From NCBI GenBank assembly GCA_963811515.1, contig CAWERI010000008.1, forward strand, positions 120,471 to 184,470: a stretch of DNA of 64,000 bases, given 5' to 3'. Of this stretch, positions 1 through 64,000 are shown one piece after another. The notes below the pieces were generated by a model. It saw only the letters and a program-made list of their open reading frames with translations, did no database searches and was not told where the DNA came from. Origin of the DNA: an uncultured Actinomycetota bacterium (GTDB lineage: Bacteria; Actinomycetota; Actinomycetes; Propionibacteriales; Nocardioidaceae). Made by a program: the position numbers and the translations under genes. Positions within the stretch are counted from its first letter, which is position 1. The number at the start of each line of letters is the position of its first letter.

Positions 1-41
1 TGCAGCGGGCGAGGTCCCGGGGACGTAGAGGCCGAGCGGGC

Positions 42-734
42 TCACGCCATCAGCTTCCGGTAGAACGCGACCGCGGACGCGGGGGAGTCGTCGCAGACCA
101 CCCGTCCGCCGTCGAAGACCAGCACCCGGTCGAAGCCGTCGAGCAGGTCGAGGTGGTGCGTCACCAGCAGCACCTGCTGCGGCAGCTCGGCGACCACGCG
201 GCTGATCATCGTGGCGTTGCGCAGGTCGAGCAGCGTGGTCGGCTCGTCCATCACCAGCACGTCCGGCTCGGTGACCAGCACCGACGCCAGCGCCAGCAGC
301 TGCTTCTGGCCGCCGGAGAGCAGGTGGGCGGGGTGGTCGGCGTGCCCGGCCAGCCCGTACGACGCCAGCGCGGCGTCCACGCGCGCCCGGATCTCGGGCT
401 TGGACAGCCCCCGGCGGCGCAGCCCGAACGCGACGTCCTCGGCCACCGTCGGCATCACGATCTGCGCGTCCGGGTCGGTGAAGCAGAACCCGACCCGGCG
501 GCGCACCTCGCGGCCCTGCGTGCGGGTGTCGAGCCCGTCGACGCTGACCGTGCCCGCGCTCGGCAGCACCAGCCCGTTGACCATCCGGGCGAACGTCGAC
601 TTGCCGGAGCCGTTGGCCCCCACCACGCCGACGCGCGGCTCGGAGATCCGCAGGTCGACGTCGGCCAGCACCGTGCGGGCGCCGGCGTGCTCGCCGTACC
701 GGTGGGTGACGCCGCGCGCCTCGATCACCGGCAT
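42..734 (-). CDS. ABC/ECF-type transporter ATP-binding protein (EcfA/CbiO-like)
   Basis: Intact 230-aa frame starting MPVIEARGV. Walker A GANGSGKST, signature LSGGQKQ and Walker B LVMDEP are present. It lies downstream of bioY in the same orientation. Confidence 0.8.
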   Translation of the reverse strand: MPVIEARGVTHRYGEHAGARTVLADVDLRISEPRVGVVGANGSGKSTFARMVNGLVLPSAGTVSVDGLDTRTQGREVRRRVGFCFTDPDAQIVMPTVAEDVAFGLRRRGLSKPEIRARVDAALASYGLAGHADHPAHLLSGGQKQLLALASVLVTEPDVLVMDEPTTLLDLRNATMISRVVAELPQQVLLVTHHLDLLDGFDRVLVFDGGRVVCDDSPASAVAFYRKLMA

Positions 735-1822
735 CGCTCGACCACCATCGCCACGCCCTGGCCGCCACCGACCGCGATCGCCGCGAGCCCGTAGCGTCCG
801 CGGGAGGCCCGGACCAGCTGGGAGAAGAGCCGGACGACGAGCACCGCCCCGGACGCACCCCACGGGTGCCCGAGCGCGAGCGCCCCGCCCTCGACGCAGA
901 CCCGCGACGGGGTCGAGGGACAGCGCGTCGCAGCAGGCCAGCACCTGTCCGGCGAACGCCTCGTTGAGCTCGACCACGTCGAGGTCGCCGACCCGGAGGC
1001 CGGCGAGGTCCAGCGCCTGCTCGGCGGCGGGGACCAGGCCGAGGCCCGGGAGGTTCGGGTCGACGCCGGCGGTCGCGGTGGCCAGCACCCGCAGCCCGGG
1101 CACACCGAGCCGGCGGTGCGTGTCGGCGTCGACGACCGTGACCGCGGCCGCACCGTCGTTGACGCCGCACGAGCTGCCCGCGGTGACCGTGCCGCCCTCG
1201 GCCGCGGGGCGGAACGCGGGCCGCAGCCGGGCCAGCCGCTCGACGGTCAGGCCGGTCCGCGGCCGCTCGTCGCGCCGTACGTCGCCGACGGGCACCACCT
1301 CGGCGTCGAAGCCGCCGGCGTCCCGGGTGGCGGCGGCCAGGGCGTGCGAGCGGGCGGCGTACGCGTCCTGGCGCTCCCGCGACACCCCGGACTTCTCCGC
1401 GAGGACGTCCGCGGCGAACCCCATGTCCGGGTCGCCCAGCGGGGCGGGCGCGAACGCCGCGCGCTCCGGGCCGGGTCGAGGTGGAGGCGGACTCCACCCC
1501 GCCGGCCAGCACGACCCCGCCGCGAGGACCGCACCAGCGCGCAGGCCACGTCGACGGCCGCGAGGCCGGAGCCGCACTGCCGGTCCACCGTCAGCCCCGG
1601 TACGTCGACCGGGAGACCGGCGGCCAGCGAGGCGAACCGCGCGAGGTCCCCGCCGGGGCCCGTGCAGTTGCCGAGCACCACGTCGCGGACCGGCTCGTCG
1701 ACGACCGGCGGCCAGCGCCCGGAGCACCGGTGCCGCGAGGTCGGCCGCCGGCACGGAGGCGAACGCACCGCCGGCCGTGCCGATCGGGGTGCGCAGCGCC
1801 GCGACGATGACAGGGATCACGC
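725..1822 (-). CDS. Thiolase (acetyl-CoA C-acyltransferase), frameshifted in this sequence
   Basis: Thiolase segments are spread over three frames: VIPVIVAALRTPIGTAGG at the N-terminus, QCGSGLAAV near the active-site Cys, NEAFAGQVLAC in the middle, and GGALALGHPWGASGA at the C-terminus. At least three frame disruptions separate them. Confidence 0.6.
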
Positions 1823-1830
1823 GCTGAACG

Positions 1831-2790
1831 CTAGACCAGCCGGGTCGAGCGGTCGTCGGCGCCGGACACCAGTGAGACCAGGGCCTCCCGGTCGACCTTG
1901 CCGGCCGCGGTGAGGGGCAGGTCCGCGACGTGGAACCAGACCCGCGGCCGGTGCGCGCCCGTCGAGCGACCCGCCGGGCCTCGGCGAGCAGCGGGCCGTG
2001 GTCGGCGGGCGAGGTCAGGACGACCGCGAGGACGGCCCCGAGCTCCTCGTGCGGCAGCCCGACCACGACCACCTCGCCGGTCGCCGCGGCCCGCAGCACC
2101 GGCTCCACCGCGGACAGCGGCACCGTCGCGCCGCCGGTGGTCACCGTCGCCGGGCCGGCCCAGCACGACCAGGCGGCCGTCGACCAGCAGCCCGCGGTCC
2201 CCGACCGTGGCGAACCCGTCGGCGTCCCGGCGCAGCGGCCCGGGGGAGCCGGCGTACCCGTCGCAGACGAAGCGGCGACCGGACCCAGATCTCCCCGTCG
2301 CGGACCACGACCTCCACGCCGGGGAACGGCCGCAGGTCCTCGGCGTGCGCGCCCCAGGCGACGAAGGACAGCTCGGCGGCGCCGTAGTAGTGGTGCACGG
2401 TCGCGCCGGCGGCCACGGCCCGGTCGTGCAGCGCCGGGGGAGAGCCGGTCGCCGGCGACCACGACGGTCACGCCGGGCAGCGACGGTCCGGCGACGCCGG
2501 GCCAGGTCGCCGGGGGTGAGGTGGGCGTGCGTCGCGTCCGCGAGGTCGTCGACGAGCCGCGCCCCGGCGACCGTCGCGTGCACGGCCGCGAACAGGTTCA
2601 TCGTCGCGGCGAGCGGCCCCGGCACCCAGACGCGGGAGTCCGCGGTCAGCCCGGTCAGCCGGGAGACGGCGTCGAACGAGGAGACCCAGGAGTCCGTCGT
2701 ACGCACCACGGAGCGGGCCGAGCCGGAGGTCCCGGACGTGCCCAGGCAGACGGGTTCCCCCGCCGCGTGGGCGGCCAGGAAGTCCGCGAC
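1831..2790 (-). pseudogene. AMP-dependent synthetase/ligase (acyl-CoA synthetase) remnant, N-terminally truncated and frameshifted
   Basis: Motifs GTSGTSGSARS (P-loop), YGAAELSF, EIWVRSP and a C-terminal AAGKVDREAL are present across two or three frames. The conserved frame begins only about 25 codons before the P-loop motif and abuts the bioY stop. No start codon is found, and the roughly 150-aa N-terminal subdomain is missing. Confidence 0.5.
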
Positions 2791-2794
2791 CTCA

Positions 2795-3386
2795 GACAGG
2801 CGTGCGCTCCGCGTGCCGGCGGCGGGGAGCGCCGAGCAGGCCCGGGTAGGCCGCGTGCACGCCGCGCGCGACGAGGGCCGCGACCACGACCTTGACCAGG
2901 TCGCCGGGGAGGAAGATCCAGGTGGAGACGGCCGCGGCCTGCACCGAGATGCCGGCGACCAGGGCGATCCCGGCGATGCCCAGCGCGTAGAGCACGACGA
3001 CGCCGCCGAGCAGGTTGGCGACGATCCCCCAGGGCAGCCGGTACGTCGACCCGCCGCGCTCGGTCAGCCAGCCCACGACGTACGCCGCCACCGGCCAGCC
3101 CACGAGGAACCCCACCGACGGCGTCGCGAACACGCCTAGACCACCGCGGCCGCCGGCGAGCAGCGGCAGCCCGACCGCGACCAGCACCAGCAGCAGGACC
3201 AGCGACGAGGAAGCCGCGCCGCGCGCCGAGCACCGCGCCGGCCAGGATCACGCCGAGCGACTGCGCCGTGATCGGCACGGTGAAGCCCGGCGGGGTGAGC
3301 GCGGGGACGAGACCCAGGGCGGCGACGACGCCGGCGAAGGTCGCGACCAGCGCGAGGTCACGGGAGGTCGAGCGGGGAGCGGCCAC
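2795..3386 (-). CDS. bioY: Biotin transporter BioY (ECF S component), one frameshift
   Basis: GTG start at MAAPRSTSRDLALVATFAGVV. ITAQSLGVILAGAVLG continues in a second frame as PSVGFLVGWPVAAYVVGW ... AAVSTWIFLPGDLVKVV, giving about 197 aa as expected for BioY. Confidence 0.65.
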
Positions 3387-3400
3387 GGGCCGGAGTCTAC

Positions 3401-4327
3401 TCAGAGCGTGCGGGCCGAGAACGTGTCGCAGGCCTCGAGGGTGCCCTTGCTCAGGCCGGTGCTGAACCAGCGCATCCGGGACTCCGCCGAGCCGTGCGTC
3501 CAGGAGTCGGGGTCGACCCGGCCGGACGTCTTGCGCTGGATCCGGTCGTCACCGACCGCGGCCGCCGCGTCGAGCGCCCGGTTGATGTCGTCCTGGGTCA
3601 GGTCGAGGATGTACGGCTCGCCGCCGGCGTCGTCCGCGCTCGTGGCGTGCTTCGTCCAGATGCCGGCGTAGCAGTCGGCCTGCAGCTCGAGCCGCACCGC
3701 GTCGCTGTTGCGGCCCTGCTGGGTGCGGACCTTGCTCATCGTGCCGAGCAGGTCCTGGACGTGGTGGCCGTACTCGTGCGCGAGGACGTAGGCCTGGGAG
3801 AACGGGCCGCCCTTCGCACCGAGCTGGCCCTCGAGCATGTCCTTGAAGAACGTCGTGTCGAGGTAGACGTGCTTGTCGGTCGGGCAGTAGAACGGCCCCA
3901 CGTCGGCGGTCGCGTTGCCGCAGCCGGTGCCGATGCCGCCGCTGAAGATCGTCGTCGTCGCGTCGGTGTAGCGCGGGCCGCCCTGCTGCGGCAGCGCGTC
4001 GGCCCAGAACGCCTGGATCGAGTTCACGTCCGCGACCAGCGCGCAGTCCGGGTCCTGGTTGGCGTCCGTGCCGGTCCGGCACTGGTCGAGCGACGTGCTG
4101 CCGGTCGCGCCCTGGTCCGTGGACCCGGTCGAGCCCGAGCCGCCGCCGAGCTGGCTCTGGACCAGGAAGATGATGACCAGGACCACCAGGCCGCCGATCC
4201 CTCCGCCGACCTTGAGGCCGCCGCCGCCGCCGCCCATCGGGAAGCCGCCGCCCCCGCCGCCGCCGCTGCTGCCGCGGCGGTTGTCCACCTGGCTCCGGTC
4301 GAGCCGGGCCTTGGGGTTGTAGCGCAT
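3401..4327 (-). CDS. Neutral zinc metallopeptidase, YpfJ family (Zn_peptidase_2)
   Basis: Intact 308-aa frame from MRYNPKARLD with GGAAGG RBS upstream. It has a Gly-rich membrane-proximal N-terminus and an HEYGHH motif. Confidence 0.8.
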   Translation of the reverse strand: MRYNPKARLDRSQVDNRRGSSGGGGGGGFPMGGGGGGLKVGGGIGGLVVLVIIFLVQSQLGGGSGSTGSTDQGATGSTSLDQCRTGTDANQDPDCALVADVNSIQAFWADALPQQGGPRYTDATTTIFSGGIGTGCGNATADVGPFYCPTDKHVYLDTTFFKDMLEGQLGAKGGPFSQAYVLAHEYGHHVQDLLGTMSKVRTQQGRNSDAVRLELQADCYAGIWTKHATSADDAGGEPYILDLTQDDINRALDAAAAVGDDRIQRKTSGRVDPDSWTHGSAESRMRWFSTGLSKGTLEACDTFSARTL

Positions 4328-4457
4328 GCCACGTGCCTTCCGTTCGGTGGCGGCACTGTACCCGCGTAGACTGGACTCATGAGGTGCGCCACCGACTGAG
4401 TCCGGACGTCGCTCCATGTCCGTGTCCTGATCTACAGCTCGTCGAGGTTCGCTTCCC

Positions 4458-6056
<1,599 letters not shown>

Positions 6057-6066
6057 AGTGCGCCGC

Positions 6067-6871
6067 ATGGAGAGCAGCGGGTTCGACCCTGAGGTCCTGG
6101 AGCGCGGCGGTCTGACGTTCGAGGAGAACGGCCTGGTCGCCACGATCACGCTGAACCGGCCGGCGACGAAGAACTCCCAGACGCCCGCCACCTGGCACGC
6201 GCTGCGGATCATCGGCTCGTCGCTCTCGCCCGGCGTCCGGGTGGTCGTCGTGCAGGGCGCGGGCGACTCGTTCTCCTCGGGCCTGGACCGCCGGATGCTC
6301 AGCCCCGACGGGCTGGACGGCGAGACCTCGGTGCTGCAGATGCTGGACATGCCCGACGGCGAGATGGCCGAGAGCATCGCCACCTGGCAGGAGGGCTTCA
6401 CCTGGCTGCGCCGGCCCGACATCATCAGCATCGCCGCCGTCCGGGGCTCGGCGGTCGGCGCCGGCTTCCAGCTGGCGCTGGCCTGCGACCTGCGGGTGGT
6501 CACCGAGGACGCCCGGTTCTCGATGCGCGAGCCGATCCTCGGCCTGGTCCCGGACCTGACGGGAACAAAACCCCTCGTCGACCTTGTTGGCTACTCGCGA
6601 GCCCTGGAGATCTGTGCCACCACCCGGTGGGTCACCGCGGACGAGGCGCGCGACATCGGGCTGGCGACGGCCGTCGTGCCCTCCGAGGAGCTCGACGGTG
6701 CGGTCGGCCGACCTGGCCGCCGCTTTGACTGCCCCGATCTACGGAGCGGTCACGGAGACCAAGGCTCTGCTGCAGAGCGCGTCGCGCCTCGACCTCGAGG
6801 AGCAACGGCTGGCCGAGCGCGAAGCACAGGTACGCCGCTTCCGCGAGCTCGCGTCGCTGATGGGCGAATGA
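6067..6871 (+). CDS. Enoyl-CoA hydratase/isomerase (crotonase family), one frameshift
   Basis: ITLNRPATKN, VVVVQGAGDSFSSGLD and AAVRGSAVGAGFQLALACDLRV are present. The C-terminal AAALTAPIYGAVTETKALL lies in another frame, with an apparent +1 insertion near 6710. Confidence 0.7.
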
Positions 6872-6908
6872 ACCGACCGCACGAGCGGACGGAGAGGGAG
6901 GTGGGCAG

Positions 6909-8781
<1,873 letters not shown>

Positions 8782-8804
8782 CCGTTCCTGGCTAGGGTGT
8801 CGGC

Positions 8805-9566
8805 ATGGATCTCGGTCTGCAGGGACAGGTGTACGTCGTCACGGGCGGGTCGGGCGGCCTCGGCCTGGCCACCGCCACGGCGCTGGTGGCCGACGGCGCG
8901 CGGGTGGTGCTCTCGGGACGGCACGCCGAGAGCGTCGAGCGGGCGGTCGACGAGCTCGGCGCGACGCACGCGACCGGGCTGGTGGCCGACAACGCCGACC
9001 CCGGCACGCCCCGGGCGCTGGTGGAGGCGGCCCGGTCGACGTACGGGCGGCTCGACGGGGCCCTGGTCTCCGTCGGCGGTCCCGCGGCCGGGACGATCAT
9101 GGACACCCCCGACGAGGACTGGGCCGCGGCGATCGAGTCGGTGTTCCTCGGCGGGCTGCGGCTGGGCCGCGAGATCGGCCGCGAGCTCGGAGCCGGGCGG
9201 CTCGATCGCCTACGTGCTGTCCTCCTCGGTGAAGTCGCCGATCGCCGGGCTGGCCATCTCCAACGGCCTCCGCCCCGGCCTGGCGATGATCGCCAAGACC
9301 CTCGCCGACGAGCTCGGGCCCGCGCGGGATCCGGGTGAACGGCCTGCTGCCGGGGCGCGTCGAGACCGACCGGGTGCGCTGGCTCGACGAGCAGAGCGGG
9401 GACGCGGACGGCCGCCAAGGAGCAGGCGTCCCAGGGCATCGCGCTGCGCCGCTACGGCCGCCCCGAGGAGTTCGGCCGGGCCGCGGCGTTCCTGCTCTCG
9501 CCGGCCGCGGGCTTCGTCACCGGCGTGATGCTGCCGGTCGACGGCGGCATGCTGCGCGCCTCTAGG
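8805..9566 (+). CDS. Short-chain dehydrogenase/reductase (SDR), multiple frameshifts
   Basis: [14 protein letters not shown] Rossmann motif, [34 protein letters not shown] and a C-terminal [14 protein letters not shown] are spread over three to four frames. Confidence 0.6.
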
Positions 9567-10322
9567 ACCCGCTCGAGACCTTCTCGCGCTCGCGCGCCGG
9601 CGGCGGGTTCCGCAGCTTCTTGCGCTCGTCGTAGGCGAGGTAGAAGAAGCCGAACACCGCGAGCACCCCGAAGAACCACCACTGCAGCCCGTAGAAGAAG
9701 TGCGGGCCGTTGCCCAGGTCGGGCAGCTCCGCGTGCACCAGCGGCTCGGCGGGCTTCGGCGACTCGGTCTCGACGTCCACGAAGCCGCCGTACACCGGCA
9801 CGTCGAGCTCCGGCGCGATCTCCGCGCTCGAGATCGGCCCGGGCGGACATGTCCGTCCACGCGTCGCCGCGCTCCCGGTCGCGTCGGCGCGGACGTAGCC
9901 CACGACCGTGACGGTGCCGGCCGGCGGCGCCGGGGGAGTGACGGCTCTCGGCGCCCGAGTTGCCGGTCTGCATCCAGCCGCGGTCGACCAGCAGGGCGGT
10001 GCCGTCGGCGGTGACCAGCGGCGTCACCACGTCGACGCCGGAGGCGCCGTCGCGGGTCTGGTAGCGCACGATCACCGAGGACTTCGGGTCGTAGGTGCCG
10101 GTCGCGGTGACCCGGCGCCACTCGTCGCGGGCCGCGGACGGCCGGCCCGACCCGCAGCACGTCGCCGACGGGCGCCGGCTCGGCCTTGAGGTTGGCCCGG
10201 GTCTGGGTGTTGGTGACCTCGCGGTCGTGCAGCCGGTGGAACTGCCACTGGCCCAGCAGGTAGCAGCCGTAGGCCAGCACCACGACCACGACGGCGAACA
10301 GCGCCCAGCGCCGGCTGACCAT
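9562..10322 (-). CDS. SURF1 family protein, frameshifted
   Basis: [46 protein letters not shown] and [26 protein letters not shown] are found in three frames. Confidence 0.65.
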
Positions 10323-10428
10323 GAACCTCACGGGTCCGACAGTAGCCCGGCAGCTGCCGGCGCACGGGGCCACGGATGTGACCTGGGGCACGCAGGCGCG
10401 CCCGACCGTCACCTCGTAGACTGGGCGC

Positions 10429-11429
10429 ATGACTTCTGCAGCGCTTGCCGACGGCTTCGGCCGGGTCGCGACCGACCTGCGGGTGTCGCTCACCGACCGC
10501 TGCAACCTGCGGTGCTCCTACTGCATGCCGGCCGAGGGCCTGGACTGGCTGCCCAACGACGACGTGCTCACCGACGACGAGGTCGTCCGGCTGATCACGA
10601 TCGCGGTGGAGCGGCTCGGCGTGCGCGAGGTGCGGTTCACCGGCGGCGAGCCGCTGCTGCGTCGCGGCCTGCCCGACATCGTCCGTCGTACGGCGGCGCT
10701 GCGCCCGCGTCCGGAGACCTCGATCACCACCAACGCGCTGGGCCTGACCCGCACCGCCCAGGCGCTCGCGGAGGCCGGCCTCGACCGGGTCAACGTCAGC
10801 CTGGACACGGTCCGCGCGGAGGACTTCAAGACCATCACCCGCCGCGACCGCTTCGCCGACGTCGTCGCGGGGCTGGCCGCGGCCGCCGAGGCCGGGCTGG
10901 GACCGGTCAAGGTCAACGCGGTGCTGCTGCGCGGCATCAACGACGACCAGGCCCCCGAGCTGCTGCAGTGGTGCATGGACCGCGGACTACGAGCTGCGCT
11001 TCATCGAGCAGATGCCGCTCGACGCCCAGCACGGCTGGAGCCGCGAGGCGATGGTCACCGCCGACGAGATCTTCGCCTCGCTGGGCACCGCGTTCGTGCC
11101 TGGAGCCCGCCGAGGAGCCGCGGGGGAGCGCGCCCGCCGAGCTGTTCACCGTCGACGGCGGCCCGCACACCGTCGGGGTGATCGCGTCGGTGACCCGGCC
11201 GTTCTGCGGCGACTGCGACCGGGTGCGGCTGACCGCCGACGGCCAGGTCCGCAACTGCCTGTTCGCCCGCGAGGAGAGCGACCTGCGCGGCGCGCTGCGC
11301 GGCGGTGCCGACGACGCGGAGATCGCCCGCCGCTGGCAGGCCGCCATGCTGACCAAGCGACCCGGCCACGGCATCGACGACGTCACGTTCCTGCAGCCCA
11401 GCCGCCCGATGTCGGCCATCGGCGGCTGA
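10429..11429 (+). CDS. moaA: GTP 3',8-cyclase MoaA (radical SAM), frameshifted
   Basis: [16 protein letters not shown] (CxxxCxxC), FTGGEPLLR, and a C-terminal Cys cluster [21 protein letters not shown] are present. There are two frame breaks near 10980 and 11100. Confidence 0.8.
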
Positions 11430-11485
11430 GCGCCGGCGTGCCGGTGTTCACACGGCCCGGCACGCGACCGGATCAGAATGACCCC

Positions 11486-12049
11486 ATGCGACTGTTTGCT
11501 GCGATCGTGCCGCCGCGCCCCGTCCTCGACGAGGTCCGGGCCGTGGTCGACTCGGTCCGTCCGACGGCCGCGGAGCCGGCCCCGAAGCGGGGCCTGTTCT
11601 CCCGGCTCGGCGGTCGCGGGGCGCGTCGTCGAGGAGCAGACCAACGACGAGCTGACGCAGCCGCCGGTCGACCTGATGTACCTCCCGCTGACCGGCTTCG
11701 GCAACGTCACCCTGGGCGACTCGGTCCACCTGGCCAAGGCGCTGCGCACCGAGGCCCTCACCTGGGCCCCGCCCACCCTGCACATCGCCGGCGGCACCGC
11801 GCTGGAGTTCAAGGGCGACGAGTCGGTGTGGGCGAAGCTCGACGGCGACATCGACGCGCTGAACACCATCGGCCGCGGGGTCCCGCAGATCGTGCAGCGG
11901 CTCGGCTTCTTCGTGGACCGCCGCCAGTTCCGCCCGTGGCTCGAGGTCGGCACGATCACCGACGCCACCACGGCGCCGTACCTGCAGGCCGTCGTGGACG
12001 CGCTGGAGGCCTTCCACGGCCGGTCCTGGAGATCGAGCGATCTCGCTGA
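11486..12049 (+). CDS. 2H phosphoesterase / 2'-5' RNA ligase (LigT/ThpR-like), one frameshift
   Basis: MRLFAAIVPP N-terminus and two H-x-T/S-like segments (PLTGFGNVTL, PTLHIAGGTA). The 3' end is uncertain, between 12049 and 12123. Confidence 0.5.
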   Translation: MRLFAAIVPPRPVLDEVRAVVDSVRPTAAEPAPKRGLFSRLGGRGARRRGADQRRADAAAGRPDVPPADRLRQRHPGRLGPPGQGAAHRGPHLGPAHPAHRRRHRAGVQGRRVGVGEARRRHRRAEHHRPRGPADRAAARLLRGPPPVPPVARGRHDHRRHHGAVPAGRRGRAGGLPRPVLEIERSR

Positions 12050-12119
12050 TGAAGCGCCTGCCCGACGCAGGGGCCGGACGCCTTCGAGGAGATGGAGCGG
12101 ATGCCGCTCGCTCCCGCCG

Positions 12120-14487
12120 CTAGACCGACGGGGCGACGCCGGGCCGGGTCGCGCTGGGGGTCGGCCGGCAGCGCGCGGTTCTCCGCGATCACCTTGACCA
12201 GCTGGTCGAGCGGCATCGGCCGGTGCATCAGGTAGCCCTGGGCGAACGGCGCGTGCACGTGGTCGCGCAGGTGGTCGAGCTGGCTGGCCCGCTCGATGCC
12301 CTCGACGACCACGTCGAGGCCCAGCGCCTGGCCCATCATCGTGATCGAGCACAGCAGCGCGCACGAGCGCTCGTCGCGGTCGATGCTCTCCGAGAACGAC
12401 AGGTCGGTCTTGATGATCTGCACCGGCATGTCCTGCAGGTAGCCGATCGAGGAGAAGCCGACCCCGAAGTCGTCGATGGCGAACGGCACGCCGCGGTCGG
12501 CCAGCGTGGTCATCGCGCTCATCGAGGCCGGGTCGTTCCCGATGCCGTCGCGCTCGGTGATCTCCAGGACCAGGTCGGCGCCGTCCATCTTGGCCATCGC
12601 GCGCTCGACCTTGGCGACGAAGTCCGGCTCGCGCAGCTGCTTGGCGGAGATGTTCACGCTCACGTTGAAGTCGCCGCCGGCGGCCTGCAGCGATCACCGC
12701 GGCGTCGCGGGCGGCCTGCTCGAGCACGACGTCGCCGAGCGCGACCACCAGGCCGGTCTCCTCCGCGACCCGGATGAACACGTCCGGGGGTACGTCGACG
12801 CCGTTGGACTTCCAGCGCGCCAGCGCCTCGACGCCGGTGATGTAGCCGGTGGAGGCGCGGACGACGGGCTGGTAGACGAGGGTGAGGTCGCCGGCCGCCA
12901 CGGAGGCGCGCAGCGACTCCACGAGCTCGAGGCGCTGGAGGCGCGAGCGGCCGATCGCGCGTTCGTACTCGACCCACTGGTTCTTGCCGCGCGACTTGGC
13001 CTCGTACATCGCCAGGTCGGCGTTGCGCAGCATGCTCTCGGCGGTCTCGCTGCTGTCGCCGAACGCCACGCCGATGCTGGCGGAGAGCGCGAGCTGGTGG
13101 CCGGCGACGTGCGCGCCGCGGGAGAGCGCGGCGAGGATCCGGTCGCAGGCGGTGCTGACCTCGGGCGGGTGCACGTCCTCGAGCAGCAGCGCGAACTCGT
13201 CGCCGCCGAGCCGGGCCACGGTGTCGCTCTGCCGCACGCAGCTCGGTGAGCCGCTGGGCCACGTCGATGAGCACCGCGTCGCCGGCGGCGTGGCCGAAGC
13301 GGTCGTTGACCGGCTTGAAGCCGTCGAGGTCGACGAAGAGCAGCGCGATCCGGTTGCCGCGCCGCCGCGACATCTGCAGCGCGTGCTCGACCCGGTCGAG
13401 CAGCAGGCCGCGGTTGGGCAGGTTGGTGAGCAGGTCGTGGCGGGCGAGGTGGGTCATGTCCTCGGTCAGCCGGAGCCGGGCGAAGGCGTCGGAGGAGACC
13501 GCGACCATCGCCTCGAGGGCCTGCTGGTCGGCGGTGGTCGTCGACCGGGCCCGGTGCTGGCCGGGCGCCACGATCCAGCGGTCCCGCTGGCCGTCGCGCA
13601 GCTGGGCGCCGACCTCGTGGGCGCCGGGCGGCGTGGACCGGACCTCCACCTGCTTGATCCGCAGCAGCCGGCGGGCGTCGTCGATGAGCGCGTCGACGAC
13701 CTGGCGGGTGTCGGAGAGCGTCTGGGCCCGGACGGCCGCGTCGAAGAGCACGCTGAGCCGGCGGGCGTTCTCGCTGCCGCGGTTGACCGCGCGGGTGGCG
13801 ACGAGCAGGGTCGCCAGCGGGACGGCGAGCAGCAGGAGGGTGTACCACTCCAGGCTCGCGAGCGACCACGGCGCCGAGGTAGCCCAGGGAGTCGAAGGGC
13901 ACGAAGCAGGCGATCGCGAAGAGCGTGCCGCGCTGCACCAGGTGACCCGCGGACCGGGGTGTCGGTCTCGATGGCGACCGAGACCGCGGAGAGCAGGAAG
14001 TCGGTGGCGAAGTAGCAGCGCCGCCGCCAGGGCCACGGCGAGCAGCTCGCGGAAGCGTGCCCTCGCCGTCGGGCCGCGGACCTGGGCGACGACCGCCGCG
14101 GCGACCGCCGCCGCCGAGGATCCCGACGCCGATGTTGAACAGCTTGACGGCCGGCCGCTTGTCGGTGGTGATCTGGGTGACCAGCACGCCCAGCGACCAG
14201 ATCAGCAGGGCCTCGTAGGGGCTGTCCAGCGTGCAGAGCAGGAACATCAGGATGCTGGAGTCGAAGCCGACCTCGATGCCGCCCTCGCCGCTGTCCAGGA
14301 CCATCGGGAACTTCGCGATGATCACGATCAGCGGGACGCAGACAGGGCCAGCCCGTCCATCTGGACGCCGTCCTGCGAACAGCCGGACCGTCGACCAGAC
14401 GACCACGCAGCAGCCCCGACGAGCGAAGACGCCGAGGTCGAACCAGCGGCTGCGCGACGAGATCAGCGCAGCGAGCGGTCGAGCCAT
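12120..14487 (-). CDS. Membrane sensor - GGDEF - EAL c-di-GMP signalling protein, several frameshifts
   Basis: N-terminal polytopic membrane region (FPMVLDSGEGGIEVGFDSSILMFLLC). GGDEF domain with RHDLLTNLPNRGLL, LLFVDLDGFKPVND and RLGGDEFALLLE. EAL domain with LVYQPVV, FAIDDFGVGFSS and EGIERASQ. There is a GGAGGA RBS at the 14487 start. Confidence 0.7.
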
Positions 14488-14556
14488 GAGTCCTCCGGTT
14501 CCTGGTGGGCGAGCACCAGTATCCGGCAAGGACGCGACCCGTTTGGTGGTTTTCGG

Positions 14557-14770
14557 TCAGCCCGGCGTCGACGGGTCCCGGAGCGGGTCCAGCGGCTCGA
14601 CGTCGCGGAGGAACCCGCGGGCGCCGAGGAAGTCGCCGAGCGTGGCCCGGTGCTCGTCGCAGGCGAGCCAGGACTTGCGGCGGTCGGGGGTGTGCAGCTT
14701 GGGGTTGTTCCAGAGCAGCGACCAGACCGCGGGCGCCTGGCACCCCTTGGCGGAGCAGGTGGGCGGACAT
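14557..14770 (-). CDS. Small Cys/His-rich hypothetical protein (possible zinc-binding), frame uncertain
   Basis: Conserved-looking C-terminal region CSAKGCQAPAVWSLLWNNPKLHTPDRRKSWLACDEHRATLGDFLGARGF. The ATG at 14770 is in an adjacent frame, so a frameshift is likely. Confidence 0.3.
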
Positions 14771-14941
14771 GGGCCCCACGCTAGCGGGCACCGACGGCCG
14801 GCCACCCGGACATGAGGCGACGCCGGACGACCACGGGGGAAGTCGTCCGGCGCCACGTAGAGCAGCGAACTCAGACGGGGGAGACTGAGCTCGCTGCGAG
14901 CAGAATTCTTGCACGCACCACACGGCAAATCCAACAAGGTG

Positions 14942-15267
14942 TCAGATACGCGCCGGTCGCGTTTCTACGTGTCTGGACCACTCTCGAGGGCGCGGCGGTC
15001 CGGGTCCGGGTCGAAGTACTCGGGGCCGCCCGGGTCCGGGACGACGCCCGGCGTTCGCGAGCATCACCGCGACGTACGGGAGCAGGAACGAGCCGGCGAT
15101 GAAGACCCACATGAACCAGTGGCCGATGCTCACCACCGCCAGCACGAAGCACAGCCGTGCGGATCCCCATCGAGATGAGGTAGCGGCGCTGCCGGATCGC
15201 GATGTCGTCGTGGTGACTGCGGGTCGCAGTGGTGATCCGGACGGGCTCCGGCTCCTTGCGGGCCATG
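14942..15267 (-). CDS. DUF3099-like small membrane protein, one frameshift
   Basis: MARKEPEPVRITTATRSHHDDIAIRQRRYLISMGIRT is followed by LCFVLAVVSIGHWFMWVFIAGSFLLPYVAVMLANA in a second frame. Confidence 0.5.
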
Positions 15268-15368
15268 TCCCCACCGTACGTCGGCCCCGGGCACCGGCCC
15301 ACGGCGTGCGCGTCTACGATCGGGCCAGCAGGCCCCGTCGCGGCGCCGTCCCGACCCCAGGAGGACCC

Positions 15369-15581
15369 ATGTCCAACCGTGTCTACCGCGTCACCGAGAT
15401 CGTCGGCACCTCGCCCGACGGCATCGACCAGGCCATCCGCAACGGCATCGAGCGGGCGTCCCAGACGCTGCGTCACCTCGACTGGTTCGAGGTCACCCAG
15501 GTCCGCGGCCAGGTCAAGGACAACACCGTCGAGCACTTCCAGGTCGGCCTCAAGCTCGGGTTCCGCCTCGAGGACGACTGA
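15369..15581 (+). CDS. Dodecin (flavin-sequestering protein)
   Basis: Intact 70 aa: MSNRVYRVTEIVGTSPDGIDQAIRNGIERASQTLRHLDWFEVTQVRGQV. Confidence 0.8.
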   Translation: MSNRVYRVTEIVGTSPDGIDQAIRNGIERASQTLRHLDWFEVTQVRGQVKDNTVEHFQVGLKLGFRLEDD

Positions 15582-15596
15582 GCGGCTCGATTCCGC

Positions 15597-15612
15597 GCTA
15601 CCCCCCGGTAGC
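15597..15612 (+). terminator. Possible stem-loop downstream of dodecin (GCUACC-CCCC-GGUAGC)
   Basis: Perfect 6-bp inverted repeat with a 4-nt loop, 16 nt after the dodecin stop. There is no U-tract, so this is weak. Confidence 0.25.
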
Positions 15613-15629
15613 CGATAGCGTCTCGACGC

Positions 15630-16337
15630 ATGAGCAGATCGGTACTCGTCACCGGAGGCAACCGGGGCATCGGCCGGCCGATCGCAGAGGCGTTCGTCGC
15701 CAACGGGGACCAGGTGGCCATCACCTACCGCAGCGGCGAGCCGCCCGAGGGCGTGCTGGCGGTCAGGTGCGACGTCACCGACGCCGACGTCCGTCGAGGC
15801 GGCGTTCACCGAGATCGAGGCCGCGCACGGCCCGGTCGAGGTCCTCGTCGCCAACGCCGGCATCACCGCGGACACCCTGGTGCTGCGGATGAGCGAGGAC
15901 GACTGGTCGCGGGTCATCGACACGAACCTCACCGGCTCCTTCCGGGTCGCCAAGCGGGCCGCCAAGGGCATGCTCCGGCTGCGCCGCGGCCGGCTGATCT
16001 TCATCTCCTCGGTCGTCGGCCTGCTCGGCTCCGCCGGGCAGGTCAACTACGCGGCCAGCAAGGCCGGCCTCGTCGGCATGGCCCGCTCGCTGGCCCGCGA
16101 GCTGGGCAGCCGCTCGATCACCGCCAACGTGGTGGCGCCCGGGTTCGTCGAGACCGAGATGACCGCCGTGCTGCCCGAGGAGACCCAGGCGAAGTACAAG
16201 GAGCAGATCCCGCTCGGCCGCTACGCCTCGCACCGAGGAGGTCGCCTCGGTGGTGCAGTGGCTCGGCCTCCGACGGCGCGGCCTACGTCACCGGGGCGGT
16301 CATCCCGGTCGACGGCGGCCTCGGCATGGGGCACTGA
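15630..16337 (+). CDS. fabG: 3-oxoacyl-ACP reductase FabG (MabA-like), frameshifted
   Basis: [61 protein letters not shown] and [13 protein letters not shown] are spread over three frames. Confidence 0.75.
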
Positions 16338-16401
16338 GCCGGACCCGCACGGCACGATCCTGCACGCGACCAGCACCGAACACACGAAGGAGCACGACGG
16401 C

Positions 16402-17176
16402 ATGGGCATTCTCGAGGGCAAGCGGATCCTGGTCGCGGGCGTCACGATGGACAGCTCGATCGGCTTCGCGGTCGCACGCGTCGCGCAGGAGCAGGGCGCG
16501 ACCGTCGTGGTGTCGAACTTCGGCCGCGCGCTCGGCATCACCAAGCGCATCGTCAACCGGCTGCCCGCAGCCGGCACCGGTCATCGAGCTCGACGTCACC
16601 GACCCCGAGCACCTGGAGCGGCTGCCGGACCTGCGTGCGCGAGCACGTCGACGGGCTCGACGGCGTCGTGCACTCGGTGGCCTACGGCAACCCCGAGACG
16701 CTGCTCGGCGGCAAGTTCCTCAGGGCCCCTGGGAGGACGTCGCCCAGGCCGTGCAGGTCTCGGCGTACTCCCTGATGTCGCTGTCGCACCGCCTGCCTGC
16801 CGCTGATGTGCGACGGGCGGCTCGGTGGTCGGGATGACCTTCGACGCGACGGTCGCCTGGCCGGCGTACGACTGGATGGGCGTGGCCAAGGCCGGCCTGG
16901 AGTCCTGCTCGCGCTACCTGGCCCGCGACCTCGGCCCGCAGGGCGTCCGGGTCAACCTGGTGTCCGCCGGACCGCTGAAGACGCTGGCCGCGAAGGCGAT
17001 CCCGGGCTTCGAGGAGCTCGAGTCGATGTGGAGCGACCGGTCGCCGCTGGGCTGGGACGAGAAGGACACCGAGCCGACCGCGCGAGGCGGTCGTCGCGCT
17101 GCTCAGCGACTTCTTCCCGGCCACCACCGGCGAGATCGTGCACGTCGACGGCGGCTACCACGCGATGGGGGCGTGA
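16402..17176 (+). CDS. inhA: Enoyl-ACP reductase (NADH), InhA/FabI-like, frameshifted
   Basis: [67 protein letters not shown] and [14 protein letters not shown] align along the length of M. tuberculosis InhA. AAGGAG RBS. Three frame breaks. Confidence 0.75.
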
Positions 17177-17209
17177 GCCGAGCGCACCGGCTCCGGTAGC
17201 GTCCGTGCG

Positions 17210-18903
17210 GTGACTTCCGCACTCGTCGAGCTCCGGGTCCTCGAAGGACCGAACCTCTACTTCCCGCGCGCCGCGATCAAGCTGACCCTGGACCTGACCC
17301 AGCTGATCGACGCGCAGGAGTGGGTGGCGCATGCGGTTCGCCTCCCGGATCGGCCTGCGCAAGGCCCGTCCCGGCGAGCCGGGCAGCGGGTTCCGGCAGC
17401 GGTTCGCGGCCCGGGCCATCGAGCGGCTGGTGCGCCAGATCGCGGCGGAGGCCGGCACCACCCGGCTCGCGCGTCCGGGTCCGGCCGACCAACGACGTGC
17501 ACCAGATCGTGGTGGCGTACCCCTGGCGCAACCGGACCCGCGCCCAGGCGCTCGGCCGGGCCGTCGCCGAGGTGCTCGACTCGCTGCTCAGCCCGGACCT
17601 CGAGGAGCTGGTCAGCCACGCCGCCGAGTCGGTGCGCGCCTCCGAGCGCCGGCCCCGGGCCCACCACGCTGCGCCCGCGGGTGCCGATCGTCGCGGTCAC
17701 CGGCACCAACGGCAAGACCACGACGTCGCGGATGGTCGCGCACATCGCCCGCACGCACGGCCTGCACGTCGGCTGGTCGAGCACCGACGGCATCTACGTC
17801 GACGGCGAGCTGGTCGAGCCCGGCGACTACTCCGGCCCCTCGGGCGCCGGCCGGGTGCTGGCCCACAAGCAGGTGCAGCTCGCGGTCACCGAGACCGCCC
17901 GCGGCGGCATCCTGCTCAAGGGCATCGGGCTGACCCACAACGACGTGTCGGTGTTCACCAACGTCTCCGCGGACCACCTCGGGCTGCACGGCATCGACAC
18001 CCTCGACCAGCTCGCCGAGGTCAAGGGCGTCGTGCCCCGGATCACCAAGGCCCGACGGCTGGGCGGTGCTGAACGCCGACGACCCGCGGGTCTACGCGAC
18101 GCGGACGTCGATCAAGGCGAAGCCGTGGGTGTTCTCCCGCGACCCCGACTCCCCGGCGATCCGGGAGACGCTGTCGCGACGGCGGCCGCGCGACCACCGT
18201 CATCGACGGCTGGCTCTCGGTGCTCTACCCCGACAGCGACGCCGACCCGCTGGTCGAGGTCGTCGACATCCCGATGACGCTGGCCGGGCTGTCCCGCTTC
18301 AACGTCGAGAACGCGCTCGGTGCCGCGTCGGCGGCGCTGGCGGTCGGGCTGCCCCGCGAGGCCGTGGTCGAGGGGCTGACGTCGTTCCGCCCCGACCCGG
18401 CGCACAACCCGGGCCGGATGAACTTCTTCTCCCGCGACGACGTCAGCGTGGTGATCGACCTCGCGCACAACGAGGCCGGCCTCGAGGCGCTGCTGGAGAT
18501 CATGAACGGCGTACGTCGCCCGGCGCCCGGCTGCTGCTCGGCCTCGGCGCGGTGGGGGACCGGCAGGACGACCTCGTCGACCGGCTCGGGGAGATGGGCG
18601 CCCGCGACGCCGACGTCGTGGTGGTCGCGCACAAGGAGAAGTACCTGCGCGGCCGCACGACCGAGGAGCTCGACGCGCTGTTCCGGTCCGGTGCCGCGCG
18701 GGTCGGGCGTCGAGGACGTCCCGTCGTACCCCACGGAGGTCGAGGGCTGGCCGCGCTGGTCGAGCAGGCCGGGCCCGGGGACGTCGTCGCGCTGATGTGC
18801 CACGAGGACCGCCAGGGCGTCTACGACTGGCTGGCGGACCACGGGCTTCACGATCGACGCCCCCGAGACGCTGCGCGACAAGGTGCGCGCGGCGTCGGCT
18901 CAG
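17210..18903 (+). CDS. Cyanophycin-synthetase-like protein with CphA N domain plus Mur-ligase M domain and no ATP-grasp domain, heavily frameshifted
   Basis: N-terminal VELRVLEGPNLYFPRAAIKLTLDL and VHQIVVAYPWRNRTRAQALGRAVAEVL parallel the N domain of the bona fide CphA in this window. They are followed directly by IVAVTGTNGKTTTSRM, GGILLKGIGLTHNDVSVFTNVSADHLGLHGIDTLDQLAEVKG, LNADDP and IDLAHNEAGLEALLE. No ATP-grasp segment lies between them. At least four frame breaks. Confidence 0.6.
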
Positions 18904-20153
18904 GCCTGAGGCCGGCCGACCAGCTCCGGGTAGTACTCGCGGGGACGGCCGTCCCGGTCGCGCAGCATCCGGAGCTTGCTGGTCGGCTGCTCGATGAGCC
19001 GGAAGCTGACCCAGCCGACGGCGACCGAGCCGAGCAGCACGATGGTCACCGTGAGCGGCAGCGCCTGGTCGGCGCGGCCGATCAGGCCCCAGTGCTGGAA
19101 CAGCATCATCAGCGGCTCGTGCCACATGTAGGTGCTGTAGCTGATCAGGCCGAGCCAGGTGATCCCGGGCCAGGACAGCATCCGGGACCACAGCTGCCCG
19201 GGGGCGCCGAGCACGGTGCTGGCCATCAGCAGGAACCAGCCGACGGCGGCGAAGTCGTGGAACACGACCTGGCCCCAGGTGCCCGGGTCCGACAGCAGCG
19301 CTCCGCCGAGCACGACGCCCACGCCGAGCCAGCGCGACCAGGGCCGGGGCGGCGCCGGGGAACAGCGGCCGGCCCTGGCGGGCGGCGGCGACCACGGCGA
19401 GCAGCATGCCGGCGCCGAAGGCACCGAAGCGGGCCTGCGGGCCGAAGTACGCCGGCCAGTTGTCGAACGGGATGTCGAGGACCAGGAAGGCCACGGAGTT
19501 CCAGACGAACGGCGCGACGGTCAGCACGGCGGCCCCGGTCGGCGAGCAGCTGCACGCGGCGGCGGCGCGAGCCGATGCCGCGCGCAGGCGCGCACCGCGA
19601 GCGGGCCGAGCAGCACCAGGACGCCGTAGAAGATCACCTCGAGGCTCATCGACCAGGTCGGGCCCACGGTGTAGAAGATCCGCTCCCGGTCGAAGACCTG
19701 CAGGAACAGCAGGTGCTCGACCAGGTCGAGCCAGTCGCCGGGGAGCGCGGGGTTGCGGATCGCCCACACGACGGTGACGCCGATCCAGTAGAGCGGCAGG
19801 ATCCGGACCGCCCGTCGGAACAGGAACTGTCCGGCGGGGCGCGCCGGCGTGCGGTCCAGCGCCGCGCGGGCGTAGGACAGGGTCAGCAGGTACGACGACA
19901 TCAGGAACAGGATGTCGACGGTCTCGAAGCGGGCGAGGGCGCCCAGCACCGGGTTGAGCGTGCGGCCGCTCTGGGCGGCGTACTGGAAGACGTGGAAGAC
20001 GACGATGGTCAGGCCCACGAGCCCGCGGTAGCCCTCGAGCTCACGGGCGCGCCCGCGGCTCGGTGCGCCCTCGGGGGACCGGAGCGGGCCGGAGCCGGAT
20101 GCGGAGTCGGTGGGGGTGACGTCGGCGGGACGGTCGGTGCTCAGCGTGGTCAT
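18900..20153 (-). CDS. Acyltransferase family 3 (OatA/OpgC-like membrane O-acyltransferase), frameshifted
   Basis: MTTLSTDRP start, ELEGYRGLVGLTIVVFHVF, multiple TM segments, and C-terminal ISYSTYMWHEPLMMLF. Its start codon overlaps the upstream GT2 stop (ATGA). Confidence 0.65.
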
Positions 20154-22462
20154 GCGCTCACCTCCTGGTGGTCGCGTGCGGTGTCGGTGGTGCGGTCGGT
20201 CGTGCCGGCGGAGCGCGGGGTCACGTTCCACTGGGCCTCCCCGACCAGCTCCTTGACCTGGGCGATCCGGCCGATGATGTTCTTCCACTCGGTGTAGACC
20301 AGCGAGGACACCAGCAGGTGGCTCCAGAACCAGGAGGAGCGCTCCCGGATCTCGGGCACGGCCAGCCGCCAGGCGAACAGCGTCTGCGCCGGGCCCACGG
20401 CCAGCGTGAACAGCGTGGTCAGCAGCAGCGCGGGGGCCAGCCAGTTCAGCTGGGTGATCCCGCCGTCGCGGTAGGCCGTGTAGGCGAGCACCGGGAACAT
20501 CTGCAGCGACAGCCAGGGGTAGATCTCGCGCCAGCCCAGCAGGAACGCCAGCCCGCCCTTCTGGCGGACGCTCAGGTGCGGCGAGGCGATGGTCAGCCGC
20601 AGGTGCTTGCGGGAGACCTGGAACCAGCCCTGGGCCCAGCGGGCGCGCTGCTTCCACAGCGACGTCACGTTGGTCGGGGCGAGCTCGTAGGAGATCAGGG
20701 CCGGGTCGGAGGCGATCTTCGCGCCGGCGGCGAGCACCCGCAGGGTGGAGTCGATGTCCTCGGTCAGCATCGAGCCGTGCATCCGGGTCTCGGCCAGCAG
20801 GCTGGTGCGCCAGTAGCCGTTGGAGCCGCCGAAGAGGCCGAAGCCGTGCAGCGCCGCGCGGCCGGGGTGGCTGACGGCGTAGATCGACTCGAACTCGACC
20901 GCGACCGTGCGGGCCACCAGGGACGCGTCCCCGTTGCGGATCACGCAGTGGCCCTGCACGACGTCGTACCCGTTGGACAGCCAGCGCCACGCGCGCTTGA
21001 AGGCGCCCGGCTCGGGGTGGTGGTCGGCGTCGAACATGCCGACGAACTCACCGGTGACGTGGCTCATCGCCGCGTTCACGTTCTGCGCCTTCGAGGTGCT
21101 GTTCTCGACCTTGAGCGGCAGGATCCGCGGGTCGCGGCGGGCCATCTCCCGCAGCTCGTCCTCGACGGCCATCGGGTGCGGCGTGTTGTAGGCGACCAGG
21201 ATCTGGAACGGGCCGGGGTAGTCGACCCGCTGGAAGGCCTCGACGGTGTCGACGATCGTGGCGGCCTCGTTGGGGAGGTACGCCGCGATCACCGCCGTCG
21301 CGCCGGGGTGCGGGGCTCCGGGCTCGTCCGGCGGCCGCTGCGGGTCGAGGGCGTAGAACCCCTCGAGCCAGATCGCGCCGGCGGTGACCAGCAGCGCGGC
21401 CATCACCACCCAGTAGGCGATCCCGGAGACGTCCCAGCCGATCGCGCCGAGGGCGAAGTAGCCAGGAACGGCAGGCCCACGCCCAGGACCAGCGTGAGCA
21501 GGAACTGGGCGGGCAGCCGCAGCCGGTTGCCCACGGTGGCGGCGGACCGGCGGATGCGGCCCGGCCCGCGACGGTCGAGGTCGGTGGCCGGCTCGAGGGC
21601 CGGGGTCCACTCGACGGGCAGCAGGTCGAGGTGGTCGCCGGCCACGCGGACGGCCGTCAGGGCGCGGTCGCGCAGCTGCTCGCCGCTGGAGGCGGCGGCG
21701 AAGGGGGACCACCCGGTCACCGGGGTCACCCGGACGACGTCCTCGTTGCCGAGGGCGAACCGGGTCGCGGCGATCCGGCGGGCCAGGGCGCCGAGCCGCC
21801 GCTCGACCTCCTGGGGGCCGGACTCCGGCAGCAGCACGAGCAGCCGGCCGTCGCGGTCGAGGCCGGCCCGCTCCAGCGCCTCGGGGGAGTCGGCGATCAG
21901 CTCGGTGACCTGGGTCGCGATCTGGGTCGCGGCGCCGCCACCGAAGCGGTCGAGCAGCCGCGGCATCTCCTGGAACTCGACGATCGCCGAGCCCGCCGTT
22001 GCGGCGGGCGCGGTGGCCGCGCTCGAGCTCGCGGCCGGCCTCGTCGACGAAGGTGGTCTCGGCGAGCAGGCCGGTGCGCAGGTCACGGCTGACGAGGGAG
22101 GCGGGCACCGGGGGGCGCGCGGTCTTGGAGCGCACCCGGGCGGCGAGCTCGACGCCGGAGACGGTCGGGCGGCAGGCAGTCGTCGGCGCCCAGCTCCAGC
22201 CCGGTCAGCACCTCGTGCTCGTCGCCGCTGGTGAGCAGCAGCACCGGGACGGTGCGGCCGGGACGCGCCTCGCGCAGCCGCCGCAGCAGGTCGAGCCCGT
22301 CGGGGCCGTCGCCGCCCACGGAGGCGACGACGACGTCGGGGCGCAGCCGCGAGAAGGCCGCGATCGGGTGCTCGTCGGGACGCGGGCCCCGACGACGAAG
22401 CCGGCGGCCCGGAGGGCCGCCCGGGCCTCGTCGGCGAAGGGGCTGTCGTCGACCAGCAGCAC
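20150..22462 (-). CDS. Receiver domain - degenerate GGDEF - processive family-2 glycosyltransferase (cellulose/PNAG-synthase-like), frameshifted
   Basis: GTG start VLLVDDSPFADEARAAL and GGDGPDGLDLLRRLREARPGRTVPVLLLTSGDEHE form the REC domain. ERAGLDRDGRLLVLLPESGPQEVERRLGALARRIAATRF ... VTPVTGW aligns to a GGDEF domain with the GG(D/E)EF motif lost. The TM region is followed by a GT2 core with DADH, TED (LTEDID) and QRARW motifs. Confidence 0.65.
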
Positions 22463-22557
22463 GGTCGAGGTGGTCGTCGGTCGGGGGTCTCGTCCGGAGT
22501 GGCGAGGGGTGGTGCGGTCAAGGCTGTCACTCGGTCTCCTCTGGCAGGGTGGTCACG

Positions 22558-23978
22558 ATGGACGTTCGGGAAGGTGGTCGCGGCGCGGCCCGCAGCGGGC
22601 TCGGTCGTACGGCGCTGGCCGTGGCGGTCGTCTGGTGCTGTCTCGTGGCCGCGTGCACGTCGACCACCCGGGAGGGCGTCCCGCTCCGCACCTGAGGTGC
22701 GGGCCTGGGTCACCACGGCGTCCGGCAGCCAGAAGCTGTCCGACCGTGGTCCGGTCCCGTCCTTCGCCGGAGGATCCGGCGAACCCGACATCGTCGTCGA
22801 GAACGGACGACGCTACCAGCAGTTCTTCGGGGTCGGCGCATCGATCACGGGGTCCTCGGCCGTGTTGCTCGACACGTTGCCGGACGACGTGCGCTCACGT
22901 GTGATGCGCGACATCTTCCAACCAGGGCAGGGGATCGGGCTCTCCGTGCTGCGCCAGCCGCTGGGCGGCAACGACTTCTCGACCAGCGACTTCTCCTTCA
23001 CCCCGGGTCGTGACGAGGACCACGTGCTGCCGCTGCTGACGGAGGCCGCCCGGCTCGACCCGTCACTGGCGGTGGTGCTCAGCCCGTGGAGCGCGCCGGC
23101 CTCGATGAAGACCAGCGGGTCGCTGGTCGGCGGGTCGCTGCGCCCCGAGGACGCCGGTGCCTACGCCGACTACCTGGTCGGGGCGGCGCGCGCCTACCTC
23201 GACGCCGGCGTCCCCGTGCGCGGGCTGACCGTGCAGAACGAGCCGAGCTACTCGCCGCCGTCGTACGCCGGGATGACGCTGGACACCGAGCAGCAGCGCA
23301 CCCTGCTGCGCGACCACGTCGCGCCGGCGCTGCAGCGGGCCGGCCTGCGGCTGCACCTGTGGGCGCTCGACGACAACTTCGACCGCTGGCCGGACGCCGA
23401 CGCGCTGCTCTCCGACCCGGCCACCCGGCGGGCGGTGTACGGCGTCGCGTTCCACTGCTACCGCGGGGACGTGTCGGCGCTCCGCGAGCTGCGGGACCGG
23501 CACCCGGGACTCGCGGTCGTCGGTCAGCGAGTGCAGCGGGGGAGCCTGGTCGCAGGGCTTCGCGCGCGAGCTGCGCTACGAGGCGCACACGATGCTCGTC
23601 GGCGCGGTCCGCAACGGTGCGGCCTGGCTGGTGAAGTGGAACCTCGCCCTCGACCCGCAGGGCGGGCCGACCAACGGCGGCTGCCAGGACTGCCGCGGCC
23701 TGGTCACGGTGGACCCGGCCACCGGCACGGTCACGCCCGGCCCGACGTACTACGCGTTCGGGCACCTGGGGCGGTTCGTGACCCCGGGTGCGCGGGTGAT
23801 CGGCGCCACGGCCCGGACCGGGTCGCGGCTGGACACCGTCGCGTTCCGGAACCCGGACGGCTCCCACGTGCTGGTCGTCTTCAACGACGGCAGCACGCGG
23901 GACGTCCGGGTCGACACCGGCGACCGGAGCTTCGGCTACCGGCTGCCGGCGGGGGCGCTGGCGACGTTCACGTGGTGA
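22558..23978 (+). CDS. Glycoside hydrolase family 30 lipoprotein, frameshifted
   Basis: Lipoprotein signal ALAVAVVWCCLVAAC. FFGVGASITGSSAVLL, LTVQNEPSY (acid/base Glu region) and VTVDPATGTVTPGPTYYAFGHLGRF (C-terminal beta-sandwich) are spread over three frames. Confidence 0.6.
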
Positions 23979-26725
23979 AGTCGGGGTCGCCGACCGGGCC
24001 GTCGGCGCTCGTCCCGGAGCCGGCCTGGGCCTGGTTGGACCAGTTCTCCAGCTCGGCCATCACCGTGGGGTGCTTGTCGACGCAGACCACCACGAGGTCG
24101 CCGGGGTTGGCGCGCGACATCGCGTGCCGGACCGCCTCGATCTCGTCGAGGATGATCTCCAGCTGCTTGCAGCGCGCGCCCGCCTCCCGGCTGGACCGGA
24201 CGCCCTCGGCGACCAGCGCCGCGGTCTCGCCACGCTTGCGGCCGCGCAGCGACACGTCCTCGCGGACCACCACGACGTCGAAGTGCTGGGCGGCGATGGC
24301 GCCGAGCTCGCGCATGTCGTCGTCGCGCCGGTCGCCGGCGGTGGCGATCACGCCGATCCGGGACGGACGGCCCAGCTCGCTGGTGGTCGCCATGCTCTCC
24401 CCGACCCGGTCCACGAAGTCGCCGAGCGCCTTCATGCCCGGGGCGTTGTGGCAGTAGTCGACGATGACCTGCACGCCGTTGACCTCGACCTCGTTGAGCC
24501 GGCCGGGGGAGAGGTAGTAGCTCGTGGAGAAGGTCCGCAGGCCCTGCCGGATGTCGTGCAGCGGTGCACCGGCGGCGAACGCCGCGGCAGCCGCGGCCAG
24601 GGCGTTCTGCACGTTCATCCGGGCCTTGCCGCCGAACGTCGCGGGCAGCAGGTGGGTCCAGGCGAGCTGCATCTCGCGGCGACCGTGCTTGACCACGATC
24701 ATCTCGCCGCGGTCGCTGGGCTCGAGGACCAGCGCCTTGCCGCCGCGGCGGCAGTGCGCGTCGATCATGTCGCGCTCCTCCGAGCCGGGCTCGGACATCG
24801 AGAACCAGACGACCTGCCCGGAGCACTTGCGGCGCATCGCGCGGACCAGCGGGTCGTCGGCGTTCAGCACGGCGTGGCCGTCGCGCGGGACCGCCTCGAC
24901 GATCACCGCCTTGACGTCGGCGAGCTGCTCGACGGTGTCGATGCCGCGCAGGCCGAGGTGGTCGGGCTGCACGTTGAGGACCACCGCGACGTCGTTGCGC
25001 TCGTAGCCGAGGCCCTCGCGCAGGATGCCGCCGCGGGCGACCTCGAAGACCCCGAAGTCCACGCGCGGGTTCTGCAGCACCATCCGGGCGGACTTCGGCC
25101 CGGACGCGTCGGAGCGGATCACCAGGCGCTCGTCGATGACGACGCCGTCGGTCGAGGTCATGCCGACCTTGCGGCCCATGCCCTTGAAGATGTGCGAGAT
25201 CATCCGCGAGGTCGTCGTCTTGCCGTTGGTGCCGGTGACGGCCACGATCGGGATCCGGCTCGGGGCACCGGGCGGGAACAGCATGTCCACGACGGGCTTG
25301 GAGATGAACTGCGGCTCGCCGATGGTCGGGTGCGTGTGCATCCGGAAGCCCGGGGCGGCGTTCACCTCGCAGATCGCGCCGCCGGTCTCGCGGACCGGCT
25401 CGGTGATGTCGGGGCAGATGAAGTCGATGCCGGCGATGTCGAGGCCGACCATCCGGGCGGCCTCCTCGGCGATCTCGACGTTCTCGGGGTGCGCCTCGAA
25501 GGTGCGGTCGATCGAGATGCCGCCGGTCGACATGTTGCCGGTCAGGGTGAGCTTGACCGTCTCGCCCGCGGGCGGCACGTCGCCGAGCTTGTAGCCCTGG
25601 TCGGCGAGCAGCGCGACCGCGGCGTCGTCGACCTTGATCCGGGTGAGCACCTTCTCGTGGCCGACGCCGCGGCGCGGGTCCGCGTTGGTCAGCTCGACGA
25701 GGTCCTCGATGCTGGTCTGGCCGTCGCCGATCACGTGCGCGGGCACCCGCTCGGCGACCGCGGCGAGCCGGCCGTCGATGATCAGGCAGCGGTAGTCGCG
25801 GCCGGTGATGTAGGACTCCACGATCACGATGCCGCGACGGGACTGGTCCTTGGCGATCGGGAACGCCTCGCGGACGTCGTCGGCGTCCTTGAGGTCCAGG
25901 CAGACGCCCCGGCCGTGGTTGCCGTCGAGCGGCTTGACGACGACCGGGAAGCCGATCCGCTCCGCGACGGTGGCGGCCTGGTCGGCGGTGCGCACGGACT
26001 CCTGCTTGGGCACCGGGAGGCCGGCGGCACCGAGCAGCCGGGTGGTGAGGTCCTTGTCGGAGGCCACGTCGACGGCGATGGCGCTGGTGGCCGACGTCAT
26101 CGTCGCGCGGATCCGCTTCTGGTGGACGCCCTGGCCGAGCTGCACCAGCGAGTGCTGGTTGAGCCGGATCCAGGGGATGTCGCGGGAGACGGCCTCGTCG
26201 ATGATCGCCTGCGTCGAGGGGCCGAACGACGTGCGCTCGGCGCGCAGGATGAAGGCCTCGCGCTCCTTGTCCCAGTCGAACTCCGGGTCGGCCTGGACGA
26301 GGTGGTTCACCAGGCGTACGGCGAGCCGGGCCGCCGCGATGCCGACCTGCTCGTCGACGTACCCGTAGACGATGTTGTAGCGGCCCTTCTGGCCCTTGAC
26401 CGAGCGGGTCTTGCCGCGCCGGATGTCGTGGCCGACCTCCTGCTGCAGCGCCAGGGCGGCGTGCTCGGCGACGTGGCCGAGCCAGGTGCCCTCGTTGAGC
26501 CGCTCCACGAAGCCGCCGCGCCGGCCGCGCGAGCAGGAGTGCTCCCGCAGGCCGGGCAGCAGCTGCAGCAGGTTGTCGGTGAACCCGCGCCAGCGTGTTG
26601 GTCGGGAACTCCTCGAGCGACCCGAGGTCCACGACGAGGTGGATCGCCTTGTCGTAGGACCAGACGTTCGCCCCGCGGTAGACGCGGGTCTCGAGGATCG
26701 ACAGGTCGGGGGACGGGGTGCTCAT
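23968..26725 (-). CDS. cphA: Cyanophycin synthetase CphA (N domain, ATP-grasp G domain, Mur-ligase M domain), one frameshift
   Basis: An 846-aa uninterrupted frame carries the ATP-grasp region (GFPVVVKPLDGNHGRGV) and the M domain (IVAVTGTNGKTTTSRM, VLNVQPDHLG, VIVDYCHNAPG). About 70 further N-terminal residues (MSTPSPDLSILETRVYRGANVWSYDKAIHLVVDLGSL) are in an adjacent frame, with a single break near 26575. Confidence 0.85.
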
Positions 26726-27729
26726 GTGTGATCTCCTTCGGCCGACTGGCGGGCACGGCGGCGCCGCAGCACGGTGGGTGAGATGTCGCCCGCGGCGATG
26801 TCCCGAGCCAACCGTTTCAGGTCGCGTCCCGCAACCGCGAGCTCCTCGGCCTCGCCGGGGTCGACGACCGGCGCCTGGCGCACCAGCGTCTTCTCGGTCA
26901 GGTTGAACACCGAGCCGGCCGGCAGCACGTGCAGGACGACGCCGGAGGCGAGCAGGGGAGCGGTACGACGGGCCTCGTGCGCGTTCGACACCACGTTGCG
27001 GCCGTCGAACACGGTCACCACGCCGCGGCCCACGACGCGCATGATCTCCGCGCCGTCCTCCTCGGTGATCACGGCGCCGGTGTCCTCGTCGACGCCGATG
27101 CCGAGCAGGCCCGGGCTCTGGGCGACGAGCATCAGCAGCCGGCCGTAGCGGTTGCGCTGCCCGAAGTGCTGGTCGATGACCACGTCGCGGATCAGCCCGA
27201 GGCCGGCCGCGAGCTGGGTCATCCGCTGCTTGGGGGTCGAGCCGCCGGTGCCGAAGGCGACCATGTGCGAGGACTGGATGCTGGCGCCGGCGCTGGTGCC
27301 GCCGACGACGACCCCGCGGGCGTGGGCGGCCTTGATGGCCTCGCCGAACGCGGTGCCGTTGACGATCGCGGACAGCTTGAGCTGGTTGCCGCCGGTCATG
27401 AAGATGCCGGTGACGTCGTCGAGCAGGCCGACGACGTCGGGGTCCTCGGCCTCCTCGCGGCTCTCCGGCCGTGCGGCGACGACGTCGGCCGCGCCGAGCT
27501 TGCGGAACAGGGCGTCGTACACCTCGACGACCTCGGGTCCCAGCGAGCTCGCGGTCGGGATGACGGCGATCTTGGCGTCGGCGCCGCCGGCGAGGGAGAC
27601 GAAGGTCTTGAGCACCGTCCGGCGGCCGAGCTTGTCCTCGGCACCGCCGATGGCGATGAGTGGTCCGGGTCCTGAGGGGGAGTCCTGTCTGTCGATGTCG
27701 GCTTCGCGGGCATCTGGACCGTTCGGCAT
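26722..27729 (-). CDS. cphB: Cyanophycinase CphB (peptidase S51)
   Basis: Intact frame from MPNGPDARE. PLIAIGGAEDK, the catalytic Ser region GGTSAGASI, and QHFGQRNRYGRL are present. The stop overlaps the cphA start (ATGA). Confidence 0.85.
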   Translation of the reverse strand: MPNGPDAREADIDRQDSPSGPGPLIAIGGAEDKLGRRTVLKTFVSLAGGADAKIAVIPTASSLGPEVVEVYDALFRKLGAADVVAARPESREEAEDPDVVGLLDDVTGIFMTGGNQLKLSAIVNGTAFGEAIKAAHARGVVVGGTSAGASIQSSHMVAFGTGGSTPKQRMTQLAAGLGLIRDVVIDQHFGQRNRYGRLLMLVAQSPGLLGIGVDEDTGAVITEEDGAEIMRVVGRGVVTVFDGRNVVSNAHEARRTAPLLASGVVLHVLPAGSVFNLTEKTLVRQAPVVDPGEAEELAVAGRDLKRLARDIAAGDISPTVLRRRRARQSAEGDHT

Positions 27730-27762
27730 GCAGCGCAGCCTACGGGGTGCCAGAGTTGGCCC

Positions 27763-28286
27763 GTGACTGACCGGCGGCGCTTGATCGTGATGCGGCACGC
27801 GAAGGCCGAGCCCTTCGCGTCGAGCGACCACGCCCGCCCCCTGACCGACCGCGGACTGGCCGGGGCGCAGGGCCGCGGGCGACGCACCTGCGCGAGCTCG
27901 GGGTCGCTCCCGACTACGCCGTGGTCTCCTCCGCGCTGCGCACCCGGCAGACGTGGGACGCCGTCGTCGAGGTCGGCCGGCTTCACGGACGTCGAGGTCT
28001 CCTTCGACGACGCGGTCTTCACCGGCAGCCCCGACGTGGTCCTCGAGGCGCTGCGGGCCGCACCGGCGGACGCCGGGACGGTGATGTTCGTGGGCCACAA
28101 CCCCACCGCCGCGTTCCTGTGCCACTTCCTCGACGACGGCGAGGGCGACCCCGCTGCCGTCTCCGAGCTGCTGCACGGCTTCCCGCCCGGGGCGGTCGCC
28201 GCTGCTCGAGGTGCGGCGTCCCGTGGGCCGACCTCGGCGCCGAGACCGCCCGCGTCGTCGGCTTCCACGATCGGCCAGGGCCCTGA
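27763..28286 (+). CDS. Histidine phosphatase family protein (SixA-like), frameshifted
   Basis: LIVMRHAKAEP and RPLTDRG form the RHG motif region. VMFVGHNPTAAFL is also present. Two frame breaks. Confidence 0.55.
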
Positions 28287-28307
28287 GCCCGCGCGGCCGA
28301 CTCGGGT

Positions 28308-29528
<1,221 letters not shown>

Positions 29529-29542
29529 GTCGCGCGCCGAGG

Positions 29543-30154
29543 CTAACGGTCCCAGGGGAACGAGCAGGCGGCCACCAGGCCCCGTCTCGCAGCGTGGTCC
29601 AGCGGCGCGAGGGCCTGCCGGCGGGCGTCCGCCTCGGCCGCGGTGATGCTGCCGCCGTCGTCCTCGAGCGCGAGGTCGACGATCGTGCGGCAGCGGGTGG
29701 CGAGCGCGGCCAGGCGTACGGCGCGGGGCGCCATGCCGTGCGGGAACACGAAGTCGGCGGCCTGCCGCAGGGCCATCAGCTCGTCGGCGACCTCGGGACG
29801 CCAGCGGGCCACGTCGAGGTCGGCGAGCACGTCCGTCGTCCGCACGAGGGTCTGGCGCAGCGACTGGTCGGCCTCGGACGGGTCGGGGACCTGGCGGCGC
29901 GACACGGCGGGGTGGCAGCTCCACACGACGCCGGCACCGGCCCGGTGCGGCACCAGGCCGAGGTCCGCACCGTCGAGCACGACCCCCTCGCCGACCTCGA
30001 CGACCTCGAGGTTGAAGGCGCTCGGGCCGGCCAGGCCGAGCGGGTCGCCGGGGACGGGGAGCGCGATCCCGGCACCCGTCGCCCCGTGGCTGCGCAGCCG
30101 GCCGAGCGCGACGATCAGCGGCTGGGGCCCGTCCGACCCGGGGAGCCCCACCAC
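29543..30154 (-). CDS. Hypothetical protein (conserved-looking frame extends to about 30240 without a start codon)
   Basis: A 203-aa ORF from GTG. The same frame upstream reads PDSARFALWFSAWAAGATSLDDTRDAIVGDDAAHD with no ATG, GTG or TTG. No family was recognised. Confidence 0.35.
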   Translation of the reverse strand: MVGLPGSDGPQPLIVALGRLRSHGATGAGIALPVPGDPLGLAGPSAFNLEVVEVGEGVVLDGADLGLVPHRAGAGVVWSCHPAVSRRQVPDPSEADQSLRQTLVRTTDVLADLDVARWRPEVADELMALRQAADFVFPHGMAPRAVRLAALATRCRTIVDLALEDDGGSITAAEADARRQALAPLDHAARRGLVAACSFPWDR

Positions 30155-30392
30155 GTCGTGGGCCGCGTCGTCGCCGACGATCGCGTCGCGGGTGTCGTCC
30201 AGGCTGGTCGCGCCGGCGGCCCACGCCGAGAACCACAGCGCGAACCGCGCCGAGTCAGGGAAGGGGTGGAGAGCTCACGCGACGAGGTTACGCAGCCGGC
30301 TGACGGCCGGTCGCCGCGCCCTGGGCGGTGGTGTTCCGTATAGGTTGGGCCCGGCACGAAGCCGTCGACGCACGAGGGAGACCCCGCACCAC

Positions 30393-31194
30393 ATGGACGC
30401 CGTTCTCGAGCTGGCCGACGTCACCGTGCGTCGCGGGCAGGCCACGTTGATCGAAGGGATCGACTGGACCGTCGAGGAGGACGAGCGCTGGGTGGTGCTC
30501 GGACCCAACGGCGCCGGCAAGACCACGCTGCTCCAGGTCGCCTCCGCGCAGATCCACCCGACCTCCGGCGTCGCCGGGATCCTGGGCGAGGTGCTCGGCA
30601 CCGTCGACGTGTTCGAGCTGCGGCCGCGGATCGGGCTGACCAGCGCCGCGCTCGCCGAGCGGATCCCCCGCGAGGAGCGCGTGCACGACGTGGTGGTCTC
30701 CGCCTCGTACGGCGTGCTCGGGCGCTGGCGCGAGCACTACGACGACCTCGACCACGCCCGCGCCGAGGAGCTGCTCACCGAGGTCGGCGCCGGCCGGCTG
30801 ACCGACCGCACGTTCGGGACCCTGTCCGAGGGCGAGCGCAAGCGCGTGCAGATCGCCCGGGCGCTGATGACCGACCCCGAGCTGCTGCTGCTCGACGAGC
30901 CGGCGGCCGGACTCGACCTGGGCGGCCGCGAGGACCTGGTCTCCACCCTGTCGGTGCTCGCGATGGACCTGATGTCGCCGGCGACGGTGCTGGTGTCCCA
31001 CCACGTCGAGGAGATCCCGCCCGGGCTTCACGCACGCGCTGCTGCTGCGCGAGGGCAAGGTCGTCGCGGCCGGTCCGCTGGAGCACGTGCTGACCGAGGA
31101 GATCGTCTCGACGACGTTCGGGATGCCGATGACGTTGCGCCACGAGGACGGCCGCTGGGCGGCGCGTCGACGTGCCCGGCACCTGAACCCCTGA
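30393..31194 (+). CDS. ABC transporter ATP-binding protein, one frameshift
   Basis: GPNGAGKTTLL, LSEGERKRVQIAR and LLLDEPAAGLD are present. There is a frame break near 31025. The C-terminus is REGKVVAAGPLEHVL. Confidence 0.75.
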
Positions 31195-31211
31195 CGGCTA
31201 GGCTGGACAGC

Positions 31212-31672
31212 ATGAACCTCCCGGACGGGTTCGACGCGTGGGCGGCCTGGCTCGGCCTGGCCGTCGCCCTCGGCGTGCTCGAGCTGTTCAGCCTCGACCT
31301 GATCCTGCTGATGCTCGCCGCCGGCGCGATCGTCGGCATGGTGGTGTCGCTGACCGGGGTCGACCTGTGGGTGCAGGTGGTCGGCCGCGGTGGTCGCCTC
31401 CGTCGCCGTCCTCGGCGTGGTGCGCCCCAGCGTGGTCAAGCGGCTGCACACCGGCCCGACCCTCGTCCTCGGGCACGACGCGCTGGTCGGCAGGCAGGGC
31501 CTCGTGGTCGAGGAGATCTCCAGCCAGGCCGGCCAGATCCGGGTCGGCGGCGAGATCTGGACGGCCCGCCCGTACGACGAGGACCAGGTCATCCCGGTCG
31601 GCGCGCAAGGTCGACATCTTCCAGATCAAGGGCGCCACCGCGCTCGTGCACCACGTCCCCGAGCTCGGCTAG
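31212..31672 (+). CDS. NfeD-family membrane protein (partner of SPFH protein), one frameshift
   Basis: TM N-terminus LAVALGVLELFSLDLILLMLAAGAIVGMVV and C-terminal OB-fold region GQIRVGGEIWTARPY ... KGATALVHHV. Confidence 0.6.
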
Positions 31673-31727
31673 GCCGACCGGGACCACCGTCCACGCTGGA
31701 CCACCGAAGAACAGAGAGGGGGCACCG

Positions 31728-32838
31728 ATGTACCTACTGGTGCTGTTCGTGCTGATCGTGGCGTTCGCCGTCGCGGTCCTGGCCAAGACCATCCGCATCG
31801 TCCCGCAGGCCCGCGCCGGGATCGTCGAGCGGTTCGGCAAGTACAAGGCGAGCCTGCCGGCCGGGCTGAACATCGTCGTGCCGTTCGTCGACAAGGTGCG
31901 CTACATGATCGACCTGCGCGAGCAGGTGGTCTCGTTCCCGCCGCAGCCGGTGATCACCGAGGACAACCTGGTGGTCTCCATCGACACCGTCATCTACTTC
32001 CAGGTCACCGACCCGGTCGCCGCGACGTACGAGATCGCCAACTACATCCAGGCCGTCGAGCAGCTGACGATGACCACGCTGCGCAACATCGTCGGCGGCA
32101 TGGACCTCGAGCAGGCGCTGACCAGCCGCGACGAGATCAACAACCGGCTGCGCGGCGTGCTCGACGAGGCCACCGGCAAGTGGGGCATCCGGGTCAACCG
32201 GGTGGAGCTCAAGGGCATCGACCCGCCGCCGTCGATCAAGGACTCGATGGAGAAGCAGATGCGCGCCGACCGCGACAAGCGCGCGGCGATCCTCACCGCC
32301 GAGGGCCAGCGGCAGTCCGCGATCCTCACCGCCGAGGGTGGCAAGCAGGCCGCGATCCTGAACGCCGAGGGTGACCGCGAGTCGCTGATCCTGCGCGCGC
32401 AGGCCGACCGGGAGTCGCGGATCCTCAAGGCGCAGGGTGAGGGGCAGGCCATCCAGACGGTCTTCCAGGCGATCCACGACGGGCGCCCGGACCAGTCCCT
32501 GCTGGCCTACCAGTACCTCCAGATGATGCCGAAGATCGCCGAGGGCAGCGCCAACAAGGTGTGGATCGTGCCCAGCGAGATCGGCAAGGCGCTCGAGGGT
32601 CTCGGCTCCACGATGAACTCGCTGTCCGGCATCCCCGACAAGGTCGACGGTCCGGTGCACCCGCGTGGACATGGGCCCGGCCGAGCCCGACGTGCCGATG
32701 GACGCCGCCCTGGAGACCACCCACGCGGAGGTGGCCGCCGCCATCGCCGCCGCCGAGGCGTCGAGCAACCTGCGCACGCCCATGCCCCCGGCCACGCCCA
32801 CGGCCGAGCCGGACCCCGGGGAGCCCACCGCCCAGTGA
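31728..32838 (+). CDS. SPFH/band-7 (stomatin/prohibitin-like) protein, one frameshift
   Basis: MYLLVLFVLIVAFAVAVL TM segment, IVPQARAGIVERFGKY, TEDNLVVSIDTVIYFQVTDP, and a repeat-rich coiled-coil tail AILTAEG. Confidence 0.8.
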
Positions 32839-32849
32839 GCCCCCTGGAG

Positions 32850-33608
32850 ATGACGGCGATCTTCTTCGCGGGGATGGCCGCCGGCACCATCAACACCGTG
32901 GTGGGGTCGGGAACGTTGATCACGTTCCCGACCCTTCTCGCGATCGGGATCCCCCCGGTGACCGCCAACGTGTCCAACACCCTCGGCCTGGTGCCGGGCT
33001 CGCTGTCCGGGGCGATCGGCTACCGCCGCGAGCTGGCCGGCCAGCGCCAGCGGCTGGTCCGGCTCGGCTCCGCGTCCGTGCTCGGCGGCGTCACCGGGGC
33101 CGTGCTGCTGCTGGTGCTGCCCGGCCGACGCCTTCCAGGCGATCGTGCCGGTGCTGATCGCGCTCGGCTGCGTGCTGGTGGTGCTCCAGCCGATGATCAG
33201 CCGGCGGGTGGCCGCCCGGGCCGCCTCGCGCGGCGTCGAGCGGCCCGAGCACGGCGCGCTCTGGGTGTGGCTGCTGGTGTACGGCGCCGGGGTGTACGGC
33301 GGCTACTTCGGCGCCGCGCAGGGCGTGCTGCTGATGGCGATCCTCGGCGTCGGCCTCACCGAGACGATGCAGCGCAACAACGCCACCAAGAACGTGCTCG
33401 CCCTGCTGGTCAACCTGGTGGCCGCGATCCTGTTCATCTTCGTGGCCGACATGAACTGGACCGTCGCGGGCCTGATCGCCGTGGGCTCGGTGATCGGCGG
33501 CCAGATCGGCGCGACCGTCGGGCGGCGGCTGCCGGCGTGGGCGCTGCGCGGCGTTCATCGTGGTGGTCGGGCGTCGTGGCCCTGACCCAGTTCCTGATCG
33601 CCAGCTGA
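32850..33608 (+). CDS. TauE/SafE (DUF81) sulfite-exporter-family membrane protein, frameshifted
   Basis: MTAIFFAGMAAGTINTVVGSGTLITFPTLLAIGIPPVTANVSNTLGL, and a second half with VYGGYFGAAQGVLLMAILGV. Confidence 0.6.
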   Translation: MTAIFFAGMAAGTINTVVGSGTLITFPTLLAIGIPPVTANVSNTLGLVPGSLSGAIGYRRELAGQRQRLVRLGSASVLGGVTGAVLLLVLPGRRLPGDRAGADRARLRAGGAPADDQPAGGRPGRLARRRAARARRALGVAAGVRRRGVRRLLRRRAGRAADGDPRRRPHRDDAAQQRHQERARPAGQPGGRDPVHLRGRHELDRRGPDRRGLGDRRPDRRDRRAAAAGVGAARRSSWWSGVVALTQFLIAS

Positions 33609-33623
33609 CCCGCCGCGGCCGGG

Positions 33624-34376
33624 TCAGTCGGTGAAGCAGAGCGCCCGGAAGCGGGCGAGCAGGTCGTCGGGGACGGCGGACGTGTCGAGCTCGACCCGGC
33701 CGTAGAGCCAGAGCAGCAGGTCCGCGGCGCGGCGCCTCGACGACCGGCACGCCGGCGCGTGCCGCCGCGGTCGACGTGCGCCGTGCCGGGCCGGGACCCG
33801 TCGGACAGCGTCCAGGCGTCGCCCGGTGTCCGTGGCGCGGAGGGTGAACGCGCCGTCCAGCGCGGGCTCCGGCGGGTCGTCGGGGTCGTCCTCGGACGCG
33901 ACCGAGAAGGCCAGGAACTCGTCGACGGAGTCGGCGGCGACCGCCGGGTCGATGACCAGCGCGTCACCGGCGGCGTGCACGGCGTCCCAGTGGTGCACCG
34001 CCGCCTCCTGGACCTGGTGGCGGGTCACGAAGGCGACGTCCTGCTGCCAGCCGGCCCAGGTCCAGCAGAAGGCGGCCTGGTCGGCCTCGCGGAGCACCTC
34101 GACGAGGCGGGCGGCCCCGGTCACGAAGGCGTCGACCAGCTCGTCGTCGGCGCACCGGCGCCGGGCGCCGGGACTCGCGCCGGCGGCGCGTCGAGCCGCT
34201 CCTCCACGATCGTGCCCCAGAACCAGTGCACCTCGGTGAGGTGCCAGACCAGGTCGGCCACCGACCAGCCGGGACAGTGCTCGACCCGGGCGTCGAGGTG
34301 GTCGCGGGTGGCGTCGGCGAACCCGGCGCTGTGCACGGTGATCGCGGCGATCGCAGTCGAAGGTCGAGAGCGTCAT
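33624..34376 (-). CDS. Mycothiol-dependent maleylpyruvate-isomerase-like / DinB-fold protein (TIGR03083 family), frameshifted
   Basis: [28 protein letters not shown] and [30 protein letters not shown] are present. Confidence 0.5.
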
Positions 34377-34385
34377 GCCGGCAAC

Positions 34386-35388
34386 CTAGCCGCCGACCTC
34401 CGACACTCCGGCACCGCGGGTTTCTCAGGCCGACGTAGGCGTCCATCCAGCGGGTGATCTCCTCGAACACCCGGGTCCGGACCGGCTCCGCGGACAGCGT
34501 GACGTCGTGCAGCGCGCCCTCCACGCGGACCAGCGTCACGTGGTCGGCGAGCTTGTGGGCCCACTTCCGGATCAGCTCGACGTCGAGCACGATGTCGGTG
34601 CGCGAGCACGACTCGTCGTACTCCTTGGGGTGCCCGCTGCTCGCGGACGTGAGCACCAGCACCGGCGCCGTGACGTCGAGCCCCCGGTGCGCCCGCGCGT
34701 GCCCCCGGCGTACGGCGCGCAGCCAGCCGGCGTACACCGGCCAGGACTCGAGCGGCTTCCAGGCCAGGTCGAAGTCCCACTCGCCGTCGTGCGTCGTGGT
34801 GCAGGCTGCGGGCGTAGAAGCCGGACACGTCGCGGGGGATCGTCGAGGTAGGGCCGGCGCGCGCCGATCTGGTCGATCGCCTTGGTGCCGGCGGTGCGCA
34901 GCAGCAGGCTGCCCTGCAGGTCGAGCCAGGGGGAGTTGAGCACCAGCGCCGCCACGTCCGGCGCGCGGTCGTGCACCCACAGCGGGGTGACCAGGCCGCC
35001 GGTCGAGTGCGCGGTGACGACGACGTGGTCGTGGCCGTCGCGCTCGGTGATCAGCCGGTAGGCCTCGTCGAGCTCCTCGTAGTAGGCGCTCAGGTCGGTC
35101 ACGAAGTTCGGCGTCTGGTGCTCGCGCAGCGAGCGGCCGTACTTGCGCAGGTCGAGGGCGTAGAAGTCGTAGCCGCGGGCCACCCAGTAGTCGGCGGCCG
35201 GGGTCTGGAAGAAGTAGTCGGCGAAGCCGTGCACGTGCAGGACCGCCTTGCCGCGCGGCCCGCGCGAGGGCCGGTGCACGAGGGTCGCGACGACCGCACC
35301 CTCGTCGTCGTCGGCCAGCTCGAGGGTCTCGGCGCGGTAGGGCTGGCCCAGGACGTCGACGGTGCGCTCGTGACTCACGTCGACATCC
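34386..35388 (-). CDS. Alpha/beta hydrolase (lysophospholipase / monoacylglycerol-lipase-like), one frameshift
   Basis: [12 protein letters not shown], the nucleophile elbow VTAHSTGGL, and a C-terminal region ending WMDAYVGL. Confidence 0.65.
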
Positions 35389-35449
35389 TGCCGTACGGGT
35401 CCAGCGGGACGCCGACGGCCCGGCCCCCGCGCGGGGAGCCGGGCCGTCG

Positions 35450-36983
35450 TCACGCGATGCGTGGGTCAGATGACGCCTTCGCGGTCGGTCGGGCCGGGGG
35501 CCGGCGCCTTCTCGTCGTTGCCCGGCGAGCACGGCCTCCTCGATGCGCTTGCCGGTGTCCGCGTCCACGTTCTTCCAGTACTCGAAGACGCGGGGCAGGG
35601 TCTCGGGCTTCACGCCGCCGAGGATGTGACCGGCGACGTTGCCGACGAAGCGCTCGCGCTGGGCGTCGTCCCAGACCTCGCGGACCAGGGTCCCGGCCTG
35701 GCCGAAGTCGTCGTCGTCGGCGCGCAGGGCGTAGGCCTCGCGCACCATCTCGCCGTCGGCCTCCCAGCTGTCCTCGACCCCACCGGTGAGGTCGGAGTAG
35801 CCGCGGCCGTAGGAGTTCGGCGCGTAGACCGGCTCGTCGCCCGAGTGCTCGTAGGCCATCGGGCCGTCGAACGTGTAGGTGTTCGCGTCCTTCACCCGGT
35901 TCCGGTTGACCGGCAGCTGGTGGTAGTTCGGGCCGATGCGGTAGCGGTGCGTGTCGGCGTAGGCGAACACCCGGCCGAGCAGCATCTTGTCGGGGCTGAA
36001 CCCGATGCCCGGGACGATCGCGCTCGGCTCGAAGGCGGCCTGCTCGATCTGGGCGAAGAAGTTGTCCGGGTTCTTGTCCAGCGTCATCGTGCCGACCTTG
36101 ATCAGCGGGTAGTCGCCGTGCGGCCACACCTTGGTCAGGTCGAACGGGTTGAACCGGTAGGTCTTCGCGTCCTCGTAGGGCATCACCTGCACCTGCAGGG
36201 TCCAGGACGGGAAGTCGCCGTTCTCGATGGCCTCGTGCAGGTCGCGGCGGTGGAAGTCGGAGTCCTCGCCGGCGATCTTGTTCGCGGCCTCCTGGGTCAG
36301 GTTGTGCACGCCCTGGTCGGACTTGAAGTGGAACTTCACCCAGGACTTCTCGCCGGCGGCGTTGATCCACATGTAGGTGTGCGAGCCGTAGCCGTTCATC
36401 TCCCGCCACGAGGCCGGGATGCCGCGGTCACCCATCAGGTAGGTGACCTGGTGGGCCGACTCGGGGTTGTGGGTCCAGAAGTCCCACTGCATGTCGTTGT
36501 CGCGCAGGCCGGTGCCGCCGCGGCGCTTCTGCGAGCGGATGAAGTGCGGGAACTTCATCGTGTCGCGGACGAAGAACACCGGGGTGTTGTTGCCGACGAG
36601 GTCCCAGTTGCCCTCGGTCGTGTAGAACTTCAGCGCGAAGCCGCGGGGGTCGCGCCACGTGTCGGGGCTGCCCTGCTCGCCGGCCACCGTGGAGAACCGG
36701 GCCAGCATGTCGGTCTTCACGCCGGGCTGGAACAGCGCCGCCTTGGTGTACTGCGACACGTCCCGGTGGTCTCGAAGGTGCCGAAGGCGCCGGAGCCCTT
36801 GGCGTGCACGTTGCGCTCCGGGACGCGCTCCCGGTTGAAGTGCGCCATCTGGTTGATGAAGTGGTGGTCGTGCAGCAGGATCGGGCCGGTGTCGCCCAGC
36901 GTCAGCGAGTTGCGGTCGCTGGGTGCCGGTGCGCCGGACTCGGTGGTCGATCCACCGTTGGGTCGGGCCTCGATGTCGGTCAT
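35450..36983 (-). CDS. katA: Monofunctional heme catalase, about three frameshifts
   Basis: [40 protein letters not shown] and [13 protein letters not shown] are spread over three frames. GGAGGA RBS. The exact 3' end is uncertain. Confidence 0.8.
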
Positions 36984-37037
36984 GGTCTCCTCCAGGTTGT
37001 GCTGCTGGTCGCGTCGTGCGACGGTCGTGCGGCGGCC

Positions 37038-37490
37038 TCAGGTGCCCGTCGACCGGGTGGAGCATGTGTCGCAGAGTCCCCAGAACGTCACCTCGGCCTC
37101 GTCGACCACGAAGCCCGGCGCGTGCCGGTCGAGGTCGGCGGGGTCCAGGCAGGGAGCCGACCCGGTCGCGCAGTCGACGTCCACGACGGCGCCGCAGCCG
37201 CGGCAGACCAGGTGGTGGTGGTTGTCGCCGACGCGGAGCTCGTAGCGGGCCGACGAGCCGGCCGGCTGGATGCGCCGGACGATGCCGCGGCCGGTGAGCG
37301 TGTTGAGCACGTCGTAGACGGCCTGCGTCGACACCTGGCCGACGTCGGCACGGACCGCTCCGATGACCGCGTCGGCACCGGAGTGCGGCGCGGCCGCCAG
37401 CGCGGACATCACCGAGACCCGCTGCTTGGTCACCCGCAGGCCGTGCTCGCGCAGGGACTGGGCGGGGTCGGTGGCCGGGTCTGTGTGCAT
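37038..37490 (-). CDS. furA: Fur-family peroxide-responsive regulator (FurA/CatR-like)
   Basis: Intact 150 aa with [10 protein letters not shown] metal site. It lies immediately upstream of the catalase in the same orientation. Confidence 0.85.
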
Positions 37491-37499
37491 CCGTCCGAC

Positions 37500-38488
37500 T
37501 CAACCACCGTTTCTGGAGTGAGTCAAGAAAACTCGGGTCAGGCCGCGCTGGTAGATCTGCCGGATGACCGCCTCGATGTCCGGCTCCTGGATGGACAGGT
37601 CGGCCACGTCGTAGGCCGCCGCCACCGCCGCCACCACCGGCGCCGCGCTCGCCCCCGCCGGGAAGCACAGCCACTGCCGCGGGCCCTCGACCTTGACCAC
37701 CGACCGCCCCCGGTACGTCGATCGCGGGAGCCTCGTCCACGAGGTCGACGACCAGCGTGCGGGTCGAGGCGCCCTGCTCGTGCAGGCCGGCCAGCGTCCC
37801 GTCGTACACCAGCGAGCCGTGGTCGATCACCATCACCCGCCGGCAGAGCTGCTCGATGTCCTGGAGGTCGTGCGTGGTCAGCAGCAGGGTCACCTGCCGC
37901 TCGGCGTTGACCCGGCGCAGGAACTCCCGCAGCCGGCCCTTGCTGACCACGTCGAGGCCGATCGTGGGCTCGTCGAGGTACAGGATCTCCGGGTCGTGCA
38001 GCAGCGCCGCCGCGATGTCGCCGCGCATCCGCTGCCCGAGCGACAGCTGGCGCACGGGGGTGTCGAGCAGGTCGCCGAGGTCGAGCAGCTCGGTGAACTC
38101 CGCGAGGTTGCGGCGGTGCCGGGCCGGGTCGACGCGGTAGATCCGGCGCAGCAGGTCGAAGGAGTCGCGCAGCGGCAGGTCCCACCACAGCGTCGTGCGC
38201 TGGCCGAAGACCACCCCGATCCGGCGGGTCAGCTCGACCCGGTTGCGCGACGGGTCGATGCCCGCGACGCTGAGCCGCCCGGAGGTGGGCACGAGGATGC
38301 CGGTGAGCATCTTGATGGTCGTGGACTTCCCGGCGCCGTTCGGCCCGATGTAGCCGACCATCTCGCCGCGCTCCGACGGTGAACGACAGGTCGCGCACGG
38401 CCTGCACCACCTCCGTCGTACGACGCAGGCGGCCGACCCGGCGGCGCACGGTGAAGTCCCGGCTCAGGTCCTCGACCTCGATCAGCAC
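37500..38488 (-). CDS. ABC-2-type transporter ATP-binding protein, frameshifted
   Basis: [49 protein letters not shown] and [12 protein letters not shown] are present. The C-terminal frame is ambiguous. Confidence 0.7.
37511..37529 (-). promoter_or_regulatory. Putative FurA operator/promoter (TTCTTGACTCACTCCAGAA)
   Basis: About 20 bp upstream of the furA start. It closely resembles the mycobacterial FurA box TCTTGACTAATTCCAGAAA that overlaps the furA promoter. Confidence 0.5.
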
Positions 38489-38489
38489 A

Positions 38490-39317
38490 TCAGCTCCCGG
38501 TGGATCGGTAGTGGCGCACGCCGGTCCGCCACGCGAGGGCGGCCAGGGTGCACAGGACGAGGGCGGCCACCGGCGCGGCGAAGCGCAGCCGGTCCGGCAG
38601 CCCGAACGGGTCGGGGACGTCGAGGATGAACAGCGCGGGGTACCAGTTCACGAACGCCACCGGCACCAGGAAGGTCAGCGCCTTGACCACCTCGGTCGGG
38701 TAGATCGTGAGCGGGTACTGGGTCATCGTGTTGCCGCCGTAGGTGAACGCGTTGGCGACCTCCGAGGCGTCGCCGCTGACGAACTGGAACGTCGCGCCGA
38801 GCACGAACAGGCCCAGGAAGATCGCCGCGCCGCACACCAGCATCGACACCAGCATCGCCAGCCGCGCCGGGCTCCAGTCGACGTCGCACGACGCTCAGCG
38901 ACCAGGCCAGCACCGCGCGCCCTGGGCGATCCGGCCGAGCCGGCGGAACGCGAACTCGTCGGCGCACATCTGCGCGAACACGCCGACCGGCCGGACCATC
39001 ATCGCGTCGAAGGTGCCGAGCCGGACCCGCCGGCCCAGCCGCTCGACGTTGCCGACCGCCAGGTCCGCGAGCCCGAGGCAGACCGCGGTGGCGCCGTACA
39101 GGAAGCCGATCTGGCCCAGCCCGAAGCCGCCGAGCGCGTCGACGTTGGCGAACATGATCACGATCGCGACGAAGTCGACGCCGGTGATCACGCAGGCTGG
39201 AGACGGTGAGCACCACGAACGACGTGCGGTAGCTCCACCCGACGCGGACCCACATCGCCGGCCAGGATCGTGAACGCCCGCAGCGTCCCACGCGATCCGC
39301 GCCACCCGGTCAGCCAC
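38490..39317 (-). CDS. ABC-2 family transporter permease, frameshifted
   Basis: Hydrophobic six-TM protein with FVAIVIMFANVDALGGFGLGQIGFLYGA and NAFTYGGNTMTQYPLTIYP. Confidence 0.55.
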
Positions 39318-40147
39318 CCTGGACCACCACCCGGCGCTCGGCGAGCCGGAGCAGGCCGGCGCACGCCGAGCAGCAGCACCGCACCCCAGCCGGCCTGGAA
39401 CGCGAGGCCGCCGAGCACGCCGGCGCCCTGCCGCTGCCCGAGCCAGATGTCGATCGGGACCTGGACGAACGCCGACCAGGGCAGGGCCAGGACCACGCTG
39501 CGGAACGGCTCGGGGAACAGCACCAGCGGGACCACGAGGCCGGAGAAGAACATCGCGAAGACCGACGAGAGCGTCAGCAGCCCGGTCTGGTCGAGCAGCC
39601 AGAACGCACTGGACGCGACCAGCATCCGGATCGCGAAGCTCACCACGACGCCCAGCGTCACCGAGACCAGGAAGGCGAGGTAGGTCAGCGGCGAGGTGGG
39701 GAAGTGCAGGTCGAACAGGAGCGCGCCGACGACCGTCGGGGCCACCCCCCGGGTGAGCAGGTGGTACGCCGCCCGGCCGAGGTCACCGGCCAGGAACCAG
39801 CCGAGGAAGCTCACCGGCCGGTAGAGGTCGATCGCCACGTCGCCGGTGCGGATCCGCTCCGCCACGTCGTCGGTCGTGCCGCCGCCCCAGATCGCGATCG
39901 TCATGATCATCGCCTGGGCCAGCCAGCAGTAGGTGAGCGCGTCGGTGACGTCGTACCCGCCGGCGCGCGGGTTCTCCTTCCACACCGCGATGTAGGAGAA
40001 GGAGATGATCACGCCGAACACCGAGTTGGTGAAGATGCCGGCCAGGGTCGCCGCGGTGTAGGTCGAGTAGCGCCGGAACGAGCTCAGCGCGACGGCGACG
40101 TACAGCACGGCTTCCCCCTGGTCGTCCGCGCGAGGCGGGTCGCTCAC
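39310..40147 (-). CDS. ABC-2 family transporter permease, one frameshift near the C-terminus
   Basis: Hydrophobic protein with FRRYSTYTAATLAGIFTNSVFGVIISFSY and DLYRPVSFLGWFLAGDLG. It is the third gene of a three-gene transporter operon. Confidence 0.6.
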
Positions 40148-40169
40148 TGTACGCGAGGGATGCGGCGGC

Positions 40170-40697
40170 TCAGTGCTGGTAGGTCCCCTTCAGGAGGGCG
40201 CGCCCGGCGGTCTTGAACGCCAGGTTGAACGACACGACGGCGGGGGAGGCGTCGGCGTCCACGCCGAGGGTCTCCTCGGTCACCGCGTGCACGACGAAGT
40301 AGTAGCGGTGCACCTGGTCGCCGGCGGGCGGGGCGGCCCCCATGAAGGCGTTGCTGCCGCCGTCGTTGCGGCACATGAACGCCCCGCCGGGCAGGTCGGC
40401 GCCCTCGGCACCGGCGCCGGCGTCGAGGCTGGTGACGTCCGCGGGCAGGTCCACGAGCACCCAGTGCCAGAAGCCCGACGGGGTCGGGGCGTCCGGGTCG
40501 AAGCAGGTGACGGTGAAGCTCTTGGTGCCCTCCGGGGCGCCGGACCAGCTCAGCTGCGGCGAGGTGTTGCCGGCATCGGCGACCTGGTCGTCCTTGAGGG
40601 GTCGGCCGTCGGCGACGTCGTCGCTGGTGACCGTGAACGACGGCACGGACGGGAGCAGCTCGTAGGGGTCGGGGCTGACGGGACGGTCGAGGCTCAT
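40170..40697 (-). CDS. YbhB/YbcL-family PEBP (Raf-kinase-inhibitor-like) protein
   Basis: Intact 175 aa with [21 protein letters not shown] and [18 protein letters not shown]. Confidence 0.8.
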
Positions 40698-40805
40698 CGG
40701 TTCTCCTTCACGCGGGCACGGTCGGGACATCGCCGAACATAGCGCGGGGTCCCGCCCAGCGGGCCCGTCCGGGGAGTGGCGGCCGGCACGGGGAGAATGG
40801 CCGGC

Positions 40806-41886
40806 ATGACCGACCCCCGCCTGTCCGAGGTGCTGTCCGCGATCGAGCCGCTCGACGAGGAGGCGATGACCGATGCCCGCGACCGCCAGGCGCAGCTGAC
40901 CAAGCCGGCCGGGTCGCTCGGCGCCCTCGAGGAGGCGTCGGTCCGGCTCTGCGGGATCCAGCGCACCTGTCCGCCGGCGGCGCTGGCCCGCCCGGTGGTG
41001 GCGGTCTTCGCCGGCGACCACGGCGTGCACGCGCAGGGCGTGACGCCGTGGCCGCAGGAGGTCACCGCCTCCATGATCGCGAACTTCCGCGCCGGGGGTG
41101 CCGCGGTCAACGTGCTGGCGCGGCAGGTCGGCGCGGACGTGTTCGTCGTGGACATGGGGGTCGCCGCCGACCTGGCACCCGGCCCGGACCTGTTCGACCA
41201 CAAGGTCCGCCGGGGTACGTCGGACCTGGCGACCGGCCCGGCGATGAGCCGCGACGAGGCCGTGCAGGCGCTGCTGGCCGGCGCCGAGGTCGCCCACCGG
41301 CTGGTCGCGGAGGGCTACGACTGCCTGCTCACCGGCGACATGGGCATCGCGAACACCACGCCGTCCGCCGCGCTGGTCGCGGCCTTCACCGGGTCCGACC
41401 CGGCCCTGGTGACCGGTCGGGGCACCGGCGTCGACGACCCGACCCTGGGCCGCAAGGTGGAGGTGGTCTCCTCGGCGCTGCTCGAGCGACCGGTCACCGG
41501 CGACCCGGTCGAGACGCTCGCCTCGCTCGGCGGCTTCGAGCACGCCGGGATCGCGGGCTTCGTGCTCGGCGCCGCCGCACTGCGGGTCCCGGTGATCCTC
41601 GACGGCGTGATCGCCGGGGCCGCCGCGCTGGTCGCGCAGGCGCTGGCGCCCGGCGGCCGTCGGGCACTGCTTCGCCGGCCACCGCAGCGTCGAGCCCGGC
41701 CACGCGGTCGCCCTGGAGCACCTCGGCCTGCGCCCGCTGGTGGACCTCGACCTGCGGCTGGGCGAGGGCACCGGGGCGGTGCTGTCCTTCCCGATCGTGG
41801 AGTCCGCCGGCGCGCTGCTGCGCGAGATGGCGACGTTCGACTCCGCCGGGGTGGCCCGCAAGGACGCGGGGGAGGAGCCCGCGTGA
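40806..41886 (+). CDS. cobT: Nicotinate-nucleotide--dimethylbenzimidazole phosphoribosyltransferase CobT, one frameshift
   Basis: [24 protein letters not shown] and [11 protein letters not shown] are present. Frame break near 41670. Confidence 0.8.
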
Positions 41887-43130
41887 ACGACGACTTCCCG
41901 CCGTACCCCTCGGGGCTGCGGCTGCGGGGCCGCCGGGTGCTGGTGGTCGGCGGCGGCCACGTCGCCCAGCGCCGGATCCCGCGGCTGATCGCCTCCGGCG
42001 CCGACGTCGTCGTGGTCTCCCCGGTCACCACGCCCGCGGTCGAGGGCCTGGCCGGGGCCGGGGAGATCACCTGGCACGAGCGCGGCTTCACCGACGGCGA
42101 CACCGCCGAGGCGTGGTACGTCATCGCCGCCACCGACGACGAGGCCGTCAACGAGCGGGTCAGCGCGGAGTGCGAGGCCCAGCGGATCTTCTGCGTGCGC
42201 GCCGACGACGCCACCCGGGCCACCGCCTGGACCCCGGCCGTCGGCCGGCACGCCGGGGTCACCGTGGCCGTGCTCGGCGAACCGGGAGCCCCGCAAGTCC
42301 GCCGCGATCCGCGACGGCATCGTGGCCGCGCTGCGCGACGGCAAGATCGCCGCGCCGCACGACGACGACCGCACCCCCGGGGTGGTGCTCGTCGGCGGCG
42401 GGCCCGGCGACCCCGAGCTGGTGACGGTCGCGGCCCGCCGCGCGCTGAGCGAGGCCGACGTGGTGGTCACCGACCGGCTCGCGCCCCGCGAGCTGCTCGA
42501 CGAGCTGTCGCCCGACGTCGAGCTCATCGACGTCACCAAGCTGCCCCGCGGCCGGTCGGCGGCCCAGGAGGAGATCAACCGGGTGATCGTCGACCGGGCG
42601 CTCGCCGGCAAGCGCGTGGTGCGCTTCAAGGGCGGTGACTCGTTCGTCTACGGCCGGGGCTACGAGGAGGCGCTCGCCTGCCAGGAGGCCGGCGTCCCGT
42701 GGACCGTGATCCCCGGGCTCACCAGCGCCATCTCGGTGCCCGCGGTGGCCGGCATCCCGGTCACGCACCGCGGCGTCGCCCACGAGTTCACGGTGATCTC
42801 CGGGACACCTGCCGCCCGACCACGCCGACTCGCTGGTCGAGTGGGACGCCGTCGCCCGGTTGCGCGGCACGGTCGTGCTGCTGATGGCGGTGCAGAACCT
42901 CCCGGTGATCGCGGCCCGGCTGGTCGCCGGCGGCCGCGAGCGCCCGCACCCCGCTGGCGATCGTCTCCGAGGGCACGATGCCCGGCGAGCGTACTCTGCT
43001 GAGCACGCTGGGATCGGTCACCGAGGACATGGCCCGCGAGCAGGTCCGCCCGCCCGCGATCGTGGTGATCGGCGACGTCGTCGCGGTGGCCAACCCGGAG
43101 CGATACCCAGCCGAACGGGAGACGACGTGA
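41883..43130 (+). CDS. cysG: Siroheme synthase-like: precorrin-2 dehydrogenase N domain plus uroporphyrinogen-III C-methyltransferase, frameshifted
   Basis: [34 protein letters not shown]-binding region, then [29 protein letters not shown] and [12 protein letters not shown] motifs. Confidence 0.7.
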
Positions 43131-43163
43131 CGGACCGAAGGCCGACCCCACCTCCCCGCCTGG

Positions 43164-43626
43164 TTGACCGGCGTCGCGCCCCTGCCGGGCATCCTGCTGC
43201 TGTACTTCGCGATCCCGGTGCGGCCCGCGGGGGCGAACGTGCACCTCGCGGTCTCCGTCCTGCTGACCCTCGATCGGTGTCTCGATGGTCGCGGCGGTGA
43301 TCATCCGCGAGGCCAAGCGGCTGTCGTCGGGCGACGACCAGCACATCACCGTCGTGCACCTGGTGGCGCTGGTCGAGGTGGCGATGGTCACCTTCGCGCT
43401 CGCCTACTACACGATGGCGATCCACAGCCCGAAGCAGATGGACGGGATCCACACCCGGCTGGACGCGCTGTACTTCTCGGCGACCACCACGACCACGGTC
43501 GGGTACGGCGACATCCACTCGGTCGGGCAGCTGGCCCGCGCCCTGACCACCGTCCAGGTCAGCTTCGACGTGGTGTTCGTCGCCGCGCTCGCGGGCCTCA
43601 TCGGGCGGACCCTGCGCGGACGGTAG
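43164..43626 (+). CDS. Two-TM potassium channel family protein, one frameshift
   Basis: Selectivity filter TTVGYGD with flanking TM helices. Confidence 0.6.
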
Positions 43627-43635
43627 GTTGCGCGG

Positions 43636-44440
43636 GTGGCCGTGCTGATCGACATCGACGACGCCGAGGACCCGCGGCTCTCCGACTACCGCGACCTGCG
43701 CGACGTGCAGCTCCGCAAGAACCTCGAGGCCGAGCACGGGCTGTTCCTCGCCGAGGGCGAGAAGGTGGTGCGCCGCGCGGTCGAGACCGGCTTCCCCGCC
43801 CGGTCGTTCCTGATGGCACCGCGCTGGCTCGACGGGCTGTCCGACGTGCTCGCCGCCAGCGACGCGCCCTGCTACGTGATGTCCGAGGCGCTCGCCGAGC
43901 AGGTCACCGGCTTCCACGTGCACCGCGGCGCGCTCGCCTCGCTGGAGCGCCGGCCGCTGCCGAGCGTGGAGCAGGTGCTGGCCGGGCGCCCGCACCGTGG
44001 TGGTGCTCGAGGACATCGTCGACCACACCAACGTCGGCGCGATCTTCCGCTCGGCGGCGGCCCTGGGCATCGACGCGGTGCTGCTCGCGCCGCGCTGCGC
44101 CGACCCGCTCTACCGCCGCTCGGTCAAGGTCGCGATGGGCGCGGTGTTCAGCGTGCCCTACGCCCGCCTCGAGGACTGGTACGGCGCCCTGCCGCAGGTC
44201 TCGGCCGCGGGCTTCACCACCGTCGCGCTGACGCTGGCCGACGACGCCACCGAGATCGAGCAGGCGGTCGCCGGGCTGGACCGGGTCGCGCTGGTGCTCG
44301 GCAGCGAGGGGCACGGGCTGTCCCCGCGCTGGGAGCAGTCGGCCGACCGCCGCGCGGTGATCCCGATGCGCGAGGGCATCGACTCCCTCAACGTCGCCGC
44401 GGCCACCGCCGTGGCGTGCTACCTGACGATCCGGCGCTGA
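43636..44440 (+). CDS. TrmH/SpoU-family RNA 2'-O-methyltransferase, one frameshift
   Basis: VLEDIVDHTNVGAIFRSAAALG, LVLGSEGHGLS and IPMREGIDSLNVAAATAVACY are present. Confidence 0.75.
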
Positions 44441-46164
44441 CCGACCGGCTGGTCGAGCTCGTCGGGACCACTCACCGCCAGTACCCGTAGCGCCTCTCGC
44501 ACCCCGCGCGACTGGGTGTTCGTGCCGGTCTCGTTCTCCCGCGGGGTGCGCTGGAACCGGTCCGGCAGGGGAGTGCGGCAGGCCGCGCCGGAGCAGTCCT
44601 TGTAGGCCCGCCAGACCGCGTCCAGCCGGTCGCGGACCTGGGCGTACGCCGGGTCGGAGATCCGGTTCTGCAGCTCGTTCGGGTCGGCGTCGAGGTCGTA
44701 GAGCTCGCCGTCCCCGTCGGAGTAGCGGACGTACTTCCAGCGTCCGGTGCGCACCCCGATCGTGTTGCGCGGGTCGTGGAACCCGGCGCGCCTTGAGGAA
44801 CGGGTCCTGCGGGAACACGCCGCCGGACTCCAGGCCCTCGGTGACGACCGGGACCGACCAGCCGTGGTCCCGGCGAGCGAGGACGCCACCGAGACGCCGT
44901 CCTCGGGGTAGGGCATCAGCGAGGTCGCGCCGGCCAGATCGGCGATCGTGGCGGTGACGCCGGGGGTGGTCACCGGGTCGAAGCGCTCGCCGTGCGGGAT
45001 GCCGGGGCCGGCCATCACGAAGGGCACCCGCAGCGACGGCTCGTGCGGCTTGATCTTGCCCTGGCGCTGGCGGTGCTCGCCGAGGAAGTAGCCGTTGTCG
45101 GAGGTGAACATGAACACCGTGTTGGCGTACTCCCCGGTGGCCTTCAGCCGTCGCGACGAGGCGGGCGACCTCCTGGTCGAGGACGAACAGCGCCTCCGCC
45201 CGCTGCCGGGTCAGCGCGCGGACGCCGTACCACTCGGCGGTGCTGAGCTCGGGCGCCTTGTCCATCGGCCGCGGCTTGTCGGAGATGTCGGCCTCGCTCG
45301 GGCCGCCGCCGACGGGACGGCCGGACGCGCGGGTGATCTGCCGGTCGAACTTGCCGCGCACCCAAGCGGCCGGGCCGGGGTGGCCAGCCGGCTGAACCCG
45401 CCGTCGAGCCGGGGCACGTGGGCCGGGTCGCCCTTCTCGCGCGGGCCGCCGAAGTGGGGTGCGACCGCCGAGAGGTAGAGGAAGAACGGCCGCGGGGAGC
45501 GGTGGTACTTCGTCACCAGGCCGCGGGCGAAGCGGCCCAGGACGTTGGTCTGGTACTGGCCCTGGTGGGTGTCGTCGATGCGGCCGTTCACGTTGAAGAG
45601 CGTGTGCAGGTAGTTGTACGTGCCGCCCGAGGGGTAGCCGCTGCCGGCGGGGCGCTCCACGGCGCCGTACCAGTCGGTCCAGCCGGCCGGGACGTAGCGG
45701 AACGACGGGCCGCCGGTGACCAGGGAGGGCTGGGCGCCGTACCCGTTGAGGTACTTCCCGACGAAGCCGGTCTGGTAGCCGGCCTGGTGCAGCGCGGTCG
45801 CGATCGTGGCGTGGTCGTCGAAGGACTGGAAGCCGTAGGGGTCCTCGTGGGAGAAGACGTGGTGGTTGTGCGCGTAGCGGCCGGTCAGGAACGACGCGCG
45901 GGCCGGGCAGCACAGCGGGTAGGGGCTGAACGAGTTGCGGAAGCTCAGCCCGCGGCCGACGAGCAGCCGGCGCACCGACGGCATGAAGCGCAGGTCGTCG
46001 GTGCGCATGTCGTCGGCCATCACCATCACCACGTTGGGCTTGGTGGAGGCCGCGGCGGCCGAGACGACCGGCGGGCCGCTCGGCGCGGGGCGTCGGGACG
46101 GGTGCCGAGCAGGGTGAGCAGCAGCGCGAGGGCGAGGGTCGCCGAGAAGGAGGGTCTTGCGCAT
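44419..46164 (-). CDS. Sulfatase (arylsulfatase family), secreted, about four frameshifts
   Basis: Signal peptide MRKTLLLG..., NVVMVMADDMRTDD, formylglycine motif CCPARASFLTGRY, and C-terminal MFMFTSDNGYFLGEH. Confidence 0.7.
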
Positions 46165-46763
46165 CAGTCGGCGCCGGCCGGCCAGCCCGCCGGGAAGTCC
46201 TCGGCGACGCTGTCGGCCTCCTTGAACAGCCGCTTGCGGGAGCGCTTGTTCAGCCGGTCGCCGAAGACCGTGCCGTGGCAGTGGTCGGACTCGTGCTGGA
46301 GGCAGCGGGCGAGGAGGCCGTCGCCGGCGAACCGGACCGGCCGGCCGTCGAGGTCCTGCCCCTCGACCTGGGCGTACGACGGGCGCGCGCACGCCACGAA
46401 CGCGCCGGGCAGCGAGAGGCAGCCCTCCTCGCCGTCGTCGAGGCGCCGGTCGCGTCCCTCGGGCAGGAACAGCTCGGGGTTGCAGACCACGCCGACGTGC
46501 CGGACGCCCTGGTCGTCGGGGCAGTCGAAGACGAACACCGAGCGGTCGACGCCGATCTGGCAGGCCGCGAGGCCGACGCCGTCGGCGGCGTACATCGTCG
46601 CGACCATGTCCGCGACCAGGGCGCGCAGCTCCTCGTCGAAGGCGGTGATCGGCTCCTGGGTGCGGTGCATCACCGGCTCGCCCCACCGGGTGATCGGGCG
46701 GACGGTGCCGCCCTCGGGCAGGACCGAAGAGGGGGTCGACGGGGCGTCGGACTGCTCGGACAT
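46164..46763 (-). CDS. def: Peptide deformylase
   Basis: Intact 199 aa with GVGLAACQIG, EGCLSLPG and QHESDHCHG motifs. Confidence 0.85.
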   Translation of the reverse strand: MSEQSDAPSTPSSVLPEGGTVRPITRWGEPVMHRTQEPITAFDEELRALVADMVATMYAADGVGLAACQIGVDRSVFVFDCPDDQGVRHVGVVCNPELFLPEGRDRRLDDGEEGCLSLPGAFVACARPSYAQVEGQDLDGRPVRFAGDGLLARCLQHESDHCHGTVFGDRLNKRSRKRLFKEADSVAEDFPAGWPAGAD

Positions 46764-46851
46764 GGCACAGAACCTAGCCGACGGACCCGCGTGACCCGCG
46801 CCACGCCGGGGTCCGTGGCGATTGGTGTAACTCGCAGTTACAGTAAGGCGC

Positions 46852-48215
46852 ATGCCCGCCCCCCAGACGCCCCGCGGCCGCACCGGCCGCCACGGGCTGA
46901 CCTCCGGTGAGAAGCAGGACCCGATCGGCCTCGCCGTCGCGGTCCTGAACCGGCTGGCCCAGACCTCCGCGCTCGACCGGTTCGGGCTGCGCAGGCCCAC
47001 CGAGCGGGTGGTGTTCGAGGCGACCCGCACCGGCTTCCGGACGCTCGGCGCCGCCAGCCGCCAGTTCGCCCGGGCCGGCACGCAAGCGCGGCGCCCCCAC
47101 CCGGGTGCCCGCCGCCGAGCGGCGCCGGCCTCTTCGACCTGACCCCGACCGAGGACGAGCAGATGCTCGTCGACGTGGTCCGGGAGTACGCCGCCGAGGT
47201 GGTCCGGCCCGCCGCCGCGGAGGCCGACGACCTCGCCGCGGCACCCGAGGCGGTCCTCAAGGCCGGCCTGGACATCGGGCTGCCGATCCTCGGGGTGCCC
47301 GAGGACCTCGGCGGGATCTCCTCCGAGCGGTCCGCGATGGCCGGCACGCTGGTCGCCGAGGCGCTCGCCCACGGCGACATGGGCCTGGCCGTCGCGACGC
47401 TGGCGCCCGGTGCGGTGAGCACCGCGCTGTCGCTGTGGGGCAGCGAGGAGCAGCAGGCGACGTACCTCCCGGCGTTCACCGGCGACGCGGTCCCGGCCGC
47501 CGCGCTCGCGCTGACCGAGCCGCGCCCGCTGTTCGACCCGCTCGCCCCGCGGACCACCGCGGTCGCGGACGGCGACGGGTACGTCCTGGACGGGGTGAAG
47601 TCGATGGTCCCGCGCGGCGCGGACGCCGAGCTGTTCGTCGTCGGCGCCGAGCTCGACGGCGAGCCGCGGCTGTTCCTGGTCGAGTCCGACACCCCGGGCC
47701 TGGTGGTCGAGGCCGAGCCGTCGATGGGGCTGCGCGCCGCCTCGCTGTCGCGGCTGGTGCTGACCGGCGTGCGGGTCGGCGACCTCGCGCCGCTGGGCAG
47801 CACCGAGGACTACCTCGAGTGCGTGCGCCTCTCGCGGCTGGCCTGGTGCGCCCTCTCGCTGGGCACCGCGCAGGCGGTCCTGGACTACGTGATCCCCTAC
47901 GTCAACGAGCGCGAGGCGTTCGGTGAGCCGATCAGCCACCGGCAGAGCGTCGCGTTCATGGTGGCCGACATCGGCATCGAGCTGAACGGCATGCGGCTGG
48001 TGACCTACCGCGCCGCGTCCCGCGCCGCGCAGGGCAAGAGCTTCGCCCGCGAGGTCGCCCTGGCCCGCCGGCTGTGCGCCGAGAAGGGCATGCAGATCGG
48101 CAACGACGGCGTGCAGCTGCTCGGCGGTCACGGCTTCGTCAAGGAGCACCCGGTCGAGCGGTGGTACCGCGACCTCCGAGCGATCGGCCTCATGGAAGGA
48201 GGGGTGCTGGTCTGA
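46852..48215 (+). CDS. Acyl-CoA dehydrogenase family protein with an N-terminal extension (extension in a separate frame)
   Basis: Intact 350-aa ACAD core from MLVDVVREYAAEVV with a degenerate catalytic-base region. The upstream ORF from 46852 appears to be contiguous with it in another frame. Confidence 0.65.
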
Positions 48216-49443
48216 TGATCAACCTCGAGACCCCCAGGAAGTTCCGCCCCCTGATCGGCAACGCCCACCAGGTCGCGATGAACATGCTGCGGCCCAACTC
48301 CCGCACCTACGACACCCTCGAGCACGAGTACCCCCAGGAGCTCGACATGCTCGCCGCGATGGTCGACGGGCTCTCCGCGTCCGGTGCGGCCAGCGGCGCC
48401 GGCGCGTCCGGCGTACGCCGCGGCGAGGACGCCCCGGCCACGGCGGCGAAGGACGCCGCCACCCGGAACGGCTCCAACCTCGCGTCCGTGCTCTCGATCA
48501 TGGAGATGTGCTGGGGCGACGTCGGCCTGCTGCTGTCGATGCCGCGGCAGGGGCTCGGCAACTCGGCGATCGCCTCGGTCGCCAACGACGAGCAGGCCGA
48601 GCGGTTCAAGGGCGTCTGGGCCGGCGATGGCGATCACCGAGCCCGGCGTCGGGTCGGACTCGGCGAACATCCGGACCACCGCGACCCTCGACGGCGACGA
48701 CTACGTCATCAACGGCGAGAAGATCTACGTCACCGCGGGGGAGCGCTGCGACCACGTCGTGGTGTGGGCGACGCTCGACCCCGCCCTGGGCCGGGCCGCG
48801 ATCAAGTCCTTCGTGGTGCCCAAGGGCACGCCCGGCATGACCCTGGAGCGGCTCGAGCACAAGCTCGGGATCCGCTCGTCGGACACCGCGGCGTTCCGGT
48901 TCGTGGACTGCCGGGTGCCCCGGGAGAACCTGCTCGGCGACCCCGACGTGGACACCAAGCAGGGCTTCGCCGGCGCGATGGCCACCTTCGACAACACCCG
49001 TCCGCTGGTCGCCGCGATGGCGGTCGGCTGCGCCCGGGCCTCCCTGGAGCTGACCCGGGAGCTGCTGGAGGAGGCCGGCGTCGTCATCGACTACGACCGC
49101 CCCGCGCTGAGCCAGTCGGCGGCGGCCGCGACGTTCCTGCAGCTCGAGTCCGACTGCGAGGCGGCCTACCTGCTCACCCTCAGGGCCGCCTGGATGGCCG
49201 ACAACGGGCAGCCCAACTCGCTGGAGGCCTCGATGGCCAAGGCGAAGGCCGGCCGCATCGGCAGCGACATCACGCTGCGCTGCGTCGAGCTCGCCGGCAG
49301 CGTCGGCTACAGCGAGCACGACCTGCTCGAGAAGTGGGCCCGGGACTCCAAGATCCTGGACATCTTCGAGGGCACCCAGCAGATCCAGCAGCTGATCGTG
49401 GCCCGCCGGCTGCTGGGGAAGTCCAGCACCCAGCTGAAGTAGC
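48215..49443 (+). CDS. Acyl-CoA dehydrogenase, one frameshift
   Basis: AMAITEPGVGSD, YVINGEKIYVT and the C-terminal catalytic region ILDIFEGTQQIQQLIVAR. Its start overlaps the upstream ACAD stop (TGATG). Confidence 0.75.
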
Positions 49444-49456
49444 CCCGTCACGCCGC

Positions 49457-50780
49457 TCACCGTCGCCTGCGGTAGCGGACCTCGCCGGTGGGGAGCCGCC
49501 GCAGGTCGAAGGACTCGTCGTGGGCCCGGGGGTGGTGGAAGCCGCAGAGCGGCAGGGCGTTGTCGAGGTCGGTGGGGCCGCCCTCGCCCCACGGCATGGG
49601 GATGGTGGACGTCGCACCAGGCGAACGGGCGCTCGCAGCCCTCGGCGGCGCAGGTGTCGTGGTTGACCGAGAGCGCGCGGCGCTGCGCCGTGTGTGCAGC
49701 CGGCGGTCGTGGCCGAGGTCGAGGACCTGCGAGGCGCCGCCGAGGACGGTCGGGATGATGCCGGCGTTGCAGGCCAGGCGGCGCGCGGTGCCGGCGGACA
49801 GGTGGACGCCGGTGTCGAGGCGGGCGGAGGCGAGGCCGTCGAGCAGGTGCTGGTGGTCGACGTGGACCAGCAGGGTCAGCGCGCTGCGGGTGAAGCCGCC
49901 GGCGGCCTCGGTGGGCAGGTGCTCGATCAGCTCGGTGAGCCCGAGCCCCATGCGCTCGGTCCAGGACAGCCCGCTGTCCTCGACCCCCTGGACGGAGTGG
50001 TCGTGGACGGTGTCGCCGGCCCGGTTGCGGGTGAGCTGCCGCGGGGACGTGAGGTGCTCCAGCGGGCTGCGCGCAGGATCTGGCCGTGCAGCTCGGGGAT
50101 GGTGAACCGCCCGGACCAGGTGCCGTTGCCGTTGTCACCGAGGGTCAGCCAGGTCTCGACCTCGGCGCGGGCCTCCTCCTCGGCGAGCAGGGTCGCCTCG
50201 TGCTGGTCGGCCATCCGCCTGAGCCGGTCGGCCTCCTCCCGCGCCACCTCCACCGCCACGGCGTCGAGCATCCGGCGCGCGGCCTGGCGGAGCCGTCGGG
50301 CGTCCATGCCGTTGACCGCCTTGACCACGAGACCCGCCTCCGCGGCCGTGCGGGTGCTCGTCGTCGACGCCGGCCGGCAGGCGCTCGGCGGCCCGGACGA
50401 CCACCCGGGCCTGGGCCTCGTTGATCGCCGCCGTCCGCCAGGGCGTCGCGGGTGGCGACGTACTTCTCGCTGAGCAACCGGGCCAGCCAGAGCCCTCCGG
50501 CCACGGCCGCCCGCGTGGTGCCGGTCAGGGACGCGGCCCAGGCGTCCGTCCCGGTCGCACCCAGCCGCTGGGCCACCCGGCGGCGGTCGGCCTCGGCGAG
50601 CAGGGACAACCGCACCGCGACCAGCTGGGACTCCAGCACCGCGACGCCGGCGAGCGCGTCGGTCAGCTCGTCCACGTCCAGCGCGGACGCGGGCACGCCG
50701 GCCGCAGCCCGCACCGCCGAGCGGGCGGTCGACACGGCGTCGACGACCCGTCCACGAGGGTGCAGCTGCTGGATCGACAT
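49457..50780 (-). CDS. DUF222 / HNH endonuclease domain protein (REP13E12-like), heavily frameshifted
   Basis: N-terminal DUF222 segments (LDVDELTDALAGVAVLESQLVAVRLSLLAEADRR). C-terminal HNH region DTCAAEGCERP ... PWGEGGPTDLDNALPLCGFHH. At least four frame breaks. Confidence 0.6.
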
Positions 50781-50789
50781 ACCCCGAGC

Positions 50790-51500
50790 CAACCAGTGAC
50801 CACCGACAGGAACGGGGCTTCCATCTCGAATCGCGGGACACTATTCGAAACTTTCTTCCGGCATCGCATCTCGTTGAACGAACCACTGCGCAGCTGGATC
50901 GGCATTCCTAATGCCGACGCCATGACGCCCCGCGTCCCTGACCGTTTGACGACGAGACGAGCGACACCCCTGACGTCTGAGTACCTGCGTGCGGCCCGGG
51001 CCGCGGGAGCCGAAGGCTCATGCCGTGGCCGTAGAACCTCGGCACTGCGAATGAGTGGATGGCCGGTCATCCGGCGCTGGCGTCGACCGGTTCCAACTCG
51101 CTGACCGCTGATGATCATCCAGAACCGCTCTCATCTCCTCCAGCGTCACGGCGCTCGTCTCCGCTTCTCCTCCAGTCGCATCGTGCGCACGTGAATGCCC
51201 TGGTTATAAGGCATGACGCCTTTGATGGTGGGAGGCTTTGCTTCGACGAACTGGACACGTCCGCACCGTTGGCAAGTGCGTTGAGGCCCTGTCACATGTC
51301 CCTCGACGGGACTCCAACGATGCCGCAGCAAGATGCAGGCAGCAGTCGACCGGAGGCTCACCCGTCCCACATTCCTCTGGGAGCGGCGGGTGCGCAACGG
51401 TCCACGTGAGCGTCGTCAGGTTGACCCCCGAGCTCACGCTGGCTTCCCGCGTGTCAACCGTTGCTTGCGCCCGTTGACACGACACCACGCCGCACACCGG
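50790..51500. other. AT-rich (about 50-55% GC) apparently non-coding segment inside a 70+% GC genome
   Basis: Composition shift visible by eye. Only short, unconvincing ORFs are present, including a TTG-initiated 83-codon ORF. It lies between the HNH/DUF222 gene and the DUF998 gene. Confidence 0.5.
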
Positions 51501-51780
51501 GATCGCAGGCGCGATGGGGAGCGCAGCCGCCCCCTACCGCGGCAGCCCCGGTTCGCCAGAGTGCGCGCTCCCGGGCGGCTGCATGTCCGACGCCACGCGT
51601 GGGGCGGCTGGCACACCGGTGAGCAGGGTCGTTGGACACGTTGAAGTCCTTTCGTTCGTTCGCGGTCGGCGTCCGGACCGGGACCAAGGGCCCACGAGAA
51701 GAGGCCGACCTGCGCTGGAACCGCATCCCGTCGGCGATCACGCTGGGCTTGGCAGGTGCTTCACCCCAGGAGGTTGGGCG

Positions 51781-52530
51781 ATGTCGACCACCAGCGGCAA
51801 GCCGGTAGACCGGACGAGGCGCGCGATCCGGAGGAAGGCTCCGCCGCACGGCGCGCGAGGAGTCCTCCTCGTCTGTGGCCCCGCCGCCGCCGTGCTGTAC
51901 GGCGCCATGATCTGGGGGATCCGGTACCAGGGGTACAGCCCGTTCTCGCACACCGTGAGCGAGCTGTCTGCGTGGGGCGTTGCCACCCGGCCCGCTTGGC
52001 TGGTGCTCGGCTTCCTGTACGACGCGCTGATCATCGGCTTCGGGCTGGGCGTGCTGGCCGCGGCCGGCCGACAGCGCTCCTTGCGGATTGCGGGTGGCCT
52101 GTTGATCGCCCACGGCCTGGTCTGCCTCGCCTGGCCGTTCGCCTCGATGCACCGACGTGAGGTGCTGGCTGCAGGAGGAGCCACGGCTGCCGACGACTGG
52201 CACCTCGTCATCGCGATGGTGACCGTCGCGTTGATGTTGGCCGCCATGGCATGCGGCGCGGTCGCCTTCGGGGTGTGGTTCCGGCTCTACTCGATCGCGA
52301 CCATCGTCGTACTCCTGACCTTCGGCGCGTTGACGAGCGCGGACGGCCTCGAGTCCGAGAAGGACCTGCCCACGCCCTGGGTCGGACTCTGGGAGCGCCT
52401 CAACATCACGGTGTTCCTGCTGTGGATCGTCGTGTTCGCGATCCGGCTCTTCCTGCCCGAGCGAGCACCGGCCGCCGCCGCGGAGGGCGACGGCCTCAGC
52501 GTGTCGGCCGGACCGGTGCCACGGACAGGT
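51781..52530 (+). CDS. DUF998-family integral membrane protein (3' end uncertain)
   Basis: MSTTSGKPVD start followed by six hydrophobic segments (LLVCGPAAAVLYGAMIWGI, WLVLGFLYDALIIGFGLGVL). The frame runs on into the antisense of the next gene, so the stop is probably hidden by a frameshift. Confidence 0.5.
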
Positions 52531-52542
52531 AACCGGACGTGT

Positions 52543-55500
52543 TCATCCGGGCGCCGACTGGCACGTCTTCCGGTACGGCTCGTCGTCGAAGGCGCTTGCC
52601 CACTCGTCGCGGGTCAGGTTCCGGCCGGCAAGCCGACACGCGAACTCCACCGCATGGCGTACACGCGTGTCCCAGCGGTAGACCGCTCGGTCGTACGTCG
52701 CGATCAGCACGTCTTTGCCATCGGGGAGGAACTCCGCGGAGGCGGGAATCCGGGACGGCGCCACGACGCGTCCGAGCAGCGCACCGGTCCGGCCGTCCCA
52801 GAGAACCACTGTGCCGTCCCAGGCGGCGGAGACGAGGCGTGACCCGTCCTTGGAGAAGACCACCAGGTTCGTCACGTCGTCGTGCGCCGTCACGGGCGGT
52901 CGGGCCGCTGTGCCGGAGGCGAGGTCGAGAAGCAGGACCTCGCCGTTGCCCCCGGCGACCGCGGCGTGCGCTCCGTCCGGGGAGGTCGACACCCAGTTCC
53001 CGCCGATGCCCAGACGCCCGCGGTCCAGCACCCGGCCGGAGACGAGGTCCATGGTCGCCCACCGGTCGCTGAACTCGGAGAACTCGTCGGACTGGCTGGA
53101 TGATCCTCCGATGAGGGCGATCACTGTGCGGTTGTCCGGGCCCGCCGAGACGCAGCAGATGTAGGTGCCGAGGTCCACCGGCTTGCCGACCGGTCGCAGG
53201 CTGTCCGCGTCCAGCAGGGTTACGCGGCCGGAGACCTCGCCGACCACGAGTCGTGAGCCGTCGGTGCTGTAGTCGATCTCGGACACGGGACCGGCGAACG
53301 GTTGGCTGGTCCGGACCAGGCGTCCGCTGTGCGGGTCCCAGACGCGGACCTGGCTACCGGTCGCGGTCGCGAAGCGGTCGGCGTGGGGGGTCCAGGAGCC
53401 ACCGGCGTGGGCGTAGCCCGGTCCGAGGTCGACCGGGTTGGTGGACGTCTTTGCGGCCACGTCCAGGAACCTGAGTCCCGCCGAGGTCTGGTAGGCGATG
53501 GAGCCGCCGCCCGGAGCCGGGTTGACGAAGCCGAAGTCGAAGCTGCTCGCGTCGATCACCGTCGCCAGGAACCGCTGGCGTCCGGTCAGGTCCCAGCTGC
53601 GCAGTGCCTGGTCGAGGCCACCGGTGTAAAGCCGTTGCGCCGTCGGGGGAGAAGGCGACCTGGGAGGCGGGCTCGTCGAGTCGGAGGCGTTGGGAGGGCG
53701 TCCCGCTCGCCAGGTCCCACAGCACCGCGCTGCGGTCGTCGGACGTCGAGGCCAGGGCGGAGCCGTCGGGGGAGAACCTCAGCGCGTACACCTGTTCGGT
53801 GTGTCCGTTCAGGCGCTGGAGCGTCGCTCCGGTCCGGGCGTCGACGACCAGGATCTCGGTGCCCGCCGCATGGTTGTCCTGTGCCACGTCGGCGATGGCC
53901 AGACGTCGCCCGTCGGGACTCAGCTCCAGCAGGTACGACACGTGCGTCGGCTGGGTGAAGATCCGCTCGCCGGTCGCGACGTCGTACGCGGCCAGCGGCA
54001 TGCTCGTATAGAGGCGGCTACCGTCTGCGCTCAACGCGACGCTTCCGTACTGCGGCGGTGCGGTGATGTCGATGCGGCGGACCGGGTGGCGGGGTGACTG
54101 GAGGTCCCAGACGGACACCGAGGCTGCGGCGAACTGGGCGTACTCAGGGGTTCCACGCAGATGCCGGAAGCTCGCGGCGACGTACCGGCCATCGGCGCTG
54201 AAGGCGACGTCGATGGTCCGGGTCGGCCGGGTCGGCTGCCCGCCGAGCCGGAGGTTGGAATCCGTCAGGGTTCCGGCATCGAGCAGACGGATGGAATCCT
54301 TCTGAAAGGACGGTAGGCCGACCGCGACGACCTTGCCGGACGGGCTGAACGCCACCGCGGTCGAGCCGCTGAGGAAGAGGCACGGGCCCGTCGCCTGGGT
54401 CGTACCGTGCACGGACGGCGCCGGTCCGGGAGTCCACGATCAGAAGCCGGCCCAGCAGGTCATAGACGGCGACGTCGCCCGACGGGCTGACGTCCAGACC
54501 CGTGATTTGTGCCGCCGCGACCTGGTTCGAGCCGATCAGCTGCGGTCGCTCAGCCAGTACCGAGAAGAGATTCGCGTGTGTCTCGGCCGAGTCGTCGATC
54601 CGGACACCTTCGACGGCAAGCAGCAACGACTCGGCGACGTTCTCGCTCGCCAACGCCCGCGCACCCACCCGTCGCGCGTCCGCGGTGTTCGCCGACTCCT
54701 TCGCTCGATCCGTCTGGCGCACGGCCGCCAGACCCGCGACGACCGTGGACAGCAGCAGCACCGCCGCGCCCACCAGAAGGAGTCGGAGCCGTCGGTTCAC
54801 CCGCGCCTGCTCGCGTGCCCTGTCCTCGGCGGCCCGGAGGTCGGCCTGGGACGCGCGCCCGGCCGTGTCCAGGAAGGACTGCTCGGTCTCGCTCAGGTCC
54901 GGGGTCGTGCGCATCCGCCAGTCCAGGGCTTGGGCGAGGCGGACGCCGCGGTACAGCTCGCTGGCCGGCCGCCCCAAGGACTCCCAGGAGTCGGCGGCCA
55001 TGGCGAGGTGATGCAGGATCCGCTGGCCCTCGACGTCCTCCTCCAGCCACGTGCGCAGGCGTGGCCACGCCCGGGCGAGAGCCTCGTGGGCGACCTCCAC
55101 GATCCCGTCGTCGCTCGTGACCAACCGGGAGCCGACCAGCAGGTCGACCAGCTCGTCGTGGGCGGGGTCCGTGACCACCACGCGTCGCGGCAGACGGCTG
55201 CGGACCGGCTCGCCTTCCGGTCCCGAAGTGACCAGACGCAGCATCAAGCTGCGCAGCATCGTCCTTCGGTTGCCCTCGACGCGGGAGTAGACCTCCTCGG
55301 CTGACCGCGACACCGCCTCCTGAATCCCCCCGGAGGCCTGGTAGCCGGCGACCGTCAAGGTCCTTGCCTCGCGACGTTCCCAGGTCTCCCGCAGTGCATG
55401 GGACATCAACGGCAGCGCTCCGGGGCTGTCGGACACCTCCTGCACGAGAATCTGGACCAACGCCGGCTCGACCGAGAGGCCGGCGAGTCGAGCGGGTTCT

Positions 55501-56800
55501 ACGATCGCTGCTCGAAGCTCGTCCTCGCGCATTCCCGCCATCAGGTGCAGTCCCCGCTCGACGATGCCGGCGAAGTCTCGGTGCGCGGCGAGGTCGGCGA
55601 GGTGGTCCGCGCGAAGGACGACGACGAGTGAGCCGGTGGCCGCGTGCCGCACCAGCGCGTCGAGGAACCGGGTTCGTTCCGCGGGGTCTTGGCACAGCGA
55701 GAAGACCTCCTCGCACTGGTCGAGAACGAGGGTTGAGGTGGCTTTCCGGTGTGGGAGTGCGGCCAGTGCCTCGGACGGGTGGGGGCCCGGGGTCATCACG
55801 AGTACGTCGCGTCCGTCGCGGCGCAGGGAGGCGACCACGCCGGCACGGACCATCGAGGACTTTCCGGTTCCGGACGGTCCCACCACGGCGAGAACCCGGG
55901 TGGCGCCGAGACGCCGGAGACAGGCGGTGACGTCGGTGTCGCGGCCGAAGAAGCTGTCCGCGTCGTCGGTGTCATAGGGCAGCAAGCCGCGGTACGGACA
56001 CACCGCGCTCGGCTCCGGGAGCGCCATGTGCTCGACCAGGGACGGGTCCTGCTGCAGCACCGCCCGCTCGAGATCCTCGAGCTCGGAACCGGGGTCGAGG
56101 CCGAGCTCGTGAGTCAGCACCAGCGGACCCGGCGCAGGGTGCGGAGCGCATCGCTCTGCCGCCCGCCCTGATACTGCGCCAGCGCCAGCAGCGCCCACCG
56201 GCGCTCCCGCAGCGGCTGCTCCTCGACCATGGCCTCGGCCCGGGCGAGGACTCGGTCCCAATGGCCGGCGCGCAGGGTCGCCTCGACGTACAGCTCCTCC
56301 GCCTCCAGCCGCAGCTCGCCGAGGCGCCCCGCCTCGATCCGGCCGGCATCCCAGCCGTCCAGATCACTCAACGCCTCACCACGCCACAACGACAACGCGT
56401 CAGCCAGCACGAAGGCGGCCCGGTCTGCCTCCTGCGACGTGTCCAGGAGCGTCCGAGCACGCTCGATGGCGCGCTCGAAACGCTGCGCGTCGATCTGCTC
56501 GAGCGGGATCGCTAGGCGGTATCCGGACGCGCTGGTCTCGATCGACTCGGACCGAGAACCTTGCGCAGCCGCACCACGCAGCCCTGGACGACCTTGGCCC
56601 AGGAGGGCGGCCGGTGGTCCGCCCACAGCACGTCCGCCAGCCGTTCCGCACTGAGCACATGGCCAGGACGGACGGTCAGAGCTGTGAGGACCACTCGGTC
56701 ACGACGCCCGAGAACTTCGGAGACACCGTCGATGCTGAGTGGGCCGAGGACCGCGATACCCACGAGTCGAACTGTCGACTCCTGGACAGGACGCGTCAAG
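52543..56800 (-). CDS. SARP-family (AfsR-like) regulator: OmpR-type wHTH - BTAD - NB-ARC ATPase - TM - WD40 beta-propeller, heavily frameshifted
   Basis: N-terminal VRLVGIAVLGPLSIDGV ... SAERLADVLW (winged helix). BTAD region YRLAIPLEQIDAQRFERAIE ... LVLTHELGLDPGSELEDLERAVLQQDP. NB-ARC with P-loop VVGPSGTGKSSM and LVLDQCEEV. TM helix LRLLLVGAAVLLLSTVVAGLAAV. The C-terminal roughly 600 aa consist of WD40 repeats (FSPDGSALASTSDDRSAVLWDL and others). Confidence 0.65.
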
Positions 56801-56898
56801 GAACGCGTTACCGCCGTGATACCGACCGGCGGCTCGTCGATACCGCCCAGTGTGACAACGGTGCTCCGAACAGATGTGGACCGGAAGGGACCATCGAC

Positions 56899-57153
56899 AT
56901 GAACACCACCACCATCAACGCCCGCAAGCCCGTCGCGATCGCGCTCACCCTCGCGGCCCTCGCGGCCCTCGTCACCGGCACCGCAGACAAGGCACAGGCC
57001 AGGCCCGCCTGCGGACCCGGCGAATGCGTCACTGTCGGGGCCACCGGGCACCACAGCCCCTACGACGAACCCCTGTCAGCCCTGGGAGGAAGGACCCTGG
57101 CGCAGTACCTGGCCGACCACCAGTCCCGACGTCTCGGGCATCTCCGGGTGTAG
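56899..57153 (+). CDS. Small secreted Cys-containing protein (84 aa)
   Basis: GGAAGGGA RBS. Sec signal MNTTTINARKPVAIALTLAALAALVTGTADKAQA. Mature roughly 50-aa peptide with CGPGEC. Confidence 0.5.
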   Translation: MNTTTINARKPVAIALTLAALAALVTGTADKAQARPACGPGECVTVGATGHHSPYDEPLSALGGRTLAQYLADHQSRRLGHLRV

Positions 57154-57280
57154 GGCGACGACGTCGTGGCCGGGTCGCGCAGGGGAGGACCAGTAGGCCA
57201 CGCGACAAGAGGCGCCCGGGCATCACGCGTGCCGGGCGCGGTTCCGGGACCGGAAGCAGCCGCGGTGCTTCACTTGATCC

Positions 57281-58648
57281 GTGACGCGCTCTGTCGAAGC
57301 CGAATACCTCGTCGTGGGGGCTGGCGCCATGGGGATGGCGTTCACGGACGCGCTGATCGACCATGCCGACGTGCGGGTGGCCCTGGTCGACCGTCGCCAC
57401 AGTGTCGGCGGGCACTGGCTCGAGGCATATCCCTTCGTCCGCCTGCACCAGGCCTCTGCCTTCTACGGCGTCGCGTCGACGCTGCTGGGCGGCGGCCGCG
57501 TGCAGCAGCACGGACCTGAGGCAGGGCTCCAGGAGCGAGCCACCCAACCGGAGATCTGCGCCTACTACGGCCGCATGCTGGCCGACCGGATGCAGGAGTC
57601 GGGCAAGGTCGAGTTCTACGCCAACTGCGACTACGTCGGGGATCGCACGTTCGTCTCGCGCATCTCGGGCGAGCGGTTCGAGGTGCCGGAGCGGTGCCGG
57701 GTCGTCGACGCCCGCTACCTCGCACCCGACATCCCGGCGGACACGCCGCCGCCGTTCGCCGTCGACGGCGCCCGGGTGATCCCGGTCAACGAGCTCGCGC
57801 GACTGGCCGAGCCCCCGAGGCAGTACGTGATCGTGGGATCGGGCAAGACCGCAACCGACGCGTGCATCTGGCTTCTGGCGCGGGGCGTGGCCCCCGATGC
57901 GATCTGCTGGGTGAGGCCACGCGACCCCTGGATGCTCAACCGGGCCGTGGTCCAGCCGGATCCCGCAGTCTTCCTCGGCATGGTCGCCGACACGATGCAG
58001 GCGGCGGAGGCGGCCGCATCACAGGAGGACTTGTTCCTCCGGCTGGAGGACGCCGGCATCATGCTGCGCATCGACCGTTCGGTCACGCCGTCGATGGCCA
58101 AGACGCCGACCCTGGCCGGGTGGGAGCTCGAGCAGCTGCGGACCGTCGAGCACGTCGTGCGCTTGGGACACATCCAGCAGGTGGAGCCAGGGAGGATCGC
58201 CCTCACGAACGGGTCGGTCGCGATCGAGCGGGACGCGCTCGTTGTGCACTGCGCGGCGTCCGGCTTGAAGTACCCGCCGCTGGTACCCATCTGGCGGCCC
58301 GAGGCGATCACGCTGCAGCCGATCAGAGCCGGCTTCCCGTGCTTTGCGGCGGCACTCGCCGGATACGTCGAAGCGACTCGCGTGGAAGACGACGAGAAGA
58401 ACCGGCTGTGCCCGCCGTCGCCGTTACCCAACTCGATGGCCGAGTGGGCAAAGATGAACGTGCTGGGTGCCCGGGCCGCAATGTCGTTCGGATCCGAGCC
58501 CGACATCAAAGCCTGGGCCGACCAGGTCGCGCTCAACCCGGCGCGCATCCCGCCCGAGCACCCCGAGTCCGCAGCGCTGGACGACGCCCTCGACCGCCTG
58601 CAGATCTACCTGCGTCCTGGACTCGCCAGGCTTGCTGAGCTGAGCTGA
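57281..58648 (+). CDS. FAD/NAD(P)-binding oxidoreductase, class-B flavoprotein monooxygenase-like
   Basis: Intact 455 aa. N-terminal Rossmann VVGAGAMGMAF. FMO-like GGHWLEAYPFVRL. Second dinucleotide motif VIVGSGKTATDA. Confidence 0.7.
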   Translation: MTRSVEAEYLVVGAGAMGMAFTDALIDHADVRVALVDRRHSVGGHWLEAYPFVRLHQASAFYGVASTLLGGGRVQQHGPEAGLQERATQPEICAYYGRMLADRMQESGKVEFYANCDYVGDRTFVSRISGERFEVPERCRVVDARYLAPDIPADTPPPFAVDGARVIPVNELARLAEPPRQYVIVGSGKTATDACIWLLARGVAPDAICWVRPRDPWMLNRAVVQPDPAVFLGMVADTMQAAEAAASQEDLFLRLEDAGIMLRIDRSVTPSMAKTPTLAGWELEQLRTVEHVVRLGHIQQVEPGRIALTNGSVAIERDALVVHCAASGLKYPPLVPIWRPEAITLQPIRAGFPCFAAALAGYVEATRVEDDEKNRLCPPSPLPNSMAEWAKMNVLGARAAMSFGSEPDIKAWADQVALNPARIPPEHPESAALDDALDRLQIYLRPGLARLAELS

Positions 58649-58771
58649 GCTATCCGCGCCGGGGGCGCCGCGCCGCCTTCTGAGACTTAGTGCCCTAACG
58701 CGGTTGGGACGAAGCAATCGTGACGCGCGGATCGCGGCTGCGGAAGTCGATGCCTTGCGTGTCAGTGCGTC

Positions 58772-59080
58772 AGGAATGCCAGCGCTCCCGGTCCTCGTCG
58801 ACGAATCCCAAGAGCGGGTCCATTCCGATGACGCTGGTGTTGTCGGGATGGTGGAAGTCCGGAGCCAACGCACCCCGCACGACCGGGCGAATGCGACTCC
58901 TTGAAGCTTCATTGCCACCGAGATGCCTTGCCCCCGGTGGCTGCGAAGGAAGCCGACATCTCGCTGAACGCGTGTGTCCTCGTCACGGTGGAGTGACGTC
59001 GTGGCCATGCCAACCCACGGGGCCGCGTCGACGGCGAGGACGACGCCGTCCGGAAGGCTCGTCCGTATCCTCATCGCCAC
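58772..59080 (-). CDS. GNAT-family N-acetyltransferase (short or remnant), one frameshift
   Basis: Motif-A-like LRSHRGQGISVAMKLQG and a C-terminal HHPDNTSVIGMDPLLGFVDEDRERWHS in an adjacent frame. Confidence 0.4.
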
Positions 59081-59592
59081 CTCCGACCGTCGGGTCTCTC
59101 AGGGCCTGCAGACACGAGTCGCACGGCATCGGTCCTGTTCCGTCGTCACCAACGGTCTTGGAGCGGGCCGACACCGCAGACACCGCGGAGGGCGCACCTG
59201 CATCCGGATCGCCGCTGGCGAGCAGCTCATGCGATCCGGTCTCCACCGGTGCCGACGGGTCGGGCGTCCGCGCGCGTGAACGCGTCGTCGTTGCGTCTGC
59301 TCGGCAATTGGCGCTGGCACGTGCGAGGCCGTCGAAACCGTGATGGCCGCGCGACCCTGACGTCTCCTCGCGACGTCACCATCGTGATGTAGGCGATGGG
59401 GGCCGGCCACGGCTTGCCGGTGCCGAGGTTCCTGGCACCGCGAGCGTGGGGCGGCCACGGACCCTGCTGAGCAGGCTCGGGGTGGCGGCGCACAGCGATG
59501 GGTTGCCGTCCTTGTCGAGGTCCGTCGACGGTCGCTCCTAGGCGGCCAGGCCAGCCAGCTGAGGGCTTCGTCGCTGACAGATGCTGGCGGGG

Positions 59593-62500
59593 TCACGGGG
59601 CCGTGTGCTTCCGGGCCCACGCGGCCGCCTCTCCGCGGTTGGCTGCGCCCATCTTGGCGAGCAGGTTCGTCACATGCACGCTCACGGTCTTCTCGCTGAT
59701 GAAGAGTCTTTGCGCGATCGCCCGGTTGGTGGCGCCGGTGGCGAGCACCTCGAGCACCTCCAGCTCTCGCGGTGTGAGTGCCGCGAGTCGCGACGGCGGC
59801 TGCTTCTCGGGGATCGGGATCCTGTTGCTCCGGGCCAGGTGTGCCGCCTGGTCCTGGAACCATCGGGCGCCGAGGGTGCGCGCGGAGTTCCAGATGTCGA
59901 GGACCAGGACCCGGGCCTCGTCCCGCTGGTGCGCCTTGAGCAACGCTCGCGCCAGCCCTACACGGGGGCCGAGCACGTGGTAGGCCCCGAACGGAGCGGC
60001 GGCGGCTTCGGCGGCTCGCCATTCGGGTACGGCCGTTTCTCCTGCGAGGTTGCGCGCGATCGCGACGGCGTGGAGGGCGGCGGCCGCGTGGACGGTGTGG
60101 CTCCACTGGTCCGACCAGTGTTCGAGTGCGCGTTGCAGGGCGTCGGAGGCTCGCTGTGGCATCCCCTCGGGAGGGGGGACGCCAGCGGTGCGGGCTGCGG
60201 CCAGCGCCGAGTACGCGGCGCGTGCAGCGACGGAGAGCTGCAGCGGTGAGCAGGAGCGTGCCAACAGGGACAGCAGCCGGTCCGCGGTGTTCGCCGCCTC
60301 CTCCACCTGCCCCACGCTGCTGAAGAGGTCGACTTCACGGGCGATCGTGAACGGGTCCCACAGGGAGTCGGACTCGTTGAGCCACCACTGCATCCGACGC
60401 TCGATCTGCACGGCGGCGTTCAGTTCGCCCCTGGCCATCAGCTGTGCGGCACGCTCGGACAGCCACTCGAACTCGAACATGCCCATCGGGCGAAGCTCCT
60501 CCAGCAGCTCGTCGGCCCGGTCGAACTGGCCGTTCCGGCGCAGCGCCACCACCATCGCGGTTCCGTTGAACGTCGCCACGACGGGGAGTCCAGCGGCGAC
60601 CGCCCGCCGTCGGCCGGTCTCGGCCATGCGCATGCCGGCCTCGACCTCGCCCGTCGCGATCAGGAAATGGGCGAGGTCGGCCTGTGCCCCGAGGGCCGGC
60701 CCGAGGAGCCCGGCGCCCTCGGCGACCTCCATGGTCCGCCGGAGCTGTGCGATGCCCTCGGCGCAGCGCCCCAGCATCATCAACGAGTCACCGAGGCCGA
60801 TGCCTGCCTCCACTTGGTCGCTGGGGCTGCCCGCCGCGGTGGCGACGTCGACCGCCCGGCCGAAGCAGTCCGCAGCCTTGTCCACCGCGAAGCGGTGCCA
60901 GTGCCACCAACCGGTGGACCACAACGCCTTCGCCAGTGCTTCGGACGATGACCCTTCGGCGTAGTCCACGGCCCGTCTCAGCGCCTCTTGATGGCTCAAG
61001 TCGTCGAACTCGACGGGGATCGCTCCGTAGCTGGAGTACACCCGACTGGCCACAAGCCTGTCCGCTCCGGCGTCAACCTCACTCAGCGCAGCACGCAGGG
61101 AGCGCAGCGCAAGCTCCCACTCGCCATGCCCCCAGGCGATCTCCCCGAGCGTCCGCAGGAGCTCGGCCTTGTCGATCCCGCCCAGCTCGGCCGGCTGTGG
61201 CACGCGGTTCCAGAGGTCGACGGCCAGCTCCAGGTGAGCGATAGCCTCCGGAGCGCCGTACACCTGCGCGGCCAGCCCGGCCCGGACCGAGGCCGCGAAC
61301 GCCTTCGGGAGGTCCTGCGCGGCATGCCAGTGAAACGCGAGCCGACCGAGGGCCGCGGTGTCCGTCGCGCGCTCCACGTCGACGCTTGCCTGGATCGCGG
61401 TCGCCACCTCCGCGTGCGCCCGGGTTCGTTCGCCGGGGAGGAGATCGGCGTACACAGCCTCGCGCAGGAGGCCGTGGCGAAAGTCGAGATGGCCGTTGCT
61501 GCTGGTCAAGACGTTGGCGTCCAGGCCCTCTCGCAGGCAGGTCTCGAACTCGGCGACGTCGAGGTGCGCTGCGTCGCGGAGCACGTCCGGGTCGATCCGG
61601 CTGCCGTCGACTGAGGCCACTCGCAACAGCCCCCGGGTCGGGGGACTCAGCGCGTCGATGCGGGCCAGCAGCAAGTCGTTGAGATGTTCGGGTACGCCGT
61701 CCCCACCAGCGGCGAGCAGCTCCTCGACGAAGAGCGGGTTTCCCTCGGACCGGGTGAGGACGGAGCCCGCGAGTTCCGGGTCCTCGCCGCCCGTCCTGGT
61801 CCGGACGAGGGCGGTCACGGCGTCACGGTCGAGTGGCCCGAGATCGATTCTCACGCTCCCGGAAGTGCGCCCGATCTCGCGCAGAGCCCGCCGGAACGGA
61901 TGTCGGCGATGCAGATCGTCGGTGCGGAACGTCAGTGCCAACAACAGAGGTCCGCGTGCCGCCGCTGCGACCGCCACCGCGAACTCCTGCGTGGACCGGC
62001 CCGCCCAGTGCATGTCTTCCAGCGTGAGCAGGACCGGGCCCTGCCCGGCCAGCTCGGTGAGCACCAGACGGAGGTCCTCCAGCAGGCTCGGCCCTGCCTC
62101 GACACCAGGACCCGTCTGGGCACGCAACAGCGGCGCGAGCCGGCGAGTGACCGGCGGGAGCGCCTCGTCATCACGCTCCGAGAGGTAGGTCTGCAGCGCA
62201 TCACGGACCGCTCCGAACGGCCGGCGTGTGCCGATGTCGAGGCAGTGCCCGGTCAGGACGGTGAAGCCCAGTGCCTGGCCCCGTCCCGCCAGCTCGGTCA
62301 CCAGGCTCGTCTTGCCGATGCCGGCGTCACCGCCGACCAGCAGCACCTGCGACGTGCCTGCAGCCGACCTGGCCAAAGCCAGGTCGATCTCGGCAAGTTC
62401 GCGGTCCCGACCGAACAGGACGCTCCGGGCCTGCTGCATGGTGCCGCCTAGCTCTGCATGTCCGGGTGCATCCAGACCCGTCCAATCTACGCCGCTCCAG

Positions 62501-62727
62501 CTTCCTGCTTGTCGGACAAAGCCGCTGACCCGTCGCAGTCGATCAGGCGTCGCGTGTGCGTACTGATGCGATCCAGGCGTTCTCTCCCCACATCTGCGCT
62601 CATGACGACCCAGGTGTACCGGTACGGCACCCAGCCCTACGACGTCCACTGAGCACAGCTCACCCTCGAGCAGGTCTCGGCCTGGCAACGCCGCGGTGGC
62701 GTCGCTGCGCGCGCCCCGACTCGTCAC
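59593..62727 (-). CDS. LAL-type large ATP-binding LuxR-family transcriptional regulator (MalT-like)
   Basis: Uninterrupted 1044 codons. P-loop VGGDAGIGKTSL. Long helical TPR-like middle region. C-terminal LuxR HTH LTPRELEVLEVLATGATNRAIAQRLFISEKTVSVHVTNLLAKMG. The most plausible start is MQQARSVLFGRDRELAEI at 62442, and the upstream 95 codons may be a spurious extension. Confidence 0.8.
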   Translation of the reverse strand: MTSRGARSDATAALPGRDLLEGELCSVDVVGLGAVPVHLGRHERRCGERTPGSHQYAHATPDRLRRVSGFVRQAGSWSGVDWTGLDAPGHAELGGTMQQARSVLFGRDRELAEIDLALARSAAGTSQVLLVGGDAGIGKTSLVTELAGRGQALGFTVLTGHCLDIGTRRPFGAVRDALQTYLSERDDEALPPVTRRLAPLLRAQTGPGVEAGPSLLEDLRLVLTELAGQGPVLLTLEDMHWAGRSTQEFAVAVAAAARGPLLLALTFRTDDLHRRHPFRRALREIGRTSGSVRIDLGPLDRDAVTALVRTRTGGEDPELAGSVLTRSEGNPLFVEELLAAGGDGVPEHLNDLLLARIDALSPPTRGLLRVASVDGSRIDPDVLRDAAHLDVAEFETCLREGLDANVLTSSNGHLDFRHGLLREAVYADLLPGERTRAHAEVATAIQASVDVERATDTAALGRLAFHWHAAQDLPKAFAASVRAGLAAQVYGAPEAIAHLELAVDLWNRVPQPAELGGIDKAELLRTLGEIAWGHGEWELALRSLRAALSEVDAGADRLVASRVYSSYGAIPVEFDDLSHQEALRRAVDYAEGSSSEALAKALWSTGWWHWHRFAVDKAADCFGRAVDVATAAGSPSDQVEAGIGLGDSLMMLGRCAEGIAQLRRTMEVAEGAGLLGPALGAQADLAHFLIATGEVEAGMRMAETGRRRAVAAGLPVVATFNGTAMVVALRRNGQFDRADELLEELRPMGMFEFEWLSERAAQLMARGELNAAVQIERRMQWWLNESDSLWDPFTIAREVDLFSSVGQVEEAANTADRLLSLLARSCSPLQLSVAARAAYSALAAARTAGVPPPEGMPQRASDALQRALEHWSDQWSHTVHAAAALHAVAIARNLAGETAVPEWRAAEAAAAPFGAYHVLGPRVGLARALLKAHQRDEARVLVLDIWNSARTLGARWFQDQAAHLARSNRIPIPEKQPPSRLAALTPRELEVLEVLATGATNRAIAQRLFISEKTVSVHVTNLLAKMGAANRGEAAAWARKHTAP

Positions 62728-63185
62728 ACCGGTGACGGCGCGGACATGAGGAAGACCGGGGCCCGCGTGTACTGGGACGGGGGAATGGGCGGCTGGTACA
62801 GCCGTCGAACCGACGCGTCGATGTCGTCGGCCTCCACGTCGACCGGCTCCATGTACAAACGCGCCTCGGCGATCAAGCCGTCACGGACGACGACGATCGT
62901 CACCCCGCGCATCGCGAAGCGTGAGCCGTCCGCGTGCCGCCCGTGCCAATCCCACTCGCCCCACTCGGTCTCCCCGTCCGAGGAGGCTGCCACCAGTTCG
63001 GCGGTGAAGTCCGGGACGCCCGCGAAGACCGACGTCCAGTTCGCCAGCACCTGTGCCCGTCCGCGGAAACCGCGGCCCGGGTGAAGCGGTTGGTGGCTCT
63101 GGTACTCCTCCGCGAACAGCAACGCCATCTGTCGGGCGTCGTGGGAGTTCGAGGCATCACTCAGGCGTTCCAGCATGCTGGTCAT
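62724..63185 (-). CDS. SnoaL-like / NTF2-fold protein (ketosteroid-isomerase-like)
   Basis: Intact 153 aa with the typical NTF2-like length and pattern MALLFAEEYQSHQPLHPGRGFRGRAQVLANW. Confidence 0.55.
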   Translation of the reverse strand: MTSMLERLSDASNSHDARQMALLFAEEYQSHQPLHPGRGFRGRAQVLANWTSVFAGVPDFTAELVAASSDGETEWGEWDWHGRHADGSRFAMRGVTIVVVRDGLIAEARLYMEPVDVEADDIDASVRRLYQPPIPPSQYTRAPVFLMSAPSPV

Positions 63186-63414
63186 GCCACCCGAAAGTAG
63201 TCCTCCGTGAGGCGCGGCATGAACCTAGACGGGTGCGTTTCTTCAACGTGCGCAGGCGCGTGCGCGTGCGCACGCGCTCCTGGACTAGTCCCTCGATGCG
63301 GAGGTTGGGCCGATCCGGCAGCGCGCGTGTCGCCGGGCGCCCGTGCTGCGCGGCCCGGCCGCGCTCCTAGTCCTGCGTCCGGGCCGGGGACTGTTGGGGG
63401 CCTGCCTTGGCCGA

Positions 63415-63696
63415 CTACCTCTTCAGCGGGTTCTTTGACGTGTTCCGGCCGGTGATGGTGGACGCGGCGACAACCAGGACGGCCGCGACCAGGATGGCCA
63501 CGATCCACTGGGTCCAGTTGACGCCGGGACTTCCGTTGCCGCCGAACGCGGTGTAGATGAACCAGCCGATGATGACGCCGCCGATGCCGCACAGGACGGT
63601 CAGCCAAATCGGGATGTTGTCCTTGTCGCCCGGTGCGACGAACTTGCCGAGCAGTCCGATGATGATGCCCGCGATGATGACGCCGATGATCTCCAT
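63415..63696 (-). CDS. GlsB/YeaQ/YmgE-family transglycosylase-associated stress membrane protein
   Basis: Intact 93 aa with three TM segments, MEIIGVIIAGIIIGLLGKFVAPG ... GWFIYTAFGG. Confidence 0.75.
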   Translation of the reverse strand: MEIIGVIIAGIIIGLLGKFVAPGDKDNIPIWLTVLCGIGGVIIGWFIYTAFGGNGSPGVNWTQWIVAILVAAVLVVAASTITGRNTSKNPLKR

Positions 63697-64000
63697 GACG
63701 TGCCCCTCCTTGGGGGACCGGGCCGCCCCGTAGCGAACCCTGTCTCAGGATGTACCCGCCCCGGTGGACTCTCAAGCATTACGTAAGGTCGCGCGGCCGA
63801 GCCCGTGGCTCGGCTTCCGGCGGGGGCTGTACGGTCGCCGGCTACCCGGGGAGCTGGGTCTCGGGGGCGCCACTGCTGTCGCTGTCGGCAGTAGCGCTGG
63901 AGCAGAAGGCCCCGTATGGACTCAGCGGTCCCGGACGCCTAGCAGAACCGCGTTAGGAGGCGTCGGGTCGACGAGTGAAGTCGCATTCGTCGTAATGCGC

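Follow-up and report, generated by a model that had tools for sequence, protein, structure and literature searches.

A stand-alone CphA relative with N and M domains and no ATP-grasp domain, encoded near cphA1-cphB in an uncultured Nocardioidaceae bacterium

The window, a stretch of 64 kb of DNA from an uncultured bacterium of the Nocardioidaceae that was analysed as a whole, contains a gene whose product joins a CphA N domain directly to an M domain that is complete and of CphA type, without the G domain of the cyanophycin synthetases (Table 1). This protein, termed N+M, is most likely, as judged from its domains and gene neighbours, an ATP-dependent ligase that works on its own and attaches side-chain amino acids to cyanophycin or to fragments of it; we infer its substrate, the amino acid that it adds and its physiological role (side-chain addition in trans, repair or alternative decoration). 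The earlier note on this DNA, made from the sequence alone, knew of no described G-less CphA, and none was found in the searchable literature, including the cyanophycin papers since 2024. The name 'CphA3' was set aside, being that of an unrelated Aeromonas beta-lactamase in the literature.

Table 1. Features of the N+M gene and of its neighbours in the window
Feature	Position	Strand	Basis
fabG	~15630-16337	+	tblastn with the L002 orthologue; frameshifted
fabI/inhA-type enoyl-ACP reductase	~16397-17176, stop 17174-17176	+	tblastn with the L002 orthologue; frameshifted
N+M gene, whole	17210..18909	+	GTG start 17210, TGA stop 18907-18909; ~562 codons after bridging nine frameshifts
CphA-type N domain, aa 1-~150	17210..17662	+	hhalign, N-only AlphaFold model, Foldseek, motif columns
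M-domain core (Mur_ligase_M)	17678..18408	+	Pfam PF08245, E 7e-20, 72 bits, above cut-off
M-domain lid (Mur_ligase_C)	18427..18818	+	Pfam PF02875, E 8e-13, 50 bits, above cut-off
Frameshift sites, one extra C/G each	~17330, 17472, 17647, 18053, 18177, 18705, 18843	+	alignment to P0001
Frameshift sites, net -1 base	~18517, 18742	+	alignment to P0001
cphA1, full length (N+G+M)	23968..26725	-	convergent with the N+M gene; tblastn with the L002 orthologue
cphB (cyanophycinase, peptidase S51)	26728..27735 (about)	-	upstream of cphA, same operon orientation

Domain architecture of the N+M protein

The homology of the N terminus to the CphA N domain had been proposed in the earlier note from two aligned blocks, and both were recovered. 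Residues 4-47 aligned with residues 9-52 of the CphA encoded in the window with 34% identity (BLASTP, E 4e-4), and the second block falls within the hhalign profile-profile alignment of the N region with the CphA N domain, which extended over 158 columns (98.4% probability, E 5e-15). The N-only AlphaFold model had a pLDDT of 95.3, and its top 15 PDB matches in Foldseek were all CphA1 or CphA2 structures (TM 0.53-0.63), the remainder being noise. The comparison with a CphA N-domain HMM, suggested as a check, gave a divided answer: the profile-profile and fold comparisons were positive, whereas Pfam PF18921 (Cyanophycin_syn) did not match the 157-aa N region even at E <= 10, the CphA used as positive control being matched with E 4e-42. 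No curated NCBIfam or Pfam family was above its cut-off on the N region. By profile and predicted fold, this region is a CphA N domain, too diverged for PF18921, and not a generic Mur-ligase domain 1; compared with MurC-F, Mpl and FolC, the UDP-binding domain 1 of the Mur ligases is replaced in N+M by the CphA N domain.

The sole N-domain motif invariant in the N+M subfamily is the L-x-G-P-N loop (aa 11-15, nt 17240-17254). The GPNYW stretch of SuCphA1, within which we take Y14 and I17 to lie, is presumably the counterpart of this loop. The loop of the CphA1 N domain that touches the M domain includes Y14 and I17 (PMC9262961), and a unit of N and M alone is structurally reasonable. The zinc endopeptidase site Cx19HxxEH, which occurs in ~83% of CphA1 (PMC9262961), is absent from the N+M N domain, the position of HxxEH being occupied by 'RAIER', as also in the orthologue P0001. 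The Cys, His, Glu and His columns of this site were present in 14 of 14 sampled CphA1 sequences and variable in 25 members of the N+M family.

Mur_ligase_M and Mur_ligase_C were the only Pfam families found in the N+M protein. The M domain matched positions 476-852 of TIGR02068, the NCBIfam CphA model, with E 1e-112 compared to 1e-31 for the MurE model, the protein scoring 377.6 bits, below the curated cut-off of 850; its best solved relatives were CphA1 structures (E 1e-130). With E 5e-15 for the N domain and 1e-112 for the M domain, a chance resemblance can be discounted. As in the Mur ligase superfamily, the core carries a P-loop (GTNGKTT, aa 164-170, nt 17702-17722), a Mg-binding Glu (E227), DHLG (aa 254-257) and a conserved Lys (K271), and the lid contains the motifs DxAHNE, GDR and YLRGR, with D415, H418, N419, G448, D449, R450, Y477 and R479 invariant. 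Among the 60 columns conserved to at least 90% in CphA1 M domains, 51 are retained, including P-loop K168/T169, E227, D254-H255, K271 and D449-R450. All ATP and Mg residues are among those kept, and they agree with the ligands reported for TeCphA1 (PMC9427784). The otherwise invariant CphA1 Arg of ARGGILR is Leu in 71% of the N+M subfamily; this replacement, the lack of a PF18921 match and the absent zinc site count against a role in cyanophycin metabolism.

These motifs indicate a catalytically complete M domain. The protein might still serve, without ligating anything, as a scaffold or a regulatory subunit bound to cyanophycin or CphA1, as domains of the CphA family can turn structural, the M domain of CphA2 being inactive and truncated (PMC10273328), and the N domain of the N+M subfamily has no catalytic zinc site. 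Such a non-catalytic partner is improbable, since every ATP, Mg and catalytic motif of the M domain is kept without change in the orthologues, even at 36% identity, and both Mcore and Mlid are complete.

As described in the earlier note, the N domain runs straight into the M domain: about 15 residues lie between the last N-domain helix and the P-loop (IVAVTGTNGKTTTSRM), and no ATP-grasp domain was found by Pfam in the frame-corrected protein or was present in the intact orthologues. The latter measure 553-574 aa, the same length as the stitched protein, of which they cover 98-100%, and for this reason an ATP-grasp domain hidden in the gap was discounted. Because the G domain is wholly missing, the N+M protein cannot extend the poly-Asp backbone.

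The comparison with CphA1 (PDB 7LG5, 7LGM, 7WAC) showed likeness in the N-domain fold, the GPN loop, the presence of Mcore and Mlid and the association with cphB, whereas the ~320-aa ATP-grasp G domain belongs to CphA1 only. In CphA1 the polymer is situated between N and Mcore. The M domain is ~37-40% identical to that of the neighbouring CphA1 and did not fall into the cluster of CphA1 M domains when a neighbour-joining tree was built (midpoint-rooted, without bootstrap support). CphA2 (PDB 7TA5, 8FXH), also among the structural matches, is likewise a reduced CphA paralogue with a non-catalytic N domain and one catalytic domain, but it is the mirror image of N+M: CphA2 combines G with a truncated and inactive M (PMC10273328), whereas N+M has a complete M and no G. 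The same architecture was found in the equally uncharacterised type-b N+M proteins (e.g. P0203; N terminus 'RRLTGPN...', ~560-600 aa), which in the M-domain tree (neighbour-joining, midpoint-rooted, no bootstrap) fall together with the N+M subfamily and not with CphA1. They share ~37% identity with the subfamily and differ from it by a longer N-M linker and by keeping the 'GGILR' arginine of CphA1, so often Leu in the subfamily.

The peptidoglycan ligases are more distant, the best Mur model giving 110 bits where 476 are needed and all scores lying far under the Mur cut-offs. MurT resembles N+M in being a Mur-ligase-derived protein without domain 1. The identification as MurT-like, already denied in the earlier note, was rejected because Pfam found neither DUF1727 nor a zinc ribbon in the N+M protein, and the MurT NCBIfam model scored 49.9 bits against a cut-off of 800; no GatD/GATase partner was seen among the called genes of loci L001, L002 and L084.

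Frameshifts and integrity of the gene

The frameshifts were placed by three-frame dynamic-programming alignment with the intact 564-aa orthologue P0001, plain tblastn having produced misleading long wrong-frame alignments because of the high GC content. Nine frame changes were found, and 537 of 564 residues (95%) were identical in the frameshift-aware alignment. The start at 17210 and the presence of frameshifts given in the earlier note were thereby retained, while the end of the gene had to be moved from 18903 to the last base of the TGA codon, and the number of frameshifts, put there at four or more, was fixed. No in-frame stop occurs in any of the ten segments between the frameshifts in the alignment to P0001, and the dN/dS of the frame-corrected gene to its closest orthologue (L001) is 0.13. 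Single-base G/C indels of the same kind also break fabG, the enoyl reductase gene and cphA, and ~109 same-strand phase switches are scattered across the 64 kb, with a maximum of 11 in the 16-18 kb bin.

The frameshifts are sequencing errors, with no decay of the gene, because the indels are window-wide, the identity to an intact orthologue is 95% and the dN/dS is low; from its substitution pattern the gene is judged to be under purifying selection, intact and "alive". A pseudogene decaying in the source organism, its nine frameshifts being real, would account for so many of them within 1.7 kb and for indels denser in the N+M gene and fabG-inhA than in cphA. This reading was dropped as scarcely credible in view of the dN/dS, the lack of stop codons and the same indels in the neighbouring genes and over the whole window. 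Two of the genes so affected, fabG and the enoyl reductase gene, are normally required in fatty-acid synthesis.

Gene neighbourhood in the window and across phyla

The L002 orthologues of the two upstream genes score above the NCBIfam cut-offs of TIGR01830 and NF005908, which bears out the earlier description of the N+M gene as co-oriented behind fabG-inhA; the spacer between the stop of the enoyl-ACP reductase gene and the N+M start is 33 nt and not 34. Downstream of the N+M gene the window contains acyltransferase_3 and GT2-like genes, missing in the close relative L002. The cphA-cphB pair begins 5.06 kb downstream, in line with the full pair noted earlier at about 5 kb, and its identity is given by the L002 orthologues: CphA1 reached 1177 bits with TIGR02068 (cut-off 850) and contains Cx19HxxEH, and CphB, to which the product of the cphB in the window is 91% identical (tblastn), reached 240 bits with TIGR02069 (cut-off 126.6). 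An indel near 26510-26590 puts the first ~45-70 codons of cphA out of frame with the rest.

It was found that the N+M gene lies tail-to-tail with cphA1 in 14 of 15 informative loci, 0.1-7.4 kb apart, and that cphB follows beyond cphA1 in 13 of the 14 convergent loci, L005 ending first. The convergent loci include Kribbella, Terrabacter, Actinomycetota MAGs, three Chloroflexota and the metagenome contig L084, and the association with cphA1 was judged by local synteny. The Chloroflexota orthologues are merely 36-44% identical, and the genes upstream of N+M differ between phyla. The fabG-fabI link is conserved in Actinomycetota, with spacers of 8-150 nt to the N+M gene, and absent outside them, whereas cphA1, together with cphB, is still linked to N+M in Chloroflexota. 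The position after fabG-inhA, held in the earlier note to be unusual, is thus a conserved arrangement of Actinomycetota, the cross-phylum neighbour being cphA-cphB. In Actinomycetota the N+M gene is probably co-transcribed with fabG-fabI; as a functional clue this linkage was dropped, being lineage-specific. The type-b gene differs from the convergent N+M subfamily in its position: in five loci, of Gammaproteobacteria and Myxococcota, it directly follows cphA1 in the same orientation. In the locus L014 (Sphaerobacteraceae) the 10 kb downstream of the N+M gene are free of cphA, and neither cphA nor cphB lies within 8 kb of a type-c N+M gene on a Bacteroidota-like contig. L014 counts against a cyanophycin role, as does the probable co-transcription with fabG-fabI, which could point to another pathway. 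The databases contain, under generic names, a very large family to which the N+M gene belongs; its members are listed as "Mur ligase family protein" or, wrongly, as "cyanophycin synthetase".

L014 and the type-c locus, the co-oriented position directly behind fabG-fabI in Actinomycetota and the acyltransferase_3 and GT2-like genes of the window would suit a Mur-type ligase for a substrate unrelated to cyanophycin, for example a carboxylate that is lipid-linked or belongs to the cell envelope, the proximity of cphA-cphB being inherited gene order. We consider this unlikely: the fabG-fabI link is limited to Actinomycetota while that with cphA1 extends to Chloroflexota, the acyltransferase and GT genes are not shared by L002, the N domain is of CphA type, unlike the UDP-binding domain 1 of MurC-F, and the M domain resembles CphA far more closely than it does any of the Mur enzymes.

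Proposed function and its meaning

The best explanation, which we hold to be probable by a modest measure, is that the N+M protein, with an N domain of non-peptidase type packed against its M domain, is a functional stand-alone CphA relative which takes part in cyanophycin metabolism together with CphA1 and CphB and carries out the second half-reaction only. At the expense of ATP, the enzyme would phosphorylate a terminal Asp of a cyanophycin chain or fragment at its free beta-carboxylate, to which it would then ligate Arg or some other amino acid, leaving the backbone unextended. The retention of a convergent cphA1 despite phylum-specific upstream genes supports a cyanophycin role, and the addition or repair of side chains on a cyanophycin-like polymer, as proposed in the earlier note, is plausible from the sequence and fits the observed synteny. 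Because the M domain of the neighbouring CphA1 is complete and passes TIGR02068 (in the L002 orthologue), a second Arg-adding activity looks redundant; the actual substrate or amino acid of the N+M enzyme may differ from that of CphA1.

A primer or dipeptide synthetase would have the same catalytic equipment as the CphA1 M domain: it would attach Arg at the beta-carboxylate, either of free Asp or of very short oligomers, and the resulting beta-Asp-Arg units or primers would hasten the slow first steps of CphA1. CphA1 is indeed very slow without primers, its own primer route needs the zinc site of the N domain (PMC9262961), CphA2 demonstrates that beta-Asp-Arg can be polymerised (PMC10273328), and the N+M gene is tightly clustered with cphA1. 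The neighbouring CphA1, however, should make its own primers since its Cx19HxxEH is intact (L002 orthologue), no CphA2 was seen in the examined loci, and the retained polymer-binding N domain favours a polymeric over a monomeric substrate; a priming role of this kind is therefore doubtful. The ligase acting on the side chains of cyanophycin remains the preferred reading.

Cyanophycin biosynthesis is thought to need one enzyme, CphA1, or CphA2 when dipeptides are recycled. A half-enzyme that is widespread and strongly conserved, appears, by sequence, catalytically intact and is encoded beside cphA1-cphB in several phyla suggests an undescribed step, for which side-chain addition in trans, alternative decoration, capping, repair and priming are candidates. 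Since the N+M protein is small, confidently predicted and publicly accessioned, for instance as the intact orthologue WP_129987727.1 of Nocardioides iriomotensis, this is directly testable, and the enzyme is a possible tool for modified cyanophycins.

It may be speculated, more tentatively, that the N+M subfamily and type-b form a third, so far unrecognised CphA-like class beside CphA1 and CphA2, namely of dedicated trans-acting side-chain ligases which decorate, cap or repair cyanophycin. The finding also bears on the assembly of the three-domain CphA1, described by its original authors as three enzymes combined into one (PMC9262961), as N+M could be the module from which CphA1 arose through insertion of the ATP-grasp domain. 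The amino acid added by the third class might be other than Arg, and many Actinomycetota, Chloroflexota, Gammaproteobacteria and Myxococcota would then produce a polymer that differs in its chemistry or its regulation.

Reading frame and sequence errors

The window has a G+C content of 72%, and its nearest relatives are Nocardioides and other Nocardioidaceae. From GTG 17210, pieces of one protein, here called N+M, are spread over all three forward frames. Aligned by three-frame dynamic programming to the intact 564-residue orthologue P0001, they are identical to it at 537 of 564 residues once nine frameshifts are bridged; in seven of these a single C or G is inserted, and the other two each lose one base net. 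No stop codon occurs inside any frame-corrected segment, and TGA 18907-18909 closes the gene. It starts after a 33-nt spacer from the upstream stop (17174-17176). With this alignment and spacer, the coordinates and description of the gene in the earlier note proved correct apart from small details.

Against L001, a 90%-identical contig from a relative, window 13689-22299 (8.6 kb) showed 66 gap openings, mostly single inserted G or C. These also break up fabG and the genes for the enoyl reductase, acyltransferase and glycosyltransferase, along with the dodecin region. The first ~45-70 codons of the window cphA are out of frame with the rest (indel region 26510-26590). Same-strand phase switches, scored by a hidden Markov model of G+C at codon positions, number ~109 over 64 kb, a count including some ordinary gene junctions; they occur in nearly every 2-kb bin and peak at 11 at 16-18 kb. 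Indel density is uneven, being highest in that bin and almost nil at 24-26 kb. A dN/dS of 0.13 between the frame-corrected gene and its L001 orthologue shows purifying selection. Sequencing or assembly errors, not gene decay, best explain the frame breaks, and the window has the character of long-read sequence before polishing.

Domain composition and conserved residues

Pfam matches in the N+M protein were Mur_ligase_M (aa 168-378) and Mur_ligase_C (aa 405-535), and nothing else. The NCBIfam cyanophycin synthetase model TIGR02068 matched at E 1e-112 (378 bits, under the 850-bit cut-off) over profile positions 476-852 only, which represent the M domain; MurE reached ~1e-31 and MurT only 1e-13, so that the protein is not MurT-like, as had been argued. 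Since intact homologues of 553-574 aa span 98-100% of the protein, no ATP-grasp segment is missing from it, and the core observation of the earlier note, a CphA paralogue lacking the G (ATP-grasp) domain, is confirmed. Its structural interpretation was likewise supported. The five PDB CphA1 sequences are the top solved relatives by sequence (E 1e-130 to 1e-118). AlphaFold, run with 26 diverse family members, gave a confident model (pLDDT 92.7, pTM 0.90) in which a beta-alpha N domain (aa 1-143) leads into the strand of the P-loop at aa 159-163.

Pfam PF18921 did not match the N region even at E <= 10, while it matched the neighbouring CphA at 4e-42 as a control. BLASTP gave a short match only, residues 4-47 against 9-52 of the CphA of L002, another close relative (34% identity, E 4e-4). 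Comparison of profiles from 25 family and 16 CphA1 N regions gave 98.4% probability (E 5e-15, 158 columns). A PDB search with a separate AlphaFold model of just the N region (pLDDT 95.3) returned exclusively CphA1 or CphA2 chains as its top 15 (E 6e-5 to 5e-2, query TM 0.53-0.63), followed by clearly unrelated matches (TM ~0.2-0.3). Because of the profile-profile and structural matches, the N region is a homologue of the CphA N domain, not a Mur-ligase domain 1; the earlier assignment thus holds by profile and fold but not by the Pfam model.

The family lacks the Cx19HxxEH zinc site to which most CphA1 N domains owe their endo-cyanophycinase activity (PMC9262961); the four columns of the site are variable here, versus conservation in 14/14 sampled CphA1. 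Across the family, only L11, G13 and N15, within an (E)xRxLxGPN loop, are invariant in the N domain. This GPN loop presumably corresponds to the GPNYW stretch of the SuCphA1 sequence, in which we place Y14 and I17. The latter residues are carried by the CphA1 N-domain loop contacting M (PMC9262961).

Of 60 columns at least 90% conserved among 18 CphA1 M domains, the subfamily keeps 51, including the counterparts of the TeCphA1 ATP and Mg ligands, mapped as K499, T500, T522 and E558 (PMC9427784). Few differences are specific to the subfamily: the Arg of 'GGILR', invariant in CphA1, is Leu, and Tyr in 'YLRGR' and Glu in 'AHNE' are invariant. Judging from the columns kept, the M domain looks CphA-like and active.

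Genomic context and related proteins

Loci were drawn from a genome scan, exact-protein look-ups and the window itself. Of 15 informative loci, all but L014 (Sphaerobacteraceae) have the N+M gene convergent with full-length cphA1, and cphB lies beyond cphA1 in 13 of these 14; the sequence of L005 stops short of it. Stop-to-stop gaps are ~85-390 bp (L012, L015, L013, L010, L022, L084), 0.9 kb (L002, L007, L008) or 4-7 kb (L004, L006, L009, L005, window). Convergent loci occur in Nocardioidaceae-like contigs (L002, window), Kribbella, Terrabacter, several Actinomycetota MAGs and three Chloroflexota (a Chloroflexota MAG, L012; Thermomicrobiales, L015; Chloroflexia, L022), whose orthologues are just 36-44% identical.

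Upstream, fabG-fabI was found only in actinobacterial loci, in the 8 of 9 with upstream genes detected (none seen at L010); the position after fabG-inhA, previously called unusual, is therefore common there. L015 has a ParB gene, and L012, L022 and L084/L085, three independent non-actinobacterial clusters, have a divergent M20 metallopeptidase resembling glutamate carboxypeptidase. This peptidase may be the hydrolase that makes up a cyanophycin cluster of four genes, or it may take off what N+M has added. Because convergence persists while upstream genes differ, cphA1 (then cphB) is the neighbour conserved across phyla, and it is mainly on this synteny that a cyanophycin-related role rests.

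In the window, three genes separate N+M from cphA: an acyltransferase_3 gene overlapping the N+M stop by ~10 nt and, assigned by eye from translation, a GT2-like glycosyltransferase and a frameshifted glycoside-hydrolase-like ORF, possibly GH30. They are read as a lineage-specific insertion, since L002 has a single ABC permease gene there. The order DUF3099 - dodecin - fabG - fabI/inhA - N+M is shared with L001 and L002. An Rv1486c-like gene lies beyond cphB, the cyanophycin genes sitting between it and inhA; this arrangement, the Rv1486c-like gene included, resembles the Mycobacterium tuberculosis fabG1-inhA-hemZ-Rv1486c region.

Representative search and sequence inspection gave two more G-less kinds besides that of the window gene (type a). 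Type b (~560-600 aa, 'RRLTGPN' N terminus, no zinc site) is encoded on the same strand immediately 3' of cphA1 in Luteimonas (order cphB-cphA1-N+M), a Lysobacterales MAG, Plesiocystis pacifica, a Steroidobacteraceae MAG and a metagenome contig. Type c has a canonical CphA1 N domain (PF18921 match, HxxEH present) fused to M without ATP-grasp; its example P0275 has a Bacteroidota-like context, a CHU_C protein nearby, and no cphA or cphB within 8 kb. In a neighbour-joining, midpoint-rooted M-domain tree without bootstrap, types a and b cluster together, apart from CphA1, and type c is scattered inside CphA1. Mean M-domain identity is 45% within type a, 37% between a and b, 37% between a and CphA1, and 41% among CphA1. 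Two tandem cphA genes occur in betaproteobacterial L071, L073 and L077 (Nitrosomonas europaea, Pseudoduganella, Azonexus); just ~250-275 M-domain residues of the first align, and the N domain of the second is matched weakly in L073 and unmatched in L071 and L077.

Coordinates of features in the window and compared loci, and conserved M-domain residues
Feature	Position	Strand	Remark
N+M frameshift sites	window ~17330, 17472, 17647, 18053, 18177, 18517, 18705, 18742, 18843	+	alignment to P0001
Genes between N+M and cphA	window 18900-22135	-	
Genes between N+M and cphA	window 22750-23978	+	
DUF3099-to-N+M order	window 15369-15578	+	equivalents in L001/L002
M20 metallopeptidase	L012:4265-5725, L022:8658-9852, L084:4098-5336, L085:3964-5202	-	closest PRK06133, below cut-off
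Type-b genes	L033:11360-13273, L039:~11840-13030, L051:~12004-13200, L063:~11902-13110, L086:2159-3904		P0203-like
Type-c P0275	L088/L089:8001-9836		611 aa; identical protein on two independently assembled contigs
Kept M-domain motifs/residues	P-loop G164-T170, E227, ARGG, N250, D254-H255, K271, NADD, D415/H418/N419, GDR (448-450), R479		

Annotation and proposed function

Public databases name the proteins 'Mur ligase family protein' (WP_129987727.1, UniProt A0A4Q5IZ76), or 'cyanophycin synthetase' where the name comes from automated JGI annotation; no NCBIfam model covers the family. In agreement with the earlier note, no description of a CphA relative without the G domain was found in searchable full text, a scope outside which most subscription papers fall, so that an earlier mention is possible; term searches gave none in the papers on the CphA1 N domain and the TeCphA1 structure, in one on CphA2 or in the 2023 bioinformatic survey of cyanophycin gene clusters. 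The N+M protein belongs to the CphA/Mur-ligase lineage; its combination of domains is undescribed, and its cyanophycin context is conserved. Its architecture, conserved catalytic residues, selection and synteny are established.

In CphA1 the G domain adds Asp at the C terminus, and the M domain phosphorylates the beta-carboxylate of the new Asp and then ligates Arg. N plus M is thus the structural unit carrying out the second half-reaction. As to substrate, amino acid added and physiological role, we infer as the most economical reading that the protein would perform this half-reaction in trans on cyanophycin or its fragments, or possibly a variant with another amino acid or at another position. 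The obvious difficulty is redundancy, as the neighbouring CphA1 has an intact M domain; therefore alternative decoration, capping, repair and priming all stay candidates. The side-chain modification or repair of a cyanophycin-like polymer, as first proposed, appears plausible and is strengthened by the cphA1-cphB synteny.

Follow-up and report, generated by a model that had tools for sequence, protein, structure and literature searches.

A candidate exopolysaccharide module in an actinobacterial genome: a membrane glycosyltransferase fused to a degenerate receiver and a degenerate GGDEF domain

The three-gene locus and its reading frames

We analyzed a 64-kb stretch of actinobacterial DNA (hereafter, the window) in which a gene for a putative polysaccharide synthase lies on the minus strand, between the gene for an acyltransferase-3 protein (AT3) and a divergently oriented gene for a GH30 lipoprotein. 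The features of the locus are as follows.

18900..20153 (–): acyltransferase-3 membrane protein (Pfam Acyl_transf_3)
20150..22530 (–): synthase gene, encoding a pseudo-receiver, a degenerate GGDEF domain and a membrane GT2 (frame correction and intact orthologue P0001)
20213..21307 (–): GT2 catalytic domain with C-terminal membrane and interface helices (motifs)
21310..21525 (–): two predicted transmembrane helices leading from the signalling module to the GT domain (AF2 model of P0001; RLRLPAQF at 21525)
21594..22090 (–): degenerate GGDEF-fold domain (dGGDEF), ending with the conserved HLDLLPVEW at 21633–21607
22103..22117 (–): RPPVP linker, which joins REC helix 5 to the GGDEF-fold domain and hardly varies across the family
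22120..22462 (–): degenerate receiver (REC) domain (key residues read from the sequence)
22558..23978 (+): GH30 lipoprotein, most like GH30_3 endo-β-1,6-glucanase (PDB 5NGK, NCBIfam BT3312)

Three frames share the synthase ORF in the window, and a single frame emerged only after the correction of 1-bp indels. The reference for this correction was L006, a 93%-identical contig encoding the intact 795-aa protein P0001, which is 94% identical to the window synthase. DNA alignment with L006 revealed that the window copy has lost one base near each of 22389 and 21463 and gained one at each of 22166 and 21986, and a 22-bp gap near 22475 pointed to one more indel, the fifth, within the N-terminal extension. 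The summed effect of the four intragenic indels is zero, and the corrected frame, which contains no in-frame stop, encodes one protein of 770 aa from GTG 22462, or of ~793 aa from GTG 22530. The latter codon is the likelier start, because GAGGAG precedes it and because it yields the N-terminus M/V-T-A found also in P0001 and P0002.

The two neighboring genes are similarly affected, with three 1-bp insertions in the AT3 gene (19579, 19538 and 19336) and frameshifts near 22695 and 23520 in the GH30 gene. Because 1-bp indels also break MoaA, an InhA-like gene, cphA, an ABC ATPase and a Mur-ligase-like gene in the same window, we attribute them to assembly noise rather than to decay of the synthase gene. 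The dN/dS value of the synthase relative to L006 was 0.13, and the values for the individual domains (REC, 0.18; dGGDEF, 0.16; GT2, 0.11) indicate purifying selection on all three. Moreover, orthologues with 79–94% identity each form one uninterrupted ORF, flanked by the neighboring genes seen in the window. It is thus very improbable that the synthase is a decaying pseudogene with real frameshifts, and the module a relic, as four or five frame-breaking indels within 2.4 kb and the loss of key residues from its receiver might suggest; in addition to the open corrected frame and the low dN/dS value, indel density is equal in MoaA, the InhA-like gene, cphA and other conserved genes of the window, and the intact orthologues P0001 and P0002 carry identical receiver substitutions.

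Domain architecture and family distribution

The first-pass annotation of this locus had read the REC, GGDEF-like and GT2 segments as one polypeptide, and they are found as such in the intact P0001, in P0002 and in hundreds of further intact proteins of 750–800 aa; because the orthologues are intact single ORFs, a separate upstream ORF for REC and GGDEF does not account for the arrangement. A homology search with the synthase yielded 1211 protein clusters, the best of which was 94% identical over 100% of the query, and the REC-dGGDEF-GT2 family extends over hundreds of genomes of Actinomycetota, Chloroflexota and others. The family is widespread in soil Actinomycetota, many Streptomyces among them, and in Chloroflexota.

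For the N-terminal domain, REC fold and sequence homology were both found (Pfam Response_reg at residues 1–110, 46 bits). The DD pair (VLLVDDSPF, 22462–22436) and the Thr (VLLLTSG, 22244–22224) are kept. However, the acceptor Asp, the presence of which had been questioned in the earlier annotation, is replaced by Ser (DVVVASVGG, 22337–22311), and the conserved Lys by Pro (GADDCLPP, 22190–22167).

The middle domain has the fold of a GGDEF domain and is homologous to it. The domain order and fold are those of PleD, WspR and DgcR, and Foldseek aligned ~300 columns to WspR and DgcR with TM values of 0.45–0.50. At the GG[DE]EF position, within the LDRDGR region already singled out in the first pass, the window synthase has RDGRL (21855–21841), and at the I-site position it has EALE instead of RxxD. 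Of the domain profiles proposed earlier for this protein, Response_reg and Glyco_tranf_2_3 gave matches but Pfam GGDEF gave none in the window copy. Across the whole family, the active-site motif column reads x-x-G-R-[FL]; GG[DE]EF was not found in any member (108 proteins, 86 loci), and the I-site position reads x-P-L-[ED], with Arg in none of the four clades. By visual inspection of the family consensus, the positions that bind GTP and metal in active cyclases seem to have been substituted as well. In contrast to PleD, WspR and DgcR, the family therefore lacks both GG[DE]EF and the I-site, and its output would be that of a fused glycosyltransferase rather than c-di-GMP.

The GT2 domain matches Pfam Glyco_tranf_2_3 at residues 386–612 with 80 bits (80–91 bits across the tested family members). 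The motifs quoted in the first pass (DADH, TED and QRARW) are all present, in the segments FDADHHP (21034–21014), LTEDIDS (20767–20747) and QRARW (20650–20636); the domain also contains AAYLPNEA (21286–21263) and a gating-loop-like WNVTPR at 20230–20213. In all 87 of 87 family sequences, NE, SKAQN, DAD, GGSNG.W, TED, QRxRW and W.VTPR are invariant. In the AF2 model of P0001, helices 332–370 and 376–401 link the signalling module to the GT, and the GT-A domain is surrounded by transmembrane and interface helices, an arrangement also seen in solved synthases. The W-x-V-T-P-R segment after the last amphipathic helix (pLDDT 45–64 in the model) resembles by motif the FxVTxK gating loop of BcsA, which holds UDP (PMC8892547).

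Database annotations of family members read 'response regulator' or 'glycosyltransferase', and our literature search found no paper on the REC-dGGDEF-GT2 architecture, which is apparently that of a large, unstudied bacterial family. A related described arrangement is the MTH_548 type of Methanobacteriaceae, REC-(REC)-BcsA-like GT, which is listed as a response regulator with enzymatic output (PMC5847659). It shares the direct fusion of receiver domain(s) to a PF13641 glycosyltransferase, but, according to its description, has no GGDEF-fold domain between them and is confined to one archaeal family (PMC5847659). The suggestion that the fusion is an undescribed synthase type agrees with the outcome of our literature search; however, the architecture is common in databases, and a REC-BcsA-like GT has been listed.

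Receiver state, relay genes and the control of synthesis

Among 108 aligned family sequences, the acceptor column contains D in 90, A in 8 and S in 7, and the conserved-Lys column contains K in 83, R in 17, T in 4 and P in 2. In canonical members, Asp, Lys, DD and Thr are all retained and cognate kinases are present. We compared the neighborhoods of canonical and degenerate receivers, and found a histidine kinase (HK), REC or Hpt gene within 6 kb of the synthase at 26 of 39 canonical-receiver loci (none within this distance at the other 13), compared with 0 of 44 degenerate-receiver loci (Fisher test, P = 3e-12). Likewise, no HK, Hpt or stand-alone REC gene was detected in the whole window. 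Judged from its sequence, the window copy has lost the phosphorylation site and the partner kinase genes that its relatives keep, and the phosphorelay input previously assigned to it is accordingly not supported for this copy.

We propose that the N-terminal module is a fossil PleD/WspR-type response regulator, the cyclase function of which would have been lost before the family radiated, and that it would now act on the synthase as an adaptor, allosteric or dimerising, rather than as an enzyme. In canonical relatives, phosphate would pass from a GAF/PAS histidine kinase to a stand-alone receiver, then to Hpt and finally to the synthase receiver; as the end point of this relay, the receiver would place polymer synthesis under a post-translational phosphorylation switch, probably through release of the W-x-V-T-P-R gating loop, an assignment based on motif resemblance. 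Because the window clade has neither the acceptor Asp and Lys nor the relay genes, its module would be a pseudo-receiver that is independent of phosphorylation and either fixed in one state or responsive to some other partner or ligand. The inactive REC and GGDEF domains may harbor a non-canonical ligand site.

The first-pass annotation had instead taken the degenerate GGDEF for a c-di-GMP receptor. According to this explanation, the domain, perhaps together with the pseudo-receiver, would act as a fused receptor in the role of the PilZ domain of BcsA or of the separate proteins PelD and BcsE. The degenerate GGDEF domains of PelD and BcsE do bind c-di-GMP (PMC8892547; PMC8461298), through an RxxD I-site (PMC8892547), and BcsE is itself a REC*-GGDEF* pair regulating a GT2 synthase (PMC8892547; PMC8461298). 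Purifying selection on the inactive REC and GGDEF domains is compatible with such a role, as are a bona fide GGDEF-EAL gene ~6 kb away in both the window and the related locus L001, c-di-GMP genes on the flanks of the Kineococcus locus, and the room for another input that the loss of phosphorylation leaves in the window clade. However, we consider this explanation unlikely. If a receptor is required to carry an RxxD I-site five residues ahead of the GGDEF motif position (PMC8892547), the defining motif is missing from the window protein and from every clade: no conserved RxxD was found at the I-site position in any of the four clades, R-x-x-[DE] columns being found only elsewhere, and no clade-specific conserved RxxD was found elsewhere in the REC*-dGGDEF region. 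In addition, the input of canonical members is already supplied by a complete, dedicated phosphorelay.

BcsE of E. coli-type cellulose secretion resembles the window module in that an incompetent receiver and an incompetent GGDEF domain serve a GT2 synthase (PMC8892547), but BcsE is a separate cytosolic protein that binds c-di-GMP via RxxD on both domains, whereas the window module is fused and has no RxxD. In the Pel system, a degenerate GGDEF also controls a polysaccharide machine post-translationally (PMC8892547; PMC8461298); however, PelD, a membrane protein in its own right (GAF-GGDEF), retains an intact RxxD, works with a GT4 and has no phosphorelay. BcsA carries its regulator, PilZ, at the C-terminus, compared with the N-terminal REC and dead GGDEF of the window synthase, and neither the PilZ RxxxR motif nor a BcsB partner is present at the window locus.

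The candidate product and the proposed module

The window GT2 scores far below every NCBIfam equivalog cut-off, and its sugar therefore cannot be read from homology. For example, the CelA model (TIGR03030) gave 47 bits against a cut-off of 699. The top-scoring NCBIfam GT model was PgaC (TIGR03937), with 77 bits for the window GT2 (77–82 bits for this likeness overall) against a cut-off of 422. PgaC forms a β-1,6 linkage and acts together with a partner that modifies the polymer. However, the PNAG synthase systems of PgaC/IcaA have PgaD/IcaD and a deacetylase (PgaB/IcaB), none of which is found at the window locus, where the partner hydrolase is a GH30 protein.

Both neighbors named in the first pass were confirmed. 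AT3 matches Acyl_transf_3 with 77.5 bits against a cut-off of 31, over profile positions 3–324 of 326. Its ATG at 20153 overlaps the synthase TGA (20152–20150) as ATGA, and this coupling is repeated in L001 and L006 and conserved in the clade. An AT3 gene lies within 6 kb of the synthase at 43 of 44 degenerate-REC loci compared with 14 of 39 canonical loci, and directly downstream of it at all but one of the degenerate-REC loci among those listed. The start codon of the divergent GH30 gene is ATG 22558, a lipobox (LVAAC) is encoded at 22642–22656, and both the gene and the lipobox are conserved in the clade. GH30 accompanies the synthase at only 19 of 83 loci; it adjoins it in Nocardioidaceae-like MAGs, Geodermatophilus, Cellulomonas, Motilibacteraceae, Acidimicrobiales and Gemmatimonadaceae.

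The best full-length PDB and NCBIfam match of the GH30 protein was BT3312, the GH30_3 endo-β-1,6-glucanase of Bacteroides thetaiotaomicron (PDB 5NGK, E = 4.6e-61; NF053856, 253 bits, under the equivalog cut-off of 700). Both are lipoproteins. The catalytic Glu pair (E238 and E339, BT3312 numbering), N237, D131, W179, W345, W377 and the C393/C396 pair are conserved, with the acid/base NEP at 23231–23245, the nucleophile Glu in VSECSGGAW at ~23529 and the CxxC loop at 23676–23699. However, the GH30_3-specific Asn244 is absent from the window GH30 in the alignment, and BT3312 is a nutrient-harvesting PUL enzyme, whereas the window GH30 lies beside a synthase. Because GH30 keeps most of the –1/–2 subsite residues of BT3312, our best guess is that the product would be an O-acylated β-1,6-glucan, or a glycan with β-1,6-glucosyl links.

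We also considered the possibility that the GT2 is a processive synthase of a glycolipid or cell-envelope glycan (GT21/ceramide-glucosyltransferase-like), with the GH30 protein hydrolyzing a glucosyl-lipid like the GH30_1 glucosylceramidases. Several family members indeed give weak Pfam Glyco_transf_21 matches (23–26 bits), and the next PDB matches of GH30 after BT3312 were SrfJ and human glucosylceramidase. This possibility seems doubtful, because the Glyco_tranf_2_3 matches are far stronger, because structural superposition places the multi-helix membrane domain, together with the QRxRW, TED and gating-loop motifs, onto synthases that translocate polymers, and because the CxxC loop that shapes the β-1,6-glucan cleft of BT3312 is retained in GH30. 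Human GBA is not known to have this loop.

We therefore favor, with a probability of roughly 0.6, a three-gene, synthase-dependent exopolysaccharide module with an inactive REC-GGDEF adaptor that is phosphorylation-independent in the window clade. The GT2 would be a processive synthase embedded in the membrane, of the BcsA, hyaluronan-synthase or PgaC type, polymerising a β-linked glycan from a UDP-sugar and threading the chain through its own membrane channel. The translationally coupled AT3 would O-acylate the emerging chain on the membrane's outer face, where the anchored GH30 lipoprotein would trim or release it.

The window itself is of more modest value, as a degenerate, relay-less family member in a noisy assembly. 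The family as a whole offers a natural experiment, in which the phosphorylation site and the relay genes disappear together, apparently on more than one occasion. The matrix polymers of soil Actinomycetota and Chloroflexota are poorly known, and the GH30_3-like partner provides a concrete and testable guess, an acylated β-1,6-glucan. Post-translational control of exopolysaccharide synthases is known almost entirely via c-di-GMP receptors (for example, PilZ, PelD, BcsE, PgaCD and Alg44). If our proposal is true, it would add a second control logic, in which a processive synthase is the terminal receiver of a dedicated phosphorelay and a dead cyclase domain is reused as the coupling element. More tentatively, and with the odds against all parts holding together, the family might be an unrecognized class of glycan synthases, possibly the long-missing actinobacterial β-1,6-glucan synthase, gated directly by a four-step His-Asp phosphorelay through a fossil cyclase domain and rewired independently, in several lineages, to phosphorylation-free pseudo-receivers, including those of the window clade and a Streptomyces clade. 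Were this so, phosphorylation rather than c-di-GMP would be the post-translational switch, and the rewired pseudo-receivers would sense some other signal.

The synthase gene and its reading frame

The receiver-like, GGDEF-like and GT2 coding sequence lies on the minus strand at 18.9-24.0 kb of the window (G+C ~72%), where it is broken across three reading frames. The genes of the module are as follows:

18900..20153 (-), acyltransferase-3 (AT3) membrane protein
20150..22530 (-), synthase: receiver (REC), degenerate GGDEF (dGGDEF) and membrane GT2
22558..23978 (+), GH30 lipoprotein

A tblastn search of the window with P0001, an intact 795-aa orthologue, returned a long single-frame HSP (66%) in which the frameshifts were masked; we instead located indels by aligning the DNA of the region to L006, the 93%-identical metagenomic contig that encodes P0001. 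This revealed four single-base indels within the synthase gene: bases are missing near 22389 and 21463, and extra ones stand at 22166 and 21986. A further gap, of 22 bp near 22475, indicates another indel in the N-terminal extension, the fifth in all. After correction, the gene encodes a single 770-aa protein from GTG 22462. GTG 22530 is the likelier start, judging from the GAGGAG that precedes it and from the resulting N-terminus, V-T-A-L-T, which matches the M-T-A start of P0001 and of P0002, a 79%-identical orthologue. With this start, the distance to the divergent GH30 ATG (22558) is 27 bp, instead of the 95 bp originally given.

Single-base indels likewise interrupt an ABC ATPase gene and the following genes of the window, at a frequency of roughly one per 300-1000 bp where measurable:

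10410-11426, MoaA
16402-17173, InhA-like
17210-18900, Mur-ligase-like
26586-26725, cphA

The assembly looks unpolished, and ORF-based readings of it need frameshift-tolerant methods. We also computed dN/dS between the window synthase and L006, and obtained 0.13 overall (REC 0.18, dGGDEF 0.16, GT2 0.11). Because indels occur window-wide and dN/dS is this low, we took the synthase frameshifts as assembly noise, and rejected a reading of the gene as a decaying pseudogene. Nucleotide identity to L001, the closest long contig, computed per 500 bp over 21480-23980 and the neighbouring genes, was 70-76% for REC-dGGDEF, 72-74% for GH30, 87-90% for GT2 and 92-96% for most of cphA. Few parts of this neighbourhood evolve as fast as the regulatory module and the GH30 hydrolase.

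Domain architecture and the state of each domain

The first-pass annotation had proposed a REC, a GGDEF-like domain and a processive GT2 in one polypeptide, and this observation was borne out. In the corrected window protein, Pfam detected Response_reg at 46 bits and Glyco_tranf_2_3 at 80 bits but not GGDEF, which did exceed its gathering score in orthologues at 50-57% identity (47, 45 and 33 bits). All three parts are joined in the intact P0001, whose AlphaFold2 model (97-sequence family alignment) has pLDDT 89.6 and pTM 0.82. In a Foldseek comparison, ~300 columns of its N-terminal part aligned with WspR, DgcR and PleD, all of them REC-GGDEF proteins. A phmmer search of 1.84 billion representatives with the in-frame dGGDEF piece gave only two matches at E <= 0.001 and was uninformative on the origin of the domain. 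In P0035 from Chloroflexota, the whole REC-dGGDEF module occurs as a tandem duplicate N-terminal to GT2, and this duplication suggests that REC and dGGDEF evolve together as a unit. Four further Chloroflexota proteins (P0048, P0054, P0059 and P0084; with P0035, 1090-1180 aa) have lengths that fit module duplication, as judged from length alone.

The processive-synthase motifs noted in the GT2 part (DADH, TED and QRARW) are present; across 87 sequences, there is little or no variation in AAYLPNEA, SKAQN.N, FDADH.P, FGGSNG.W, LTEDID, QRxRW.QGW and a C-terminal W-x-V-T-P-R. The last of these resembles the FxVTxK gating loop of BcsA, which holds UDP (PMC8892547), and may be its counterpart, as suggested by motif likeness in a segment where the model has low confidence. 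The window synthase classes as a processive membrane GT2, and not as PgaC or BcsA. No NCBIfam equivalog matched it, and identity as a PNAG or cellulose synthase was rejected, since its scores lay far under the cut-offs (PgaC/IcaA, 77 versus 422 bits; CelA, 47 versus 699 bits) and the partners PgaB/PgaD, BcsB and PilZ were absent.

We then compared the receiver and GGDEF positions across the family. In an alignment of 108 sequences, the phospho-acceptor column contained Asp in 90, Ala in 8 and Ser in 7, and the conserved-Lys column contained K in 83, R in 17, T in 4 and P in 2. The window protein has Ser (DVVVASVGG), as had been suspected, and Pro (LPPT), respectively; with both residues replaced, its receiver does not class as phosphorylatable. 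At the GG[DE]EF position, the family reads x-x-G-R-[FL] (RDGRL in the window); the catalytic motif occurs in no family member among 108 proteins and 86 loci. On a by-eye reading of the family consensus, the metal- and guanine-holding positions of active cyclases appear to be substituted as well. The window synthase is therefore not classed as an active cyclase.

A degenerate GGDEF had been taken to indicate a c-di-GMP receptor. However, the I-site position, five residues upstream of the GG[DE]EF position, reads x-P-L-[ED] without Arg, while the degenerate-GGDEF receptors PelD and BcsE bind c-di-GMP via RxxD (PMC8892547; PMC8461298). Neither the window protein nor any clade has a conserved RxxD at this position, and a clade-by-clade search of the REC-dGGDEF region found none at another plausible site. 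The receptor proposal is therefore unsupported by the sequence, although c-di-GMP may bind at a non-canonical site on the REC-dGGDEF module.

Elsewhere in the window, an Rfam scan of the whole stretch found neither a c-di-GMP riboswitch nor any other known RNA. A membrane protein encoded at 11956-14500 (-), frameshifted like its neighbours, contains an EAL domain and an intact GGDEF preceded by RxxD (RQSD...GGDEF), and L001 has an orthologue in the corresponding position; c-di-GMP signalling is therefore encoded in this organism, ~6 kb from the synthase.

Partner genes and the apparent loss of the phosphorelay

The AT3 start and synthase stop do overlap as ATGA, in the window, L001 and L006. 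Pfam Acyl_transf_3 spans the whole AT3 protein; NCBIfam gave no equivalog, only a 23-bit match to SucT, and a PDB sequence search gave nothing. The divergent GH30 lipoprotein was also upheld: its lipobox is LVAAC, similar ones are present in eleven orthologues (one of them from Gemmatimonadaceae), and a divergent GH30 gene is kept beside the 79%-identical synthase orthologue. Its best PDB match, over the full length, was 5NGK (E 4.6e-61; the next, 7.7e-45), which is BT3312, a GH30_3 endo-beta-1,6-glucanase (PMC5481569). The alignment preserves the acid/base N237-E238, the nucleophile E339, D131, W179, W345, W377 and the C393/C396 pair, whose loop in BT3312 shapes the U-shaped beta-1,6-glucan cleft, but not the subfamily-specific Asn244. 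The best NCBIfam model was likewise that of BT3312 (253 bits versus a cut-off of 700).

Within 6 kb of the synthase, a second GH30 paralogue adjoins the lipoprotein gene in many loci of the window clade (L007, L009, L013, L015, L016, L017, L019 and L020); where its N-terminus is readable, it lacks a lipobox, and some copies begin with an ordinary signal peptide or with a long stretch that is basic and rich in Pro. In Cellulomonas aerilata (L004, 6272-7897, +), the gene immediately upstream of the synthase encodes a 541-aa protein for which no Pfam match is on record and which scores 553 bits against the GH30 HMM built here, so precomputed annotation under-reports the GH30 association.

The 79%-identical orthologue lies on a 1.1-Mb contig that keeps the window gene order with every gene intact, and more distant members with a canonical receiver lie in operons with a full phosphorelay:

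Gene order at selected synthase loci
79%-identical orthologue: cyanophycinase, cyanophycin synthetase, divergent GH30, synthase, AT3 (4-bp overlap), Mur-ligase-like, enoyl reductase
Geodermatophilus obscurus: GAF-PAS kinase, stand-alone receiver, synthase, Hpt, convergent GH30
Kineococcus: PAS kinase, receiver, synthase, Hpt, AT3
Cellulomonas aerilata: GH30, synthase, kinase, receiver, Hpt, AT3
Anaerolineae MAG: synthase, GAF kinase, receiver

We built neighbour HMMs from these operons and scored 83 non-duplicate loci for the presence of each gene within 6 kb. Relay genes (kinase, stand-alone receiver or Hpt) were found only beside canonical receivers (Fisher p = 3e-12).

Genes within 6 kb of the synthase, by receiver state
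Canonical receiver (Asp, Lys and DD/ED kept), 39 loci: relay genes 26/39, AT3 14/39, GH30 7/39
Degenerate receiver, 44 loci: relay genes 0/44, AT3 43/44, GH30 12/44

NCBIfam has no equivalog for the Hpt. The kinase, Hpt and stand-alone-receiver models gave zero matches in the 64 kb of the window; together with the Asp-to-Ser and Lys-to-Pro replacements, this leaves the phosphorelay input proposed for the window synthase unsupported. In a large Streptomyces clade (29 loci within L037-L084), AT3 always lies 18-285 bp downstream and relay genes and GH30 never occur; its receiver is degenerate in another way (DD to G-A/T, Lys to Glu or Asp, acceptor Asp or Leu). These substitutions are not those of the window clade, which suggests that receivers have decayed more than once and that this Streptomyces clade lost phosphorylation control independently.

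Two further sets of neighbours are shared with L001: the cyanophycin synthetase and cyanophycinase pair directly beside GH30 (23953-27729, -), and the Mur-ligase-like paralogue of the cphA C-terminal half (17210-18900, +), which runs convergently into the AT3 gene. No functional link of either to the glycan module is evident.

A family of receiver-bearing synthases

Searching at the protein level yielded 1211 clusters of homologues. Almost all of them are 750-800 aa long and share the architecture of the window protein, and they come from Actinomycetota (Geodermatophilus, Kineococcus, Cellulomonas, Actinotalea, Streptomyces, Mycolicibacterium) and Chloroflexota. A one-genome-per-species scan gave at least 568 matching stretches, adding Acidobacteriota, Gemmatimonadota and Dormibacterota; the nearest genomes among the matches listed were Nocardioidaceae and Marmoricola MAGs. 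The fusion had not been recognised as a described synthase type, and literature searches aimed at this architecture found no paper on a REC-GGDEF-GT2 protein; it is, however, common in databases, labelled merely 'response regulator' or 'glycosyltransferase'.

Four known systems are the closest functional analogues. BcsA-PilZ also fuses a regulator to a processive GT2, PelD is a degenerate-GGDEF receptor of an exopolysaccharide system, and in BcsE a degenerate REC-GGDEF pair serves a GT2, although BcsE is a separate protein with RxxD sites. Response regulators combining REC with a BcsA-like GT are a listed fusion type in archaeal Methanobacteriaceae (PMC5847659). In the Lactobacillus gts/PdeB system, by contrast, a degenerate EAL receptor gene adjoins a BcsA-like GT gene without being fused to it.

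The earlier reading of the locus is partly supported. The module is most likely a synthase-dependent exopolysaccharide system, in which GT2 would polymerise and export a beta-linked glycan, AT3 would O-acylate it outside the membrane, and the membrane-anchored GH30 would trim or release it; as the product, we would tentatively propose an acylated beta-1,6-glucan. The N-terminal pair would be the fossil of a PleD/WspR-type regulator: its cyclase would have died prior to the radiation of the family, and the pair would now couple receiver state to the synthase. In canonical members, a dedicated relay would set this state, running from kinase to receiver to Hpt and on to the synthase receiver; the window clade has neither the phosphorylation site nor the relay. 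Because the module is under purifying selection despite these losses, it is most likely a phosphorylation-independent pseudo-receiver with a structural or sensing role.

The window copy is a degenerate family member in a noisy assembly. At the family level, the picture would be that of a synthase gated by a phosphorelay, in which a fossil cyclase domain is retained and the switch has been lost repeatedly, and for which GH30_3 offers a clue to the polymer.
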